Shown: piece by piece, positions 1 to 47,190 of the stretch
Layout: each line of letters starts with the position of its first letter
How positions within the stretch are numbered: position 1 is the stretch's first letter
Source of the DNA: a virus
Lineage: Duplodnaviria > Caudoviricetes
Length of the DNA stretch: 47,190 nt
Virus record (IMG/VR): IMGVR_UViG_3300012348_000256
Coordinates: 1-47,190 of that record
Direction: 5' to 3' (one strand)
Notes under the pieces: generated by a model
Database searches by the model: none
What the model was told of the DNA's origin: nothing
Seen by the model: only the letters and a program-made list of their open reading frames with translations
Translations under genes and position numbers: made by a program

Positions 1-509
1 TTGGTGTACCAGCCCACATGGGGCTTGAGCTTGTCGAAGACGTCGCGGCGAATCAGCATGAAGCCGGTGCCGATGTGCTTGACCTGGAAGGGAAGGTTTG
101 CAGCCACCATGTCGTGGCCGTCCAGCTTGTTCAGGTTGAAGATTCCGGTGAGCTTTGACAGGTCAGGATGGTTCAGGACAGCGCCCTGGCGCACCTTATC
201 CCAATTGACCCCCTTCATGGGCACAGGCCCACCGATGATGCCTTTGTCCGCTTTGATCATCAGGGCGATGTCGTTCGCCACAAACTTCTGGTCAGCATCA
301 ATGAACATCAGGTGGGTTGCGTCCGGCATGGACATGAAGTGGTGCGCACATGTGTTGCGGCCACGCTGAATGAGGGACTCGTTGCCAAGGAAGATGCAAG
401 TCAGCTTGATGCCGTATTGCAAGCACGCCTCCTTCAGAGACAGGAGGGACTGCACGTACTCCGTGCACATCTGGCCTCCATACGCTGGTGTTGCGACAAC
501 GAGGTGCAT
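1..509 (-). CDS. GT-A-fold glycosyltransferase-like protein (3' end beyond window)
   Basis: Not in the ORF track. Read manually from ATG at 509 (TGATG overlap with the HNH stop): MHLVVATPAYGGQMCTEY...ESLIQRGRN...THLMFIDAD...HIGTGFMLIRRDVF. DxD motif and GTGFMLI motif are typical of phage GT-A proteins. Confidence 0.75.
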   Translation of the reverse strand, partial: MHLVVATPAYGGQMCTEYVQSLLSLKEACLQYGIKLTCIFLGNESLIQRGRNTCAHHFMSMPDATHLMFIDADQKFVANDIALMIKADKGIIGGPVPMKGVNWDKVRQGAVLNHPDLSKLTGIFNLNKLDGHDMVAANLPFQVKHIGTGFMLIRRDVFDKLKPHVGWYT

Positions 510-985
510 CACGCAGCCCTCACAGTTCGTTGCCACACGGCACCCTTGAGAATCATGCAGACCAAAGAAGGGCTGACGTTAAACATCTTGGCAATTGCGC
601 GTTGGGTCATGCCGCCTTTGAGCGACAGGATTTGCAAAACATCAGACTCTTTGAGTTTTGCTGCGCTGGACTTTTCCCCAAACATGCTTCTGTCCTTGCT
701 TTTCATGTCCCGCTGATTATCCTGCACGGTGCCCAAAAACAGGTGATCAGGGTTGACGCACTTTCGATTGTCGCAACGATGGCAAACAAACAGGCCGTCC
801 GGGATTTCGCCCTTAAAGACCTTGTACGAGGCCCTGTGCGTCAGGTGGTGAGTCCTGCCGCTTCGGATCATCCCGTAGCCCTGTTTGTGCAGCACACCAG
901 ACCAGTTCCAGCAACCTGTGCCGGGGTCAACATCGGCGCGTTTTTTAATCCGCTCCTGCGTCAGTGGTAGTGCTCGGACGTCCAT
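509..985 (-). CDS. HNH homing endonuclease
   Basis: CWNW...GYG...HRASY...VCHRCDNRKCVNPDHLFLGTVQDNQRDM, plus a C-terminal HTH (TQRAIAKMFNVS). Likely start is ATG 985, just after the upstream stop. Confidence 0.9.
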   Translation of the reverse strand: MDVRALPLTQERIKKRADVDPGTGCWNWSGVLHKQGYGMIRSGRTHHLTHRASYKVFKGEIPDGLFVCHRCDNRKCVNPDHLFLGTVQDNQRDMKSKDRSMFGEKSSAAKLKESDVLQILSLKGGMTQRAIAKMFNVSPSLVCMILKGAVWQRTVRAA

Positions 986-986
986 G

Positions 987-1832
987 TTAGGCAGCCTTTT
1001 GCTCTGGGTCAGGGGCCTGCTCAAGCAACGGGGAGTTGGTCAGGCTTGATCGGTCAAACACAGAAAAACCACGGCGTCCGGCAAACGTGGCGGGGTCGTT
1101 CTTCCACTTCTCAGCGCAAGCCTCTAACCAACGCATCGTCATTTCATGGGTGGGCGCTTGACCGTTTGAGATCAACTGATTTTCCATGTTGAGGTACGCG
1201 AACACTTCCGCTTGCGCTTGGGCCGCATTGATGCCAAGGTCAAAGATGTAGATCAAGTTGCCTTCATCAATCATCCCGTTACGCGATCTGGCCGCATTGA
1301 GGGCCTGCTTCATGGCCGTCATGATGTGGTAGCGGGACTCCTCGCGCTCGTAGTCCTCTTCGGTGATCTCGCTCTTGCCGACCTTCTCCAGCAGTTGTGC
1401 GTGCTGGTTCACCATGAAGTTCATCTTGCGCAGTGCGCCGTTGACGTGGTTCTGAGTGCCCTCAAGGTGGCTGTTCAACTCCAGAATCTCGATCTCCAGC
1501 AGCTCGGCGTCCAGCGGGTCGATGCACTTGGCCAACTCGGATTGCTTCTTCTTGAGTTCGACCTGCTTCTTGCGCAGGCCAATGTAGGCTTCTTGCAGCG
1601 CAGAGCGGGTGCGGTCGATCTCGGCTAAGGTGTGCTTGATGGAACGGATCGGCGTGATGGCCGTCACGTCCAACGTCACCGACATGAACTGGCTGTGGGA
1701 CTTGTGGAAGTTGCTCGTGTCGCGTGTGACAGCAGGCATCCGGTCCTGAATGTTCTTCAACATCAGGTTGTACTCTGGCTTGCTCACAGTCAGAGCGGTG
1801 TTCATGTTGCCAAGGATCAGATCATTGCTCAA
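987..1832 (-). CDS. conserved phage hypothetical coiled-coil protein
   Basis: Long ORF with good codon bias; TTG start at 1832 preceded by SD AGGAGA. Confidence 0.7.
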   Translation of the reverse strand: MSNDLILGNMNTALTVSKPEYNLMLKNIQDRMPAVTRDTSNFHKSHSQFMSVTLDVTAITPIRSIKHTLAEIDRTRSALQEAYIGLRKKQVELKKKQSELAKCIDPLDAELLEIEILELNSHLEGTQNHVNGALRKMNFMVNQHAQLLEKVGKSEITEEDYEREESRYHIMTAMKQALNAARSRNGMIDEGNLIYIFDLGINAAQAQAEVFAYLNMENQLISNGQAPTHEMTMRWLEACAEKWKNDPATFAGRRGFSVFDRSSLTNSPLLEQAPDPEQKAA

Positions 1833-1860
1833 AGGGTTCTCCTGTTTGGGGGAAGTGAAA

Positions 1861-2901
1861 TTATGCAAGACCGCCGTGGACATTGGAAATGTTGGTGTTG
1901 CCCATTTGGTAGTTTGTGCTTCCAAGACCTGTTAAATCACCAAAATCTGTAGCGTTGCCAGTCGTGGCAATTGTGATGTAGTCGATCACGTTGCTGCTGC
2001 TGCTTCCGCCAGCCCAAACCCCGCGCAGGGTACTACATGTGGCATCGCGGTTATACCGCGCAATAGTCAAATCCCCAAAATCCGTGGAGTTGCCAGTTGT
2101 GGCGATAGTCACATACTCAATAGTATCTGTAATTGTAAAAGAGGCGCTTGTATATCCAGCGCCTTGCACGGCCCGAGTTCCTGAAGAAACCGCAGCGGCG
2201 TAACTCCATGTGTCACTCAAATTTCCAAAATTAGTCGCGTTACCAGTAGTAGCAATCGTGACATACGCTATCTGACTGACATTATTACCACCTGATGTGC
2301 GGCCACCAAAAATCAAACCTCTCGTGGAAGAACTTGTTGCACAAGGTTGGTAAGCTTCGTTCGCAGTATCGCCAAAATCTGTAGCGTTACCTGTTGTGGC
2401 AATTGTCACGTAATCCAGCACGTTGTAATATGTAGCTACGTTTGCGCCGTTATTACAAATTCCACGAGTAGCGTTAGAAAATCCTGATGCCTCTGACCTA
2501 GTAACTGTAAGATCGCCAAAATCTGTGGCATTCCCAGTGGTAGCAATTGTAATATATTGAATTACGTTATTCGCATTTCCGCCGCTATCTTGACCACCGC
2601 ACAAAATTCCGCGAGTGCTTGAAGAAAACCCTGCCGCAGAATTTATTGAAGTCAAAGTATCGCCAAAGTCTACCGAATCCCCAGTCGTAGATATTGTGAT
2701 GTAGCTGATGATATTGGATGTTACTGCCGGTCCAAAAATACCGCGTTGAGAATTCCCCGCAATCGGCCACAGCCCTTGCTGAGTCCAGTAGGCGACTTGG
2801 TCGAGGGTCCAGATACCTTTGGCCGCGCCGTCTTGGAACGGACCAGCAGGCGTTGGAGGGATGGGCTGGATAAAACCACCGGGCCAAGACTTCACTCCCA
2901 T
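1861..2901 (-). CDS. repeat-rich (probable beta-propeller) tail fibre/receptor-binding protein
   Basis: About 44-aa repeats I.YVTIATTGNATDFGDL...SSTRG; located in the tail module. Confidence 0.7.
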   Translation of the reverse strand: MGVKSWPGGFIQPIPPTPAGPFQDGAAKGIWTLDQVAYWTQQGLWPIAGNSQRGIFGPAVTSNIISYITISTTGDSVDFGDTLTSINSAAGFSSSTRGILCGGQDSGGNANNVIQYITIATTGNATDFGDLTVTRSEASGFSNATRGICNNGANVATYYNVLDYVTIATTGNATDFGDTANEAYQPCATSSSTRGLIFGGRTSGGNNVSQIAYVTIATTGNATNFGNLSDTWSYAAAVSSGTRAVQGAGYTSASFTITDTIEYVTIATTGNSTDFGDLTIARYNRDATCSTLRGVWAGGSSSSNVIDYITIATTGNATDFGDLTGLGSTNYQMGNTNISNVHGGLA

Positions 2902-3620
2902 GACTGCACCTCTTTTGCTTTACGCTCTGCCCACAATTTTTTCATAAATTCTGACTGCTTCATGCGGGACTCCTCCGACGGCTTGGGTCGAGCTTCAATT
3001 ACCTTTGCACGCCACACGGGGTCAGCCCATTGGGCCTTCATCCTTGCTGCGTGGCTTTGCTTGCCTTCTTCTGAGAAAGGCCTCTTGCGACCTCTGTTGG
3101 CATCATGCGCCTTCTGCATGCCTGCAAGTTTCTTGGCCCGTTGCTCTGGATCGGCCCAGTGCGTTTTGACGGCCTCGCCAATCTTGTCCTTATGCTCTTG
3201 GTCAAGCGGACCGAGCTTCTTGCCAGTGATTGCTTGGCGCACCTTCTCAATGGCCTCTTGCGTGGGGCGTTTGCCGTACTGAGGATGGTTGACGCCCTTG
3301 TGGAACTGGATGCGCCCACGGCCTCCTGCGCACAGGTTGTAGCCGTTTGGCACAAGGCAGTCGTAGGCGTTGACCAGCTTGGCCTCCATATCGAGACAGT
3401 AGGCTCGGTCGGACACAAGCAGAACCTGAAACTCAAAGTTTTCCCGGCCATGCGCGTTGATGGCTCGGTTGATGTAGGAGACGTACTTCTCCCTTGGTCG
3501 GCTGTGCTCCTTGAAACGGGCCTCTGTGTTCTTGGCAACGCCGATGTACCGCATGCCATCCAACTTGTTGGTAATGGAGTATACGGAGCAAACCTCACCG
3601 GGCCAGTTTTTGATACTCAT
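2892..3620 (-). CDS. GIY-YIG homing endonuclease with NUMOD3-like repeats
   Basis: VYSITNKLDGMRYIG...ARFKEH...NGYN, followed by basic helical repeats. Confidence 0.85.
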   Translation of the reverse strand: MSIKNWPGEVCSVYSITNKLDGMRYIGVAKNTEARFKEHSRPREKYVSYINRAINAHGRENFEFQVLLVSDRAYCLDMEAKLVNAYDCLVPNGYNLCAGGRGRIQFHKGVNHPQYGKRPTQEAIEKVRQAITGKKLGPLDQEHKDKIGEAVKTHWADPEQRAKKLAGMQKAHDANRGRKRPFSEEGKQSHAARMKAQWADPVWRAKVIEARPKPSEESRMKQSEFMKKLWAERKAKEVQSWE

Positions 3621-4582
3621 TATTGGACTCCACCGGAAGCACTGGAACAGGATACAAGGCCGTTTGTTGCTGCCAACAAGTCGCCAAAATCAATAGCATT
3701 GCCAGTTGTAGCAATCGTCACATATTGCATCACGTTTGTGTTTGTGCCGCCGACGTTTCCGCCACCAAAAACTCCTCTGGTGTTGGATGAGCACGCAGCC
3801 AAACTGTATGGTTCCTGCAAAAGATCACCAAAATCGGTAGCGTTGCCGGTCGAAGCGATGGTTACAAACTGGATGACGTTGGTTCCTGAGCTTCCGGTAA
3901 ACCCGCCACCAATCAATCCCCGCGTTGAAGATGCACAGGAGGCAGGGGTGTTGTCAACCGAAACCGCCAAATCACCAAAGTCAGTGGCATTGCCAGCAGA
4001 GGCGATGGTCACGAAGTCAATTACGTTTTGCCTTCCGCCTGCGTTGCCGCCACCGGAAAAAACACCTCGCGTTGGTGAAGCGCAAGAGGCCAAAACATCT
4101 CGCCCCACAGTTAGGTCGCCAAAGTCGGTCGCGTTTGCGGCTGTGGCAATGGTGACAAAATCAACGATGTTTGTATAGTTTGCCCCGGAGGCATCGCCCC
4201 CGCCAAACAACCCGCGAGTTGCATTTGCGCACCCCGTCAGCGCAGTTCTGGCAACGGTCAGATTCCCAAATGTGGAAGAATTACCAGCGGTTGAGAATGT
4301 CACAAAAGTGATGCTGCTGTAGAAAGAACCATCGAACCCACCTGCAAACAACGCTCTTGTTGCATTCCCACACCCGGCACCATTTCCGTAAGAGTTCGTG
4401 AGGTCGCCAAAATCTGCGGCGTTGCCCGTGGTGGCGATGTCAATGAACGCAATTACGTTGGTCACGCCTGCAACGTTGCCGCCAGCAAACAACCCAATCG
4501 GTGTGGGTGGGTTCGTCCAATTCTTTTGCGCCACGGCCTGATACACCGACACCAAATTCCAAATTCCACTATACGACGGCAT
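3620..4582 (-). CDS. repeat-rich (probable beta-propeller) tail fibre protein, paralog of 1861-2901
   Basis: Same FVTIA.TGNATDFGDL repeats. Confidence 0.7.
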   Translation of the reverse strand: MPSYSGIWNLVSVYQAVAQKNWTNPPTPIGLFAGGNVAGVTNVIAFIDIATTGNAADFGDLTNSYGNGAGCGNATRALFAGGFDGSFYSSITFVTFSTAGNSSTFGNLTVARTALTGCANATRGLFGGGDASGANYTNIVDFVTIATAANATDFGDLTVGRDVLASCASPTRGVFSGGGNAGGRQNVIDFVTIASAGNATDFGDLAVSVDNTPASCASSTRGLIGGGFTGSSGTNVIQFVTIASTGNATDFGDLLQEPYSLAACSSNTRGVFGGGNVGGTNTNVMQYVTIATTGNAIDFGDLLAATNGLVSCSSASGGVQ

Positions 4583-5129
4583 CGCGTTCTCCTAACATTT
4601 GTTTGCGCTTGGCCCAAAACACATAAGCTGCCGCCCTGAGTTTCTCGCGGGTTTCAGCAGTAACTGTTGTGTTCTTCCGGCAAAGTTTTAACCGTTGCTC
4701 TGGTGTGCGCTTTTTGCCTTTTTTTGCAGCACTGATTTTAGCTTTTGACTCTGGCGTATGTGGCGTTCCTTTACGGCCCATCAGTGACGCAGAAATCTGG
4801 GCACGCGCCTCTGGGGACATGACCAGACCAGTAGAGCCTTCACCACCAAGTGTTCGGTTGGTAAGCTCAAACCCCATGCTCTTCAAAAAAGCAATCAACC
4901 ACTTTTCCGTTTCAAACGCAATTTGCTCTGTCGCGCAGTCCAGCTTGCCAATTATGATGGCGTCCTTGCCGTACTTGGCAACAATGTTCTTGTGGTGCGG
5001 GTTGCGAATGCTGAACTTGTTCGCCCTGATTCCGTGGCCTTTGCCGACGTAAAACGGCGTCCCATCCGGCTTGGAATGGATGTAGACGTAGAACTTCTTT
5101 TCTTGAGGTTCGCCGCTGTATGAGGGCAT
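4569..5129 (-). CDS. GIY-YIG-type homing endonuclease with NUMOD3
   Basis: FYVYIH...PFYVGKG..R, LTN...GGEG, HTPESKAKISAAKKGKK. Confidence 0.85.
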   Translation of the reverse strand: MPSYSGEPQEKKFYVYIHSKPDGTPFYVGKGHGIRANKFSIRNPHHKNIVAKYGKDAIIIGKLDCATEQIAFETEKWLIAFLKSMGFELTNRTLGGEGSTGLVMSPEARAQISASLMGRKGTPHTPESKAKISAAKKGKKRTPEQRLKLCRKNTTVTAETREKLRAAAYVFWAKRKQMLGERDAVV

Positions 5130-5147
5130 CAGAGTGCTCCTTGATTG

Positions 5148-5564
5148 TTATGTGTCATCAGAGACCTCCGTCCACGATACCGTGGGTTCGTCCCATTGAT
5201 AGATTTTGCCATCAGTGGGGTAAGGTGTTGGGGCTTTGAAGGCGCAGATTGCTTCATCAAACACCCACGAAGCAAATCCGTTTGACGCCCACGCATCTTT
5301 CACGGCTTGCTGCTTTGCAGCAATCTCTTCAGCGGTCATTTGCTCGACTGAAAACACATCGGTGTAAACGCCATCAACCAACTGGTAAGAAACCGTCTGG
5401 TTCTTTTCGTACACACTAACCGCAGGAGCTTCAACACGAACAAACCGAGCAAACGATTCCGGCAAGTTGTCTGTGTCGATGTTAGGGAAAGCCTGCCGAA
5501 AGTTATCCCCAAAGATGGGGTGCTCGAAAGGCTGTCCGTTTCGGATTTGAATAAACAGTTCCAT
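5148..5564 (-). CDS. tail fibre-associated/assembly-like protein
   Basis: C-terminal APTPYPTDGKIYQWDE...W motif; follows a fibre gene with coupled stop/start. Confidence 0.55.
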   Translation of the reverse strand: MELFIQIRNGQPFEHPIFGDNFRQAFPNIDTDNLPESFARFVRVEAPAVSVYEKNQTVSYQLVDGVYTDVFSVEQMTAEEIAAKQQAVKDAWASNGFASWVFDEAICAFKAPTPYPTDGKIYQWDEPTVSWTEVSDDT

Positions 5565-6628
5565 TACAAGTCACCTGTGTTTGTTGATGGGAACGAGCGC
5601 GTTGTTCCGGGCCAAATAATCCGAACAGCACCTACAGCACCACTGGCGTAACTTGCCAAGCCTCGGCGACCCACAACAACGGTATAGCTTGATCCGGGCG
5701 TTACTGTAATATTGTTTTTGTAGCCCAATCCACCCCCGCTTCCGCCTTTGCCATTGCCGCCACCGCCGCCGCCATATTCGCCTCCTGCGGTATTGCTAGC
5801 AGCATTACCAAGAGCAGTGGCTCCACCTGAGCCGCCGCCGCCGCCAAAGGTGCTATTAACAGCGCCCGCGCCATTAGCGCCTTGACCAAGAATTCCCACG
5901 CCGCCGCCGCCGCTGCCAAAAGAACTGTTATATCGACCGCCACCCCCACCGCCGCCAGCACCATCGCTACCATCTGAAGTGCCGCCATTGGAATCTCCAC
6001 CGTTTCCAGAATACCCCCCGGCGCCTGCACCAGCTTGACCTAAAGCAGCGCCCCCATTTCCACCGCCGTCTCCTGTAAAGGTGGATTCGCTTTCTGTTCC
6101 ATTGCCACCAGCGCCGCCTTTTACAGTAGAGGTGTTTATGAAATAAGAATCTTGGGCAAGGGTGCCTTCATTAGTTGAAATTACTGCGGCACCGCCTCCA
6201 CCAACAGCAACGACGCTAACCGAGGTAACTCCCGATGGGGCGACCCATGAGTATGTACCTGCTGTTGTGTAAGCCTGCTGACCTTGAATTACTTCTACCA
6301 CAACGCTATTGCTTGCAGCACTTGCGGCACTGGGGCCAAAAGAGTTTACCGCAGCAACTGTAATTGTGTACGCAGCCCCAGTTACTAAGCCCGTAACTGT
6401 AATTGGAGAGGACACGCCCGTGGCTCCAACGCTTGTCCCGTCAGAAGTCCTTCTTGCTGTTGCAATATAGCCTGTGATCGGACCGCCGCCAACATTTGTG
6501 GGAGCTGTAAATGTAATCGACGCAGATGTGTTTGAAACAGCCGTAGCCGTCCCAATCGTAGGCGCATCAGGGTTCTTCAGCGGATCAAAACCGGGCCGGA
6601 TAAAACCGGCAGGAGGACGTAAAGGCAT
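5564..6628 (-). CDS. glycine-rich tail fibre protein with FN3-like domain
   Basis: PDAPTIGTATA...Y.ITVAAVNSFG (FN3-like), then YSWVAPSGVTSVSVVAVGGGG and Gly-rich repeats. Confidence 0.75.
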   Translation of the reverse strand: MPLRPPAGFIRPGFDPLKNPDAPTIGTATAVSNTSASITFTAPTNVGGGPITGYIATARRTSDGTSVGATGVSSPITVTGLVTGAAYTITVAAVNSFGPSAASAASNSVVVEVIQGQQAYTTAGTYSWVAPSGVTSVSVVAVGGGGAAVISTNEGTLAQDSYFINTSTVKGGAGGNGTESESTFTGDGGGNGGAALGQAGAGAGGYSGNGGDSNGGTSDGSDGAGGGGGGGRYNSSFGSGGGGVGILGQGANGAGAVNSTFGGGGGSGGATALGNAASNTAGGEYGGGGGGNGKGGSGGGLGYKNNITVTPGSSYTVVVGRRGLASYASGAVGAVRIIWPGTTRSFPSTNTGDL

Positions 6629-6640
6629 GATGCCCTCCTA

Positions 6641-7015
6641 TCAGGACGAGATTTCTTCCCAGCTTGCTGTGGCAACCAAGTCACCCGAGGTTCCAGCGAT
6701 TGCGCCAATCGACTGGTTCTCCAGCAGGTAGAACGTGGTGGTCTTGTCGGTCACGATCAGCGAAGCGTCTGCTGGAACCGAGATGGTCGAGACAATCGCA
6801 ATTGGTGAGCCACCCAGCGCAGCGGCAGAGTAGATGTTCACGGTGATGTCAGCGGCGTTGGTGCCGTCGATGTTGGCCACCACAATCGAATTGATCTTGT
6901 AGACCTTGCCACTGGAAGCGGCGTTAGACGCCAGTTGCGTGGCGCTCGTGCCGACAGCAACCGAGAGCGAGTTGCCGAGAATACTCGTGACGTTGACAAT
7001 GTTTGGATTGGCCAT
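6641..7015 (-). CDS. putative tail structural protein
   Basis: Beta-rich 124-aa ORF with SD; tail module position. Confidence 0.55.
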   Translation of the reverse strand: MANPNIVNVTSILGNSLSVAVGTSATQLASNAASSGKVYKINSIVVANIDGTNAADITVNIYSAAALGGSPIAIVSTISVPADASLIVTDKTTTFYLLENQSIGAIAGTSGDLVATASWEEISS

Positions 7016-7024
7016 GATGGTTCC

Positions 7025-7816
7025 TTACAGACCGAAGATGAGTGAGAAAGCGATTGCTTGGCCCTTGGAGGCCCCGCTTGCCGCTGGTGTTGCTGATGTC
7101 CAAGTCGTGCCGTTTGAGGTCAGCACGTTCCCAGACGTTCCGGGTGCGACAAACAGGGGATTCGACGTGCCGTTACCAAGAATGACGTTGTTTGCTGTTA
7201 GCGTGGTCAAATTCGTACCACCTTGGTCAACGCCCAGCGTGCCGGTAGATACCAGGTTTTTGCTACCGTTGGTAAATACCGGCTTATTGGCTGTTAGGGA
7301 CGAATCAATAACGTCATTGGCTGTCAGGGTTGTGCCATCAAACGTCAGGTTTGCAGAGCCAGCTAGGTTGCCGGAGCTGTTGAACTGAACCTGTGTGTTG
7401 GAACCACCAGCCGATGCGCCTACGCGTACAAAATCAGAGCCGTTCCATGCCACCAGTGCCTTGTCCCCCGCAGCAATCGTGACGCCTGTTGTTGGGCCTG
7501 CGCCCCGGATGACGATGGGACCAGTGCCGGAGTTGATGACGACATACGCCTTGCTCTGAGCGGGGGCCGTGATGTTGCGGGTGGTTGCGCCATTGCTGGC
7601 TGTCCACAAGATGACCGCGTTACGCGCTTGGTTGGCCGCGCCGTTGGTTGTGCTCAGGGTGACATCGGTGTCAGCGGACAGCGTTGTAGTGCCTGCCACA
7701 GCAGAGTCCAGCAACTGCGTGATTGCATCGTTGACCGTAGTGCCCCAAGTGCCGGACAGGTCGCCTGTTGTAGGCAGCGCAAGGCCCAGAAGAGGGGAGA
7801 AATTTGTGACTGCCAT
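7025..7816 (-). CDS. putative tail fibre protein
   Basis: N-terminal LGL..P.TGDLSGTWGTTVN anchor; GGSNTQVQFN and GNVLTSNGTTW fibre motifs. Confidence 0.7.
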   Translation of the reverse strand: MAVTNFSPLLGLALPTTGDLSGTWGTTVNDAITQLLDSAVAGTTTLSADTDVTLSTTNGAANQARNAVILWTASNGATTRNITAPAQSKAYVVINSGTGPIVIRGAGPTTGVTIAAGDKALVAWNGSDFVRVGASAGGSNTQVQFNSSGNLAGSANLTFDGTTLTANDVIDSSLTANKPVFTNGSKNLVSTGTLGVDQGGTNLTTLTANNVILGNGTSNPLFVAPGTSGNVLTSNGTTWTSATPAASGASKGQAIAFSLIFGL

Positions 7817-7827
7817 ATCAATATCCT

Positions 7828-8547
7828 TTACACAACCATTTCAACATTTTGCCAGTTTGGGGTCTCGCTGTCATCTATTGTTGTCCAGTAGAAGTAGTTT
7901 GGCGTACCCGCCTGGCCCTGCGCAGACACGCCGCTCAACGCCACGGTGCGGCTGGTGGAAGCAATTGAGCCTACCTGGCCAAACGCCACTACGCTATCTT
8001 CTGCTGGGCCCGCCACAGGGGTGGCCGTGCCCACTGCGCCTACCGAACCCACGCCCGTCAACGCAACCGTGCGGACAGAGCCTACTGTGCCCGTCTGGCC
8101 CCCAGCCGCCACACCTGTACCGATGGGCGCAGCCAGCATATTGCCTACGCTACCCAGCGCCTCAACGCCCGACAAGAACGCGGCATACGCAAAGTCCACG
8201 TTGCCCACTGCTCCAGCGGCAGACACGCCCGTGAGCGCTATCGACAGCGCCGAGCCTACCGAGCCTACTTGGCCCTGCGCTAAGACGCCGTCTTCCGCCG
8301 GGCTATTGGTCTCTGCTACATCACCTGCTAGGCCAGCCGCGGACACGCCCGTGAGCGCTACTGTGCGCTCCCCCATTGCTACCGAGCCTACAGCGCCCGC
8401 AGCCTCAACTCCTGTGGCATCCACCGCATAGATGACCTCCGCGGTCATCGTGCCTACGGCACCGGCGGCGCTATTCCCGGCTATCTCCGACTGGGAGCCG
8501 CCCCAAGAATATTCACCCCATGTACCTTCGCCCCATGCGGTAGTCAT
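7828..8547 (-). CDS. putative virion structural protein (WG N-terminus, Ala/Gly/Val repeats)
   Basis: WGEGTWGEYSWGG start; VALTGVSA.G.VG repeats. Confidence 0.6.
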   Translation of the reverse strand: MTTAWGEGTWGEYSWGGSQSEIAGNSAAGAVGTMTAEVIYAVDATGVEAAGAVGSVAMGERTVALTGVSAAGLAGDVAETNSPAEDGVLAQGQVGSVGSALSIALTGVSAAGAVGNVDFAYAAFLSGVEALGSVGNMLAAPIGTGVAAGGQTGTVGSVRTVALTGVGSVGAVGTATPVAGPAEDSVVAFGQVGSIASTSRTVALSGVSAQGQAGTPNYFYWTTIDDSETPNWQNVEMVV

Positions 8548-8565
8548 GCGCTACCTCCGAGTAGG

Positions 8566-9042
8566 TTAGGTTGTGGCCAAGCGGATCAACGCGGTGGTTG
8601 TCGTGTTCGCAGGCATCGTCAGTGTGAAAGTGCCAGCAGTCACAGTCTGTGAACCGAAGGTGTGCACGCTCACAGCCTTGTCAGCCTGTGTCGAGTTGTA
8701 GATCAGCACTGCGTCAAACGCGGTAGCCAAAGTCACTGTGGTGTATGTGATGCTGGCCGAAGGTGTAACAAACGCCACGCCTGCTGTTGCAGAGCTGTTG
8801 GTGGCCGTAGGAGGGGTTCCAAAAGAAACCGCCACGCCACCTGCTGTGTAGCCTGTGCCCGACACTTCGTTGGTTGCCGAGTAAGCAGTGGTGGATGCGT
8901 TTACGGTGGCAGTTGTCAAATACAACGCACCTTTGAACGTGTCAGTTGCGCCGCTTGCACGAACTGGGGCAGTGCCAAAGTTGTGAGTTGCGGTCATCAA
9001 CTCGCCCATAAAGCTGGTTGTCATCGCTTGAGTGTTAGCCAT
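8566..9042 (-). CDS. putative tail structural protein
   Basis: TSF..EL...H.F...FKGALY...YSATNEVSGTGYTAGG...LIYN; paralog of 9261-9677. Confidence 0.6.
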   Translation of the reverse strand: MANTQAMTTSFMGELMTATHNFGTAPVRASGATDTFKGALYLTTATVNASTTAYSATNEVSGTGYTAGGVAVSFGTPPTATNSSATAGVAFVTPSASITYTTVTLATAFDAVLIYNSTQADKAVSVHTFGSQTVTAGTFTLTMPANTTTTALIRLATT

Positions 9043-9052
9043 GGTCGGCTCC

Positions 9053-9247
9053 TTAATTAAAAGATGCGGCTTCCACCGCTGAACTTACGTTTTTCTTGAG
9101 GGCTACGTGCGCTGAACGGTGCACAAGCTCCCCCTCCAACCAGTACTCAACCCAAGTCGTGTACTCATTGTCATTATCGACGAAACCCTCTCGCTTCTCA
9201 AGCAGGGAATCGTCCATCTCGCCTTTGGTGGTTGTAACCATGGTCAT
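9053..9247 (-). CDS. small conserved phage protein
   Basis: 64 aa with SD; TTKGEMDDSLLEKREG...WVEYWLEGELVHRS. Confidence 0.55.
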   Translation of the reverse strand: MTMVTTTKGEMDDSLLEKREGFVDNDNEYTTWVEYWLEGELVHRSAHVALKKNVSSAVEAASFN

Positions 9248-9260
9248 AGTGTTTTCCTGT

Positions 9261-9677
9261 TTAGCCGATCCGGATAAGCGCGTTTTCCGCGTTGTCTGGA
9301 GGAAATTGTATTTGGAACTGCTGGCTAAGAACCGTCTGGTCCAAGCCGAAATTCAACACGCCCACAGAGCGATTGCTCTTGGACGAGTTGTAGATGAGCG
9401 CGCCGCGCGTGGTGAAGGTCGCGGCGTTCCACGTTGGGTTGTCAAACGACACGTACGCAATGCCCCCAGTGCGCGTCACAACCACGCCTGTCAGCACCAA
9501 ACCCGTGGCGGTGTACCCAACGCCGGAAGTCTCGCCCACGCTGGTGTATGCCAGCGTAGCAGGGTCCAGCTCTGCAGCAGACGTGTACAAAGCAATCTTC
9601 ATCACGTCCGTGTCGAAGTCGTGTATCCCCAGCAGGAGCTCTTCTTTGAAACTGTTGGTCAATCCGGCGGTGATCAT
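9261..9677 (-). CDS. putative tail structural protein
   Basis: SFKEELLLGIHDF...KIALY...GALIYNSSK; paralog of 8566-9042. Confidence 0.6.
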   Translation of the reverse strand: MITAGLTNSFKEELLLGIHDFDTDVMKIALYTSAAELDPATLAYTSVGETSGVGYTATGLVLTGVVVTRTGGIAYVSFDNPTWNAATFTTRGALIYNSSKSNRSVGVLNFGLDQTVLSQQFQIQFPPDNAENALIRIG

Positions 9678-9680
9678 GCG

Positions 9681-10526
9681 TTACCTCACAGGCAGTTTGA
9701 CTTGGCCGTCTTGGTAGGCATCGCCGCGTTGCTTGCCATCGCCCAAGTTCTTCAACAGGCCAAGCGCCTCTTTGTACTTGCCGTCGTAGAGCGCCATCAT
9801 GTCCTGCTCGCCCTTCATCCAGGTGTATGCCTCAACAAGAGAGCCGTACAAAAGGACGCTATCAAAATTGTCGCCAAGCCAGGAGGTGTTTGCCGTAACA
9901 ATCGACTCAGGATAGTAGTAAAAATGGAGCTCAGCTTTGTAATCGACATCTGGAGTGGGGCCAACAATGAAGGTCAGCTCATTGACGTTGTTGATGTTGG
10001 GCCCAAAGATGGCGTAGTACTTCGGCGTGGCCCGCTGCATGGGATTGGGGTAGGCCTCTCGCATGTAGTTGACATCGCGATTGAGCAAGTAGATGTAGTC
10101 GCCCTGGAACTGCACAGTGCCCGTCACAGTACCTGTGTTGGCCACCGACAACGTGACTGTTGTTCCCACAATCAAGGTCACCATCGCGCCCGTGCCGATG
10201 TTGTTCCCGGAAACATACATGCCTACCGTGATGTTGCTGGCACTGGCCACAACTATGGTGAACAAGCCCGTCGTTCCTGTCGCAGTTGTCGAAGGAGCGG
10301 CGTAGATAGCCAAGGAATATGCTGAGAGAAAATCAAATGGGCACGGAATGTATTTGTTCCCGGCCTGGAGATTTCCCGTCATGTTTCTGCGCAGGTTTGC
10401 AATCTGGACAGAGTTGTAAATGCGCTGTTCGGCCTGGCGCACAAACACCGGTATCTCGGCAATGAAGTCGGTGTCGGTGTTGTTGGTGTATGCCTCAATG
10501 GCATCGCTCAGTTCGGTGTAGTTCAT
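9681..10526 (-). CDS. putative head-tail adaptor/connector protein
   Basis: MNYTEL...FVRQAEQRI...PTPD..Y...LLYGSLVEAY; synteny. Confidence 0.6.
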   Translation of the reverse strand: MNYTELSDAIEAYTNNTDTDFIAEIPVFVRQAEQRIYNSVQIANLRRNMTGNLQAGNKYIPCPFDFLSAYSLAIYAAPSTTATGTTGLFTIVVASASNITVGMYVSGNNIGTGAMVTLIVGTTVTLSVANTGTVTGTVQFQGDYIYLLNRDVNYMREAYPNPMQRATPKYYAIFGPNINNVNELTFIVGPTPDVDYKAELHFYYYPESIVTANTSWLGDNFDSVLLYGSLVEAYTWMKGEQDMMALYDGKYKEALGLLKNLGDGKQRGDAYQDGQVKLPVR

Positions 10527-10855
10527 GTGATGCTCGTTGTGACCGTTCCAAGCATGGCTCCAGCAGTCAGGTGCCGTGCGGGAGGCATCGGTTGCATACC
10601 GATACTAGCAAAAGAAGTGTCCACTGTGAAGCCTACATACACGGTGACGCCCATGCGGGCCTCAGGGCGTGGCTCCAGCAGTGCCTGGGGCTCGTTGATG
10701 TTGCGCTTGGGCTCCAACTGAGGATGCTTTGGCTCGTAGCACTCATCACAGACCTTGAAGCCTGTCCATTCTTTTTTGAGGACGTTGAGCTTGAAGCGCT
10801 GGCCACATTGGTCGCACAGCGCAATTGCATACTTGCCTGCGGCGTACCCAGCCAT
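10523..10855 (-). CDS. Zn-finger-containing virion-module protein
   Basis: CDQCG...CDEC...KHPQL. Confidence 0.6.
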   Translation of the reverse strand: MAGYAAGKYAIALCDQCGQRFKLNVLKKEWTGFKVCDECYEPKHPQLEPKRNINEPQALLEPRPEARMGVTVYVGFTVDTSFASIGMQPMPPARHLTAGAMLGTVTTSIT

Positions 10856-11535
10856 CAGTAATTCCCCATGTAGGTGGGCACAGCAAAGTAGCTGGACCGC
10901 TCACGGTCCTCTGCCGCTGCGCGCGCGAACTCTTCCTCATAGAACTGCTTGAGCATCGGAATGCGATCCGGGGCCTTTTTGATGGCCAGGTAGTACGCCA
11001 AGCCAGCGATCAAGCAGGGCAAGAACCGGAAAGAGATGTCCGCGGTGTTGGTAAACGCCCCAGTTTCCTGGATGCGACGGATACCGTAGTAACGGAAGAT
11101 GTACTGCTGCGTGGCGTCGGGGGCAGGGTACAAGAACAGCTTGGCCGGGACCGTGCGCTGGACATAGTACTGCGCAGGGCGCGACGGGGTGAACTTGTTG
11201 GGCACATGCAGATACTCTGCACTGCCAATACGGTCAATTGTGATGTCCTGTTGGTTGGACGTACCAGCATTGGTACGGATCACAGCCGACAAAGCATCTA
11301 CCGTGTCCGCAGCCAGTGTGTACTCGTGTACGTTGGCCTCAAGAATCACCTCATGCTGCTCAATCGTCCACAGGTTTAGGCCACGGTTGGCCCACTCTGC
11401 AAACATCAAATTGAGTGACCGGCGCGCCGTCCTGGCATCGTAGCCATCCCGAACTTGGAGGCCGCAGCGCTCGTAGGCTTCGAGGATGATCTCGTCGAAG
11501 TCGGGGTTGTAGGAAGAAACGCCGGACGTGGTCAT
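10855..11535 (-). CDS. putative head-tail connector protein
   Basis: EAYERCG...ARRSLN...EWANRGLNLW...LYPAPD...GLAYYL; synteny downstream of the capsid gene. Confidence 0.6.
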   Translation of the reverse strand: MTTSGVSSYNPDFDEIILEAYERCGLQVRDGYDARTARRSLNLMFAEWANRGLNLWTIEQHEVILEANVHEYTLAADTVDALSAVIRTNAGTSNQQDITIDRIGSAEYLHVPNKFTPSRPAQYYVQRTVPAKLFLYPAPDATQQYIFRYYGIRRIQETGAFTNTADISFRFLPCLIAGLAYYLAIKKAPDRIPMLKQFYEEEFARAAAEDRERSSYFAVPTYMGNY

Positions 11536-11538
11536 GGC

Positions 11539-11751
11539 TTAGTAGATTCGAGCGGAACGAGCACGTGCAGCGCCTACGCCGCGAACTTGTACTCGGTCAC
11601 CAGTGACCGATTTCTTGACGGGTTGAGTCAAAACTGTAGCCGTTGGACCTGCTGCATCGGAGCCCGAAGCGCTGATCTGACCGCCTTTGGTTACCCCAGA
11701 CATGGGAACCGACTTGGCTTTTTTTGCTTTCATAGCGTTACCGCCTTTCAT
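11539..11751 (-). CDS. small basic hypothetical protein
   Basis: Fills the operon gap; RGVGAA motif resembles 12660-12845. Start could be 11733. Confidence 0.5.
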   Translation of the reverse strand: MKGGNAMKAKKAKSVPMSGVTKGGQISASGSDAAGPTATVLTQPVKKSVTGDRVQVRGVGAARARSARIY

Positions 11752-11756
11752 GGTTG

Positions 11757-12002
11757 TTACTTGCCAGAGGCGTCATACGCCCGGATGGCATCAATCTTAC
11801 GCTCGATCCTGTCAAAACGATCCAACAATTGCTGCATATCGGCGCGGAATTCTGAGCGGGTGATGTGATCACGTGCCACTTCCTCTCGGGTCTTATTCAG
11901 CAAGATGCTGATTCGACTGAGCTCGGCAAACTTCTCTTTCACGATGAAGCCCAGCAATGCAACGATTGCCGTGAGAACGACGTTCCAGATCATCATTTCC
12001 AT
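11757..12002 (-). CDS. small membrane-anchored coiled-coil protein
   Basis: N-terminal hydrophobic helix followed by a coiled coil. Confidence 0.6.
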   Translation of the reverse strand: MEMMIWNVVLTAIVALLGFIVKEKFAELSRISILLNKTREEVARDHITRSEFRADMQQLLDRFDRIERKIDAIRAYDASGK

Positions 12003-12415
12003 TATCCCAGCTCCGCTTGTTCTTTGTATTTATCCCAGTTTGGGTGATCTACAGAAGCATACAAGTACTGAGCGGCAAATTCCAGCAGCAAAGGGTCATC
12101 TCTAAAATGTCCCAACCCCCGGTTGCAGTGGTTGCACAACATCCCCCGGACAGTGCCGGTAACATGGTCATGATCCACAACTAAGGGTTCCTGGTTCCCG
12201 CAGATCACGCACTCTTTCGTGCTGGTCTTTAACTCAGTCAAGTTAGCGTCTGATATCACACCTCGAAACTTACCTCGGCTAATTGAGCTCCTGTAGGTAG
12301 CTCGGCAAGCCCGACACCAGCTGTCTAGCCCGTTTCGTTTTTTATTGTGTAGGGGAAAGAATTCCGGAGTTCCAGGTTTCTCCCCCTTGCAGTGCGTACA
12401 TGTCAACATTTCCAT
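12002..12415 (-). CDS. endonuclease VII-family (His-Me) endonuclease, probable homing endonuclease
   Basis: CVICG...LVVDHDHVTGTVRGMLCNHCNRGLG; N-terminal Zn finger; lower GC than its neighbours. Confidence 0.85.
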   Translation of the reverse strand: MEMLTCTHCKGEKPGTPEFFPLHNKKRNGLDSWCRACRATYRSSISRGKFRGVISDANLTELKTSTKECVICGNQEPLVVDHDHVTGTVRGMLCNHCNRGLGHFRDDPLLLEFAAQYLYASVDHPNWDKYKEQAELG

Positions 12416-12657
12416 ACACGCCTCGCCTTGTTTAGCCGACTGTCTGGGTCTTTAGCCGCTTCAGGAAACATTTTTGCCTGGCCCGCAGACCTTGCGCAAT
12501 AAGACTTCTTTCGAGCGGCTGCCTCCTTGCTCTTGGGGGCTGGCGCAGGCGGCTTCAGGTTCATGCCCTGAGCCTTTGCGGAGGCCCGGCCCTTGGCGTT
12601 CAATCCGCCTTTAGGGTTCTTGCCTTCCTTGCGTTGCCAAGCAGGAGAAGTCGCCAT
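12403..12657 (-). CDS. small basic conserved phage protein
   Basis: AWQRKEGKNPKGGLNAKGR...RKKSYCAR...W.C. Confidence 0.65.
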   Translation of the reverse strand: MATSPAWQRKEGKNPKGGLNAKGRASAKAQGMNLKPPAPAPKSKEAAARKKSYCARSAGQAKMFPEAAKDPDSRLNKARRVWKC

Positions 12658-12659
12658 GA

Positions 12660-12845
12660 TCAGTACATCTTGCAGGGCTTGTTGCGAGCTTCGCCTACGC
12701 CACGCGGAGACGGAGAAGCATAGGGCTTCTGGTAGTCCTTGCGTGCCGTCTGCTTAGGACCGCCCTTGGACATGTCCTGCTTCTGAGCACCGGGCTGAAC
12801 TTCGCCCTGGTACTGGTCATCTGCCATTTTTGCTGCTCGTCCCAT
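12660..12845 (-). CDS. small basic hypothetical protein
   Basis: 61 aa with SD AAGGAG. Confidence 0.55.
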   Translation of the reverse strand: MGRAAKMADDQYQGEVQPGAQKQDMSKGGPKQTARKDYQKPYASPSPRGVGEARNKPCKMY

Positions 12846-12855
12846 GATGGACTCC

Positions 12856-13146
12856 TTATCCGTAGAAGAAGGTCACCGAAGAGGGACCAGTGATGGTGAT
12901 GTATGGGTCTTCTTTGAACACCACGCCGTCGCCTGGAACCAGGAGATAGGTGGAGCCGTTGCCCGCAGTGCTGGCAGGAGTGGCCAAGAGAATCTTCTCT
13001 TCACCAAGAGCCCCACCATCTTTAAACGAGATGGAGCCTGCTGTGCCTGCCACGTAGTAAATGGATTTGATACGAGCACGAGGTAGGCCGATGCCGGTGG
13101 CACCGGTCGTGGTCATCGTTTTCGACCGTACGTCAAACTGAAACAT
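12856..13146 (-). CDS. putative virion structural protein
   Basis: SD AAGGAG; beta-rich sequence ending VTFFYG. Confidence 0.6.
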   Translation of the reverse strand: MFQFDVRSKTMTTTGATGIGLPRARIKSIYYVAGTAGSISFKDGGALGEEKILLATPASTAGNGSTYLLVPGDGVVFKEDPYITITGPSSVTFFYG

Positions 13147-13160
13147 AATCAATCTCCTTT

Positions 13161-13182
13161 AAAACAGGGGCCGAAGCCCCCG
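13161..13182 (-). terminator. intrinsic terminator/attenuator hairpin (cUUCGg loop)
   Basis: Minus strand GGGG-C-TTCG-G-CCCC-TGTTTT. Confidence 0.6.
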
Positions 13183-13189
13183 AGATTAA

Positions 13190-13708
13190 TTAGGCAGTGC
13201 GTGTGAACACGTATGCAGTGGCGCTGGAGAACATGATGGTGAATCGTGCCAAACCAGTAGCGCCAGAAGCGATAGTTAGGTCGCCAAAGCTGCCTGCAGT
13301 GTCCGCGGCGGCGCTGGACAAGATGCCGTTGGTGGCAACCGCGATGGTCACAGTGTTTGCACCAGCAGTGTTGTCAACATACAGGTCCATCACGGTGCCT
13401 TGAGTTGCACCTAAGGCTGCGCCCAGCAAAGTGCCAGTAGGCAAAGTGATGGTGGTGGCGGCTGCCGAAGTGGAAGTGATGTAGCCGGTGGCAACCTCTG
13501 CAGCAGTCGCTGTAGCAGTTGCGTTGATCGCAGCTTTTGTGGGGTGGTTCTGGTCAGTGAAAACCAGGTTGGTGGTTGTCAGGTCAGTGACACTGGTGGC
13601 TGTGCCAAAAGTAGCGTCAACAGTGACAGCGCCTGTGGTAGGGCTGACGGTGACAGATTGAAAGCCGTTCTGCGAGCGAACTGGGCCATTCAACGTGGTG
13701 CTTGCCAT
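13190..13708 (-). CDS. putative capsid decoration/fibre protein
   Basis: MASTTLNGPVRSQNGF start; Thr/Ala-rich; immediately after the capsid gene. Confidence 0.55.
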   Translation of the reverse strand: MASTTLNGPVRSQNGFQSVTVSPTTGAVTVDATFGTATSVTDLTTTNLVFTDQNHPTKAAINATATATAAEVATGYITSTSAAATTITLPTGTLLGAALGATQGTVMDLYVDNTAGANTVTIAVATNGILSSAAADTAGSFGDLTIASGATGLARFTIMFSSATAYVFTRTA

Positions 13709-13807
13709 GATGATTTCCTCACATGCGATAAGGCGTATCTGTCTGCATGTCGTCAGCCGGGACTGTCAGATACACCGGAAAACCCCGGAATGAGGCCAAT
13801 ATACACC

Positions 13808-13837
13808 AAAAGAAAAGGGCCCACAAGGGGCCCTTTT
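13808..13837 (-). terminator. rho-independent terminator after major capsid gene
   Basis: AAAAGGGCCC-ACAAG-GGGCCCTTTT inverted repeat with T-run on the minus strand. Confidence 0.75.
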
Positions 13838-13853
13838 CATGTTTTCCAACCGC

Positions 13854-14768
13854 TTATGCAGCGCCAGGAGAACCGTAGATACCACGTGGGTCAGACCAGC
13901 CGAAGCTGTAACGCTCACGGGCCTTGTAGCGCACGTTACCGGTGTCGAAGTCGCCTTCGAAAGCGGTCTTGATGGGCGAACGGTTGAACATCTTCAGGCC
14001 GTTAGGCGCGTCGGTGATCAGGAACCATGCATCCACGTCGGTCAGGTAGTGGTTGACAGCGTAACCTTCGGGAATCAAGCCCATGGACTTGATCGCGTTG
14101 ATATCGTTGTCAGCAGTGCCAGTGCGCAAAGTGCTCTTCATCAGGCGCTCTGCAGTGAACTGCAGTTCCTTAGGAACGATCATCTTGCGTGCTGTCAAGG
14201 CAACCTTCAGGCCACGTTCGTCCGTGAACGCCGCGATGTCGATGATGCCTTGCTCGAGGGATGTCTCGTTCAAGTCAGCAGCCACAGTGGGGCGGTTGGC
14301 GAAGTTGGGGCCCAGGGCTGTTGGGTGAGCAGTGGACATCAAAGCCACGCCGTCACCACCAGCGTATTGACCGCCAGTGAAGCCGTTGTTCAACACGGAA
14401 GCAGCTTTAACTTGCTTGGTGTTGGCCATAGAACGAGCCAGAGCCTTGGTGTAACGAGCAGACAGGCGGTCGTAGAGGTTGTCCTCAACGGCTTCTTCTG
14501 TCAGCGCGAACGCCATGGCGATGGTTTCGTGGGTGTAGCGAGCAGTGAACGATTCCAAAGCGGTGTCGTATGCCAGGCCAGCACCTTCGGTTTTCACCGG
14601 AGCAGAGCCGAAGCCAGTCAACATCACCTCTTCTTCGAACGCACGATCAGATGTCTCGGTAGAGAAAATCTCTTCGTGTTCGTTCTCGTAGCGCTTGTAT
14701 TCAATACCAAACAGGGCGTTCAGGCCCGGCTCAAGTTCTTTAACGAGTTGGGAACGGGTAATAGCCAT
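13854..14768 (-). CDS. major capsid protein
   Basis: MAITRSQLVKELEPGLNALFG...SDRAFEEEV...RYKARERYSFGWSDPRG; highly biased codons; followed by a terminator. Confidence 0.9.
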   Translation of the reverse strand: MAITRSQLVKELEPGLNALFGIEYKRYENEHEEIFSTETSDRAFEEEVMLTGFGSAPVKTEGAGLAYDTALESFTARYTHETIAMAFALTEEAVEDNLYDRLSARYTKALARSMANTKQVKAASVLNNGFTGGQYAGGDGVALMSTAHPTALGPNFANRPTVAADLNETSLEQGIIDIAAFTDERGLKVALTARKMIVPKELQFTAERLMKSTLRTGTADNDINAIKSMGLIPEGYAVNHYLTDVDAWFLITDAPNGLKMFNRSPIKTAFEGDFDTGNVRYKARERYSFGWSDPRGIYGSPGAA

Positions 14769-14770
14769 GA

Positions 14771-15358
14771 TTATGCTCCGTCAGCTGCAACACCGACGCT
14801 ACCGTACTGGTGTTGATTGAGTTTAACAACGACCACTGCATAGTTGCCCAACTCATTGTCAGGAACAGCATAGAGGCCAACGATCTTGAAAGTCAGGGCC
14901 TGGGTCTTGGCAATTGTGGACGAGTCCAAAGTGCCATTAGAGATGCCGTTGACTGTGCTACCAGTAGTAGAAGCGGTTGGGTCAGCGTTCTTGCCGATGT
15001 CGGCCTGAACAATGTCCTCATCAGCTTGAACCAGGAACAACTGGGAAGGATCGTCCAAAACTTCGCAATAGATTGCGCCGATTTCGACGTTGATGCTACC
15101 GGGGTAGTAGTTCTTCCAAGTCGGCTTGTTGGCACGAGTTGGGTCGTTGTACTGGCAACCGTTGAACACGCCGGTGGGGGCAGTGTGCGTGGATGCATCG
15201 TACTTGATGATGTAACCATCAAACAGAACGACGAGGTCGCCCTGGAAAATGGCTCCGGCCTGGTTGTCGGCGATCTCGTAACCGTATTGCTTTTGTGCAC
15301 CGGTAGCAGAGAGGTTACCCGACGGACGCAGACCAAAAGGCTTGTTGATGTTTGCCAT
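14771..15358 (-). CDS. putative minor capsid/cement protein
   Basis: MAN..KPFGLRP...IFQGD...GVFNGC; immediately upstream of the capsid gene. Confidence 0.6.
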   Translation of the reverse strand: MANINKPFGLRPSGNLSATGAQKQYGYEIADNQAGAIFQGDLVVLFDGYIIKYDASTHTAPTGVFNGCQYNDPTRANKPTWKNYYPGSINVEIGAIYCEVLDDPSQLFLVQADEDIVQADIGKNADPTASTTGSTVNGISNGTLDSSTIAKTQALTFKIVGLYAVPDNELGNYAVVVVKLNQHQYGSVGVAADGA

Positions 15359-15384
15359 TTGAATCTCCTACAGGATTGAAGTTA

Positions 15385-15864
15385 TCAGCCTTGCGGCTGA
15401 CGGAATGTTGTGCGCGAAGTTCGGTCAGGTGACTGGATTCGCATTGAAGAGTGTGCGTTCTCACGCATCATCTCGTTGTCCACAGCATGCAACTGTTCCT
15501 GTGCCCTCTGGCGGAAGTATGCGTTCCGTTCCTCAACCGTCTCGTCGGGAATCTTGGCAAGCAAGAGTCCACCAACAGAGATCACGCCAGCATGTTTGCC
15601 GTCGTCCATCGTGGGCAATGTTGCGCGGTATTCCTCAGGAATATTTTCGGGGCGAACAAGTTCGTATCCCTCACGCAGCTTGCTGTACACGTTCTGGTTG
15701 TCGAGAGTGCCGTTGATTTCGGAACGAATCCAACGGTACTTAAATCCTTCGGGGGCAGGTGGTGCATCCAAGCGCGAAGGGGGACGCCATGGCTTGCGAC
15801 GAGATTCTTTGTCCCGGCTTTCGGCGGAACGGCTGGCTCGGTCGATAGTTAGTTTTTCGCTCAT
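15385..15864 (-). CDS. conserved head-module protein
   Basis: W.PPSRLDAPPAPEGFKYRWIR...REGYELVR...GGLLLAKIP. Confidence 0.6.
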   Translation of the reverse strand: MSEKLTIDRASRSAESRDKESRRKPWRPPSRLDAPPAPEGFKYRWIRSEINGTLDNQNVYSKLREGYELVRPENIPEEYRATLPTMDDGKHAGVISVGGLLLAKIPDETVEERNAYFRQRAQEQLHAVDNEMMRENAHSSMRIQSPDRTSRTTFRQPQG

Positions 15865-15867
15865 GAC

Positions 15868-16803
15868 TTACTCCTTTACGTACTTGGCATACTCTTCAAG
15901 AGGTACACCCAGCTTCTTTGCAATAGCAACCTGACTCGGCGATAACCGGACAGTTCGGCGCGCACTATTTATTCCGGAACTCCGGGATGCAGGGGCAACA
16001 GCAGGCGCGGAACGCTGTTGTCTGGGGGTTGGGTTAGACGATTGCTCGCCCGCGAACTTCTTCGGAAATTCATCACGAAGACGTCGGTCCAATTCAGTAT
16101 AGTACTCCTCGGATTGAGGGTCAACACCCTCTTTCTCGATGAGTTCTTGGTGGATTCCCCACGCAGCGTAGGTCAGCATACGATCTTGGCCAAACCAAGT
16201 GTTGCGAGCGGCCCAATCTTCAGCTTGTGGATCGGGTGCTGCACGCTGCTGTTGCTGCGGGGCGGGTTGGTACTGCTGCTGCGGCGCAGGATTGCGAACA
16301 GCGTGTTCTTGCTGCTGCAGCCATCCCGAAACTTGGCCTTTTTCCTGAAGCAAAGCTGTCAGGCGTTCTTGCGCTTCCATCTCGGTGTCAAGGTCACCCT
16401 CTTCACGCGCTTTTTGGATGATTTGGCGCAGTTGAACCTGCTGTGTGTCCAGGCGGGACTTGGTCTCGTTCAAGCGGCTGTAATCCGTGTGCACCAGCTT
16501 CTGCTGGAGCTGCTGGGTCTGCGTCTGCAGGCCCTTGGCGTATTCCACGGCAGCTTGCTCGCGGCGCTCGGCCTCGCGCATCTTGGCGGTCAGCTTGGCA
16601 ATGCGTTTTTGCACTGCTTCGTTGACCGAACCCAGCTCATCGGAGTGAGCAGAGTTTTCTTTTTGTTCCGCCGGTTCAACTTCTCGTTGAATCTTGCCGT
16701 CTTCTTGGTTGCCGTCGGCATCGTTCTCGAACGTCACCGTAGCGGCTTTTTCGCCTTCTCCAAGGTCGAATTCCAACTGGTCGTGGTCCATTTCATTTGC
16801 CAT
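15868..16803 (-). CDS. capsid scaffolding protein
   Basis: Acidic N-terminus, long coiled coil (VQKRIAKLT), C-terminal VRLSPSQVAIAKKLGVPLEEYAKY; lies between portal and capsid genes. Confidence 0.75.
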   Translation of the reverse strand: MANEMDHDQLEFDLGEGEKAATVTFENDADGNQEDGKIQREVEPAEQKENSAHSDELGSVNEAVQKRIAKLTAKMREAERREQAAVEYAKGLQTQTQQLQQKLVHTDYSRLNETKSRLDTQQVQLRQIIQKAREEGDLDTEMEAQERLTALLQEKGQVSGWLQQQEHAVRNPAPQQQYQPAPQQQQRAAPDPQAEDWAARNTWFGQDRMLTYAAWGIHQELIEKEGVDPQSEEYYTELDRRLRDEFPKKFAGEQSSNPTPRQQRSAPAVAPASRSSGINSARRTVRLSPSQVAIAKKLGVPLEEYAKYVKE

Positions 16804-16811
16804 AATTTGCC

Positions 16812-17264
16812 TTATAGGTGAACGATATCTTCAGGGTTCTGGATCAAAGCCAGGACTTCGTCATCATTGATGATTCGGATTTCACCTTCGTCGATTGGCA
16901 GGCGTGCACCTGAATATCGACCAAAGATAATCCAGTCACCTTTCTTGCACCACGGGCCGGTTGGGAATTTGACCTCGTCGGCGTAGGCAAGTGGGCCAAC
17001 AGACAGCACATAGCCGCAAACCGTTGCCGACTGCTCACGCTGACGGGTTTGGTCTGACAGTACGATGCCACCTTTGGTTTTTTCTGCCCCTCGGTAGGGC
17101 AGGATGACGATTCGCCAGCCCGTAGGGGCGGGAATACGGTCCATTACCTTCTGTTCGATCTTGTCGACGTGGAGGCTTCCCTCTTTGTCGTAAGCATCGT
17201 CCAGGGAAGGCACGTGAGCAGCAGCATCGTCTGCCCACTTTTTCTCCAGCGCAGTCATTTCCAT
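16812..17264 (-). CDS. groES: co-chaperonin GroES (Cpn10)
   Basis: PTGWRIVILP...EKTKGGIVL...VGP...KKGDWIIFGRYSG...IINDDEVLA. Confidence 0.85.
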   Translation of the reverse strand: MEMTALEKKWADDAAAHVPSLDDAYDKEGSLHVDKIEQKVMDRIPAPTGWRIVILPYRGAEKTKGGIVLSDQTRQREQSATVCGYVLSVGPLAYADEVKFPTGPWCKKGDWIIFGRYSGARLPIDEGEIRIINDDEVLALIQNPEDIVHL

Positions 17265-17274
17265 GAGAACTCCT

Positions 17275-17460
17275 TTATTGGTCTTGGTTTTTGTTGAGAA
17301 GTTCTTGCACTTCCATCTCAACAAACTTGTAGCCCTCAAGGCGTCCCATCAGGAACTTGTACTGCTCCATATCCTTCACGTTGCCGCTCACAAGGATTTC
17401 CTCCGTCTGGCGACGGAGTCCTTTGATAGCGATCAGCGCTCTTTCGGCAAATTCAAGCAT
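17275..17460 (-). CDS. small conserved head-module protein
   Basis: VKDMEQYKFLMGRLEG; between portal and GroES. Confidence 0.6.
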   Translation of the reverse strand: MLEFAERALIAIKGLRRQTEEILVSGNVKDMEQYKFLMGRLEGYKFVEMEVQELLNKNQDQ

Positions 17461-17582
17461 GGATCATTCCAATGAAGCAGACAGATGAGACCCCTGTCCG
17501 TGGGCTTAATGTGCATTATGCACATTCTTGTTACGTAATCAACACCTTCTTGAACGCATCTTTGCGATAAACATACGTTTTC

Positions 17583-19997
17583 TTAGGTTTGTCGCTGGGG
17601 GTTGCCACCTTTTTGGGCCCGGGTAATTGCTTGGAGCTGGGCGTTTTGCTGGGCTTGGAAATTTTGGGCTGCATTTTGTGATCCTTGTTGCTGAAGTTTT
17701 TGGGTGTCGAGCGCGACCTTGGCCTTGTCCACCATGAGGTCGCCCTGCACACGCTGGCCTTCCAGCTGGATGCGTGCTTTGTCGTTTTCATTGTCCGCGG
17801 CGTCGGCAGCAGCCTTGGCCTGGATTTCCTGTTCCTTGACCTTGACCAATGGGTCGTCGGCGGGAGCACCTTGCAATTCCGTCTGCATTTGCTTGGCTTC
17901 TTGGTAGTACTGGGCAGTTTTGATGGCGATCATCGCCTCGCGCTGCAGCGCAGATACCAAACCATCGGGGTCCGTGCCGTATTGCTGGAACAGCTCGGCC
18001 TCTGTGGACTCTTCGGCCTTCAAGCGGATGTGCTCGAAGATGTGTTTCTGGATCGTAATGCCCACCTGCGGCATTCCGGAAATCAACGGCGACAGGCCAA
18101 ACATGAGGTGGTTCATGATGTGCGCATCGTGCTGCTGACCAGCGAAAGCCTTGAGCGGAGAGCCGTCCAGCGCCTGCGAGTTCTCGCTGGCCGGGTCCTT
18201 GGGCTTGTCCACGTTCTGTGTGTTCAGGATTTGATCAACATCCCGCACGCCAATCGCTTGGTACATGCGGCGATAGGCCTCGTACATGTTGTGCATCTGC
18301 GGATTGCTCTGCGCCAACTGCAACTGGGTCTGCGCCATGGTGATGCGCTGGGCCACAGAGAAGATGTTGGGGTCAGAGACGGGCAGCACATCGATGCGGT
18401 CGTCAAAGTCTTTGCGCTTAATCGTCCGTGTCTCGCCCGGTACATCGTATGGGTACTCAGGAGGCAAGTACTCGCCAAAACCTTTGGCCAGGAGCTTGAA
18501 CTCGATCTTCTGTGCGTAGTGCAAGCGCTTGTGGATGCTGGACATGACCTGTCCGCCCTTTTCCAGCAGCGCAATCGTCGTGCCCACGGCAGCGTTCTGG
18601 TTGCTGTCGCCCACCTGCATGTCGGTGACGCTGGCCAGGCGGCGGCCTGCGTCTGCGCAAAAACCCAGCAGCGAGAACAGGGTCTGGCTTGGCTCTTTGT
18701 ATGGCAAAGGCATGAGCGTCTGGCTCAACTCCACGCCACCGGCGTCGATGTCGCGGAACTCGCCTGGCTGCAGCGGCACATCGTCGTTCATGATGCGCGC
18801 GCCTTTGGCTTTGAAGCCTGCTGGCAGGTTGGCCAGCGTTCCTGCATCGATCAGTTGGCGCAAAGCGGCAGTAGCCGCTTGGCTCAGGCCACCGACCAGG
18901 TGCAAGAAGCCCAAGCCATAAGCGCCGAGGCCCTGGACCAGCATGTAGTGGACGTAGTACTGCTTGCGGCGGTACAGCTCATCGCCCTCTTTCCAGTTGC
19001 GACGCACACCCACTGTTGCACCAGAGGTTTTGTCGATGGTGATGATGTAGGGCAGGCGCAAACCAGTTGGCTCGCCGTCTTCGTCTGTATGCTCAAAGCC
19101 TTCCAGGTCCCAATCGATCTGGAACTCGAGCAATTCCATTTCCTCGTCGTCCGCGTTGGGCGACATCTTGGTCACGCGGTCGGTTTCCTTTTGGATGATG
19201 TTGTTGCCCATGTCAGCGGTGCTGCGTTCTTGGGCGTTGTCCAGATACTGCCCGCGCAGCACGGCCTTGCGGTAGTCGTTCACGGACATCGGCACGACGT
19301 GCGTGATCCGAGCGCATTCGCTCATGACGCTCGAGCCGTTGTAGGGGATGTACAGGTTGTCAGGCAGGATCAGCTTGCTGACCATGCGACCTTTGTCTTC
19401 GTCGTAGTAGACCTTCTTGAACGCAGAGCCGCCGTAGCCTGTGTAGAACAGGAGCTGATCGAAATCAGGCGTGTACTCTTCCATCACGTCCGTGATTTGG
19501 TAGTTCATGAAGTCCCGCACGCGGTCTGCCTGCATCAACTTCTCGCGTGTCTCCTTGCCCAGCACTTGTGTGCGCACAGGGCCTTCGGCAGGCATGAGCT
19601 CCTTCAGCGCCTGGGCCTGGAACTGCACAATAGCCTCGGTCAGCAGTGGATGCGTCGCGGCTGCCGCGCCGCGGAACGGTTTGGTGCGCTCATCAAAGGT
19701 GAAGCCCAAGAGTTTCAGGCCCTTGCCGTACTGCTCTTCCCAATCTTTGCGCGAACCCTGGTCGGCTTCAAACAAAGGCATGAGCTCTGAGCTGATCTGT
19801 GCCAAGACGCCCGGATCGAGGACCTCGGCCAGGTTGGCATCAAACGGTACTTCGTCTTCTTCCTCACCAATGTTGATTTCAGCGCCGCCTTCGTCGTCAA
19901 GTACGATTTCGATGTCAGGCATTTCGCCCGCTTCGACATCTTCAATTTCGACATCTGTATTGCCAGCAGGCAGGTCGTTGTTTTTCTCGATTGGCAT
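17583..19997 (-). CDS. portal protein
   Basis: 804 aa; HPLLTEAIVQFQAQA...FMNYQI...GSAFKKVYYD...LRQLIDAGTL.NLPAGFK; downstream of terL. Confidence 0.9.
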   Translation of the reverse strand: MPIEKNNDLPAGNTDVEIEDVEAGEMPDIEIVLDDEGGAEINIGEEEDEVPFDANLAEVLDPGVLAQISSELMPLFEADQGSRKDWEEQYGKGLKLLGFTFDERTKPFRGAAAATHPLLTEAIVQFQAQALKELMPAEGPVRTQVLGKETREKLMQADRVRDFMNYQITDVMEEYTPDFDQLLFYTGYGGSAFKKVYYDEDKGRMVSKLILPDNLYIPYNGSSVMSECARITHVVPMSVNDYRKAVLRGQYLDNAQERSTADMGNNIIQKETDRVTKMSPNADDEEMELLEFQIDWDLEGFEHTDEDGEPTGLRLPYIITIDKTSGATVGVRRNWKEGDELYRRKQYYVHYMLVQGLGAYGLGFLHLVGGLSQAATAALRQLIDAGTLANLPAGFKAKGARIMNDDVPLQPGEFRDIDAGGVELSQTLMPLPYKEPSQTLFSLLGFCADAGRRLASVTDMQVGDSNQNAAVGTTIALLEKGGQVMSSIHKRLHYAQKIEFKLLAKGFGEYLPPEYPYDVPGETRTIKRKDFDDRIDVLPVSDPNIFSVAQRITMAQTQLQLAQSNPQMHNMYEAYRRMYQAIGVRDVDQILNTQNVDKPKDPASENSQALDGSPLKAFAGQQHDAHIMNHLMFGLSPLISGMPQVGITIQKHIFEHIRLKAEESTEAELFQQYGTDPDGLVSALQREAMIAIKTAQYYQEAKQMQTELQGAPADDPLVKVKEQEIQAKAAADAADNENDKARIQLEGQRVQGDLMVDKAKVALDTQKLQQQGSQNAAQNFQAQQNAQLQAITRAQKGGNPQRQT

Positions 19998-20022
19998 GTG
20001 TGTTCCTTACAGGTATTTGCGA

Positions 20023-21255
20023 TTATCGCTTGGGCGCAGACTTAGAAGGGAGCTTGATTCGCACTTCGCGGCCATCCCGACCGATATACGCATCTGCCAA
20101 CTCGCCTGGAACCTGGCGAAGATTGCCGGTGACCAGGTTTTTCAGCATATTGCCTGAAACAGACAGCGCTTTTTCGCCTCGACCCATCTTTTCGTACTTC
20201 TCTACGTTGGCTTTTCGCCCTTCGTTGTAGAAATCGTACTTGTCCGTGATCATTGTGCTGCCGTCCGGCCCTTTTTCATACACAAACCGGCCCAAAGTGT
20301 GCCCAACAGGCTGGTATCCCGGTCCAATTTCGTCGCCTTTTGGGTAATCCACGTACTGGACCGAGCCTTTTTGCGTTTTTCCCGTGCGAGTAGCCGCTCT
20401 GTCCACTGCTTGCTGCATGGCAGCGAGCTCTTCCTTGTTGAAATTGGACTCGGTGATCGGTTCGCGGTTGCCAAACAGGGTTGAGCCCAGCATCCGGATG
20501 TCCATGGGCACCACTTCCTTGAGAATTTTGGAGCCCATGGACTCTTCGCCCTCTTCCGGCGACCCGTTGGCGCGGCCAATTGGCAAACGGTACTCCAACT
20601 GGCCAGAATATGGGCCATCTTTCTGTTTCATGATCTGAGCAGACAGATTGCCAGGGCCTACGCGGGTGTTGTATCCCATGCCGTAGCCCGTGATCCGCGG
20701 GTCTTGGCCCGGGAGCCTCAAAGCATTGACGTTTCCAGTGAGCTGGCCGTCCCCCACAGGGTACGAAGCAGACACGCCGCCAGCATACAAGCCGCCCGGC
20801 GCATCCAGGGGCCGCACCATTGTCGCGCCCACGTTGCCTTCTCCCATGCGCTGATTGAGCATGGCCATCATGGCCTTGGACGAAGCCTGCTCACGCTCGG
20901 GCCGCGATCCGGCCAGCATCACCATAGCGCTGGTGTCGTTGCCCAGAGGAATCTGCGCACCAATGTTGCCAGACAACATCTCCCCTTGCGCCGTACTCTG
21001 ACGGCCACCGCCGCGCAGCATGTACAGCGCCTCGGAAGCAGGCATGTCAGGAAAAATGGTTTGAGCCAATTGCGCCTCGGCTGACGAAGTCCGCTCGGCA
21101 GAGGATTCTTCCACTTCCCCGCCATCAGCAAACCCAGGCATCTCCGCGCGCGCCATGTTGCTTTGCAGCAGGCGCATGCCCTCGTCCGCAGGCATGCCAG
21201 GATATACCATCTGCGACAGCATCTGCTGAGCGTACTCTTGCGTGTTTTGTGACAT
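20023..21255 (-). CDS. putative internal virion/ejection protein
   Basis: FADGG.V motif; Gly/Met-rich; between terL and portal. Confidence 0.45.
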   Translation of the reverse strand: MSQNTQEYAQQMLSQMVYPGMPADEGMRLLQSNMARAEMPGFADGGEVEESSAERTSSAEAQLAQTIFPDMPASEALYMLRGGGRQSTAQGEMLSGNIGAQIPLGNDTSAMVMLAGSRPEREQASSKAMMAMLNQRMGEGNVGATMVRPLDAPGGLYAGGVSASYPVGDGQLTGNVNALRLPGQDPRITGYGMGYNTRVGPGNLSAQIMKQKDGPYSGQLEYRLPIGRANGSPEEGEESMGSKILKEVVPMDIRMLGSTLFGNREPITESNFNKEELAAMQQAVDRAATRTGKTQKGSVQYVDYPKGDEIGPGYQPVGHTLGRFVYEKGPDGSTMITDKYDFYNEGRKANVEKYEKMGRGEKALSVSGNMLKNLVTGNLRQVPGELADAYIGRDGREVRIKLPSKSAPKR

Positions 21256-21303
21256 GGTTCGTGGTCCGCGGGTCAAGGAGATGGGCACATTTTAGGGGCA
21301 GCG

Positions 21304-22800
21304 TCAATAATACTCAACCACTGCATCCGCCGTGGGCCCCGCATCGTCCTGGTCGTCCGAGTCCAGAGCAATGAAGTTGCCCTGACGGAAACGCTGCAGT
21401 GCCATGGTGGTCACGTCCACCTGGTCGTCGTGGTTGCCGTTCGGAAAAGCAGCGCACTCCTCGACAAGCTCTTCGCAGCACTCCATCCCCTCGGGATACC
21501 AAACCATGCCCGACTCCAGCATAGGAGCAACAGCGTTCGCGCGGCTGAGCTTGTCCTGGTTCTGCCTACGGCCACCAGGCGAGAACATAGTGACGGGGAC
21601 CCCGATCCGGCGCAGTTCCTGCTGCAGTGGCGTGCCGGTGGCCTTGGCCTCGATCAAGACGTTGTCTGGCTTCCAGTACTGGTACTCGTCCTTGGCCACA
21701 CGCTTGAGCTCGGGGAAATCCCAACGGCCCTTGCGCACATTGAGCAAGATGAGGTTCGGGCCCGAATCAATATCGGGAGTAAATACACCCCACGTTGCAA
21801 TGACAGAGAAGTCAGCGCTCTCCTTCTTGCTGTACGCAGTGTCCATGGTTTGGAGTAAGTACTCACATTGCGGGGGTTCTGGGTCCGTCCATTTGCGCCA
21901 CCAGTTGCGCTTCAAGACCGCACCCTCGTCGTTCGTGGGCTGCTGCTGCCACTGGGCGTTCCACTTCTTCAGACCAATGGAGACCTTTACTTTCTCCAGT
22001 TCGTCGATGGGCCAGTACTCTGGCCAGAGCGGATTGCCGGAAGGCAAGATGGCCGGGAACTCCAAGACCTCCCACTGGTCAGACTTGAGGTACCCCTGCT
22101 GCTTGAGCAGACGGCCAGACAGGTCGTCTGTCTTCCAACGGGTGTTGATCACGATGATCGCGCCGCCTGGCTGCAATCGCTGACGGGGGCCCGAGGTGTA
22201 CCACTCCCAGGTGTTCTCCATGGCCGTGTCAGACAGAGCGTCCTGTTCGTCCAAGATGTCGTCCAAGATCACGATGTTGCCGCCGCGCCCGGTCATCGCG
22301 CCGCCCTTACCAATGAAGAAGGCTTCACCGCCTTGGGCCGTGTTCCACCGACCAGCAGCCTTGGAGTCCACGGACAAGGTCATGCCAGGGAAGAGCTCTT
22401 TGTACTTTTCGTCGTCCACGAGGTTACGGATCATGCGACCGAAGCGCTGAGCGAGGTCCGCGGTGTGCGAGCCAACAATGAGCTTTGCGTCAGGCTTCTT
22501 GCCCATGATGTAGGCAGGGAACAGATAGCTGCCCATCTGGCTTTTGCCGTGACGAGGGGGCATCGCGATCATCAGACGCTTGCACTCGCCTGCCACAACG
22601 CGGTCCAAGGCCTTAGCAATGATGCGGTGGTGTTCCCCAACGAGCATCTCGGGCCAGACAAAACGGCAGAAGTCCAGGAAGTTATTGGTGGACTTTTCGT
22701 GCGCCTCGAGCAACTGCATGCGCAGCTGTAGGCGCAGCATTTCTTCTTCGACGTCTTTGGGCAGAGTGTTGTGTTGCATGTGTTGTTTCACGTGGAACAT
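21304..22800 (-). CDS. terL: terminase large subunit
   Basis: Walker A MPPRHGKS, Walker B IVILDD, NTRW motif, nuclease DTAYS and HDDQVD. Start uncertain (22800 or 22779). Confidence 0.95.
   Translation of the reverse strand: MFHVKQHMQHNTLPKDVEEEMLRLQLRMQLLEAHEKSTNNFLDFCRFVWPEMLVGEHHRIIAKALDRVVAGECKRLMIAMPPRHGKSQMGSYLFPAYIMGKKPDAKLIVGSHTADLAQRFGRMIRNLVDDEKYKELFPGMTLSVDSKAAGRWNTAQGGEAFFIGKGGAMTGRGGNIVILDDILDEQDALSDTAMENTWEWYTSGPRQRLQPGGAIIVINTRWKTDDLSGRLLKQQGYLKSDQWEVLEFPAILPSGNPLWPEYWPIDELEKVKVSIGLKKWNAQWQQQPTNDEGAVLKRNWWRKWTDPEPPQCEYLLQTMDTAYSKKESADFSVIATWGVFTPDIDSGPNLILLNVRKGRWDFPELKRVAKDEYQYWKPDNVLIEAKATGTPLQQELRRIGVPVTMFSPGGRRQNQDKLSRANAVAPMLESGMVWYPEGMECCEELVEECAAFPNGNHDDQVDVTTMALQRFRQGNFIALDSDDQDDAGPTADAVVEYY
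22784..22799. promoter_or_regulatory. parS-like ParB binding site
   Basis: TGTTTCACGTGGAACA matches the bacterial parS consensus TGTTNCACGTGAAACA (reverse complement TGTTCCACGTGAAACA). Confidence 0.75.
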
Positions 22801-22929
22801 GGACCACGTTTTAGATTTTTTATATATTAACCCAGGCTTTCGTTTTTGCAAACAAGGGGGCCTATTCTGGGCCCGGGGGTCTAGGTTCTCATGGCTATTT
22901 CTATGACAAAAATAGGGCGAAGGTCACAG

Positions 22930-23170
22930 CAGCAGCGACCGGGGCCGAAAATGGCCCTCCCCCCTCCGCGGCCCGCGGCCCGCGGCCCTGGTGCCTGGCA
23001 TCGGGCGGCCTGGCCCGTGCCCCGTGCCTGGCGGCCATCGGACCCTGGCCATCGGACCCTGGACCTGGTAGCGCGGCCCGTGCCCCGTGTACCTGGTGGC
23101 CTGGCCATCGGACCCTGGCGCGCGGCCCGTGCCTGGTGGCCATCGGACCGGGGACCGGGGCCCTGGCGCG
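22930..23170. repeat. GC-rich non-coding direct-repeat tract
   Basis: GGCCATCGGACC at about 23033, 23047, 23103 and 23138; GGCCCGTGCC at about 23012, 23075 and 23124. Confidence 0.75.
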
Positions 23171-23177
23171 CGGCCAT

Positions 23178-23203
23178 AAAAAAACCCGCCAGGTGGCGGG
23201 TTT
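23178..23203 (-). terminator. rho-independent terminator
   Basis: AAACCCGCC-AGGT-GGCGGGTTT with an A7 run (U-tail on the minus strand). Confidence 0.75.
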
Positions 23204-23312
23204 CGGGGTCCAGGTCCAAGGGCCTAGCGCGGGCGAGCGCGGATCGCGGCCCTCATTTCCTCTGCAATGGCGAGCAAGCGAGCGCGCGCGATAAGGGCGC
23301 GGAGCGTGGTGG

Positions 23313-23726
23313 TCATGCTGTCACCTCTTCCAGGCACCAGGGCGCGGCCCGGTATCCTGGCAGATCGTAGGCGTCTCCCTGGTAGTCACCCGCGGCCAGG
23401 TACAGCGCGACCGCGCGGATAGCTTCGAGCGCGGCGCATGCATCAGACGCGCGCCACCCGGTCCAGTCGCTCGCCTGGTAGTCCAGGCAGTCGCAAGCCT
23501 TCACGATGGCGAGCGGGTCCAAGTGCGAAACGTCAACGATCGAAAACCCGCGGTAGTCGCTAGGCGCGCCGGGGTCCTGGTAGCGTTCCTGGTACGCGCG
23601 GCGGTTCGCCTTCGCCAGGGTACGGGCCAGGGCAGCGCGGCCCTCGCCCCCTGTGGAAACCTCGCGGCCAATGGTCCAGGACACCAGGGCGTTAATGTGG
23701 AAATCGGGAACAACAAAACAGCTCAT
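23313..23726 (-). CDS. hypothetical protein
   Basis: SD AGAGGATAG; KAC.CLDYQAS...W motif. Confidence 0.65.
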   Translation of the reverse strand: MSCFVVPDFHINALVSWTIGREVSTGGEGRAALARTLAKANRRAYQERYQDPGAPSDYRGFSIVDVSHLDPLAIVKACDCLDYQASDWTGWRASDACAALEAIRAVALYLAAGDYQGDAYDLPGYRAAPWCLEEVTA

Positions 23727-23981
23727 GACTCTATCCTCTATAAGTTGACCTGGTGCAGGGAATCCGCACCAGTGACGCTATTATTGCACGACAAAAACCC
23801 CGAAAACATAGGGGAAAACCCTAGTTTCGGGGTATTTTTGGCCAGGTCCCCACGTTTCAAGACGTGTGAGGCAGGGACCGGGGGCCTGGTTTAGCTATAC
23901 CGGAATTAACCGACCGGGCGGTATCGTTTTCCGCACCTGTCGGTCGGGAAACCCCTTTTTTGAGGGTTTCCAGGGTCCAGG

Positions 23982-24638
23982 TTAATCGCGCGCCTGTTTC
24001 ATCATGAAAACTTTGGCCATTTTGCGACCGTGGGCAGGGTAGCAGATCAGGGGAATTGTCTTGTCCCAGCAAGCCCTGCACCCGCTGCACTTGCCCTCAT
24101 GCTCATAAGCCCTGCACAGTGACGCGCCTGGGTGATCTTGGAATGTCTCAGCGCTTGGACCGATAACCGAACCATGCAAGCCAGGGATATATTCCCCGGT
24201 GATGCTATCCGCGGAGAATCGGACGCTGACATTGTCCAGAGCTTTCATTTGGTCCAGGACCTGGCGAAACTTCGGGAATTTATGCATCCGGGTAGGGAGC
24301 CAGTGTTTCACCCAGGGCGTGCGCTGCATCACTTCGAAAACCTTTTCAGCCAAGGCCAGGCTGTACAGGTCGCCGCTGTCGAGCCATCGAAAATAACGAT
24401 CACGCTCGAGCTCGCGCACCATGTCATCGCACCATTCCAGGCGGGTCCAGTCTGTCCGGTTAAATTCCCGGGGGGCTTTCACGTTGGAGAAAACATAATT
24501 TCCCGTTGTCGCGTAGCACCCCTTGCATGCATCCACCAGGACGCCAGGGGATTCGAGGGAACCAGGGCAAGTGTCCAGGGCCTGCAGGGACCAGGACCGG
24601 ATTCCGTCGAGCTTGGATGTAACGCTGATTTTTGGCAT
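23982..24638 (-). CDS. Gp88-like Cys-rich (radical-SAM-like) phage protein
   Basis: SKL...SWSL.A..TCPG...CKGCYA...YFRWLDSGD...HWLPTR...CSGCRACW. Confidence 0.7.
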   Translation of the reverse strand: MPKISVTSKLDGIRSWSLQALDTCPGSLESPGVLVDACKGCYATTGNYVFSNVKAPREFNRTDWTRLEWCDDMVRELERDRYFRWLDSGDLYSLALAEKVFEVMQRTPWVKHWLPTRMHKFPKFRQVLDQMKALDNVSVRFSADSITGEYIPGLHGSVIGPSAETFQDHPGASLCRAYEHEGKCSGCRACWDKTIPLICYPAHGRKMAKVFMMKQARD

Positions 24639-24645
24639 AAAAACT

Positions 24646-24733
24646 CTATCCTCTATGGTTGCCGGGTCATTCCGGTGATGCATCATAACACTAAATCAAT
24701 AGCCGCGCTATTTATTTTATTAGTGTTTTCCCT
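24646..24733 (-). promoter_or_regulatory. repeated promoter-hairpin-RBS unit, copy 1
   Basis: About 88 bp, near-identical to 25224-25310; TGTTATGAT extended -10, CCGG hairpin, AGAGGATAG SD. Confidence 0.65.
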
Positions 24734-25002
24734 TATTGGTCATCATGTGGAAAAGCTTGGTCACCAGGACCATTCGGACTAGGTGCAGATATTCCCATTT
24801 TGACATCGGGGGCGGAGCGCCTGGTGATGGCCCGGAGCGCATGAGCGCCAGCGCCTGGCGGCGCGCCTGGCGGCGGCGCATCATACCCGCCAGATAAAAA
24901 GGTCCAGGACCAGGACGATCACCAGGGCCAACAAGAAAACCACGCGGACCACGCGGTCCCCGGTGGTCATGTCACGCGCGCAAAACTCAAAAATATCATG
25001 TC

Positions 25003-25218
25003 TCATGATGCAAGCCATTCATCATAAGTTTTGAGCGGAGCGCCGCCGCGGGTGATATCTCCGCCCTTGCCATCGTTGGCACAGCTCAGATAAATCTGAT
25101 ACTCATTGTCATTAGTACCCCTTGCCCGGGTCTGCCAGTTGGCATTGTCTCGCTGCATCTGCTGATAATGCAGGCGGGCATCCTGGCGATCAAAACCGCC
25201 GCGTCTGGTTGTGTACAT
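25003..25218 (-). CDS. hypothetical protein
   Basis: SD AGAGGATAG; ends KTYDEWLAS. Confidence 0.6.
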   Translation of the reverse strand: MYTTRRGGFDRQDARLHYQQMQRDNANWQTRARGTNDNEYQIYLSCANDGKGGDITRGGAPLKTYDEWLAS

Positions 25219-25223
25219 GGTCG

Positions 25224-25310
25224 CTATCCTCTATGTTGCCGGGTCATTCCGGTGATGAATCATAACATCAAATCAATAGCGCGCCTATTTATTTTATAGG
25301 GGTTTTCCCT
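25224..25310 (-). promoter_or_regulatory. repeated promoter-hairpin-RBS unit, copy 2
   Basis: Direct repeat of 24646-24733. Confidence 0.65.
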
Positions 25311-25711
25311 GACAGGATGTTGGCCAACTCTTCCCAGGGCATGCCCCGATTCGGCCATGCGGCCAGGGGTTCCAGGCGCAGACCTTGCTCGGCCAACTCC
25401 ATCGCCTGGCGGCCATGGTACAAAACAATCCGGCCAGGGCGAACCACCGTGCTGACCTGGTGAATCAGGACATAACAGGGGCGGCCACGCGCTGCATGGC
25501 GGGTCAAAAATGCAATCTGATGGGGTCGGAGCGTGACTTTCAAACCACGCGACACGGCTTTGAGCTCGATGGAGACAAAGCGATCACCCGCACCCACCAA
25601 CAAATCAGAGACGCCCAGGTTCACCCGGTTTTCAATCCGCTCGGTATCCATGTCAAACGGGCGCAACCCATCGCGCACACGGGCAGCAAAAGCGGCTTCA
25701 GGTGTTGACAT
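25289..25711 (-). CDS. PD-(D/E)XK nuclease, VRR-NUC/Holliday-junction-resolvase-like
   Basis: RIEN...GVSDL...IELK...LRPHQIAF. Confidence 0.75.
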   Translation of the reverse strand: MSTPEAAFAARVRDGLRPFDMDTERIENRVNLGVSDLLVGAGDRFVSIELKAVSRGLKVTLRPHQIAFLTRHAARGRPCYVLIHQVSTVVRPGRIVLYHGRQAMELAEQGLRLEPLAAWPNRGMPWEELANILSGKTPIK

Positions 25712-26372
25712 CATCGGGTCCCAGATCGTTATCCCGTTCAAAGATATCGGGGGCAGGTTCTGCCACCGGAGAGACAAAAGCGGGGTCTTTTTCACGGTCT
25801 ATGCTTTCAATCACCTGGCCGGTGCTTGCATCAATCAGCGCGCTCGGAGGCGGTCCACCGTACAGGGCCTTCAATTCGTCCAGCTTGCGCTGCACTTCCT
25901 CTTTCGACATCGAATCGATGGTCCCGTGCCTGATTTCCTTGCGGTCAATGTAGATTGACCCCAGGGCCTGACCACGGCGATATTCTGCCTGCACGGCAGC
26001 AGCATAAGCCCCAGCTTCCAGGGCTTTGTCCCGGATAAGCTGCAGGTCCTTCATGTGCCGCTCGTATGACGTGTTGTATTTGCTGTTCAGCTCTGCCCGG
26101 TATGCTTGGATAGCAGAGACCACGTGAGGGTTGATCTCGGGGTTTGTCAGCTTCCAAGCCATCACTGAGGCGCTTGTGGGCCTGTACCCAGCCCTGATAG
26201 CCGCCTCTTTCATGGTCACCCGACCATCCCCCGTCACCAGCTCAGAAACAAACTTCCATTCCTTGCCAGACAGGATTTTCTGTTTACGCAGCGGGGCCAC
26301 CTCGGTGGCCATGCGCGACTGAGCCTTGTCCCGGATCACAGGGGGCACGTTCCAAACATCCCGCTTGGTCAT
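25698..26372 (-). CDS. terS: terminase small subunit
   Basis: N-terminal HTH (KFV...EAAIRAGY..ASVMAWKL), then LQLIRDKALE...AAVQAEY.RGQALG. Confidence 0.75.
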   Translation of the reverse strand: MTKRDVWNVPPVIRDKAQSRMATEVAPLRKQKILSGKEWKFVSELVTGDGRVTMKEAAIRAGYRPTSASVMAWKLTNPEINPHVVSAIQAYRAELNSKYNTSYERHMKDLQLIRDKALEAGAYAAAVQAEYRRGQALGSIYIDRKEIRHGTIDSMSKEEVQRKLDELKALYGGPPPSALIDASTGQVIESIDREKDPAFVSPVAEPAPDIFERDNDLGPDDVNT

Positions 26373-26584
26373 GCAATTCTCCAGAGACGCCAACCGCTCT
26401 CAACCCGGCGCAACTGAAACGACCAGTCAGGAGCATGCGACCGGACAAAGCGCAGCGCAGACACCCGGGCAGAGTTGGCCTGTTTCTCGTCAACAAAGCG
26501 GATTGAATCCCCCGGCAGCATGTCGCCAAAGGGGTACTTTGTACGCCCCATGGGCATCTCAATGCCCGACTCAATCTGAAACAT
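26369..26584 (-). CDS. small putative DNA-binding protein
   Basis: KYPFGDMLPGDSI...GWRLWRIA. Confidence 0.6.
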   Translation of the reverse strand: MFQIESGIEMPMGRTKYPFGDMLPGDSIRFVDEKQANSARVSALRFVRSHAPDWSFQLRRVESGWRLWRIA

Positions 26585-26633
26585 CTGTGCGCTCCTGTAA
26601 CCTGTTGCAGCAAGTGTACCAGGGGCAGCGTGT

Positions 26634-26846
26634 TCAGGCAATCCGGACAATGCGCCAGCCCTGATCTACCCGCAGCTTCGCGAACTTCTTACCAGGGTTG
26701 ACCTTGGCATGGTGCTGGGCAGAGTTGTATGCGCTCTTGGCCACCTCTTGGATCGTGACCAGGAAATACTCGCCGATGGCCATCGTAGCAAACGGGTATC
26801 GAAACCTTACGCCAGTGGCCGGGAACAGGATGTGATCTGGAACCAT
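26634..26846 (-). CDS. small putative DNA-binding protein, paralog of 26369-26584
   Basis: RYPFATMAIGEYF...GWRIVRIA. Confidence 0.6.
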   Translation of the reverse strand: MVPDHILFPATGVRFRYPFATMAIGEYFLVTIQEVAKSAYNSAQHHAKVNPGKKFAKLRVDQGWRIVRIA

Positions 26847-27139
26847 GTGTCCTCCTATAGGGGTCTACGTACTATTTCATGAAAAAGTTTTTTCAAAAAG
26901 CATCTCGCGGAGCTCCCCTGAAAATTTCACCTATTTCATCCCTGTACACCAATATTTTTTGGTGTAATGACCTATCTCTCCCCTGATCATAACGTCTATT
27001 ACGTCAAAAAGCTAGTTTTACCAGTGTTGTCAATTTCAAACTCATTTTTTTCTGCCAGATTCTCTATAGGACCCGCCTAAACCCCGGTCCACGGTCCTTT
27101 CACAGGGTTTACCCCTACAAAATAAACCACTTTCTGTAC

Positions 27140-27169
27140 TTGCTATACAAACACAGTACCGCTTATAAT
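27140..27169 (+). promoter_or_regulatory. sigma70-like promoter for the plus-strand mini-gene array
   Basis: TTGCTA-N18-TATAAT upstream of SD AAGGATAG and ATG 27208. Confidence 0.6.
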
Positions 27170-27207
27170 TCTCCTGCAATCTCTGCAACTTAAGAAAGGA
27201 TAGCGCA

Positions 27208-27441
27208 ATGAACAAAGAAACACTCGACATGGAGAAGCTCCTGTCACGGTCCTCGGACCGCGCACAGCTCCTCTTGCTCCGACTCATGCAAGACCAGGAG
27301 CCCTTTGAGGCCATCGTGGTCACCATGCTGGCAACTGCCGTTATGGCCAAATGCATCGATATGCCCCGGGAGACCCTCCTGGAGGGCGTTGGAGCCGCCT
27401 TTGACTCACTTGTGGAGGCTACCCGCCATGCAACCCACTAA
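27208..27441 (+). CDS. hypothetical protein
   Basis: SD; first gene of the array. Confidence 0.65.
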   Translation: MNKETLDMEKLLSRSSDRAQLLLLRLMQDQEPFEAIVVTMLATAVMAKCIDMPRETLLEGVGAAFDSLVEATRHATH

Positions 27442-27631
27442 GCCCTCCCTGACCCGTCCTACGCCTCCCTACGACACAGGCAAGGTCAAGATTGGCCTGT
27501 GCTACACCGCCCCACCAAACTGGTCCGCGAGCCGCGATTCGTACAACTTGCAATCCGCTTTGTTGTCCGCCCACACCATCCGCCCCACTCCGATGGAGCG
27601 CCTGGCCTCTTTTCTCCGGAGCTTTGTATGA
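27428..27631 (+). CDS. hypothetical protein
   Basis: PYDTGKVKIG..Y...LQSALL; overlapping start. Confidence 0.55.
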   Translation: MQPTKPSLTRPTPPYDTGKVKIGLCYTAPPNWSASRDSYNLQSALLSAHTIRPTPMERLASFLRSFV

Positions 27632-27963
27632 CCACCCCCGACCACTCAAAAGAAGGCCTGTTGCTTTTTAACTACACATGCGACGAGTTAGGTGTTGATC
27701 TGGCTTGTTGGTTTGAATACGAGGCCGCGGAGCGCGGTGCTCGCAGCCGTTTCGGTGAGCAGTTGGAGCCCGACTACCCGGCCACGTGGTCTCTGTACCA
27801 CGTTTACCTGCCTAACTCTGATATCGACATCGCCCCTGTCCTGTCGTCTGACACCGCTAAGGAGATTGAGAACTGGGTGGCCGACCAGGCCGAAGAGGAG
27901 GCTGCTGACCGTGCTTTTAACGATGGGTACGACAAATTTCAAGACTGGAAGGATTCGCAATGA
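27628..27963 (+). CDS. hypothetical protein
   Basis: ATGA coupling; EYEAAERG...LEPDYP. Confidence 0.6.
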   Translation: MTTPDHSKEGLLLFNYTCDELGVDLACWFEYEAAERGARSRFGEQLEPDYPATWSLYHVYLPNSDIDIAPVLSSDTAKEIENWVADQAEEEAADRAFNDGYDKFQDWKDSQ

Positions 27964-28151
27964 ACGATATTGAAACAATCATCAGGACGGTAGAGGGCAA
28001 TCGCGTGTCGGTGTCCCAGTGGGATGACGGCGGTGCTTGGTTGCACATGCAGCTGCATGGTTCTACGGCGTACACAGCTTTGACCCGCGAGGAAGCCGAG
28101 CAGTTGCTCCAGGGTCTGCAGGCCATCTTGGCCCAGGAGGTGATGGCATGA
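27960..28151 (+). CDS. hypothetical protein
   Basis: ATGA coupling. Confidence 0.55.
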   Translation: MNDIETIIRTVEGNRVSVSQWDDGGAWLHMQLHGSTAYTALTREEAEQLLQGLQAILAQEVMA

Positions 28152-28354
28152 ACGAAGCAATGAAAAAAGCCTGGTTGGAAATCGACCAGATGTTGGGTGA
28201 GCCGACCCGCGAGGAGCTGGACGTGTTCCTGCGCACGTGGCAAAGGGCCATACAAGCGGAGCGCACCCGTTTAGCTCAGGAGTGTGCAAAGCTGCCCTTC
28301 GGGGACACAGCGGCCAGCTTCTCCGTGTGGATCAAGAACGGGGGGCAAGCATGA
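28148..28354 (+). CDS. hypothetical protein
   Basis: ATGA coupling; PFGDTAASFSVWI. Confidence 0.55.
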   Translation: MNEAMKKAWLEIDQMLGEPTREELDVFLRTWQRAIQAERTRLAQECAKLPFGDTAASFSVWIKNGGQA

Positions 28355-28491
28355 ACGCGATCCTGGAATTCCTCAAGCGTTGGTTTGGCCCTGTCCCGCC
28401 AGCCGAGACTGATGAGCAGTGTCCCTTTTGCCATGGCCTGGGATACGACAGCAGCGGGTACTGGTGCTCTTGCTTAAGGGAGAAGAAATGA
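28351..28491 (+). CDS. small Zn-ribbon protein
   Basis: CPFCHGLG...CSC. Confidence 0.5.
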   Translation: MNAILEFLKRWFGPVPPAETDEQCPFCHGLGYDSSGYWCSCLREKK

Positions 28492-29222
28492 CAACGCAAT
28501 TGGTTCGAGACTCTATGAAGTTGATGTCTGATGCTGGCGTAGATATTGTGGACATCAAGTGGTTTGACATGACTGGTGCAGTTGAAGACAAGCAAAAAGC
28601 CAATTTAGACCCGGTAATGACGCACAGACCGCCGTTCGGCAAATGTTTTGTTGCTTGGCAAGGCAAGACCCGTCACCACCCAAGCTACGAAGTTTTGATG
28701 TTGGTAGCGGGGGATGAGCCCGATGAAGGAATTTCTGTGTCCATGTGGAAAGGTCCGTCAGGCACACGTTTGCGGCCTATTCCTGCAATGTTTTACTTTA
28801 TTGAAGGTGACGAGATTCGTTATGGTTCCGTCAACGAAGATGAACCGGTAGACAAAGAACTTGCTGAGTTGATGCTGGCGCAGCTTGGAGCTTGGTACAG
28901 CGGAATGGATCGCCGCATGGAGGCATACATCCCATCGGTGCGCGACACGTTCACTAACCGCCGAAAGATTCAGCAGGGCAAGCTGCCGACCTACGACTGG
29001 ACAACGGTCTGGATTGAGCCATCTAAGCCTCGCCAAGAACCCAAAGGCGGCACACACGCATCGCCCCGACTGCACGAGCGCAGAGGCCATTTAAGAAGGC
29101 TGTCAACCGGTAAAAATGTCTGGGTTAAATCTTGCAAAGTAGGAGATGCAAGCAAGGGCACGGTATTTCACGATTACGCAATTAAGGAGCAAGCGCATGA
29201 AAAGCATCACAGAGTTAGCTAA
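28488..29222 (+). CDS. conserved phage hypothetical protein
   Basis: C-terminal HASPRLHERRGHLRR...VWVKSCKVG motif. Confidence 0.65.
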   Translation: MTTQLVRDSMKLMSDAGVDIVDIKWFDMTGAVEDKQKANLDPVMTHRPPFGKCFVAWQGKTRHHPSYEVLMLVAGDEPDEGISVSMWKGPSGTRLRPIPAMFYFIEGDEIRYGSVNEDEPVDKELAELMLAQLGAWYSGMDRRMEAYIPSVRDTFTNRRKIQQGKLPTYDWTTVWIEPSKPRQEPKGGTHASPRLHERRGHLRRLSTGKNVWVKSCKVGDASKGTVFHDYAIKEQAHEKHHRVS

Positions 29223-29430
29223 AGAAGTTGGCTACCCAATGCTGGTTTTTATGGGTACACCCTACGTTTCTCCAGAACTAAGGCGTTTGGTAGAGGCCGC
29301 AGTTGAGCAAGAGCGTGAAGCGTGTGCAGCAATGGCAGAAGCTTTTCACCGCCATCAATACGACTTCACTGGCGACATCGAATTGCACGAAGCAATCCGA
29401 GCAAGAGGAGAAACAAATGAGCAAACTTAA
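29197..29430 (+). CDS. hypothetical protein (EREACA module)
   Basis: SD AAGGAG; EREACA...AIRARG. Confidence 0.55.
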   Translation: MKSITELAKEVGYPMLVFMGTPYVSPELRRLVEAAVEQEREACAAMAEAFHRHQYDFTGDIELHEAIRARGETNEQT

Positions 29431-29641
29431 ATCACTGACATTCGATGAGTACAAAGTAGCGGCCAAGGTCACACTGAACGAGGCCGCTGACGAGGAGCCT
29501 GATGCTGTCATTGTGCTGATGTTCCACCGGGGGACGGGGCAATTCAAAATCAAATGCTCCAAGGTCGAGAACCGACTTGAGTTGGTCGGCGCATTGGAAG
29601 AAGCAAAGAACCATGTATTGGTGACGGGGTACGCATCATGA
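29417..29641 (+). CDS. hypothetical protein
   Basis: SD GAGGAG. Confidence 0.55.
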   Translation: MSKLKSLTFDEYKVAAKVTLNEAADEEPDAVIVLMFHRGTGQFKIKCSKVENRLELVGALEEAKNHVLVTGYAS

Positions 29642-29871
29642 AGTTAGAGCATTGCAGCAGAGAGTCTTGCGTCCAGATCATTGACGAGCTTACCGCCAAG
29701 ATGGAAGCGTACAAAGAACTGATGGACGCAACCGCCAAAGACGCTGACAGAGCCTACGAGTTACTGCGCCGCGCTGAGAACGAGATGCGGTATGCCGGGT
29801 GGACGAAGCTTGAGTCGGACAACCCTGCCCGCAACGGCGTATATGAACAGATCAAGGAGTTTTTGAAATGA
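29638..29871 (+). CDS. hypothetical protein
   Basis: ATGA coupling. Confidence 0.55.
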   Translation: MKLEHCSRESCVQIIDELTAKMEAYKELMDATAKDADRAYELLRRAENEMRYAGWTKLESDNPARNGVYEQIKEFLK

Positions 29872-30080
29872 GCACATTCCAAATGAAAACCACAGAAGTC
29901 ACCATCGAAATGGATGGCTTGCACATCACCACCGTAACAAGATCAGAACCGCGCCCACACGAACAGCATGATCCAAACGAAGCGCAGATTGGCGACTTTC
30001 ACATGAGCCTGTTTACACTGGACGAGTGGGTGGAGTTTTCGGGCTTGATCGAGAAAGCAATAAGGGAGGTCACCAAATGA
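29868..30080 (+). CDS. hypothetical protein
   Basis: SD AAGGAG; ATGA coupling. Confidence 0.55.
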   Translation: MSTFQMKTTEVTIEMDGLHITTVTRSEPRPHEQHDPNEAQIGDFHMSLFTLDEWVEFSGLIEKAIREVTK

Positions 30081-30256
30081 CAACACAAGACTGGCACGAC
30101 ATGAATAAATTCTTGATGGACCTTCACTTCATCCAAGCAAACGCAATCGTTGGGGCAGAGTTGCAGGGCAACAAGCAAGCCATCAAATACATGAAACGAA
30201 TTGCGGAGCTGCGTGAGCTAGTCAAGCTGGAAGCTGGAATCAAGGAGAACCCATGA
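30077..30256 (+). CDS. hypothetical protein
   Basis: SD GGAGG; ATGA coupling. Confidence 0.5.
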   Translation: MTTQDWHDMNKFLMDLHFIQANAIVGAELQGNKQAIKYMKRIAELRELVKLEAGIKENP

Positions 30257-30873
30257 CCAAAGACGAAGCCCTCGACTTGGCGCTGGAGGCGTTGGAGGTT
30301 GTTGAGCCCCATACATTTCCTGATAGCGATGCAGAGCGTATTTCTCGTGCCGCCATCATCGCATGCCAAGAAGCCTTGGCAAGCCCAGAGCAAAAGCCCA
30401 TGGCCTATGGAATGTGGGACACCATGCTTGGCAAAGACAATCGCATGATGATGGTGCGCCTTGATAAAGGGCAGGATGGTTGTACTGTTCCCCTCTACAC
30501 ATCCCCACCAGCAGAGCCTGACTTCTGGGAAGGCTACGTTCCTGAGCCAGTGAAGGCAGCACAGCCTGTGGCGCTGAAGTGGCAACGAGCACCAATCCGC
30601 ACGGCTTGGGGCGATGACATGGTGGTAGCAAGTGTCGCCATTGACAACGACCACACGCTTTCCTTGTACTGTGAGCGCGACCAAACACCAAAGGTTGATG
30701 CAATGTTTGCACATCGCACATGGGTGTCGCTGACGGATGAGGAGATTGATGCAGCAATCCACGTTGCAAAAAAAGTTGACACTGGATATGTAGGGTGGGT
30801 GCGTGACCAGCGCAGAGAATATGCCCGAGCCATCGAAGCCAAACTGAGGAGCAAAAATGAAGACCGTAATTGA
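30253..30873 (+). CDS. modular hypothetical protein
   Basis: MTKDEAL.LALEALE...PLYT.P...WVSLTDEEI...YARAIEAKLR modules. Confidence 0.6.
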   Translation: MTKDEALDLALEALEVVEPHTFPDSDAERISRAAIIACQEALASPEQKPMAYGMWDTMLGKDNRMMMVRLDKGQDGCTVPLYTSPPAEPDFWEGYVPEPVKAAQPVALKWQRAPIRTAWGDDMVVASVAIDNDHTLSLYCERDQTPKVDAMFAHRTWVSLTDEEIDAAIHVAKKVDTGYVGWVRDQRREYARAIEAKLRSKNEDRN

Positions 30874-31138
30874 AATGGCGCGAGATCAGGGTCTTCCTGA
30901 AACAGAAGTGGCTGGCGTTTTTATTGTCAACCAAGATGACCTTGGCCGTTTTGCCGAGCTTGTCCGTGCTGACGCTATTGCTGACGCAGTGGAACGTGAG
31001 CGTGAGGCATGTGCGAAGGTGGCTGACGATCAATGGGTGCGTAATCCAAACGTGTCGGGTGGTGATGCTATAAAAGTAAGGAGAAGAACACATGACCTAC
31101 GACTACCAAGGATCGCTGTCCCAGAAGCTGGTGGATGA
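30857..31138 (+). CDS. hypothetical protein (EREACA module)
   Basis: RFAELVRA...EREREACAK. Confidence 0.5.
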   Translation: MKTVIEMARDQGLPETEVAGVFIVNQDDLGRFAELVRADAIADAVEREREACAKVADDQWVRNPNVSGGDAIKVRRRTHDLRLPRIAVPEAGG

Positions 31139-31265
31139 GCTGCTGGAGGTGGTACATAGGTATGACGAGACGCTGATGGTGGCAACAGCCATTGGATGCC
31201 TTGAGATCGCCAAAGCGCAAGTGTTGCTGGACCACATGGAGGTGGAAGATGACGACGACCTGTAA
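31092..31265 (+). CDS. hypothetical protein
   Basis: Read manually: MTYDYQGSLSQKLVDELL...IGCLEIAK; SD AAGGAG. Confidence 0.5.
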   Translation: MTYDYQGSLSQKLVDELLEVVHRYDETLMVATAIGCLEIAKAQVLLDHMEVEDDDDL

Positions 31266-31455
31266 ACACAACTGGCACTTCATCACCGCCGACAAAGACA
31301 CCTTGAAATGCCAGCGCTGCGGCATAGAGACCGGTCCGCGGTCCTATGACCAACGGGTTCAAGACCTGCTGCAAGAACCGAGGGCCTGGTTCACGGTGAG
31401 CGAAATCAACGACTGGGCCGACAAGTATTTAGACAAACACAAGGAGCAAGCATGA
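31249..31455 (+). CDS. small Zn-finger protein
   Basis: CKHNW...CQRCG. Confidence 0.5.
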   Translation: MTTTCKHNWHFITADKDTLKCQRCGIETGPRSYDQRVQDLLQEPRAWFTVSEINDWADKYLDKHKEQA

Positions 31456-31652
31456 AAGCCGTGATTGAAGTAACAGACTGCCGCGACTGTCCTTTTGCTG
31501 GAGACCATCGTGGTCACGGCGAGTGTTGGAAGGAGTGCCGACATCCGCAACACAGCCAAGGCGCATACGGAAACATACTGTGGGGTTGTCAAGAACAATT
31601 TAAGGCCACGCCAAGCTGGTGCCCCCTCAAGGAGAAGCAAAATGGAAATTGA
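31452..31652 (+). CDS. small Cys-rich protein
   Basis: CRDCPF...PSWCPL. Confidence 0.55.
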   Translation: MKAVIEVTDCRDCPFAGDHRGHGECWKECRHPQHSQGAYGNILWGCQEQFKATPSWCPLKEKQNGN

Positions 31653-31869
31653 ACAATTTGCCAAGCAAGCTGGCTGCGTGGTCAGCATGAACGAAGACCC
31701 GCGAGGGTGGGGTGGTCAGTACCAATGGCACACGGTTGACCATCCAAACTGCTTCTTTGCTGGCTACAAGACCGAAGCCAGCGCGTACAAGGGCTGGCTG
31801 GAAGGCACGTTTGGACCAACGACAGCCAAAGCTGTTCTCAAGCTGCTAAAGAAAGTGGAAAAACTATGA
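31642..31869 (+). CDS. hypothetical protein
   Basis: SD AAGGAG. Confidence 0.55.
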   Translation: MEIEQFAKQAGCVVSMNEDPRGWGGQYQWHTVDHPNCFFAGYKTEASAYKGWLEGTFGPTTAKAVLKLLKKVEKL

Positions 31870-32156
31870 GCACACCTTTTGAAGCCCCCGTACACGCATC
31901 GGACTGCGCCATGCACAGCGAACCAGCATACCCAGCCGGTGAGTGTGACTGCCAGCCTGAGCAGCCCACGCTTGATATTGAGTCCACACTGGAGATGTAC
32001 AGGAATTCCTGTGCAAGACTTAAACTGCAAAACAAACGGATGCGTTACCTGCTTGAGCGCACCTATTACATCCACGAAGACGGCAGTTTGAGGCAGAGGT
32101 TGATGGACAACTTGCTGGCCGATGTGGCGCGTGACGTTCTGGAGAACGATCTATGA
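31866..32156 (+). CDS. hypothetical protein
   Basis: MSTPFE start; HASDCAMHSEPAYPAGECDC motif. Confidence 0.55.
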   Translation: MSTPFEAPVHASDCAMHSEPAYPAGECDCQPEQPTLDIESTLEMYRNSCARLKLQNKRMRYLLERTYYIHEDGSLRQRLMDNLLADVARDVLENDL

Positions 32157-32407
32157 GCACACCTTTTGAAGACAAGCGCCGCACGCAGTCCTTGGACTCT
32201 CGCCGCGCCAACATATACAAAAAGATCGAGGCTGTGTTTGACCAGCTTGGACCAGAGTTCAAGGCTCCCGAGCTGTATGCACTCACTGGCATCAAGAACG
32301 TATTTGCAAACCGCATCTTGGTTGCATCAGTTCTCACGGACTCGTTCGACTGCACGATCATTGGAAACCACTCAGAAAAAAGACGATGGAAGAAAGGAAA
32401 GAAATGA
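32153..32407 (+). CDS. hypothetical protein
   Basis: MSTPFE start; ATGA coupling. Confidence 0.55.
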   Translation: MSTPFEDKRRTQSLDSRRANIYKKIEAVFDQLGPEFKAPELYALTGIKNVFANRILVASVLTDSFDCTIIGNHSEKRRWKKGKK

Positions 32408-32667
32408 GCACACCTTTTAATGAATACTGGTTGGAGTTGGGCGCAACCGTCCCGGTTAATGTCGAGACCACGGCCATCTTGCTAAATGAAATCAGGCTCT
32501 TGCGTGATGGGGCATTCAACCGTGGCGGTTGGCCTGAGAAAAAAAGCTGGAGAGACCTAAGTAAAGAGAAGTGCTGGGACGTATGTGTGCAGCACAGGAA
32601 TGACCCATTCAGCTTGCTAGTCGCAACGCAAAATGCGCTGCGCGAACTGAACGGGGGGCCGACATGA
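32404..32667 (+). CDS. hypothetical protein
   Basis: MSTPF start; ATGA coupling. Confidence 0.55.
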   Translation: MSTPFNEYWLELGATVPVNVETTAILLNEIRLLRDGAFNRGGWPEKKSWRDLSKEKCWDVCVQHRNDPFSLLVATQNALRELNGGPT

Positions 32668-32819
32668 CCAAAGAAGACGCCATCAAGCTGATCAAGCTGC
32701 TGGCCGCGCTGGAGAGCTGGTCGTTCAGCGCAAAGATAGACCTGCCCGACTACCTGCACGAAGACCTGACCCTCGCGCTGGAGAAGCTGGAAAAGATTGT
32801 TTTGGAGAAGAAGCCATGA
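32664..32819 (+). CDS. hypothetical protein
   Basis: Read manually: MTKEDAIKLIKLLAALESWSFS; ATGA coupling at both ends. Confidence 0.5.
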   Translation: MTKEDAIKLIKLLAALESWSFSAKIDLPDYLHEDLTLALEKLEKIVLEKKP

Positions 32820-33154
32820 CCAAAGAAGACGAAGAATTCAACCGCATCGAGAATGAGGCTGACATGCGCCGGAAGGCTGTGCGCGCCGCTTTGGACGACC
32901 ACTTGATGCACATGCGTGCAAACCTGAGCGAATACCAGCGCGGTGTCATTGACGGCAGGCAGATGCAGATGCAGTCCAGCGTGGACAAGGCTGTCAATGC
33001 TCTGTCCAAGCGCGAGTGGATCGGCCTTACGGATGAGGAAGTGCTTTCTATTGGCAAAGAACTGGGGCTGAAGTGCAAATTAGGCGGCAATCCCAATATC
33101 GATTTTGATTACGCCCGAGCAATTGAAGACCTGTTAAGGAAGAAGAACACATGA
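32816..33154 (+). CDS. modular hypothetical protein
   Basis: EDEEFNRIE...WIGLTDEEV...YARAIE. Confidence 0.55.
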   Translation: MTKEDEEFNRIENEADMRRKAVRAALDDHLMHMRANLSEYQRGVIDGRQMQMQSSVDKAVNALSKREWIGLTDEEVLSIGKELGLKCKLGGNPNIDFDYARAIEDLLRKKNT

Positions 33155-33780
33155 GCTACATCATTGCATCCCTCCCTCCGCTCAAGTGCTTTGTGCGGCG
33201 CGAGTTCCTGTACAACTTCACCAAGGGCCAGGGCGAGTTTGAGCCAGCGATTTGGGTCAGCATCAAAGCGCTGCGCGGTCAGGTATTCAGGATCGAATCG
33301 CTCCTGCCCAACTACGGCGCGCTGTACGACAAGCTGCCCTTGCATGCGTATGTCTGGACACACAGCCACGGTGACTTGCCTATTGACACCCTGCAACTGT
33401 GGGACTGCATGGGTTACCGCTTCACGGTCCTCGAGAAGATCGGTCTGCGCAACCTGGGCGTGAAGTTCTTGGGCAAGGACAAGAAGTGGCACCACGGCAA
33501 GTATCTGTTCACTGTGGATTTCTGTGCGGACGGTATGGACGTTGACACGGGGTTCACGGAGCAGGCTGAGGAGCACAAGAGCTTCAACTTCATCCGCTTG
33601 GAGAACGGCCAGTTTGCTTGCCAGCCCAACAACCGCTGCCTGTGGTACGACCAGTCCCTCATCCCTGCGGAGGTGAAGTTTCCTGATTTCCAGGCGGCGA
33701 AGGATTTTTACACTGTCGATGGTTCGCGCAAATGGGCCGCGGGCGACGATTGGTTTTACGGTATGGAGGAAAGAAAATGA
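33151..33780 (+). CDS. conserved phage protein of unknown function
   Basis: 209 aa with strong codon bias; YGALYDKLP...LQLWDC...EHKS...QPNNR. Confidence 0.7.
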   Translation: MSYIIASLPPLKCFVRREFLYNFTKGQGEFEPAIWVSIKALRGQVFRIESLLPNYGALYDKLPLHAYVWTHSHGDLPIDTLQLWDCMGYRFTVLEKIGLRNLGVKFLGKDKKWHHGKYLFTVDFCADGMDVDTGFTEQAEEHKSFNFIRLENGQFACQPNNRCLWYDQSLIPAEVKFPDFQAAKDFYTVDGSRKWAAGDDWFYGMEERK

Positions 33781-33995
33781 ACGAAACAAACACAGGTGGG
33801 CCAGCCTTCCCAAGCCACGGCAGTATGGGCGAGGTGGCGCAAGAAGGCATGACCCTGCGCGACTACTTTGCAGCCAAGGCAATGCAGGCGATCCTCCAAG
33901 CAAACAAAGGCATTTACTTCACGCCACCCGATGCTGATCTGTCTGCATCTGCATATGAAATGGCCGATGCCATGTTGAAAGCGAGGCAAGCATGA
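33777..33995 (+). CDS. conserved small phage protein (GGPAFP/GMTLRDYFAAKAM family)
   Basis: GGPAFP...GMTLRDYFAAKAMQ...AYEMADAMLKAR. Confidence 0.75.
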   Translation: MNETNTGGPAFPSHGSMGEVAQEGMTLRDYFAAKAMQAILQANKGIYFTPPDADLSASAYEMADAMLKARQA

Positions 33996-34002
33996 AAAAG
34001 AC

Positions 34003-34200
34003 ATGAAAGTCTGGGCGATCAAGCTCAGGGGCCGCAGCTTCTACAAAGACAGCTACGACATTCCTTTTGTTTATCCAACGCGCCGCCATGCAATGGAAGA
34101 GGCCGAGAAGATTGCAGACTGGAAGAACAGGAACCCGATGAACAGAAGCCCATCAACCGAAGTAGTGCGCGTCAGAGTACGCATAGAGGAAATCGTATGA
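34003..34200 (+). CDS. hypothetical protein
   Basis: ORF track; coupled to the next gene. Confidence 0.5.
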   Translation: MKVWAIKLRGRSFYKDSYDIPFVYPTRRHAMEEAEKIADWKNRNPMNRSPSTEVVRVRVRIEEIV

Positions 34201-34433
34201 GAAAACAGACCTGCAACTGCCACCCCGACTCGCCTTTCCACTGGGCGCACGATCCGCGGCCCAGCATCTTTGTCAAAGACATCTATTTCAGGCCCAAAGC
34301 CAAGCAGGTGTACGAGAACCTGACCAAGGAAGAGAACCTGATTGCTTACAAGCAATTCAGCATTCACAGCCGCGCGCACCCCGGTGTCAAGCCAACATTG
34401 AACAAGCATGAGCTTGGAAAGGCAAGAAAATGA
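34197..34433 (+). CDS. hypothetical protein
   Basis: CNCHPDSPFHW motif. Confidence 0.5.
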   Translation: MRKQTCNCHPDSPFHWAHDPRPSIFVKDIYFRPKAKQVYENLTKEENLIAYKQFSIHSRAHPGVKPTLNKHELGKARK

Positions 34434-34560
34434 CTGACGAACGATTCCTTATTTTGTTGGCTTGCATTTGGCTTGCCCCACACGTTCCAAAGGGGATTGG
34501 TTTCATCAATGGTTGCATCATGGTTATCACGGCTGTGGCAATTGGATTGGAGTGGAACAC

Positions 34561-34746
34561 ATGAAATGGAAAGAGTGGGGCGAGAACCATTGGGTGCTGA
34601 TCACCAGCACAGGCGAAGTGGTTGACGAAATCAAACGTGACAGCCAATTCTTCTTTGTCCTGAAAAGCAGCAACAAGAAGTTCATTGACATCAACAAAGC
34701 CAAGAAATCAAGAGAAATAGGAGTAGAGAATGGAAAACGGGATTAA
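34561..34746 (+). CDS. hypothetical protein
   Basis: MKWKEWGENHW; ATGA coupling. Confidence 0.45.
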   Translation: MKWKEWGENHWVLITSTGEVVDEIKRDSQFFFVLKSSNKKFIDINKAKKSREIGVENGKRD

Positions 34747-35020
34747 AAGAATCCGCCTCTGTATGGGGCTGACCCAGCAGCAGTTTGCTGACATGCTGGA
34801 ATGCTCCCAGGGCAACATTGGCCACTACGAGCTGCGCGATCAAATGGTCCCGCCCGAGACGGCCAGGAAACTTATTGCTGAAGCCGCGAAGCGCGGTTCG
34901 GTAGTCACCTACGAAGACATCTACGGCGCGGTCACTGAACCTGTTGTCAAGATCAAGCCCAGTGTTCGCAGGGAGATATTGGAAATCACCGAAAGGAGAG
35001 CACGCCATGCAGAGGATTGA
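34730..35020 (+). CDS. Cro/CI-like (XRE) HTH regulator
   Basis: IKRIR..MGLTQQQFADMLECSQGNIGHYE. Confidence 0.8.
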   Translation: MENGIKRIRLCMGLTQQQFADMLECSQGNIGHYELRDQMVPPETARKLIAEAAKRGSVVTYEDIYGAVTEPVVKIKPSVRREILEITERRARHAED

Positions 35021-35417
35021 ACACGACGTCTACGTCATCATCACCGAGCTCGGCGCACAAGCTGAGGTGGTGATACCGCCAATGGAGCTCAACGACATCC
35101 GCCGTGAGCGCAACGAGTACCTGTCCCAGACAGCCTCTGACCTCTACGACCGTGTGGTGTACATGGTCCGCAGCGAAGGCCTGGAGTACGACCCTGCACT
35201 GGACGAGGCAGAAGAAGGTCCGCTGCTCGAGATTCAGGTGCGCATGGGCATGTTCTCCATGTCCTCTGCTTTTTGGCGCGAGACGCGGCGCGAGAGGCAG
35301 GATCGGTTGATGCAGATCGTCAACGAGCTGTTCGCTGGCCTCTTAAACATGAAGAAGAACTACGACGACGTGGTCCGCGAAGAGGAAGAGGAAGAGGAAG
35401 ATGCGAAAAAGAAGTAA
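35007..35417 (+). CDS. hypothetical acidic protein
   Basis: SD AAGGAG. Confidence 0.6.
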   Translation: MQRIEHDVYVIITELGAQAEVVIPPMELNDIRRERNEYLSQTASDLYDRVVYMVRSEGLEYDPALDEAEEGPLLEIQVRMGMFSMSSAFWRETRRERQDRLMQIVNELFAGLLNMKKNYDDVVREEEEEEEDAKKK

Positions 35418-35895
35418 GTACCGCCCACGGGGCGTGATCTACGACACCTTGAACTATGTGGTGTCGGGCATGAAGGTGGTGGGCGAGATGAGCTCTGGCA
35501 CCACGCTCAAGATCAAGAATCACGCGGCGCTCGAACAGGTGCGCCAGGGCCTCGGTACGCGAGAAGATATTGACGTTCTCATCTGCGCATTCAACATCAC
35601 AGAAGCACTGGCTTTGATGCGCATTGGGGACGACTGGAAGGATGAGATTCGGGCCGCGCAAGACGCGCTCCTGGCGGTGGGACGCCGGGGCGTGGAGACT
35701 GGCAAGTTTATTTTGCGCGGACCCGAGCTCACCTCTTTCAACTTGGCCATGGAAATCCATGACGCACAGCTCGATGCCTGTACTGTAGCCGAACTGGAAA
35801 AAGCTATTGCTTTTGTCGAGACGATTGTCAAGAACAAACAGGCACGGCCCATCATACGAAAGCAGCATGCAAAAGAAGAAAACGTCAGCGCCTGA
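35401..35895 (+). CDS. conserved phage hypothetical protein
   Basis: MRKRSKYRPRG...KNHAAL...HDAQL. Confidence 0.65.
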   Translation: MRKRSKYRPRGVIYDTLNYVVSGMKVVGEMSSGTTLKIKNHAALEQVRQGLGTREDIDVLICAFNITEALALMRIGDDWKDEIRAAQDALLAVGRRGVETGKFILRGPELTSFNLAMEIHDAQLDACTVAELEKAIAFVETIVKNKQARPIIRKQHAKEENVSA

Positions 35896-36031
35896 GGGCA
35901 CGACACCACTATCACAAGAGGAGCTCAAGGCTTGGTGGCCCTTTGAGCGGCTGGACCCAAAGAGGTTCCCCAAGCAACCCAAGGCCACTGAACCCAGTCC
36001 AATTTCGGACATTGAAGAAGCACTTTTTTAA
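35867..36031 (+). CDS. hypothetical protein
   Basis: WWPF...EEALF ending. Confidence 0.45.
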   Translation: MQKKKTSAPEGTTPLSQEELKAWWPFERLDPKRFPKQPKATEPSPISDIEEALF

Positions 36032-36041
36032 GGAGAACCCC

Positions 36042-36668
36042 ATGGCAAAGCCATTTGCAAAAAGAACCCTGAAGGTGATGGACCACTTTCGCACACACCC
36101 TGACGCGCCTGTTCTTGAGGTAGCAGCCAAGTACAACATGTCAATGTCTCAGACCTACGCCCTTCGTAAAAGGGTCAGGGGTCAGGAGGCCATAAAGGCC
36201 TCTCGTCCAATAGTCAATCCTGAGATAACCATGGAGCCAGAAGCACCAAAACCTACTGGCCGCAAGATCACTCTACACGCAGGCCAAGTGGCCATTGCAA
36301 AAGCCCTGAATGTGCCCTTAGAGCAGTACGTCAAAGAAGGCCTGGCACAAGGCGTTCTGAAGTATGACGATGAGATAGCCATGGAGCCCGATGAGACGGA
36401 CGTGGACCAGGTCCTCGATTCGCGGGCCAAGGACTACGGCAAGTTCATCGAAGGCGCAGAGATCATGCAAATGCTCAAGCGCTTGGTGCACAACTACATC
36501 GAGGACCGCGGCACGCCGTTGGCTTTTGATCAGCGCGAAGCAATCGACATGATCATCCATAAGCTGGGCCGCATCATCAATGGCAACCCGGACAAAGTGG
36601 ACCACTGGGTCGATGTTGCCGGATATAGTACTTTAGTTGCAGATAGGTTGCGGGGGAATGCACGATGA
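36042..36668 (+). CDS. HTH + scaffold-like motif + DUF6378-like domain protein
   Basis: SD AAGGAG; C-terminal L..RAKDYGKF...EAIDMI.HKLGRIINGNP...DHWVDVAGY. Confidence 0.7.
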   Translation: MAKPFAKRTLKVMDHFRTHPDAPVLEVAAKYNMSMSQTYALRKRVRGQEAIKASRPIVNPEITMEPEAPKPTGRKITLHAGQVAIAKALNVPLEQYVKEGLAQGVLKYDDEIAMEPDETDVDQVLDSRAKDYGKFIEGAEIMQMLKRLVHNYIEDRGTPLAFDQREAIDMIIHKLGRIINGNPDKVDHWVDVAGYSTLVADRLRGNAR

Positions 36669-37045
36669 ACCACGACCAATTGGCAAGGGGCTACGACCCC
36701 AGGGGCCGGATTGAGGAAGGCTACGCCTACAACCCTGCGCAGCAGCAAGAGAAATTCCACCCAAAAGCAATCCTTGGGGCGTCAGTTGAACAGCGCCAGC
36801 AAGGCGGCGTGACCCGCGAGGTGCAACAGCTGGAGAAGAACCTTCATATTCTTGCAACAGTCCTTGACACCCTGGAAAATCGTTTAGCGTCCGCCTGCAT
36901 CCCTGCGCCAGAGAACCTGGCATCGGGCTTGCGCTCAACAGATGGAGGGGGCTGCTCGCTGGCCAACCAGCTTGCCGGGTTCAACACCATGCTGTCTCAC
37001 CAAATCACCCGAATTGAAATGCTCTACCAAGGAGTCGACTTATGA
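36665..37045 (+). CDS. hypothetical coiled-coil protein
   Basis: ATGA coupling. Confidence 0.55.
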   Translation: MNHDQLARGYDPRGRIEEGYAYNPAQQQEKFHPKAILGASVEQRQQGGVTREVQQLEKNLHILATVLDTLENRLASACIPAPENLASGLRSTDGGGCSLANQLAGFNTMLSHQITRIEMLYQGVDL

Positions 37046-37209
37046 GCGATACCGCAGGCCTTGTTTTAGTCATCTGGGTCCTCGCTGCGTGGATGACGCA
37101 CGTGGTGGTTTCCATCCAAACAGCGAAGTGGTTGCTGTTGTTGGTCGGGGCCATCTTCTTCCCTGTGGGCTGCGTGCACGGCACGGGCATCTGGTTTGGG
37201 GTGTTCTGA
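37042..37209 (+). CDS. small membrane protein
   Basis: Read manually: AAWMTHVV...LLVGAIFFPVGCVHGTGIWFG. Confidence 0.55.
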   Translation: MSDTAGLVLVIWVLAAWMTHVVVSIQTAKWLLLLVGAIFFPVGCVHGTGIWFGVF

Positions 37210-37499
37210 TGAACACGACGCGCATCAAACCGGAAGAAGCGCGGGCCAAGGTCCTCGCTGCTTTGCGCGCGCATGACTACAAGGGCAAGACCTCGGAGCT
37301 GGCACAGTGGACGGGCCTACCGTCTTCTGTTGTCCGCCGCGCGGGCTTGTACTTGGCGTCGCACCTGCAAGTGGACGCACAACGAGCAACTGGCGCAGCT
37401 AAGGGGGAGTACCTTTTCACCCTGCGCCAGCTTGATCTGTTCGAAGACCAAAAACCTCCGGCCACGATATGGCAGAAGGTCAAAGGTTGGTTTCGTTAA
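37209..37499 (+). CDS. winged-helix-like hypothetical protein
   Basis: TSELAQWTGLPSSVVRR; last gene before the terminator. Confidence 0.55.
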   Translation: MNTTRIKPEEARAKVLAALRAHDYKGKTSELAQWTGLPSSVVRRAGLYLASHLQVDAQRATGAAKGEYLFTLRQLDLFEDQKPPATIWQKVKGWFR

Positions 37500-37524
37500 A
37501 AAGGGCCCCGCGGGGCCCTTTTTA
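37497..37524. terminator. bidirectional rho-independent terminator
   Basis: AAAAAGGGCCCC-GC-GGGGCCCTTTTT between convergent transcription units. Confidence 0.85.
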
Positions 37525-37530
37525 TTTATT

Positions 37531-37608
37531 TGGTCTGGGTGGCAGGATTTGAACCTGCGGCCTCCGCCTTCCAAGGGCGGCCGTCTACCGGGCTGACATT
37601 ACACCCAG
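37531..37608 (-). tRNA. tRNA-Pro(UGG)
   Basis: Acceptor stem CTGGGTG/CACCCAG, A73 and encoded CCA; anticodon arm CCGCC-CTTGGAA-GGCGG; T arm GCAGG-TTCAAAT-CCTGC. Confidence 0.92.
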
Positions 37609-37659
37609 AGATAGTCGGTCGAGGAAGAAAGATGGCTTTCATGGTGGATGGATTGTATA

Positions 37660-39525
37660 TCACTTCGCTTCGCCCCAACTCGGGCCAACTTCCACGTCAC
37701 ATCGGTTGGGCACTTCCATCTTGACGCATGTCGCCATGATCTGAGCAGCCTGCAGCGCATCGTCCTTGGACAGCACCGACAGGGCCAGCTCATCGTGCAC
37801 TTGCAAGATTGGATCGAAGCCCGCCTTTTTCAGGGCCACCATGGCTGCTTTGGTCTGGTCTGCGGCAGACCCCTGGATCAGACGATTGAGCCCCTTATAG
37901 GTGCCAGCGCGCTTGATCCTGGAGCCGTATTCAATCACCGCCTGTTCACGCGGCAGCGCTTTGTTCACACCCCACTCCATTGGCTCCCAAAGTGGGAACC
38001 GGCACTTGCGTCCGAGCAGCGTGCGGATCGCGCCGCCAGCAGCCGGGTGGTCAATCCGTTTCATCACCGCGTTGACCGTACCCTTGAGGAACGGGACGTT
38101 GTTGTGGAAGCGCGTGATCAGCTCATCAGCCTCCGACAATGCCAAATCCAGCTGTGCAGCGAGCTTGTTCTTGCCCATGCCGTACATCAGGCCCAGGCCA
38201 ATCGTTTTGGCTGCCTTGCGTTTGATCCCGGCCATGTCCGCCACCATCTGGTGGAAGTCGGTGTTGGGATCGTTGTTGTAGGCGTCGACCATGGTGTCGG
38301 CCCCGGGCAGGCCCAGGAGGCTTGCGTAGTGCACCAAGAGCCGCGGTTCTTGGGACGAGAAGTCATTTGATGCCCACATGTGCCCCTGCTCTGGCAAGAA
38401 CAAACCACGCACCATCGGGCCAATGATCTCGTGCCGAGCGGGGACCTGCTGCAAGTTGGGGTTGGCCATGGACAGACGTCCTGTGACCGTGCCGCCGTCA
38501 TCCGAGCGCATCTGGTTGACGTGGGGGTGGATGCGTCCTGTCTTGGCACTGAAGTCCATGTACGGCTGCAGAAACGTGCTGTGCGTCTTGTTGGTCTCGC
38601 GCGCCTCGATGATCATCTTGGCCAGCGGGTGTTCGTGGTTGTCCAGGAACTGCTTGGTGAAGCTCGGCAGGCCGTTCTCGGTCTTGCTGTACTGAATGCC
38701 CAGACGGTCGAAGGCGTGGGCAATGGACTGCGCAGCCCAGATGTCAATCTTGACACCGGCTTGCTCCTTCATCTCTTTGAGCAACTGCTGCTCACGCACC
38801 TTCATGCGGTCAATCATCAGGCCGCACTTCTCTCTGTCAAAGCGGATGCCCTTGCGGGTCATCTCCAGCAGCACAGGGAACACATCGGTCTCGACACCGA
38901 AGATGGATTCGACTTCATCCTGGCGCATCTTGATCTTGAAGTGCTGCCAGAGCTTGAGGGTCAGCGCCGCGTCCTGCTCCGCATACTCACCAACGTACAT
39001 CGCCGGGAGCTTCCAGAGCTCCTTTTTAGGATGGACACCGAAATCGGCTGCGGCCTGCTTGAGGCCCTGCTCGCTCTTAATCTCTTGGAGGTAATCGAAG
39101 CCTAGCGCATTGAGACTAAAGCTGAAGCGATTTTCGTCAAGCAATGGGGCGGCGAGCATGGTGTCCATGATCCGGCCATTGACGGTAAACCCAGAGGCCA
39201 TAAGCCAGCCAATGTCGTAAGCGGCGTTATGGCAAACTTTGTCAGCGTTGGTAGATAGGATATCGGCAATCCATCGTTCCACTCGGCGCTTATCCAGGTT
39301 TCCGCCTCCGGCATGTGCGACAGGGTAATAGCCTGACCACCCGTCGACTGCCACAGCATACCCGACGATGAAACCATCACCACGCGGCCATCCAGGTCCA
39401 AAGGATTCAAGGTTTGGGTCACAAGTTTCGAGGTCAATTGCTATCTCCTTGGCTGTGGATAAATTGGGGAAGGTTTCTGGGGCGACCCACTCTGTGGGGG
39501 TCGGGAAAAGTGGCATGGTTCTCAT
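37660..39525 (-). CDS. polA: family A DNA polymerase (3'-5' exonuclease + polymerase)
   Basis: DLET exo I, HNAAYD, YAEQD, TGRLS..PNLQQ, DFSSQEPR, KTIGLGLMYG, QGSAAD, VHDEL. Confidence 0.95.
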   Translation of the reverse strand: MRTMPLFPTPTEWVAPETFPNLSTAKEIAIDLETCDPNLESFGPGWPRGDGFIVGYAVAVDGWSGYYPVAHAGGGNLDKRRVERWIADILSTNADKVCHNAAYDIGWLMASGFTVNGRIMDTMLAAPLLDENRFSFSLNALGFDYLQEIKSEQGLKQAAADFGVHPKKELWKLPAMYVGEYAEQDAALTLKLWQHFKIKMRQDEVESIFGVETDVFPVLLEMTRKGIRFDREKCGLMIDRMKVREQQLLKEMKEQAGVKIDIWAAQSIAHAFDRLGIQYSKTENGLPSFTKQFLDNHEHPLAKMIIEARETNKTHSTFLQPYMDFSAKTGRIHPHVNQMRSDDGGTVTGRLSMANPNLQQVPARHEIIGPMVRGLFLPEQGHMWASNDFSSQEPRLLVHYASLLGLPGADTMVDAYNNDPNTDFHQMVADMAGIKRKAAKTIGLGLMYGMGKNKLAAQLDLALSEADELITRFHNNVPFLKGTVNAVMKRIDHPAAGGAIRTLLGRKCRFPLWEPMEWGVNKALPREQAVIEYGSRIKRAGTYKGLNRLIQGSAADQTKAAMVALKKAGFDPILQVHDELALSVLSKDDALQAAQIMATCVKMEVPNRCDVEVGPSWGEAK

Positions 39526-41060
39526 AGCATGAAGCCTTTATCTTGAAACTTGGGAAGCACTAAGTGCAATGATTTCTTCGCGCGGGTAATGCCCACATAG
39601 AACAGGCGGTTCACGTTGTCCCCGTTCTTCTGGAATTCTTTGGCGAACTTTGTGGAGATGTCCATGAGCAACAAGACGTTGTCCGCCTCCCCGCCCTTGG
39701 CTCCGTGGATTGTGGATAACTTGACCCGGTTGCCATCCGTGAGTTTGCCGCCGCGGCGCAGCACAGAGATCAGATACTCGCGCTTGTCGTTGGCGATCTT
39801 GCCCAGGGCCTCGTGCCAGATGGGCGTGGCCAGCAGGCCAAAGTTGGCTTGCAACTGGTCGATGGTGTGCAGCTCATTGCGATCGCCCTTGAAGGTCCGC
39901 GAGCCTCGGGCCACGATCTCTGAATCGAGATACCGGTAGACGTTGGAGATGTCCTCGCCGATCACTGGGTGGCCCTTGCGCAGGCGCTCCCAACTGACCA
40001 CGGCTTTCAGGATGGTTGGTCCCACGCTAGGAACACCGCTGCGGTCAAACAGGATGCCCTTGGCTTTGAGCCACTCGCCCACTGGGTTGAGCAGGTAGTT
40101 GGTGCTGGCCATGATGAGCCACTGGCCGTCATCCACGGGCACGTCTTCAAAGCGGCGGTAGGTCAGGACCCGGCCCTCGAAGTCGCGTGGCCTCCACACC
40201 TTTTCTTGGCGCTCACGGATGCGGGTGACGATCGTGTTGGCCAAGTGGTGCACGGTGCTCGGAACGCGGTACGACTGCTGCAGCACCTTGATCGTGCCTT
40301 GGAAAGACAGGAAGCTCTTGACGTCTGCGCCTGCCCATGTGAACACCGCCTGATCGTCGTCGCCTGCAAGGTACACACGCTTGGCTTTGGAGGCCAATGC
40401 TTCGACCAGTTGCCACTGCAATCGAGATAAATCCTGCGCTTCGTCCACGATTAGAACCTCCAGTGAGGGTAATTGCTCGTGTTGGGTGACCACCATCTCC
40501 AAGAGGTCGGTGAAGTCCAGCAGGTCCTTGCTGCGCTTGAAGTGGCGGTAGGTGCGCTCGACAAACTCAAAGTGGAACCACTCGATGTCCAGCCCTGAAT
40601 CGTTGTAGTGCTGGCGCAGGTCCACGCCGCGGATGCGGGCGAGGTTGATCTCGTTGAGGATGGGATTGTCGGGCTTGGACAGGTCTGTGTCGTCGTCCGC
40701 GTTGATCTTGATTTCGATGCCAGCTTGCGCTGCGAACTCGCGGTAGTGCTCTGCCTGCATGACCAGATTAGGCTTGACGGCCAGGACATGGTAGGCGAGG
40801 CTGTGCAGTGTGCGGAAGAACGGGAAGTCGGTCTTGGCGTGCAGATGCGGGAACTTGATCAGCGCACGGTCGCGCGCTTCGTTGGCAGCCTTTCTGGTGA
40901 AAGAAAAGTAGCCAATCCTTCCAGAGGAAACCCCGGACTCCAGTTCCCGGTCCACGACGTTGAGCAAGTAGGTTGTTTTTCCGGAGCCTAGCTACGGAGG
41001 GCCGAAGACTTTTTCAATCTTCGGCCCGAACTCCTCATGTTGGTGTTGGTAATTTGCCAT
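39522..41060 (-). CDS. UvrD/Rep-like SF1 helicase; Walker A interrupted by in-frame TAG at 40992-40994
   Basis: IEKVFGPP*LGSGKTT, FSFTRKAA, RTLHS, VDEAQD, AGDDDQA, QSYR, STIHGAKGGE, FYVGITRAK. The ORF-track start at 40967 lacks Walker A; the true start is uncertain. Confidence 0.8.
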
Positions 41061-41445
41061 GCCAGCGAATGTGATTGTGTAGGGTTAGGTGTTGGGACTG
41101 CGTCATCACTTCCAAATTGGAGTGATCGTTATTCCACTTATTGCCGTCCTTGTGGTGGACGATCTCCCCTGGTTCCAAAGGCCTGCCAAGCATCTTTTCC
41201 GCCTCAACGCGGTGCATATGCCTGCCTTTGTACTTGACGTAGTTCTCAGTGCTCCCCGAATAGCGAAGTGCATCGGGGTCCCGGAACGATGCCCGCCGAA
41301 CCTGCTCTTCAGGGGAGAGGAGGCGGGAGTTGTGGCCATTGATAAACCGCAGCGGTTGGCCTTTAACCTGGCCTCGCTTGCTTCGTGTTCGAGTTGCAAT
41401 AGGGGTAGGCTCCCCGCATCCGCACTCGCAGAGTTTTTCCAGCAT
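41035..41445 (-). CDS. HNH homing endonuclease
   Basis: CECGCG N-terminus; HR..AEKMLGRPL.PGEIVHHKDGNKWNN.HSNLEVM. Confidence 0.9.
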   Translation of the reverse strand: MLEKLCECGCGEPTPIATRTRSKRGQVKGQPLRFINGHNSRLLSPEEQVRRASFRDPDALRYSGSTENYVKYKGRHMHRVEAEKMLGRPLEPGEIVHHKDGNKWNNDHSNLEVMTQSQHLTLHNHIRWHGKLPTPT

Positions 41446-41550
41446 TTGAGTGTCCCTTCAGACTCGCCCTTTAAGGAAGTAGGCCAGGCAGAAAGGGAAA
41501 CTGCTTTTCGCTCCGTCGAGCTAGGCCAACAGCCTGCAGTGTACACCTTT

Positions 41551-41808
41551 TCAATGTTCGGTGTCATGGTCCGTCACTCTATACATGTCGTTGGGCCAGA
41601 CAAGGATCGGTGTGTCTATTCCGATGTACGCGCCCTCGATGTTGAACTCGATGAACTCGCGTGCATCCTCAAACGTCATGCCATCACGCGACATCAAGAT
41701 GTTGCGGATCACCTCAGCGTTGTAGACCAGCACTTCGGTCTGGCCCTTCTTGTTCCAGACCATGGCTGGGCCAATGATGGCCTCGTCTAAATCGTCCCAC
41801 TTTTTCAT
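41551..41808 (-). CDS. conserved small phage protein
   Basis: DEAIIG...DGMTFEDAREFIEFNIEGAY.G..TP. Confidence 0.7.
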   Translation of the reverse strand: MKKWDDLDEAIIGPAMVWNKKGQTEVLVYNAEVIRNILMSRDGMTFEDAREFIEFNIEGAYIGIDTPILVWPNDMYRVTDHDTEH

Positions 41809-42128
41809 GTCTGCCTCTCCGGTAAATGTGCGTGGGCTACCAACGTGGTTATCTGGCCAGGGGTGTTTCGAAACACCACTACGGCATGCGCGCCCTCGGC
41901 AGTATCAATGCCAATTGTGTACTCTGCCTTTGAGAAGGCCATGCGTTGTCCTGCTTCCACCCCTGCGGCATATCCCTCTTGCCAAGACATAAAGGACTGC
42001 GGCGGGTGGTTGGCAATCACAAGAGCGGCAAAGCGCTCAAGGTACTTGTACTCGCTGAACTCGAACCGATGCTCATCGTCCCTTACTCCCGCCTGCCTCG
42101 CTATACGGATAGTGTCTTCTTTGTTCAA
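41805..42128 (-). CDS. hypothetical protein
   Basis: IRIARQAG...LERFAALV module. Confidence 0.55.
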   Translation of the reverse strand: MNKEDTIRIARQAGVRDDEHRFEFSEYKYLERFAALVIANHPPQSFMSWQEGYAAGVEAGQRMAFSKAEYTIGIDTAEGAHAVVVFRNTPGQITTLVAHAHLPERQT

Positions 42129-43657
42129 AATGGACTCCCTTCGGTGCGTTGGGTTTGTGTATCGAACGGAGCTTCTTGTTTGCCGAAGCGCGGGATGCGC
42201 CAGCAGCGCACAGCGCGGCCCTTGAGAAACAGGCTGATGGGCTCACCACCGATGTCGCGCAGGCGCTGAGCCATCTTGGGTGCGGTCAGGGCTTTGAAGT
42301 TGTTGCGCAGCAGGTGCGCGTCCATGTCCTTCATGCGGAAGTAGGTCTTGCCCTCGTCCTCGTCTGTCCATGGGCGGCCCATGAGCATCTCTTCGCGGGC
42401 CAAGGCCTGTTGCATGTGGGTCGTGAACTCTTCAAGCAGGTCCATGAACCGACCGATGACGCTGGTGTCCTCGGAGGCCACGGTGATCTGCTCGGTCTCC
42501 ACCATCTCTTTGAGCAAAGCGTTGAGCAGGTTTTCCCAGTCAACCTTGCGCAGCGTAGGCGGCACGGTGTTGATTTTCTCAAGGCACGCCTTCTGGAAGG
42601 CAGCTTGGTTGTAGAGCATCTCTGTCTCGAGCTCTACACGCTTGCCGTTGACGTCCAGGAACCACAGTGGTGGGTCGCTGGCGTACTTGGACAAGCTGGC
42701 TATCTGAGCCGCATCAGGAGCATGGGCTCCAATGCCGAACTTGCGCGAACGACAGAGCCCCGAGTTACAAAAGCTGTTGAGAGGGGAGTCCTTGCACTTG
42801 TACTGGTAGTCCTTCTTGCCAGCTTGCTTGATGATGATCTGGACTTCGTTATTTGGCAAAGGCGGCGCGACATACTTGAGGTTGTACTCAACCATCTTGT
42901 CTTCCCATCCGCTTGGAAAAGCCCGCTTAAGATAGACCCCAATGTTGAATAGCCCATTATTGCGGGTGCCCTCCGGAAACCCTTGCGCACAAAGAGCCTG
43001 TAAGCAAGGCGGGCCGTCTTTGATGGGGCTCTCCGCTTGTTTAGGCGGCTCAGGGAAATTGAGTGGCGTGTCCTGGACGTTGGCTGCGTGGAGCGCATAG
43101 AACTCCTCAAGGGTCGCCGCAGAACCGTCGGCATTGAATGCATACCGCGTACCTGAGTCTCCACCGAAGTACGGCAGGTTGAGGAAGTTGCCGGTGTCTC
43201 CTCGGTCCACGAGAATCTCTGCCTGCTTTGGGAATATCTCCCGGCCTGCCTCGCCAAGGAGAGCAGCAGCGTTCTTGAGATACGTCTGGTAGTCACGAGC
43301 AGGCGCAGGCGTTTTTGTAAATAGGAATACATGTGCACCTCCTGATTTGCTGCGGCACACAACGAGCGGCAGCTTCAATTGTTGGATTTTCTCAACCAGG
43401 CCTTTATGGTCGAGCGGATACTGATCAATGTCGATGCAGCCCCAGATGCAAGTGTTGTCAGCACGAATCGGAATAATCCCAAGGGACGGATCAACCCCCT
43501 CAAAATGCTGGACCCATAAATCGTCAGTAGGTGGCTTACGAACCACCGTGGCTTGTCCTGCCTGCTTTCCATCGCCTCGCTCCGATTTAATTCTGTACGT
43601 GCCATAAGCGATGTCGAGCCCGCTGAAGATGGCTTTGAATCTGGTTATATCTGTCAT
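42125..43657 (-). CDS. AEP-superfamily primase with PriCT-like domain
   Basis: WGCIDID, CRSKSGGAH, EIFPKQ, GNFLNLPY, PPCL, EGTRNNGLF. Confidence 0.8.
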   Translation of the reverse strand: MTDITRFKAIFSGLDIAYGTYRIKSERGDGKQAGQATVVRKPPTDDLWVQHFEGVDPSLGIIPIRADNTCIWGCIDIDQYPLDHKGLVEKIQQLKLPLVVCRSKSGGAHVFLFTKTPAPARDYQTYLKNAAALLGEAGREIFPKQAEILVDRGDTGNFLNLPYFGGDSGTRYAFNADGSAATLEEFYALHAANVQDTPLNFPEPPKQAESPIKDGPPCLQALCAQGFPEGTRNNGLFNIGVYLKRAFPSGWEDKMVEYNLKYVAPPLPNNEVQIIIKQAGKKDYQYKCKDSPLNSFCNSGLCRSRKFGIGAHAPDAAQIASLSKYASDPPLWFLDVNGKRVELETEMLYNQAAFQKACLEKINTVPPTLRKVDWENLLNALLKEMVETEQITVASEDTSVIGRFMDLLEEFTTHMQQALAREEMLMGRPWTDEDEGKTYFRMKDMDAHLLRNNFKALTAPKMAQRLRDIGGEPISLFLKGRAVRCWRIPRFGKQEAPFDTQTQRTEGSPF

Positions 43658-43705
43658 ACGACTCTCTATGGAAGGCGGGGCCGCCGCGAGCAGCGGCCCC
43701 TAAAC

Positions 43706-44482
43706 TCAGAATGGTGCAGCGCCTGTATCAGCAGCGCCTTCAGCGTGCTCGTGCTTGACCTTCACATCACCGGCACTGACCTGTGATGCAAATGCCTTTG
43801 CAGCAGCGTAGACATTCTTGTCTTCCACAGCACCGACCTTCTCGATCTCCCAACCAAACCACTTGCCCTTGTCGTTCGACTCGGCTTGTGTTGTCAGGCG
43901 ATATACGTGGCTGTACATGGGAGGCGTGAACGGACCGTTCTTGCCCATCAACTTTGTCGACATCAACATGCTGTTCCACTTGCGGCTCTTCTTGAGCTGG
44001 GTGGACTTCATAGTGATGAGCGCTGGCTCAGGGATGCCTGCATCGTTGATGACCATCACGTAGTGGTTGGCCGTGTTCTCGATGTAGTTGCCGTTGTCCA
44101 GGTAGTCTTTGTTGTCGCCCGGTTCGCGGTGCGTGCGGCTCAAGATGTCAGACGTGGCTGGATACACAGAGATGGGAGCGCCGCTGCCGGAGCCGCGTGG
44201 TGCCCATTCGATGTATTGGCGCACATAGGCCACTGGGATGACGCTGATGCCATCCTTGCCGTTGTACAGCTCACCGGTGACGGTGTTCATGATCATGCCG
44301 GGCATGGCCCCATCCATCACACCCACTTCTGGGCTGGTGTTGGTCAACAGGCGAAGGAACGGAAGCGCAAAGTCTTCCTGGCCCATGCCGTCGAAGCCAC
44401 TGTTGGCATCATCTTCAAAGTCGTTACCCAGGGCAACTGCATACTCTTTGTTCTCTTGAACTGCTACTTGATTCTTGCTCAT
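43706..44482 (-). CDS. putative single-stranded DNA-binding protein
   Basis: DFALPFLRLL...YIEWAPR...MKSTQLKKSRKW...NDKGKW; acidic tail ending PF. Confidence 0.6.
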   Translation of the reverse strand: MSKNQVAVQENKEYAVALGNDFEDDANSGFDGMGQEDFALPFLRLLTNTSPEVGVMDGAMPGMIMNTVTGELYNGKDGISVIPVAYVRQYIEWAPRGSGSGAPISVYPATSDILSRTHREPGDNKDYLDNGNYIENTANHYVMVINDAGIPEPALITMKSTQLKKSRKWNSMLMSTKLMGKNGPFTPPMYSHVYRLTTQAESNDKGKWFGWEIEKVGAVEDKNVYAAAKAFASQVSAGDVKVKHEHAEGAADTGAAPF

Positions 44483-44494
44483 GATTGATTTCCT

Positions 44495-45052
44495 TTAGGC
44501 TGATTTAATGGTCGCTTTTTGGCCGATGTATACGCCAAAAAGTTCTGATGGAAACGCGGTACCGCGCTCCGTTTGCTCACGAACCCAGGCCTTGAGAGTC
44601 TGGGGTTCGATCTTCTGCGCTTGCTCCACAGGGTAGCTTTGCTCACGCAGTTGATTCAGTAGGCTCTCGCACAGTTGGTCTTCTCCTCGACCAAACCGCA
44701 CGGAGACCGTGTTCTTGATGATGTCGTCGTAACCGTGCTCACGCAGCCATTCATACGCCTGGGCCCGGTTCTCTTCCTTGATGGATGCAGAGTAAAAGGG
44801 CTTGACAGTAATCTTGCTGCCGTCTGCCATGGTGAAGTCTTTCATGCCCAGCTCATTGAGCATGTTGGGAATGGATTCTTCTTCCAACTTGCGCAATTGT
44901 TCCTTGCGCTCTTTGAGAACAGAGTCAAACTCTTCGATCTCTTTTTCCAGCATCTTGGCGCGTCTGGCCAAAGCTGCAACAGAGGTCAGGTCCTCATCCT
45001 TTACGGTGAGAGCACCTGCGTCCTCTTCAAACATGGTATTTAAATTACTCAT
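44495..45052 (-). CDS. conserved replication-module protein
   Basis: AYEWLREHGYDDIIK...IEPQTLKAWVRE. Confidence 0.65.
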   Translation of the reverse strand: MSNLNTMFEEDAGALTVKDEDLTSVAALARRAKMLEKEIEEFDSVLKERKEQLRKLEEESIPNMLNELGMKDFTMADGSKITVKPFYSASIKEENRAQAYEWLREHGYDDIIKNTVSVRFGRGEDQLCESLLNQLREQSYPVEQAQKIEPQTLKAWVREQTERGTAFPSELFGVYIGQKATIKSA

Positions 45053-45374
45053 CGATTTCTCCTTTCTGGGTGACGTCAATCTTGACGGGAAGATACAGGT
45101 GCTCGCGGCGATCCCACTTCAGCGCTGTATAGCGGCCATTGTTGAAAAATGCAGCAACAGAGCAGGCCAAGCCTATTGCTACGGGGTCTCCTGCCAAGAG
45201 CAGAAAGTCCTCGTCAGTGTAATTGCGCAGCTTATTGCGCAATGTGCGGATTGTGGGTGCAGTGCTGAACGCAATTTGGTTGTATGTAGGCAGCAAGATT
45301 TTCATCTCGCCAAACCGCATAGCAGGTGTCAAATTGTGATTTGGCATCTCTTGCACGACATAGACTATTGACAT
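45045..45374 (-). CDS. conserved hypothetical protein
   Basis: VYVVQE...A.RFG...DFLLLAGDP...LKWDRR..Y. Confidence 0.65.
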   Translation of the reverse strand: MSIVYVVQEMPNHNLTPAMRFGEMKILLPTYNQIAFSTAPTIRTLRNKLRNYTDEDFLLLAGDPVAIGLACSVAAFFNNGRYTALKWDRREHLYLPVKIDVTQKGEIDE

Positions 45375-45460
45375 GTTTACGCTATCCTTTCTTTAAACGT
45401 GCGTTTAGTGTACACTACTTTCCAGGTTGTCAACAACCTTTTTTAGAAAGACAGAAAGCA

Positions 45461-46915
45461 ATGGACTATTTTTTGAACAACTACCCCTTCAAGAACCAAC
45501 CGTTCACCCACCAAGCTGCTTTTTTGCAGCGTTTTTGGGAGGAACCGGAAGTCGCGGTACTCGCAGAGATGGGCACTGGCAAGAGCTTCATGCTCATCAA
45601 TAATGCTGCGATGCTCTATGACAAGGGCAGGATCAACGCGATGCTTATCGTAGCACCCAAGGGTGTTTATCGCAATTGGTACACATCCGAAATTCCCAAA
45701 CACATGCCAGAGCATATCCCTCTGGCCATGGCCTGTTGGTCGCCGTCCCCGCGCAAGGCAGAGAAGCTGGAGATGGAAAAGATGCTGGCCAGCGTGGACA
45801 GCCTGCGGGTGTTGGTGATGAACATCGAGGCCTTCAGCACAGACAAGGGCATGCTGTTTGCCCGCACGTTTTTGCGTGTGACCAACGCCTTCATGGCCAT
45901 CGATGAGAGCACCACGATCAAGACGCCAGGGGCCAAGCGCACCAAGAGCATCATCAAGGTAGGCAAGGAAGCGAAGTACCGGCGCATCGCCACGGGCTCC
46001 CCCGTCACCAAGAGCCCTCTGGACCTGTACAGCCAGTGCGAATTCCTGGGCAACGGCTGCCTGAACTACCACAGCTTCTATGCCTTCCAAGCGCGGTACG
46101 CGGTCCTCATCGAACGCAAACTGCCGACCCACACATTCAAGCAGATCGTCGGCTACCGGCACTTGGATGAGTTGCAGAAGAAGCTCAACGGCTTTGCCTT
46201 CCGCGTGACCAAGGACGAGTGCTTGGACCTGCCTGACAAGGTGTTCGTGCGCCGCGAGATTGAGCTCACGCCAGAGCAGAAGAAGTACTACGAGCAGATG
46301 AAGCTCATGGCCCTGTCCATGATGGATGATGGCTCGATGATGACCACCAACAACGCGCTCACGCAGATCATGCGGCTGCAGCAGATTTGCTGTGGCCACG
46401 TCAAGCTCGACGATGGCAGGCAAGAGGACATCCCCAGCAACCGCGTCAACGAACTGCTGGCGCAGATAGAAGAGGTGGACGGCAAGGTGATCATCTGGGC
46501 CAACTACCGCCGCGACATCGAGAACATCAAGCTGGCCCTGCAAGAGAAGCACGGCATGACGTCGGTGGCCACATACTTCGGCGACACGGAAGCAGAGACG
46601 CGCCAAGAGATCGTGACCAACTTCCAAGACCCTCAGCATGACCTCCGGTTCTTCGTCGGCAATCCCCGCACCGGTGGCTACGGTCTCACGCTCACAGCAG
46701 CGCGCACCGTGATCTACTACAGCAACAACTTTGACCTGGAGGTACGCTTGCAGTCCGAGGACCGCGCTCACCGCATCGGCCAGACCAACAAGGTGACCTA
46801 CGTCGACTTCATCAGCCCAGGGACCGTGGACGAGCACATCGTCAAGGCCCTGCGCAACAAGATCAACATCGCCAACGCAGTGCTCGGAGAAGAGCTCAAG
46901 GAATGGATCAAATAA
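45461..46915 (+). CDS. SNF2-like SF2 helicase
   Basis: EMGTGKS, IDES, ATGSP, GGYGLTL, QSEDRAHRIGQ. Confidence 0.9.
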   Translation: MDYFLNNYPFKNQPFTHQAAFLQRFWEEPEVAVLAEMGTGKSFMLINNAAMLYDKGRINAMLIVAPKGVYRNWYTSEIPKHMPEHIPLAMACWSPSPRKAEKLEMEKMLASVDSLRVLVMNIEAFSTDKGMLFARTFLRVTNAFMAIDESTTIKTPGAKRTKSIIKVGKEAKYRRIATGSPVTKSPLDLYSQCEFLGNGCLNYHSFYAFQARYAVLIERKLPTHTFKQIVGYRHLDELQKKLNGFAFRVTKDECLDLPDKVFVRREIELTPEQKKYYEQMKLMALSMMDDGSMMTTNNALTQIMRLQQICCGHVKLDDGRQEDIPSNRVNELLAQIEEVDGKVIIWANYRRDIENIKLALQEKHGMTSVATYFGDTEAETRQEIVTNFQDPQHDLRFFVGNPRTGGYGLTLTAARTVIYYSNNFDLEVRLQSEDRAHRIGQTNKVTYVDFISPGTVDEHIVKALRNKINIANAVLGEELKEWIK

Positions 46916-47190
46916 TGCAGCTCGTGCCCATCAGAAACAAGTTCGTCTACCCCACGCTCAAGCGCCTGGACCTGCCCACGGGCCGCGTATATACATTGGA
47001 CGGCAACGACCCCGTGCCAAGCGTCACCACCATCCTGTCCAGCACCAAGGACAAGGCGCATCTGGACGAGTGGGCCAACAGGGTTGGCCAGGAGGAAGCG
47101 GAGCGCATCAAGAACGAAGCGGCCACGGTGGGCACACACATGCACAACTGCGTGGAGCGCCTGCTGCTGAACAGGCCCCTGGAGACGCCG
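46915..47190 (+). CDS. PD-(D/E)XK exonuclease (partial)
   Basis: Read manually from ATG 46915: GRVY...PSVTTILS...W.NRVG.EEA.RI...AATVGTHMH. Confidence 0.7.
   Translation, partial: MQLVPIRNKFVYPTLKRLDLPTGRVYTLDGNDPVPSVTTILSSTKDKAHLDEWANRVGQEEAERIKNEAATVGTHMHNCVERLLLNRPLETP

Follow-up and report, generated by a model that had tools for sequence, protein, structure and literature searches.

To our knowledge, established natural translational bypassing is limited to gene 60 of bacteriophage T4 and its homologues, the byps of Magnusiomyces mitochondria, and the terminase of Streptomyces phage Hau3. In T4 gene 60 a 50-nt bypass occurs together with the HNH element MobA (Manning and Atkins, bioRxiv 10.1101/2022.08.31.505936; PMC2988022). 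Synthetic stop-hops, in which nine bases give one amino acid, have been described in E. coli, and in its available text the same 2016 review knows of no natural in-frame stop-hop (PMC5009743). In the Hau3 terminase, gaps of 7-10 nt are bypassed and the junction peptide was confirmed by mass spectrometry (PMC10732093); as far as its available text goes, this is the nearest tested short bypass.

Here we describe a 6-nt coding gap in the Walker A motif of a phage helicase gene. The window analyzed is a stretch of 47,190 nucleotides of a virus (Duplodnaviria; Caudoviricetes; record IMGVR_UViG_3300012348_000256), and the features discussed below are collected in the table. The gap is real and conserved, and from comparative sequence data we consider it highly probable that it serves a programmed stop-hop borne on a cassette with a homing endonuclease. 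No published report of a hop in a helicase Walker A was found in a literature search of incomplete coverage.

Table. Features of the helicase junction and its surroundings, in positions of the window.
Feature	Position	Strand	Remarks
Displaced original helicase start (ATG ... MTPNIEKV), left edge of the cassette	41543..41567	-	Matches the intact helicase start of L067 and L005, then breaks off
Promoter-like site ATGACA-18-TACACT, ahead of int-alpA	41538..41567	-	Consensus match only, 9/12
int-alpA RNA motif, leader of the HNH gene	41467..41531	-	Rfam RF02996, 55.8 bits (gathering 35.8)
Free-standing HNH endonuclease gene, 136 aa, putative homing endonuclease	41035..41445	-	PF13392 HNH_3, E 7.6e-15; PHROG HNH families
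Internal Shine-Dalgarno-like GAGGAG	41031..41036	-	Ahead of the hairpin by 3 nt; lacks an ATG, GTG or TTG at a distance suited to initiation
12-bp hairpin	40999..41027	-	41027-41016 pairs with 41010-40999; 3' arm made up of the V-F-G-P codons, stopping 2 nt short of take-off
Helicase ORF1	40995..41060	-	MANYQHQHEEFGPKIEKVFGPP; ATG at 41060 is the sole in-frame start, without a clear Shine-Dalgarno
Predicted take-off codon CCG (second Pro)	40995..40997	-	
6-nt coding gap: stop TAG and predicted landing triplet CTA	40989..40994	-	
Helicase ORF2, SF1 UvrD/PcrA-like, 488 aa from resume codon GGC (GSGKT...)	39522..40988	-	
tRNA-Pro(UGG), after polA, only tRNA in the window	37531..37608	-	Not part of the element

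The minus strand at the junction reads ATT GAA AAA GTC TTC GGC CCT CCG TAG CTA GGC TCC GGA AAA ACA, letter for letter as in the original prediction of a helicase Walker A split by CCG-TAG-CTA, with TAG at 40994-40992, CTA at 40991-40989 and the resume codon GGC at 40988-40986. The hexamer TAGCTA interrupts a helicase gene of the UvrD family; the frame after it is open for 488 codons, close to the ~480 of the original prediction, and contains the UvrD-helicase domain (PF00580, E 1.7e-27 in a Pfam search), the single UvrD match in the whole record, which is 79%-complete. The gene sits between the primase and polA genes, an arrangement shared with phage DSL-LC04, whose helicase is the best GenBank phage match (59.9% identical); the four genome matches are short MAG contigs with a distant helicase group. 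Gene callers place the helicase start at TTG 40967, past the stop. The 481-aa product beginning past the stop is called on a second, separate Logan contig of 10,474 nt as well, and L111, which at 88% identity is the nearest relative to bear the gap, shows TAACTA at this position; both lend indirect support to TAGCTA being no assembly error. The 23 genes of the window end in TAA (14) or TGA (9) and none in TAG, so the TAG of the gap is an unusual stop for this phage. In addition, a 16-codon ORF in another frame (41039-40988, minus strand) starts at an ATG that overlaps the stop of the HNH gene, and its terminal TAG extends across the landing codon into the resume codon.

In the available accounts of T4 gene 60 and MobA, several features resemble those of the helicase locus: a stop after the take-off codon, a landing triplet read by the same tRNA, a Shine-Dalgarno-like signal with a 5' stem-loop, a free-standing nuclease upstream, a cassette that supplies a new N-terminus, and repeated insertion with loss and swapping of the nuclease, the gap lying in an invariant catalytic motif. 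There are also differences. The target is the Walker A motif of an SF1 helicase and not the large-subunit gene of a topoisomerase II; the gap is 6 (7-13) nt long and mostly in frame, in contrast to about 50 nt; the predicted hop uses tRNA-Pro, with a landing often mismatched at position 2; 8-30 codons precede the take-off; and the helicase gene is not split into two subunits. The helicase hairpin lies wholly 5' of the take-off and the Shine-Dalgarno motif 5' of the hairpin, not in the gap, which is too short to hold one. A T4-like take-off stem-loop was rejected, as the small one that folds in the window is not conserved and the consensus fold has only 2 pairs there.

The geometry of codon, stop and matching codon is identical to that of the synthetic E. 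coli stop-hops as their source presents them, whereas the helicase case is natural and conserved and comes with putative dedicated RNA signals. The Hau3 terminase is similar in its short gaps in a conserved phage ATPase gene and in that a Shine-Dalgarno motif, structure and landing codon were put forward as signals; unlike the helicase hop, it is triggered by the hungry codon UUA, is out of frame, and concerns 3 of 100 genes, and no nuclease is mentioned in the available text (PMC10732093). The Magnusiomyces byps, as far as their description extends, are likewise mobile inserts made harmless by bypassing, with a relaxed match of take-off and landing; they differ in being 27-55 nt long and mitochondrial, in an unused sense codon, and in having no Shine-Dalgarno motif and no nuclease.

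Comparison of homologous helicases, proposed in the original prediction as a check, revealed that a gap at this Walker A codon recurs in 82 distinct junctions, which form 69 clusters at 90% identity and reach down to 24% identity with the window helicase. Among 76 full-length relatives (80 loci minus 4 cut at the 5' end), 74 have GPPG[ST]GKT, and the other two carry, at that codon, a 6-nt insert that opens with a stop. With the scan pattern TRR-NNN, which permits TGG and leaves the second triplet free, a stop followed by CYN was seen in 38/38 viral matches, and each of the two in 64/66 metagenome matches. Four of the five scans required TRR at the gap start, so that the sole unbiased test of the stop is the scan with a free gap of 1-30 nt: 29 of its 44 matches were stop-first helicase gaps, no helicase with a sense insert was among them, and the other 15 were chance matches or intact motifs in another frame. 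When the scans were pooled, a similarity filter kept 185 of the 225 candidates; the 40 that were dropped comprise 13 short helicase-like fragments, including L245, and 27 judged to be chance. A wider scan for the same gap in other GPPGxGKT proteins (67 stretches) yielded only five further helicases, the remaining new matches being chance or intact motifs in another frame.

The first gap triplet is TAG in 26 clusters, TAA in 22, TGA in 20 and TGG in one, a stop in 68/69; the gap length is 6 nt in 64 clusters, 8 nt in two, and 7, 10 and 13 nt in one each. The single sense case, L218 (near 1801-1832), has the pair TGG CCG at the gap position and keeps the Shine-Dalgarno motif and hairpin; it would be either a hop across a slow Trp codon or an insert of two residues that is tolerated. 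The 13-nt gap of the L134/L266 junction ends in ACA and holds a short tandem duplication, and may be a variant or an assembly artefact. The excluded L245 has TAG GCG, with a poorly pairing landing.

These data bear on simple readthrough, or reassignment of TAG, which would give GPP-x-L-GSGKT with two extra P-loop residues tolerated. Such a product would be compatible with the prevalence of in-frame gaps, with a last gap triplet that is always a Pro or Leu codon, and with the sense pair of L218. We nevertheless regard it as very unlikely, given that all three stops are in use, that out-of-frame gaps of 7, 8, 10 and 13 nt exist, that the free-gap matches hold no helicase with a sense insert, and that G10-P11-P12-G13 is invariant and contiguous in 28/28 intact proteins. 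Nor is TAG reassigned in this phage, since there is no in-frame TAG in the 7741 codons of the 23 window genes.

The codons on both sides of the stop are consistent with a hop of tRNA-Pro. The take-off codon is CCG in 47 clusters, CCA in 14, CCT in 8 and CCC in none, as opposed to 18/58 CCC in intact genes. The landing triplets are CTG (17), CTA (16), CCG (12), CCA (12), CTT (6), CCT (3), TCG, TTG and ACA, that is, CYN in 66/69 clusters; none ends in C, and 68/69 are able to form Watson-Crick or G-U pairs with a UGG anticodon. Four of the five gaps longer than 6 nt terminate in CCT, CCG, TCG and CCG; the fifth (L134, ACA) pairs poorly. The purine or pyrimidine class of the third base agrees between landing and take-off in 62/69 clusters (Fisher p 5e-4, a value that ignores relatedness). 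In E. coli the cmo5U of tRNA-Pro(UGG) pairs in the order A,G > U > C, in the available part of the source (PMC4519876). The codon spectrum, with neither CCC take-off nor C-ending landing, fits UGG as the predicted hopping anticodon; the absence of CCC could possibly reflect avoidance of +1 slippage at CCC-U instead. Several features that characterize bypassing are found here together: take-off and landing triplets that one tRNA could read, a slow codon in the A site directly after take-off (a stop everywhere except for the one TGG), a motif restored by removal of the gap, and gap lengths independent of frame. The hop efficiency may be low, because most landings (39/69, CUN) are imperfect matches.

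The original prediction held further that the hop is serviced by the tRNA-Pro(UGG) of the phage, correctly named there as the sole tRNA of the window. The hop is strongly supported by the comparative data and the UGG anticodon fits them, whereas the link to the phage-encoded tRNA is not supported. A tRNA was found in 0/38 gap loci and a phage tRNA-Pro in 0/25 other gap loci that reach past polA; nine of ten whole records, including two complete gap-bearing genomes, have no tRNA, and the tenth has a weak partial hit of undefined type. At the same time, tRNA-Pro lies beside 3 of 58 intact helicases (L017, L029, L039), the L017 copy being identical to that of the window and the L039 copy one base different. 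Hence the phage tRNA is not part of the hop system, being absent from the other gap loci and present beside intact helicases. The window tRNA-Pro has A at position 37, while E. coli tRNA-Pro has a frameshift-suppressing m1G37, and the UGG isoacceptor is the essential one in E. coli, in the part of the source available (PMC4519876). That the hop is real and depends on this tRNA is hard to credit: the codon spectrum does point to UGG, and A37 in place of m1G37 could favour slipping in this phage, yet the distribution described above and an essential host isoacceptor with the same anticodon speak against dependence. The phage tRNA may boost the hop locally.

Conserved RNA signals precede the take-off. 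The original prediction had reported an 11-bp hairpin at the run-up; the hairpin is real, with a stem of 12 bp instead, and in the window it is more stable than expected (z -4.8; 0/200 shuffles equally stable). The 48 nt before take-off fold with a mean of -23.0 kcal/mol in 81 gap loci versus -9.6 in 58 intact ones, and the stem ends 1-2 nt ahead of the take-off in 68/69 clusters. In 23 sequences selected for equal loop length, two-sided changes occur in 7 of 13 hairpin pairs (0/500 shuffles), RNAalifold recovers the same stem, and the 5' arm tracks amino-acid changes encoded in the 3' arm (YGPP and LGPP variants). A Shine-Dalgarno motif directly 5' of such a hairpin is present in 59/69 gap clusters versus 1/58 intact genes. 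It is not a plain initiation signal in 42/69 clusters, since no start codon lies 4-13 nt downstream. We regard the two as putative stimulatory signals on the grounds of this conservation. ORF1 has 8-30 codons and is variable except for [KR]-[VI]-F-G-P-P, in which Pro-Pro may slow the ribosome. An in-frame upstream start is present in all 69 gap clusters; that the sole start of ORF1 in the window (41060) has no Shine-Dalgarno motif counts against the stop-hop.

Upstream of the junction lies a cassette which, like the Shine-Dalgarno motif, is missing from the original prediction. Its order is displaced start, promoter-like site, int-alpA, HNH gene, new short N-terminus, GAGGAG, hairpin, second IEKV, FGPP and gap. 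Promoter-like sites number two against 1.1 expected, and relatives have similar -10-like boxes ahead of int-alpA. In L111, int-alpA and almost all of the HNH gene are deleted, in frame with the original start. An HNH-type nuclease gene is located upstream of 33/69 gap clusters (HNH_3 in 26, other HNH or endonuclease-VII-like in 7) versus 0/58 intact junctions; none was found in 36/69 clusters, 6 of which have less than 700 nt upstream, with 89 of 103 upstream ORFs searched against Pfam. In L092, a Mom-family gene (PF25680) stands directly upstream of the gap-bearing helicase. Among 41 int-alpA matches, 19 lead this HNH family and a gap helicase follows in 19/19, many of them near-duplicates; the other 22 lead different genes, several of which are small Cys/His-rich ORFs resembling nucleases. 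Changes in the loop of the second int-alpA hairpin (CCCUU, CAUCA, CAUUAA) are matched in two complementary copies further downstream (window 41445-41531, minus strand; L320-L359), the second of which lies at the ribosome-binding site of the next gene; this suggests, from the covarying letters, a candidate translational switch.

The distribution of the gap fits a mobile insertion. On a tree of 98 helicases, built by a quick method with which gains and losses are inseparable, the gap label is scattered, with 16 changes, at least 8 of them forced by starred branches. Between the near-identical L079 (gap) and L080 (intact), the 54 nt around the junction contain 14 differences and the 105 nt that follow contain one, which looks like a co-conversion tract. 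In the window, the 15 nt directly downstream of the gap have five differences from L001, the protein of which is 92% identical, and none from the gap-bearing L085 (72%), so the first ~15 nt of ORF2 look co-converted with the cassette. Patchy insertion at the same site with a co-converted flank, the mark of an HNH cassette, was found here.

A pseudogene, an assembly error, or a restart past the stop that would yield a helicase lacking the beginning of Walker A is, in our view, still less probable than the readings weighed above. Gene callers do begin the protein at TTG 40967, and a few gap loci have a second stop downstream (L204, L235 and L315 at 72 codons, L228 at 16, L141 at 174), which could be either decay, a frameshift error or a second interruption. 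An insert unique to one genome with relaxed dN/dS downstream had been named beforehand as the sign of a pseudogene; instead, the gap occurs in 69 clusters, and dN/dS downstream of it is 0.04-0.18 in 12 gap-gap pairs. For the window it is 0.14 against L111 and 0.10 against L001, comparable to 0.07 and 0.13 in two intact pairs. The UvrD match is the only one in the record, and the KVFGPP and GSGKT codons vary synonymously on either side of the gap. The GKT of the P-loop is catalytic and would be lost by a restart at 40967; CTA, CCA, CCG and CTT are not start codons.

Least probable of all is removal of the six bases from the RNA as a micro-intron or by editing, perhaps guided by the hairpin or int-alpA RNA: the 5' half of the window int-alpA can pair with the junction (-25 kcal/mol), but int-alpA is nearly invariant while the junction varies, the duplex energy ranges from -25 to -10.5 over 22 loci, int-alpA is missing from many gap loci, the gap constraints are codon-like (a stop and a match to the Pro anticodon) and not splice-like, and Rfam gives no intron match at 40500-42200. 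Three specific candidates were rejected as well: long-range int-alpA/junction pairing as guide RNA or in splicing, with no covariation; a group I or II intron, as an Rfam search to E 10 over 40500-42200 yields int-alpA alone and no ribozyme core; and excision of the stretch from the displaced start to the junction by way of a 5-nt repeat that the two share, which on inspection would drop GPP.

Overall, the conserved stop, pairable landing, out-of-frame gaps, covarying hairpin and purifying selection strongly support a stop-hop, which can be pictured as follows. The ribosome would translate the short ORF1 and pause once CCG occupies the P site and UAG the A site. The 3' arm of the hairpin would then lie inside the paused ribosome, and full pairing would be possible only if the ribosome advanced, so that refolding of the hairpin at the mRNA exit would push it forward; mRNA refolding at the exit has been proposed for gene 60 bypassing in the available text of bioRxiv 10.1101/2024.12.09.627546. 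The folded hairpin would also bring the Shine-Dalgarno motif to an initiation-like spacing, with about 3+7 nt left unpaired between it and the landing triplet. Peptidyl-tRNA-Pro, most probably the UGG isoacceptor of the host, would depart from CCG, slide six bases and re-pair on CUA (C-G, U-G, A-U), and decoding would resume at GGC. Nine bases would yield one Pro, and the motif would therefore read GPPGSGKT.

The gap would be the 3' end of a mobile cassette that comprises promoter, int-alpA leader, HNH gene, new N-terminus, Shine-Dalgarno motif, hairpin and gap. By analogy with T4 mobA and gene 60, the putative HNH endonuclease probably cleaves intact helicase genes close to the codons of Walker A; the gap would abolish that cleavage target, and so probably protects the gene while the invariant motif stays unchanged. 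The nuclease would often be lost later with the hop retained, and the hop probably spreads with a selfish DNA-cutting gene. With less assurance, we find it rather likely from the sequences compared that this is a widespread natural in-frame stop-hop that works through a minimal signal set, a Shine-Dalgarno motif bridged by a hairpin which closes behind the take-off and sets the hop length, and that at least three different HNH-type nucleases have spread by means of it through the Walker A motif of phage SF1 helicases.

With some 70 natural variants at hand of a cassette about 50 nt long, the role of the 5' hairpin, the Shine-Dalgarno spacing and the tolerance of P-site mismatches become directly testable. 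Gene callers truncate the gap-bearing helicases, and hops may underlie some of what is called readthrough or pseudogene in phages. If the proposed explanation is true, short hops would offer homing endonucleases a third general means, next to introns and inteins, of residing in invariant catalytic motifs.
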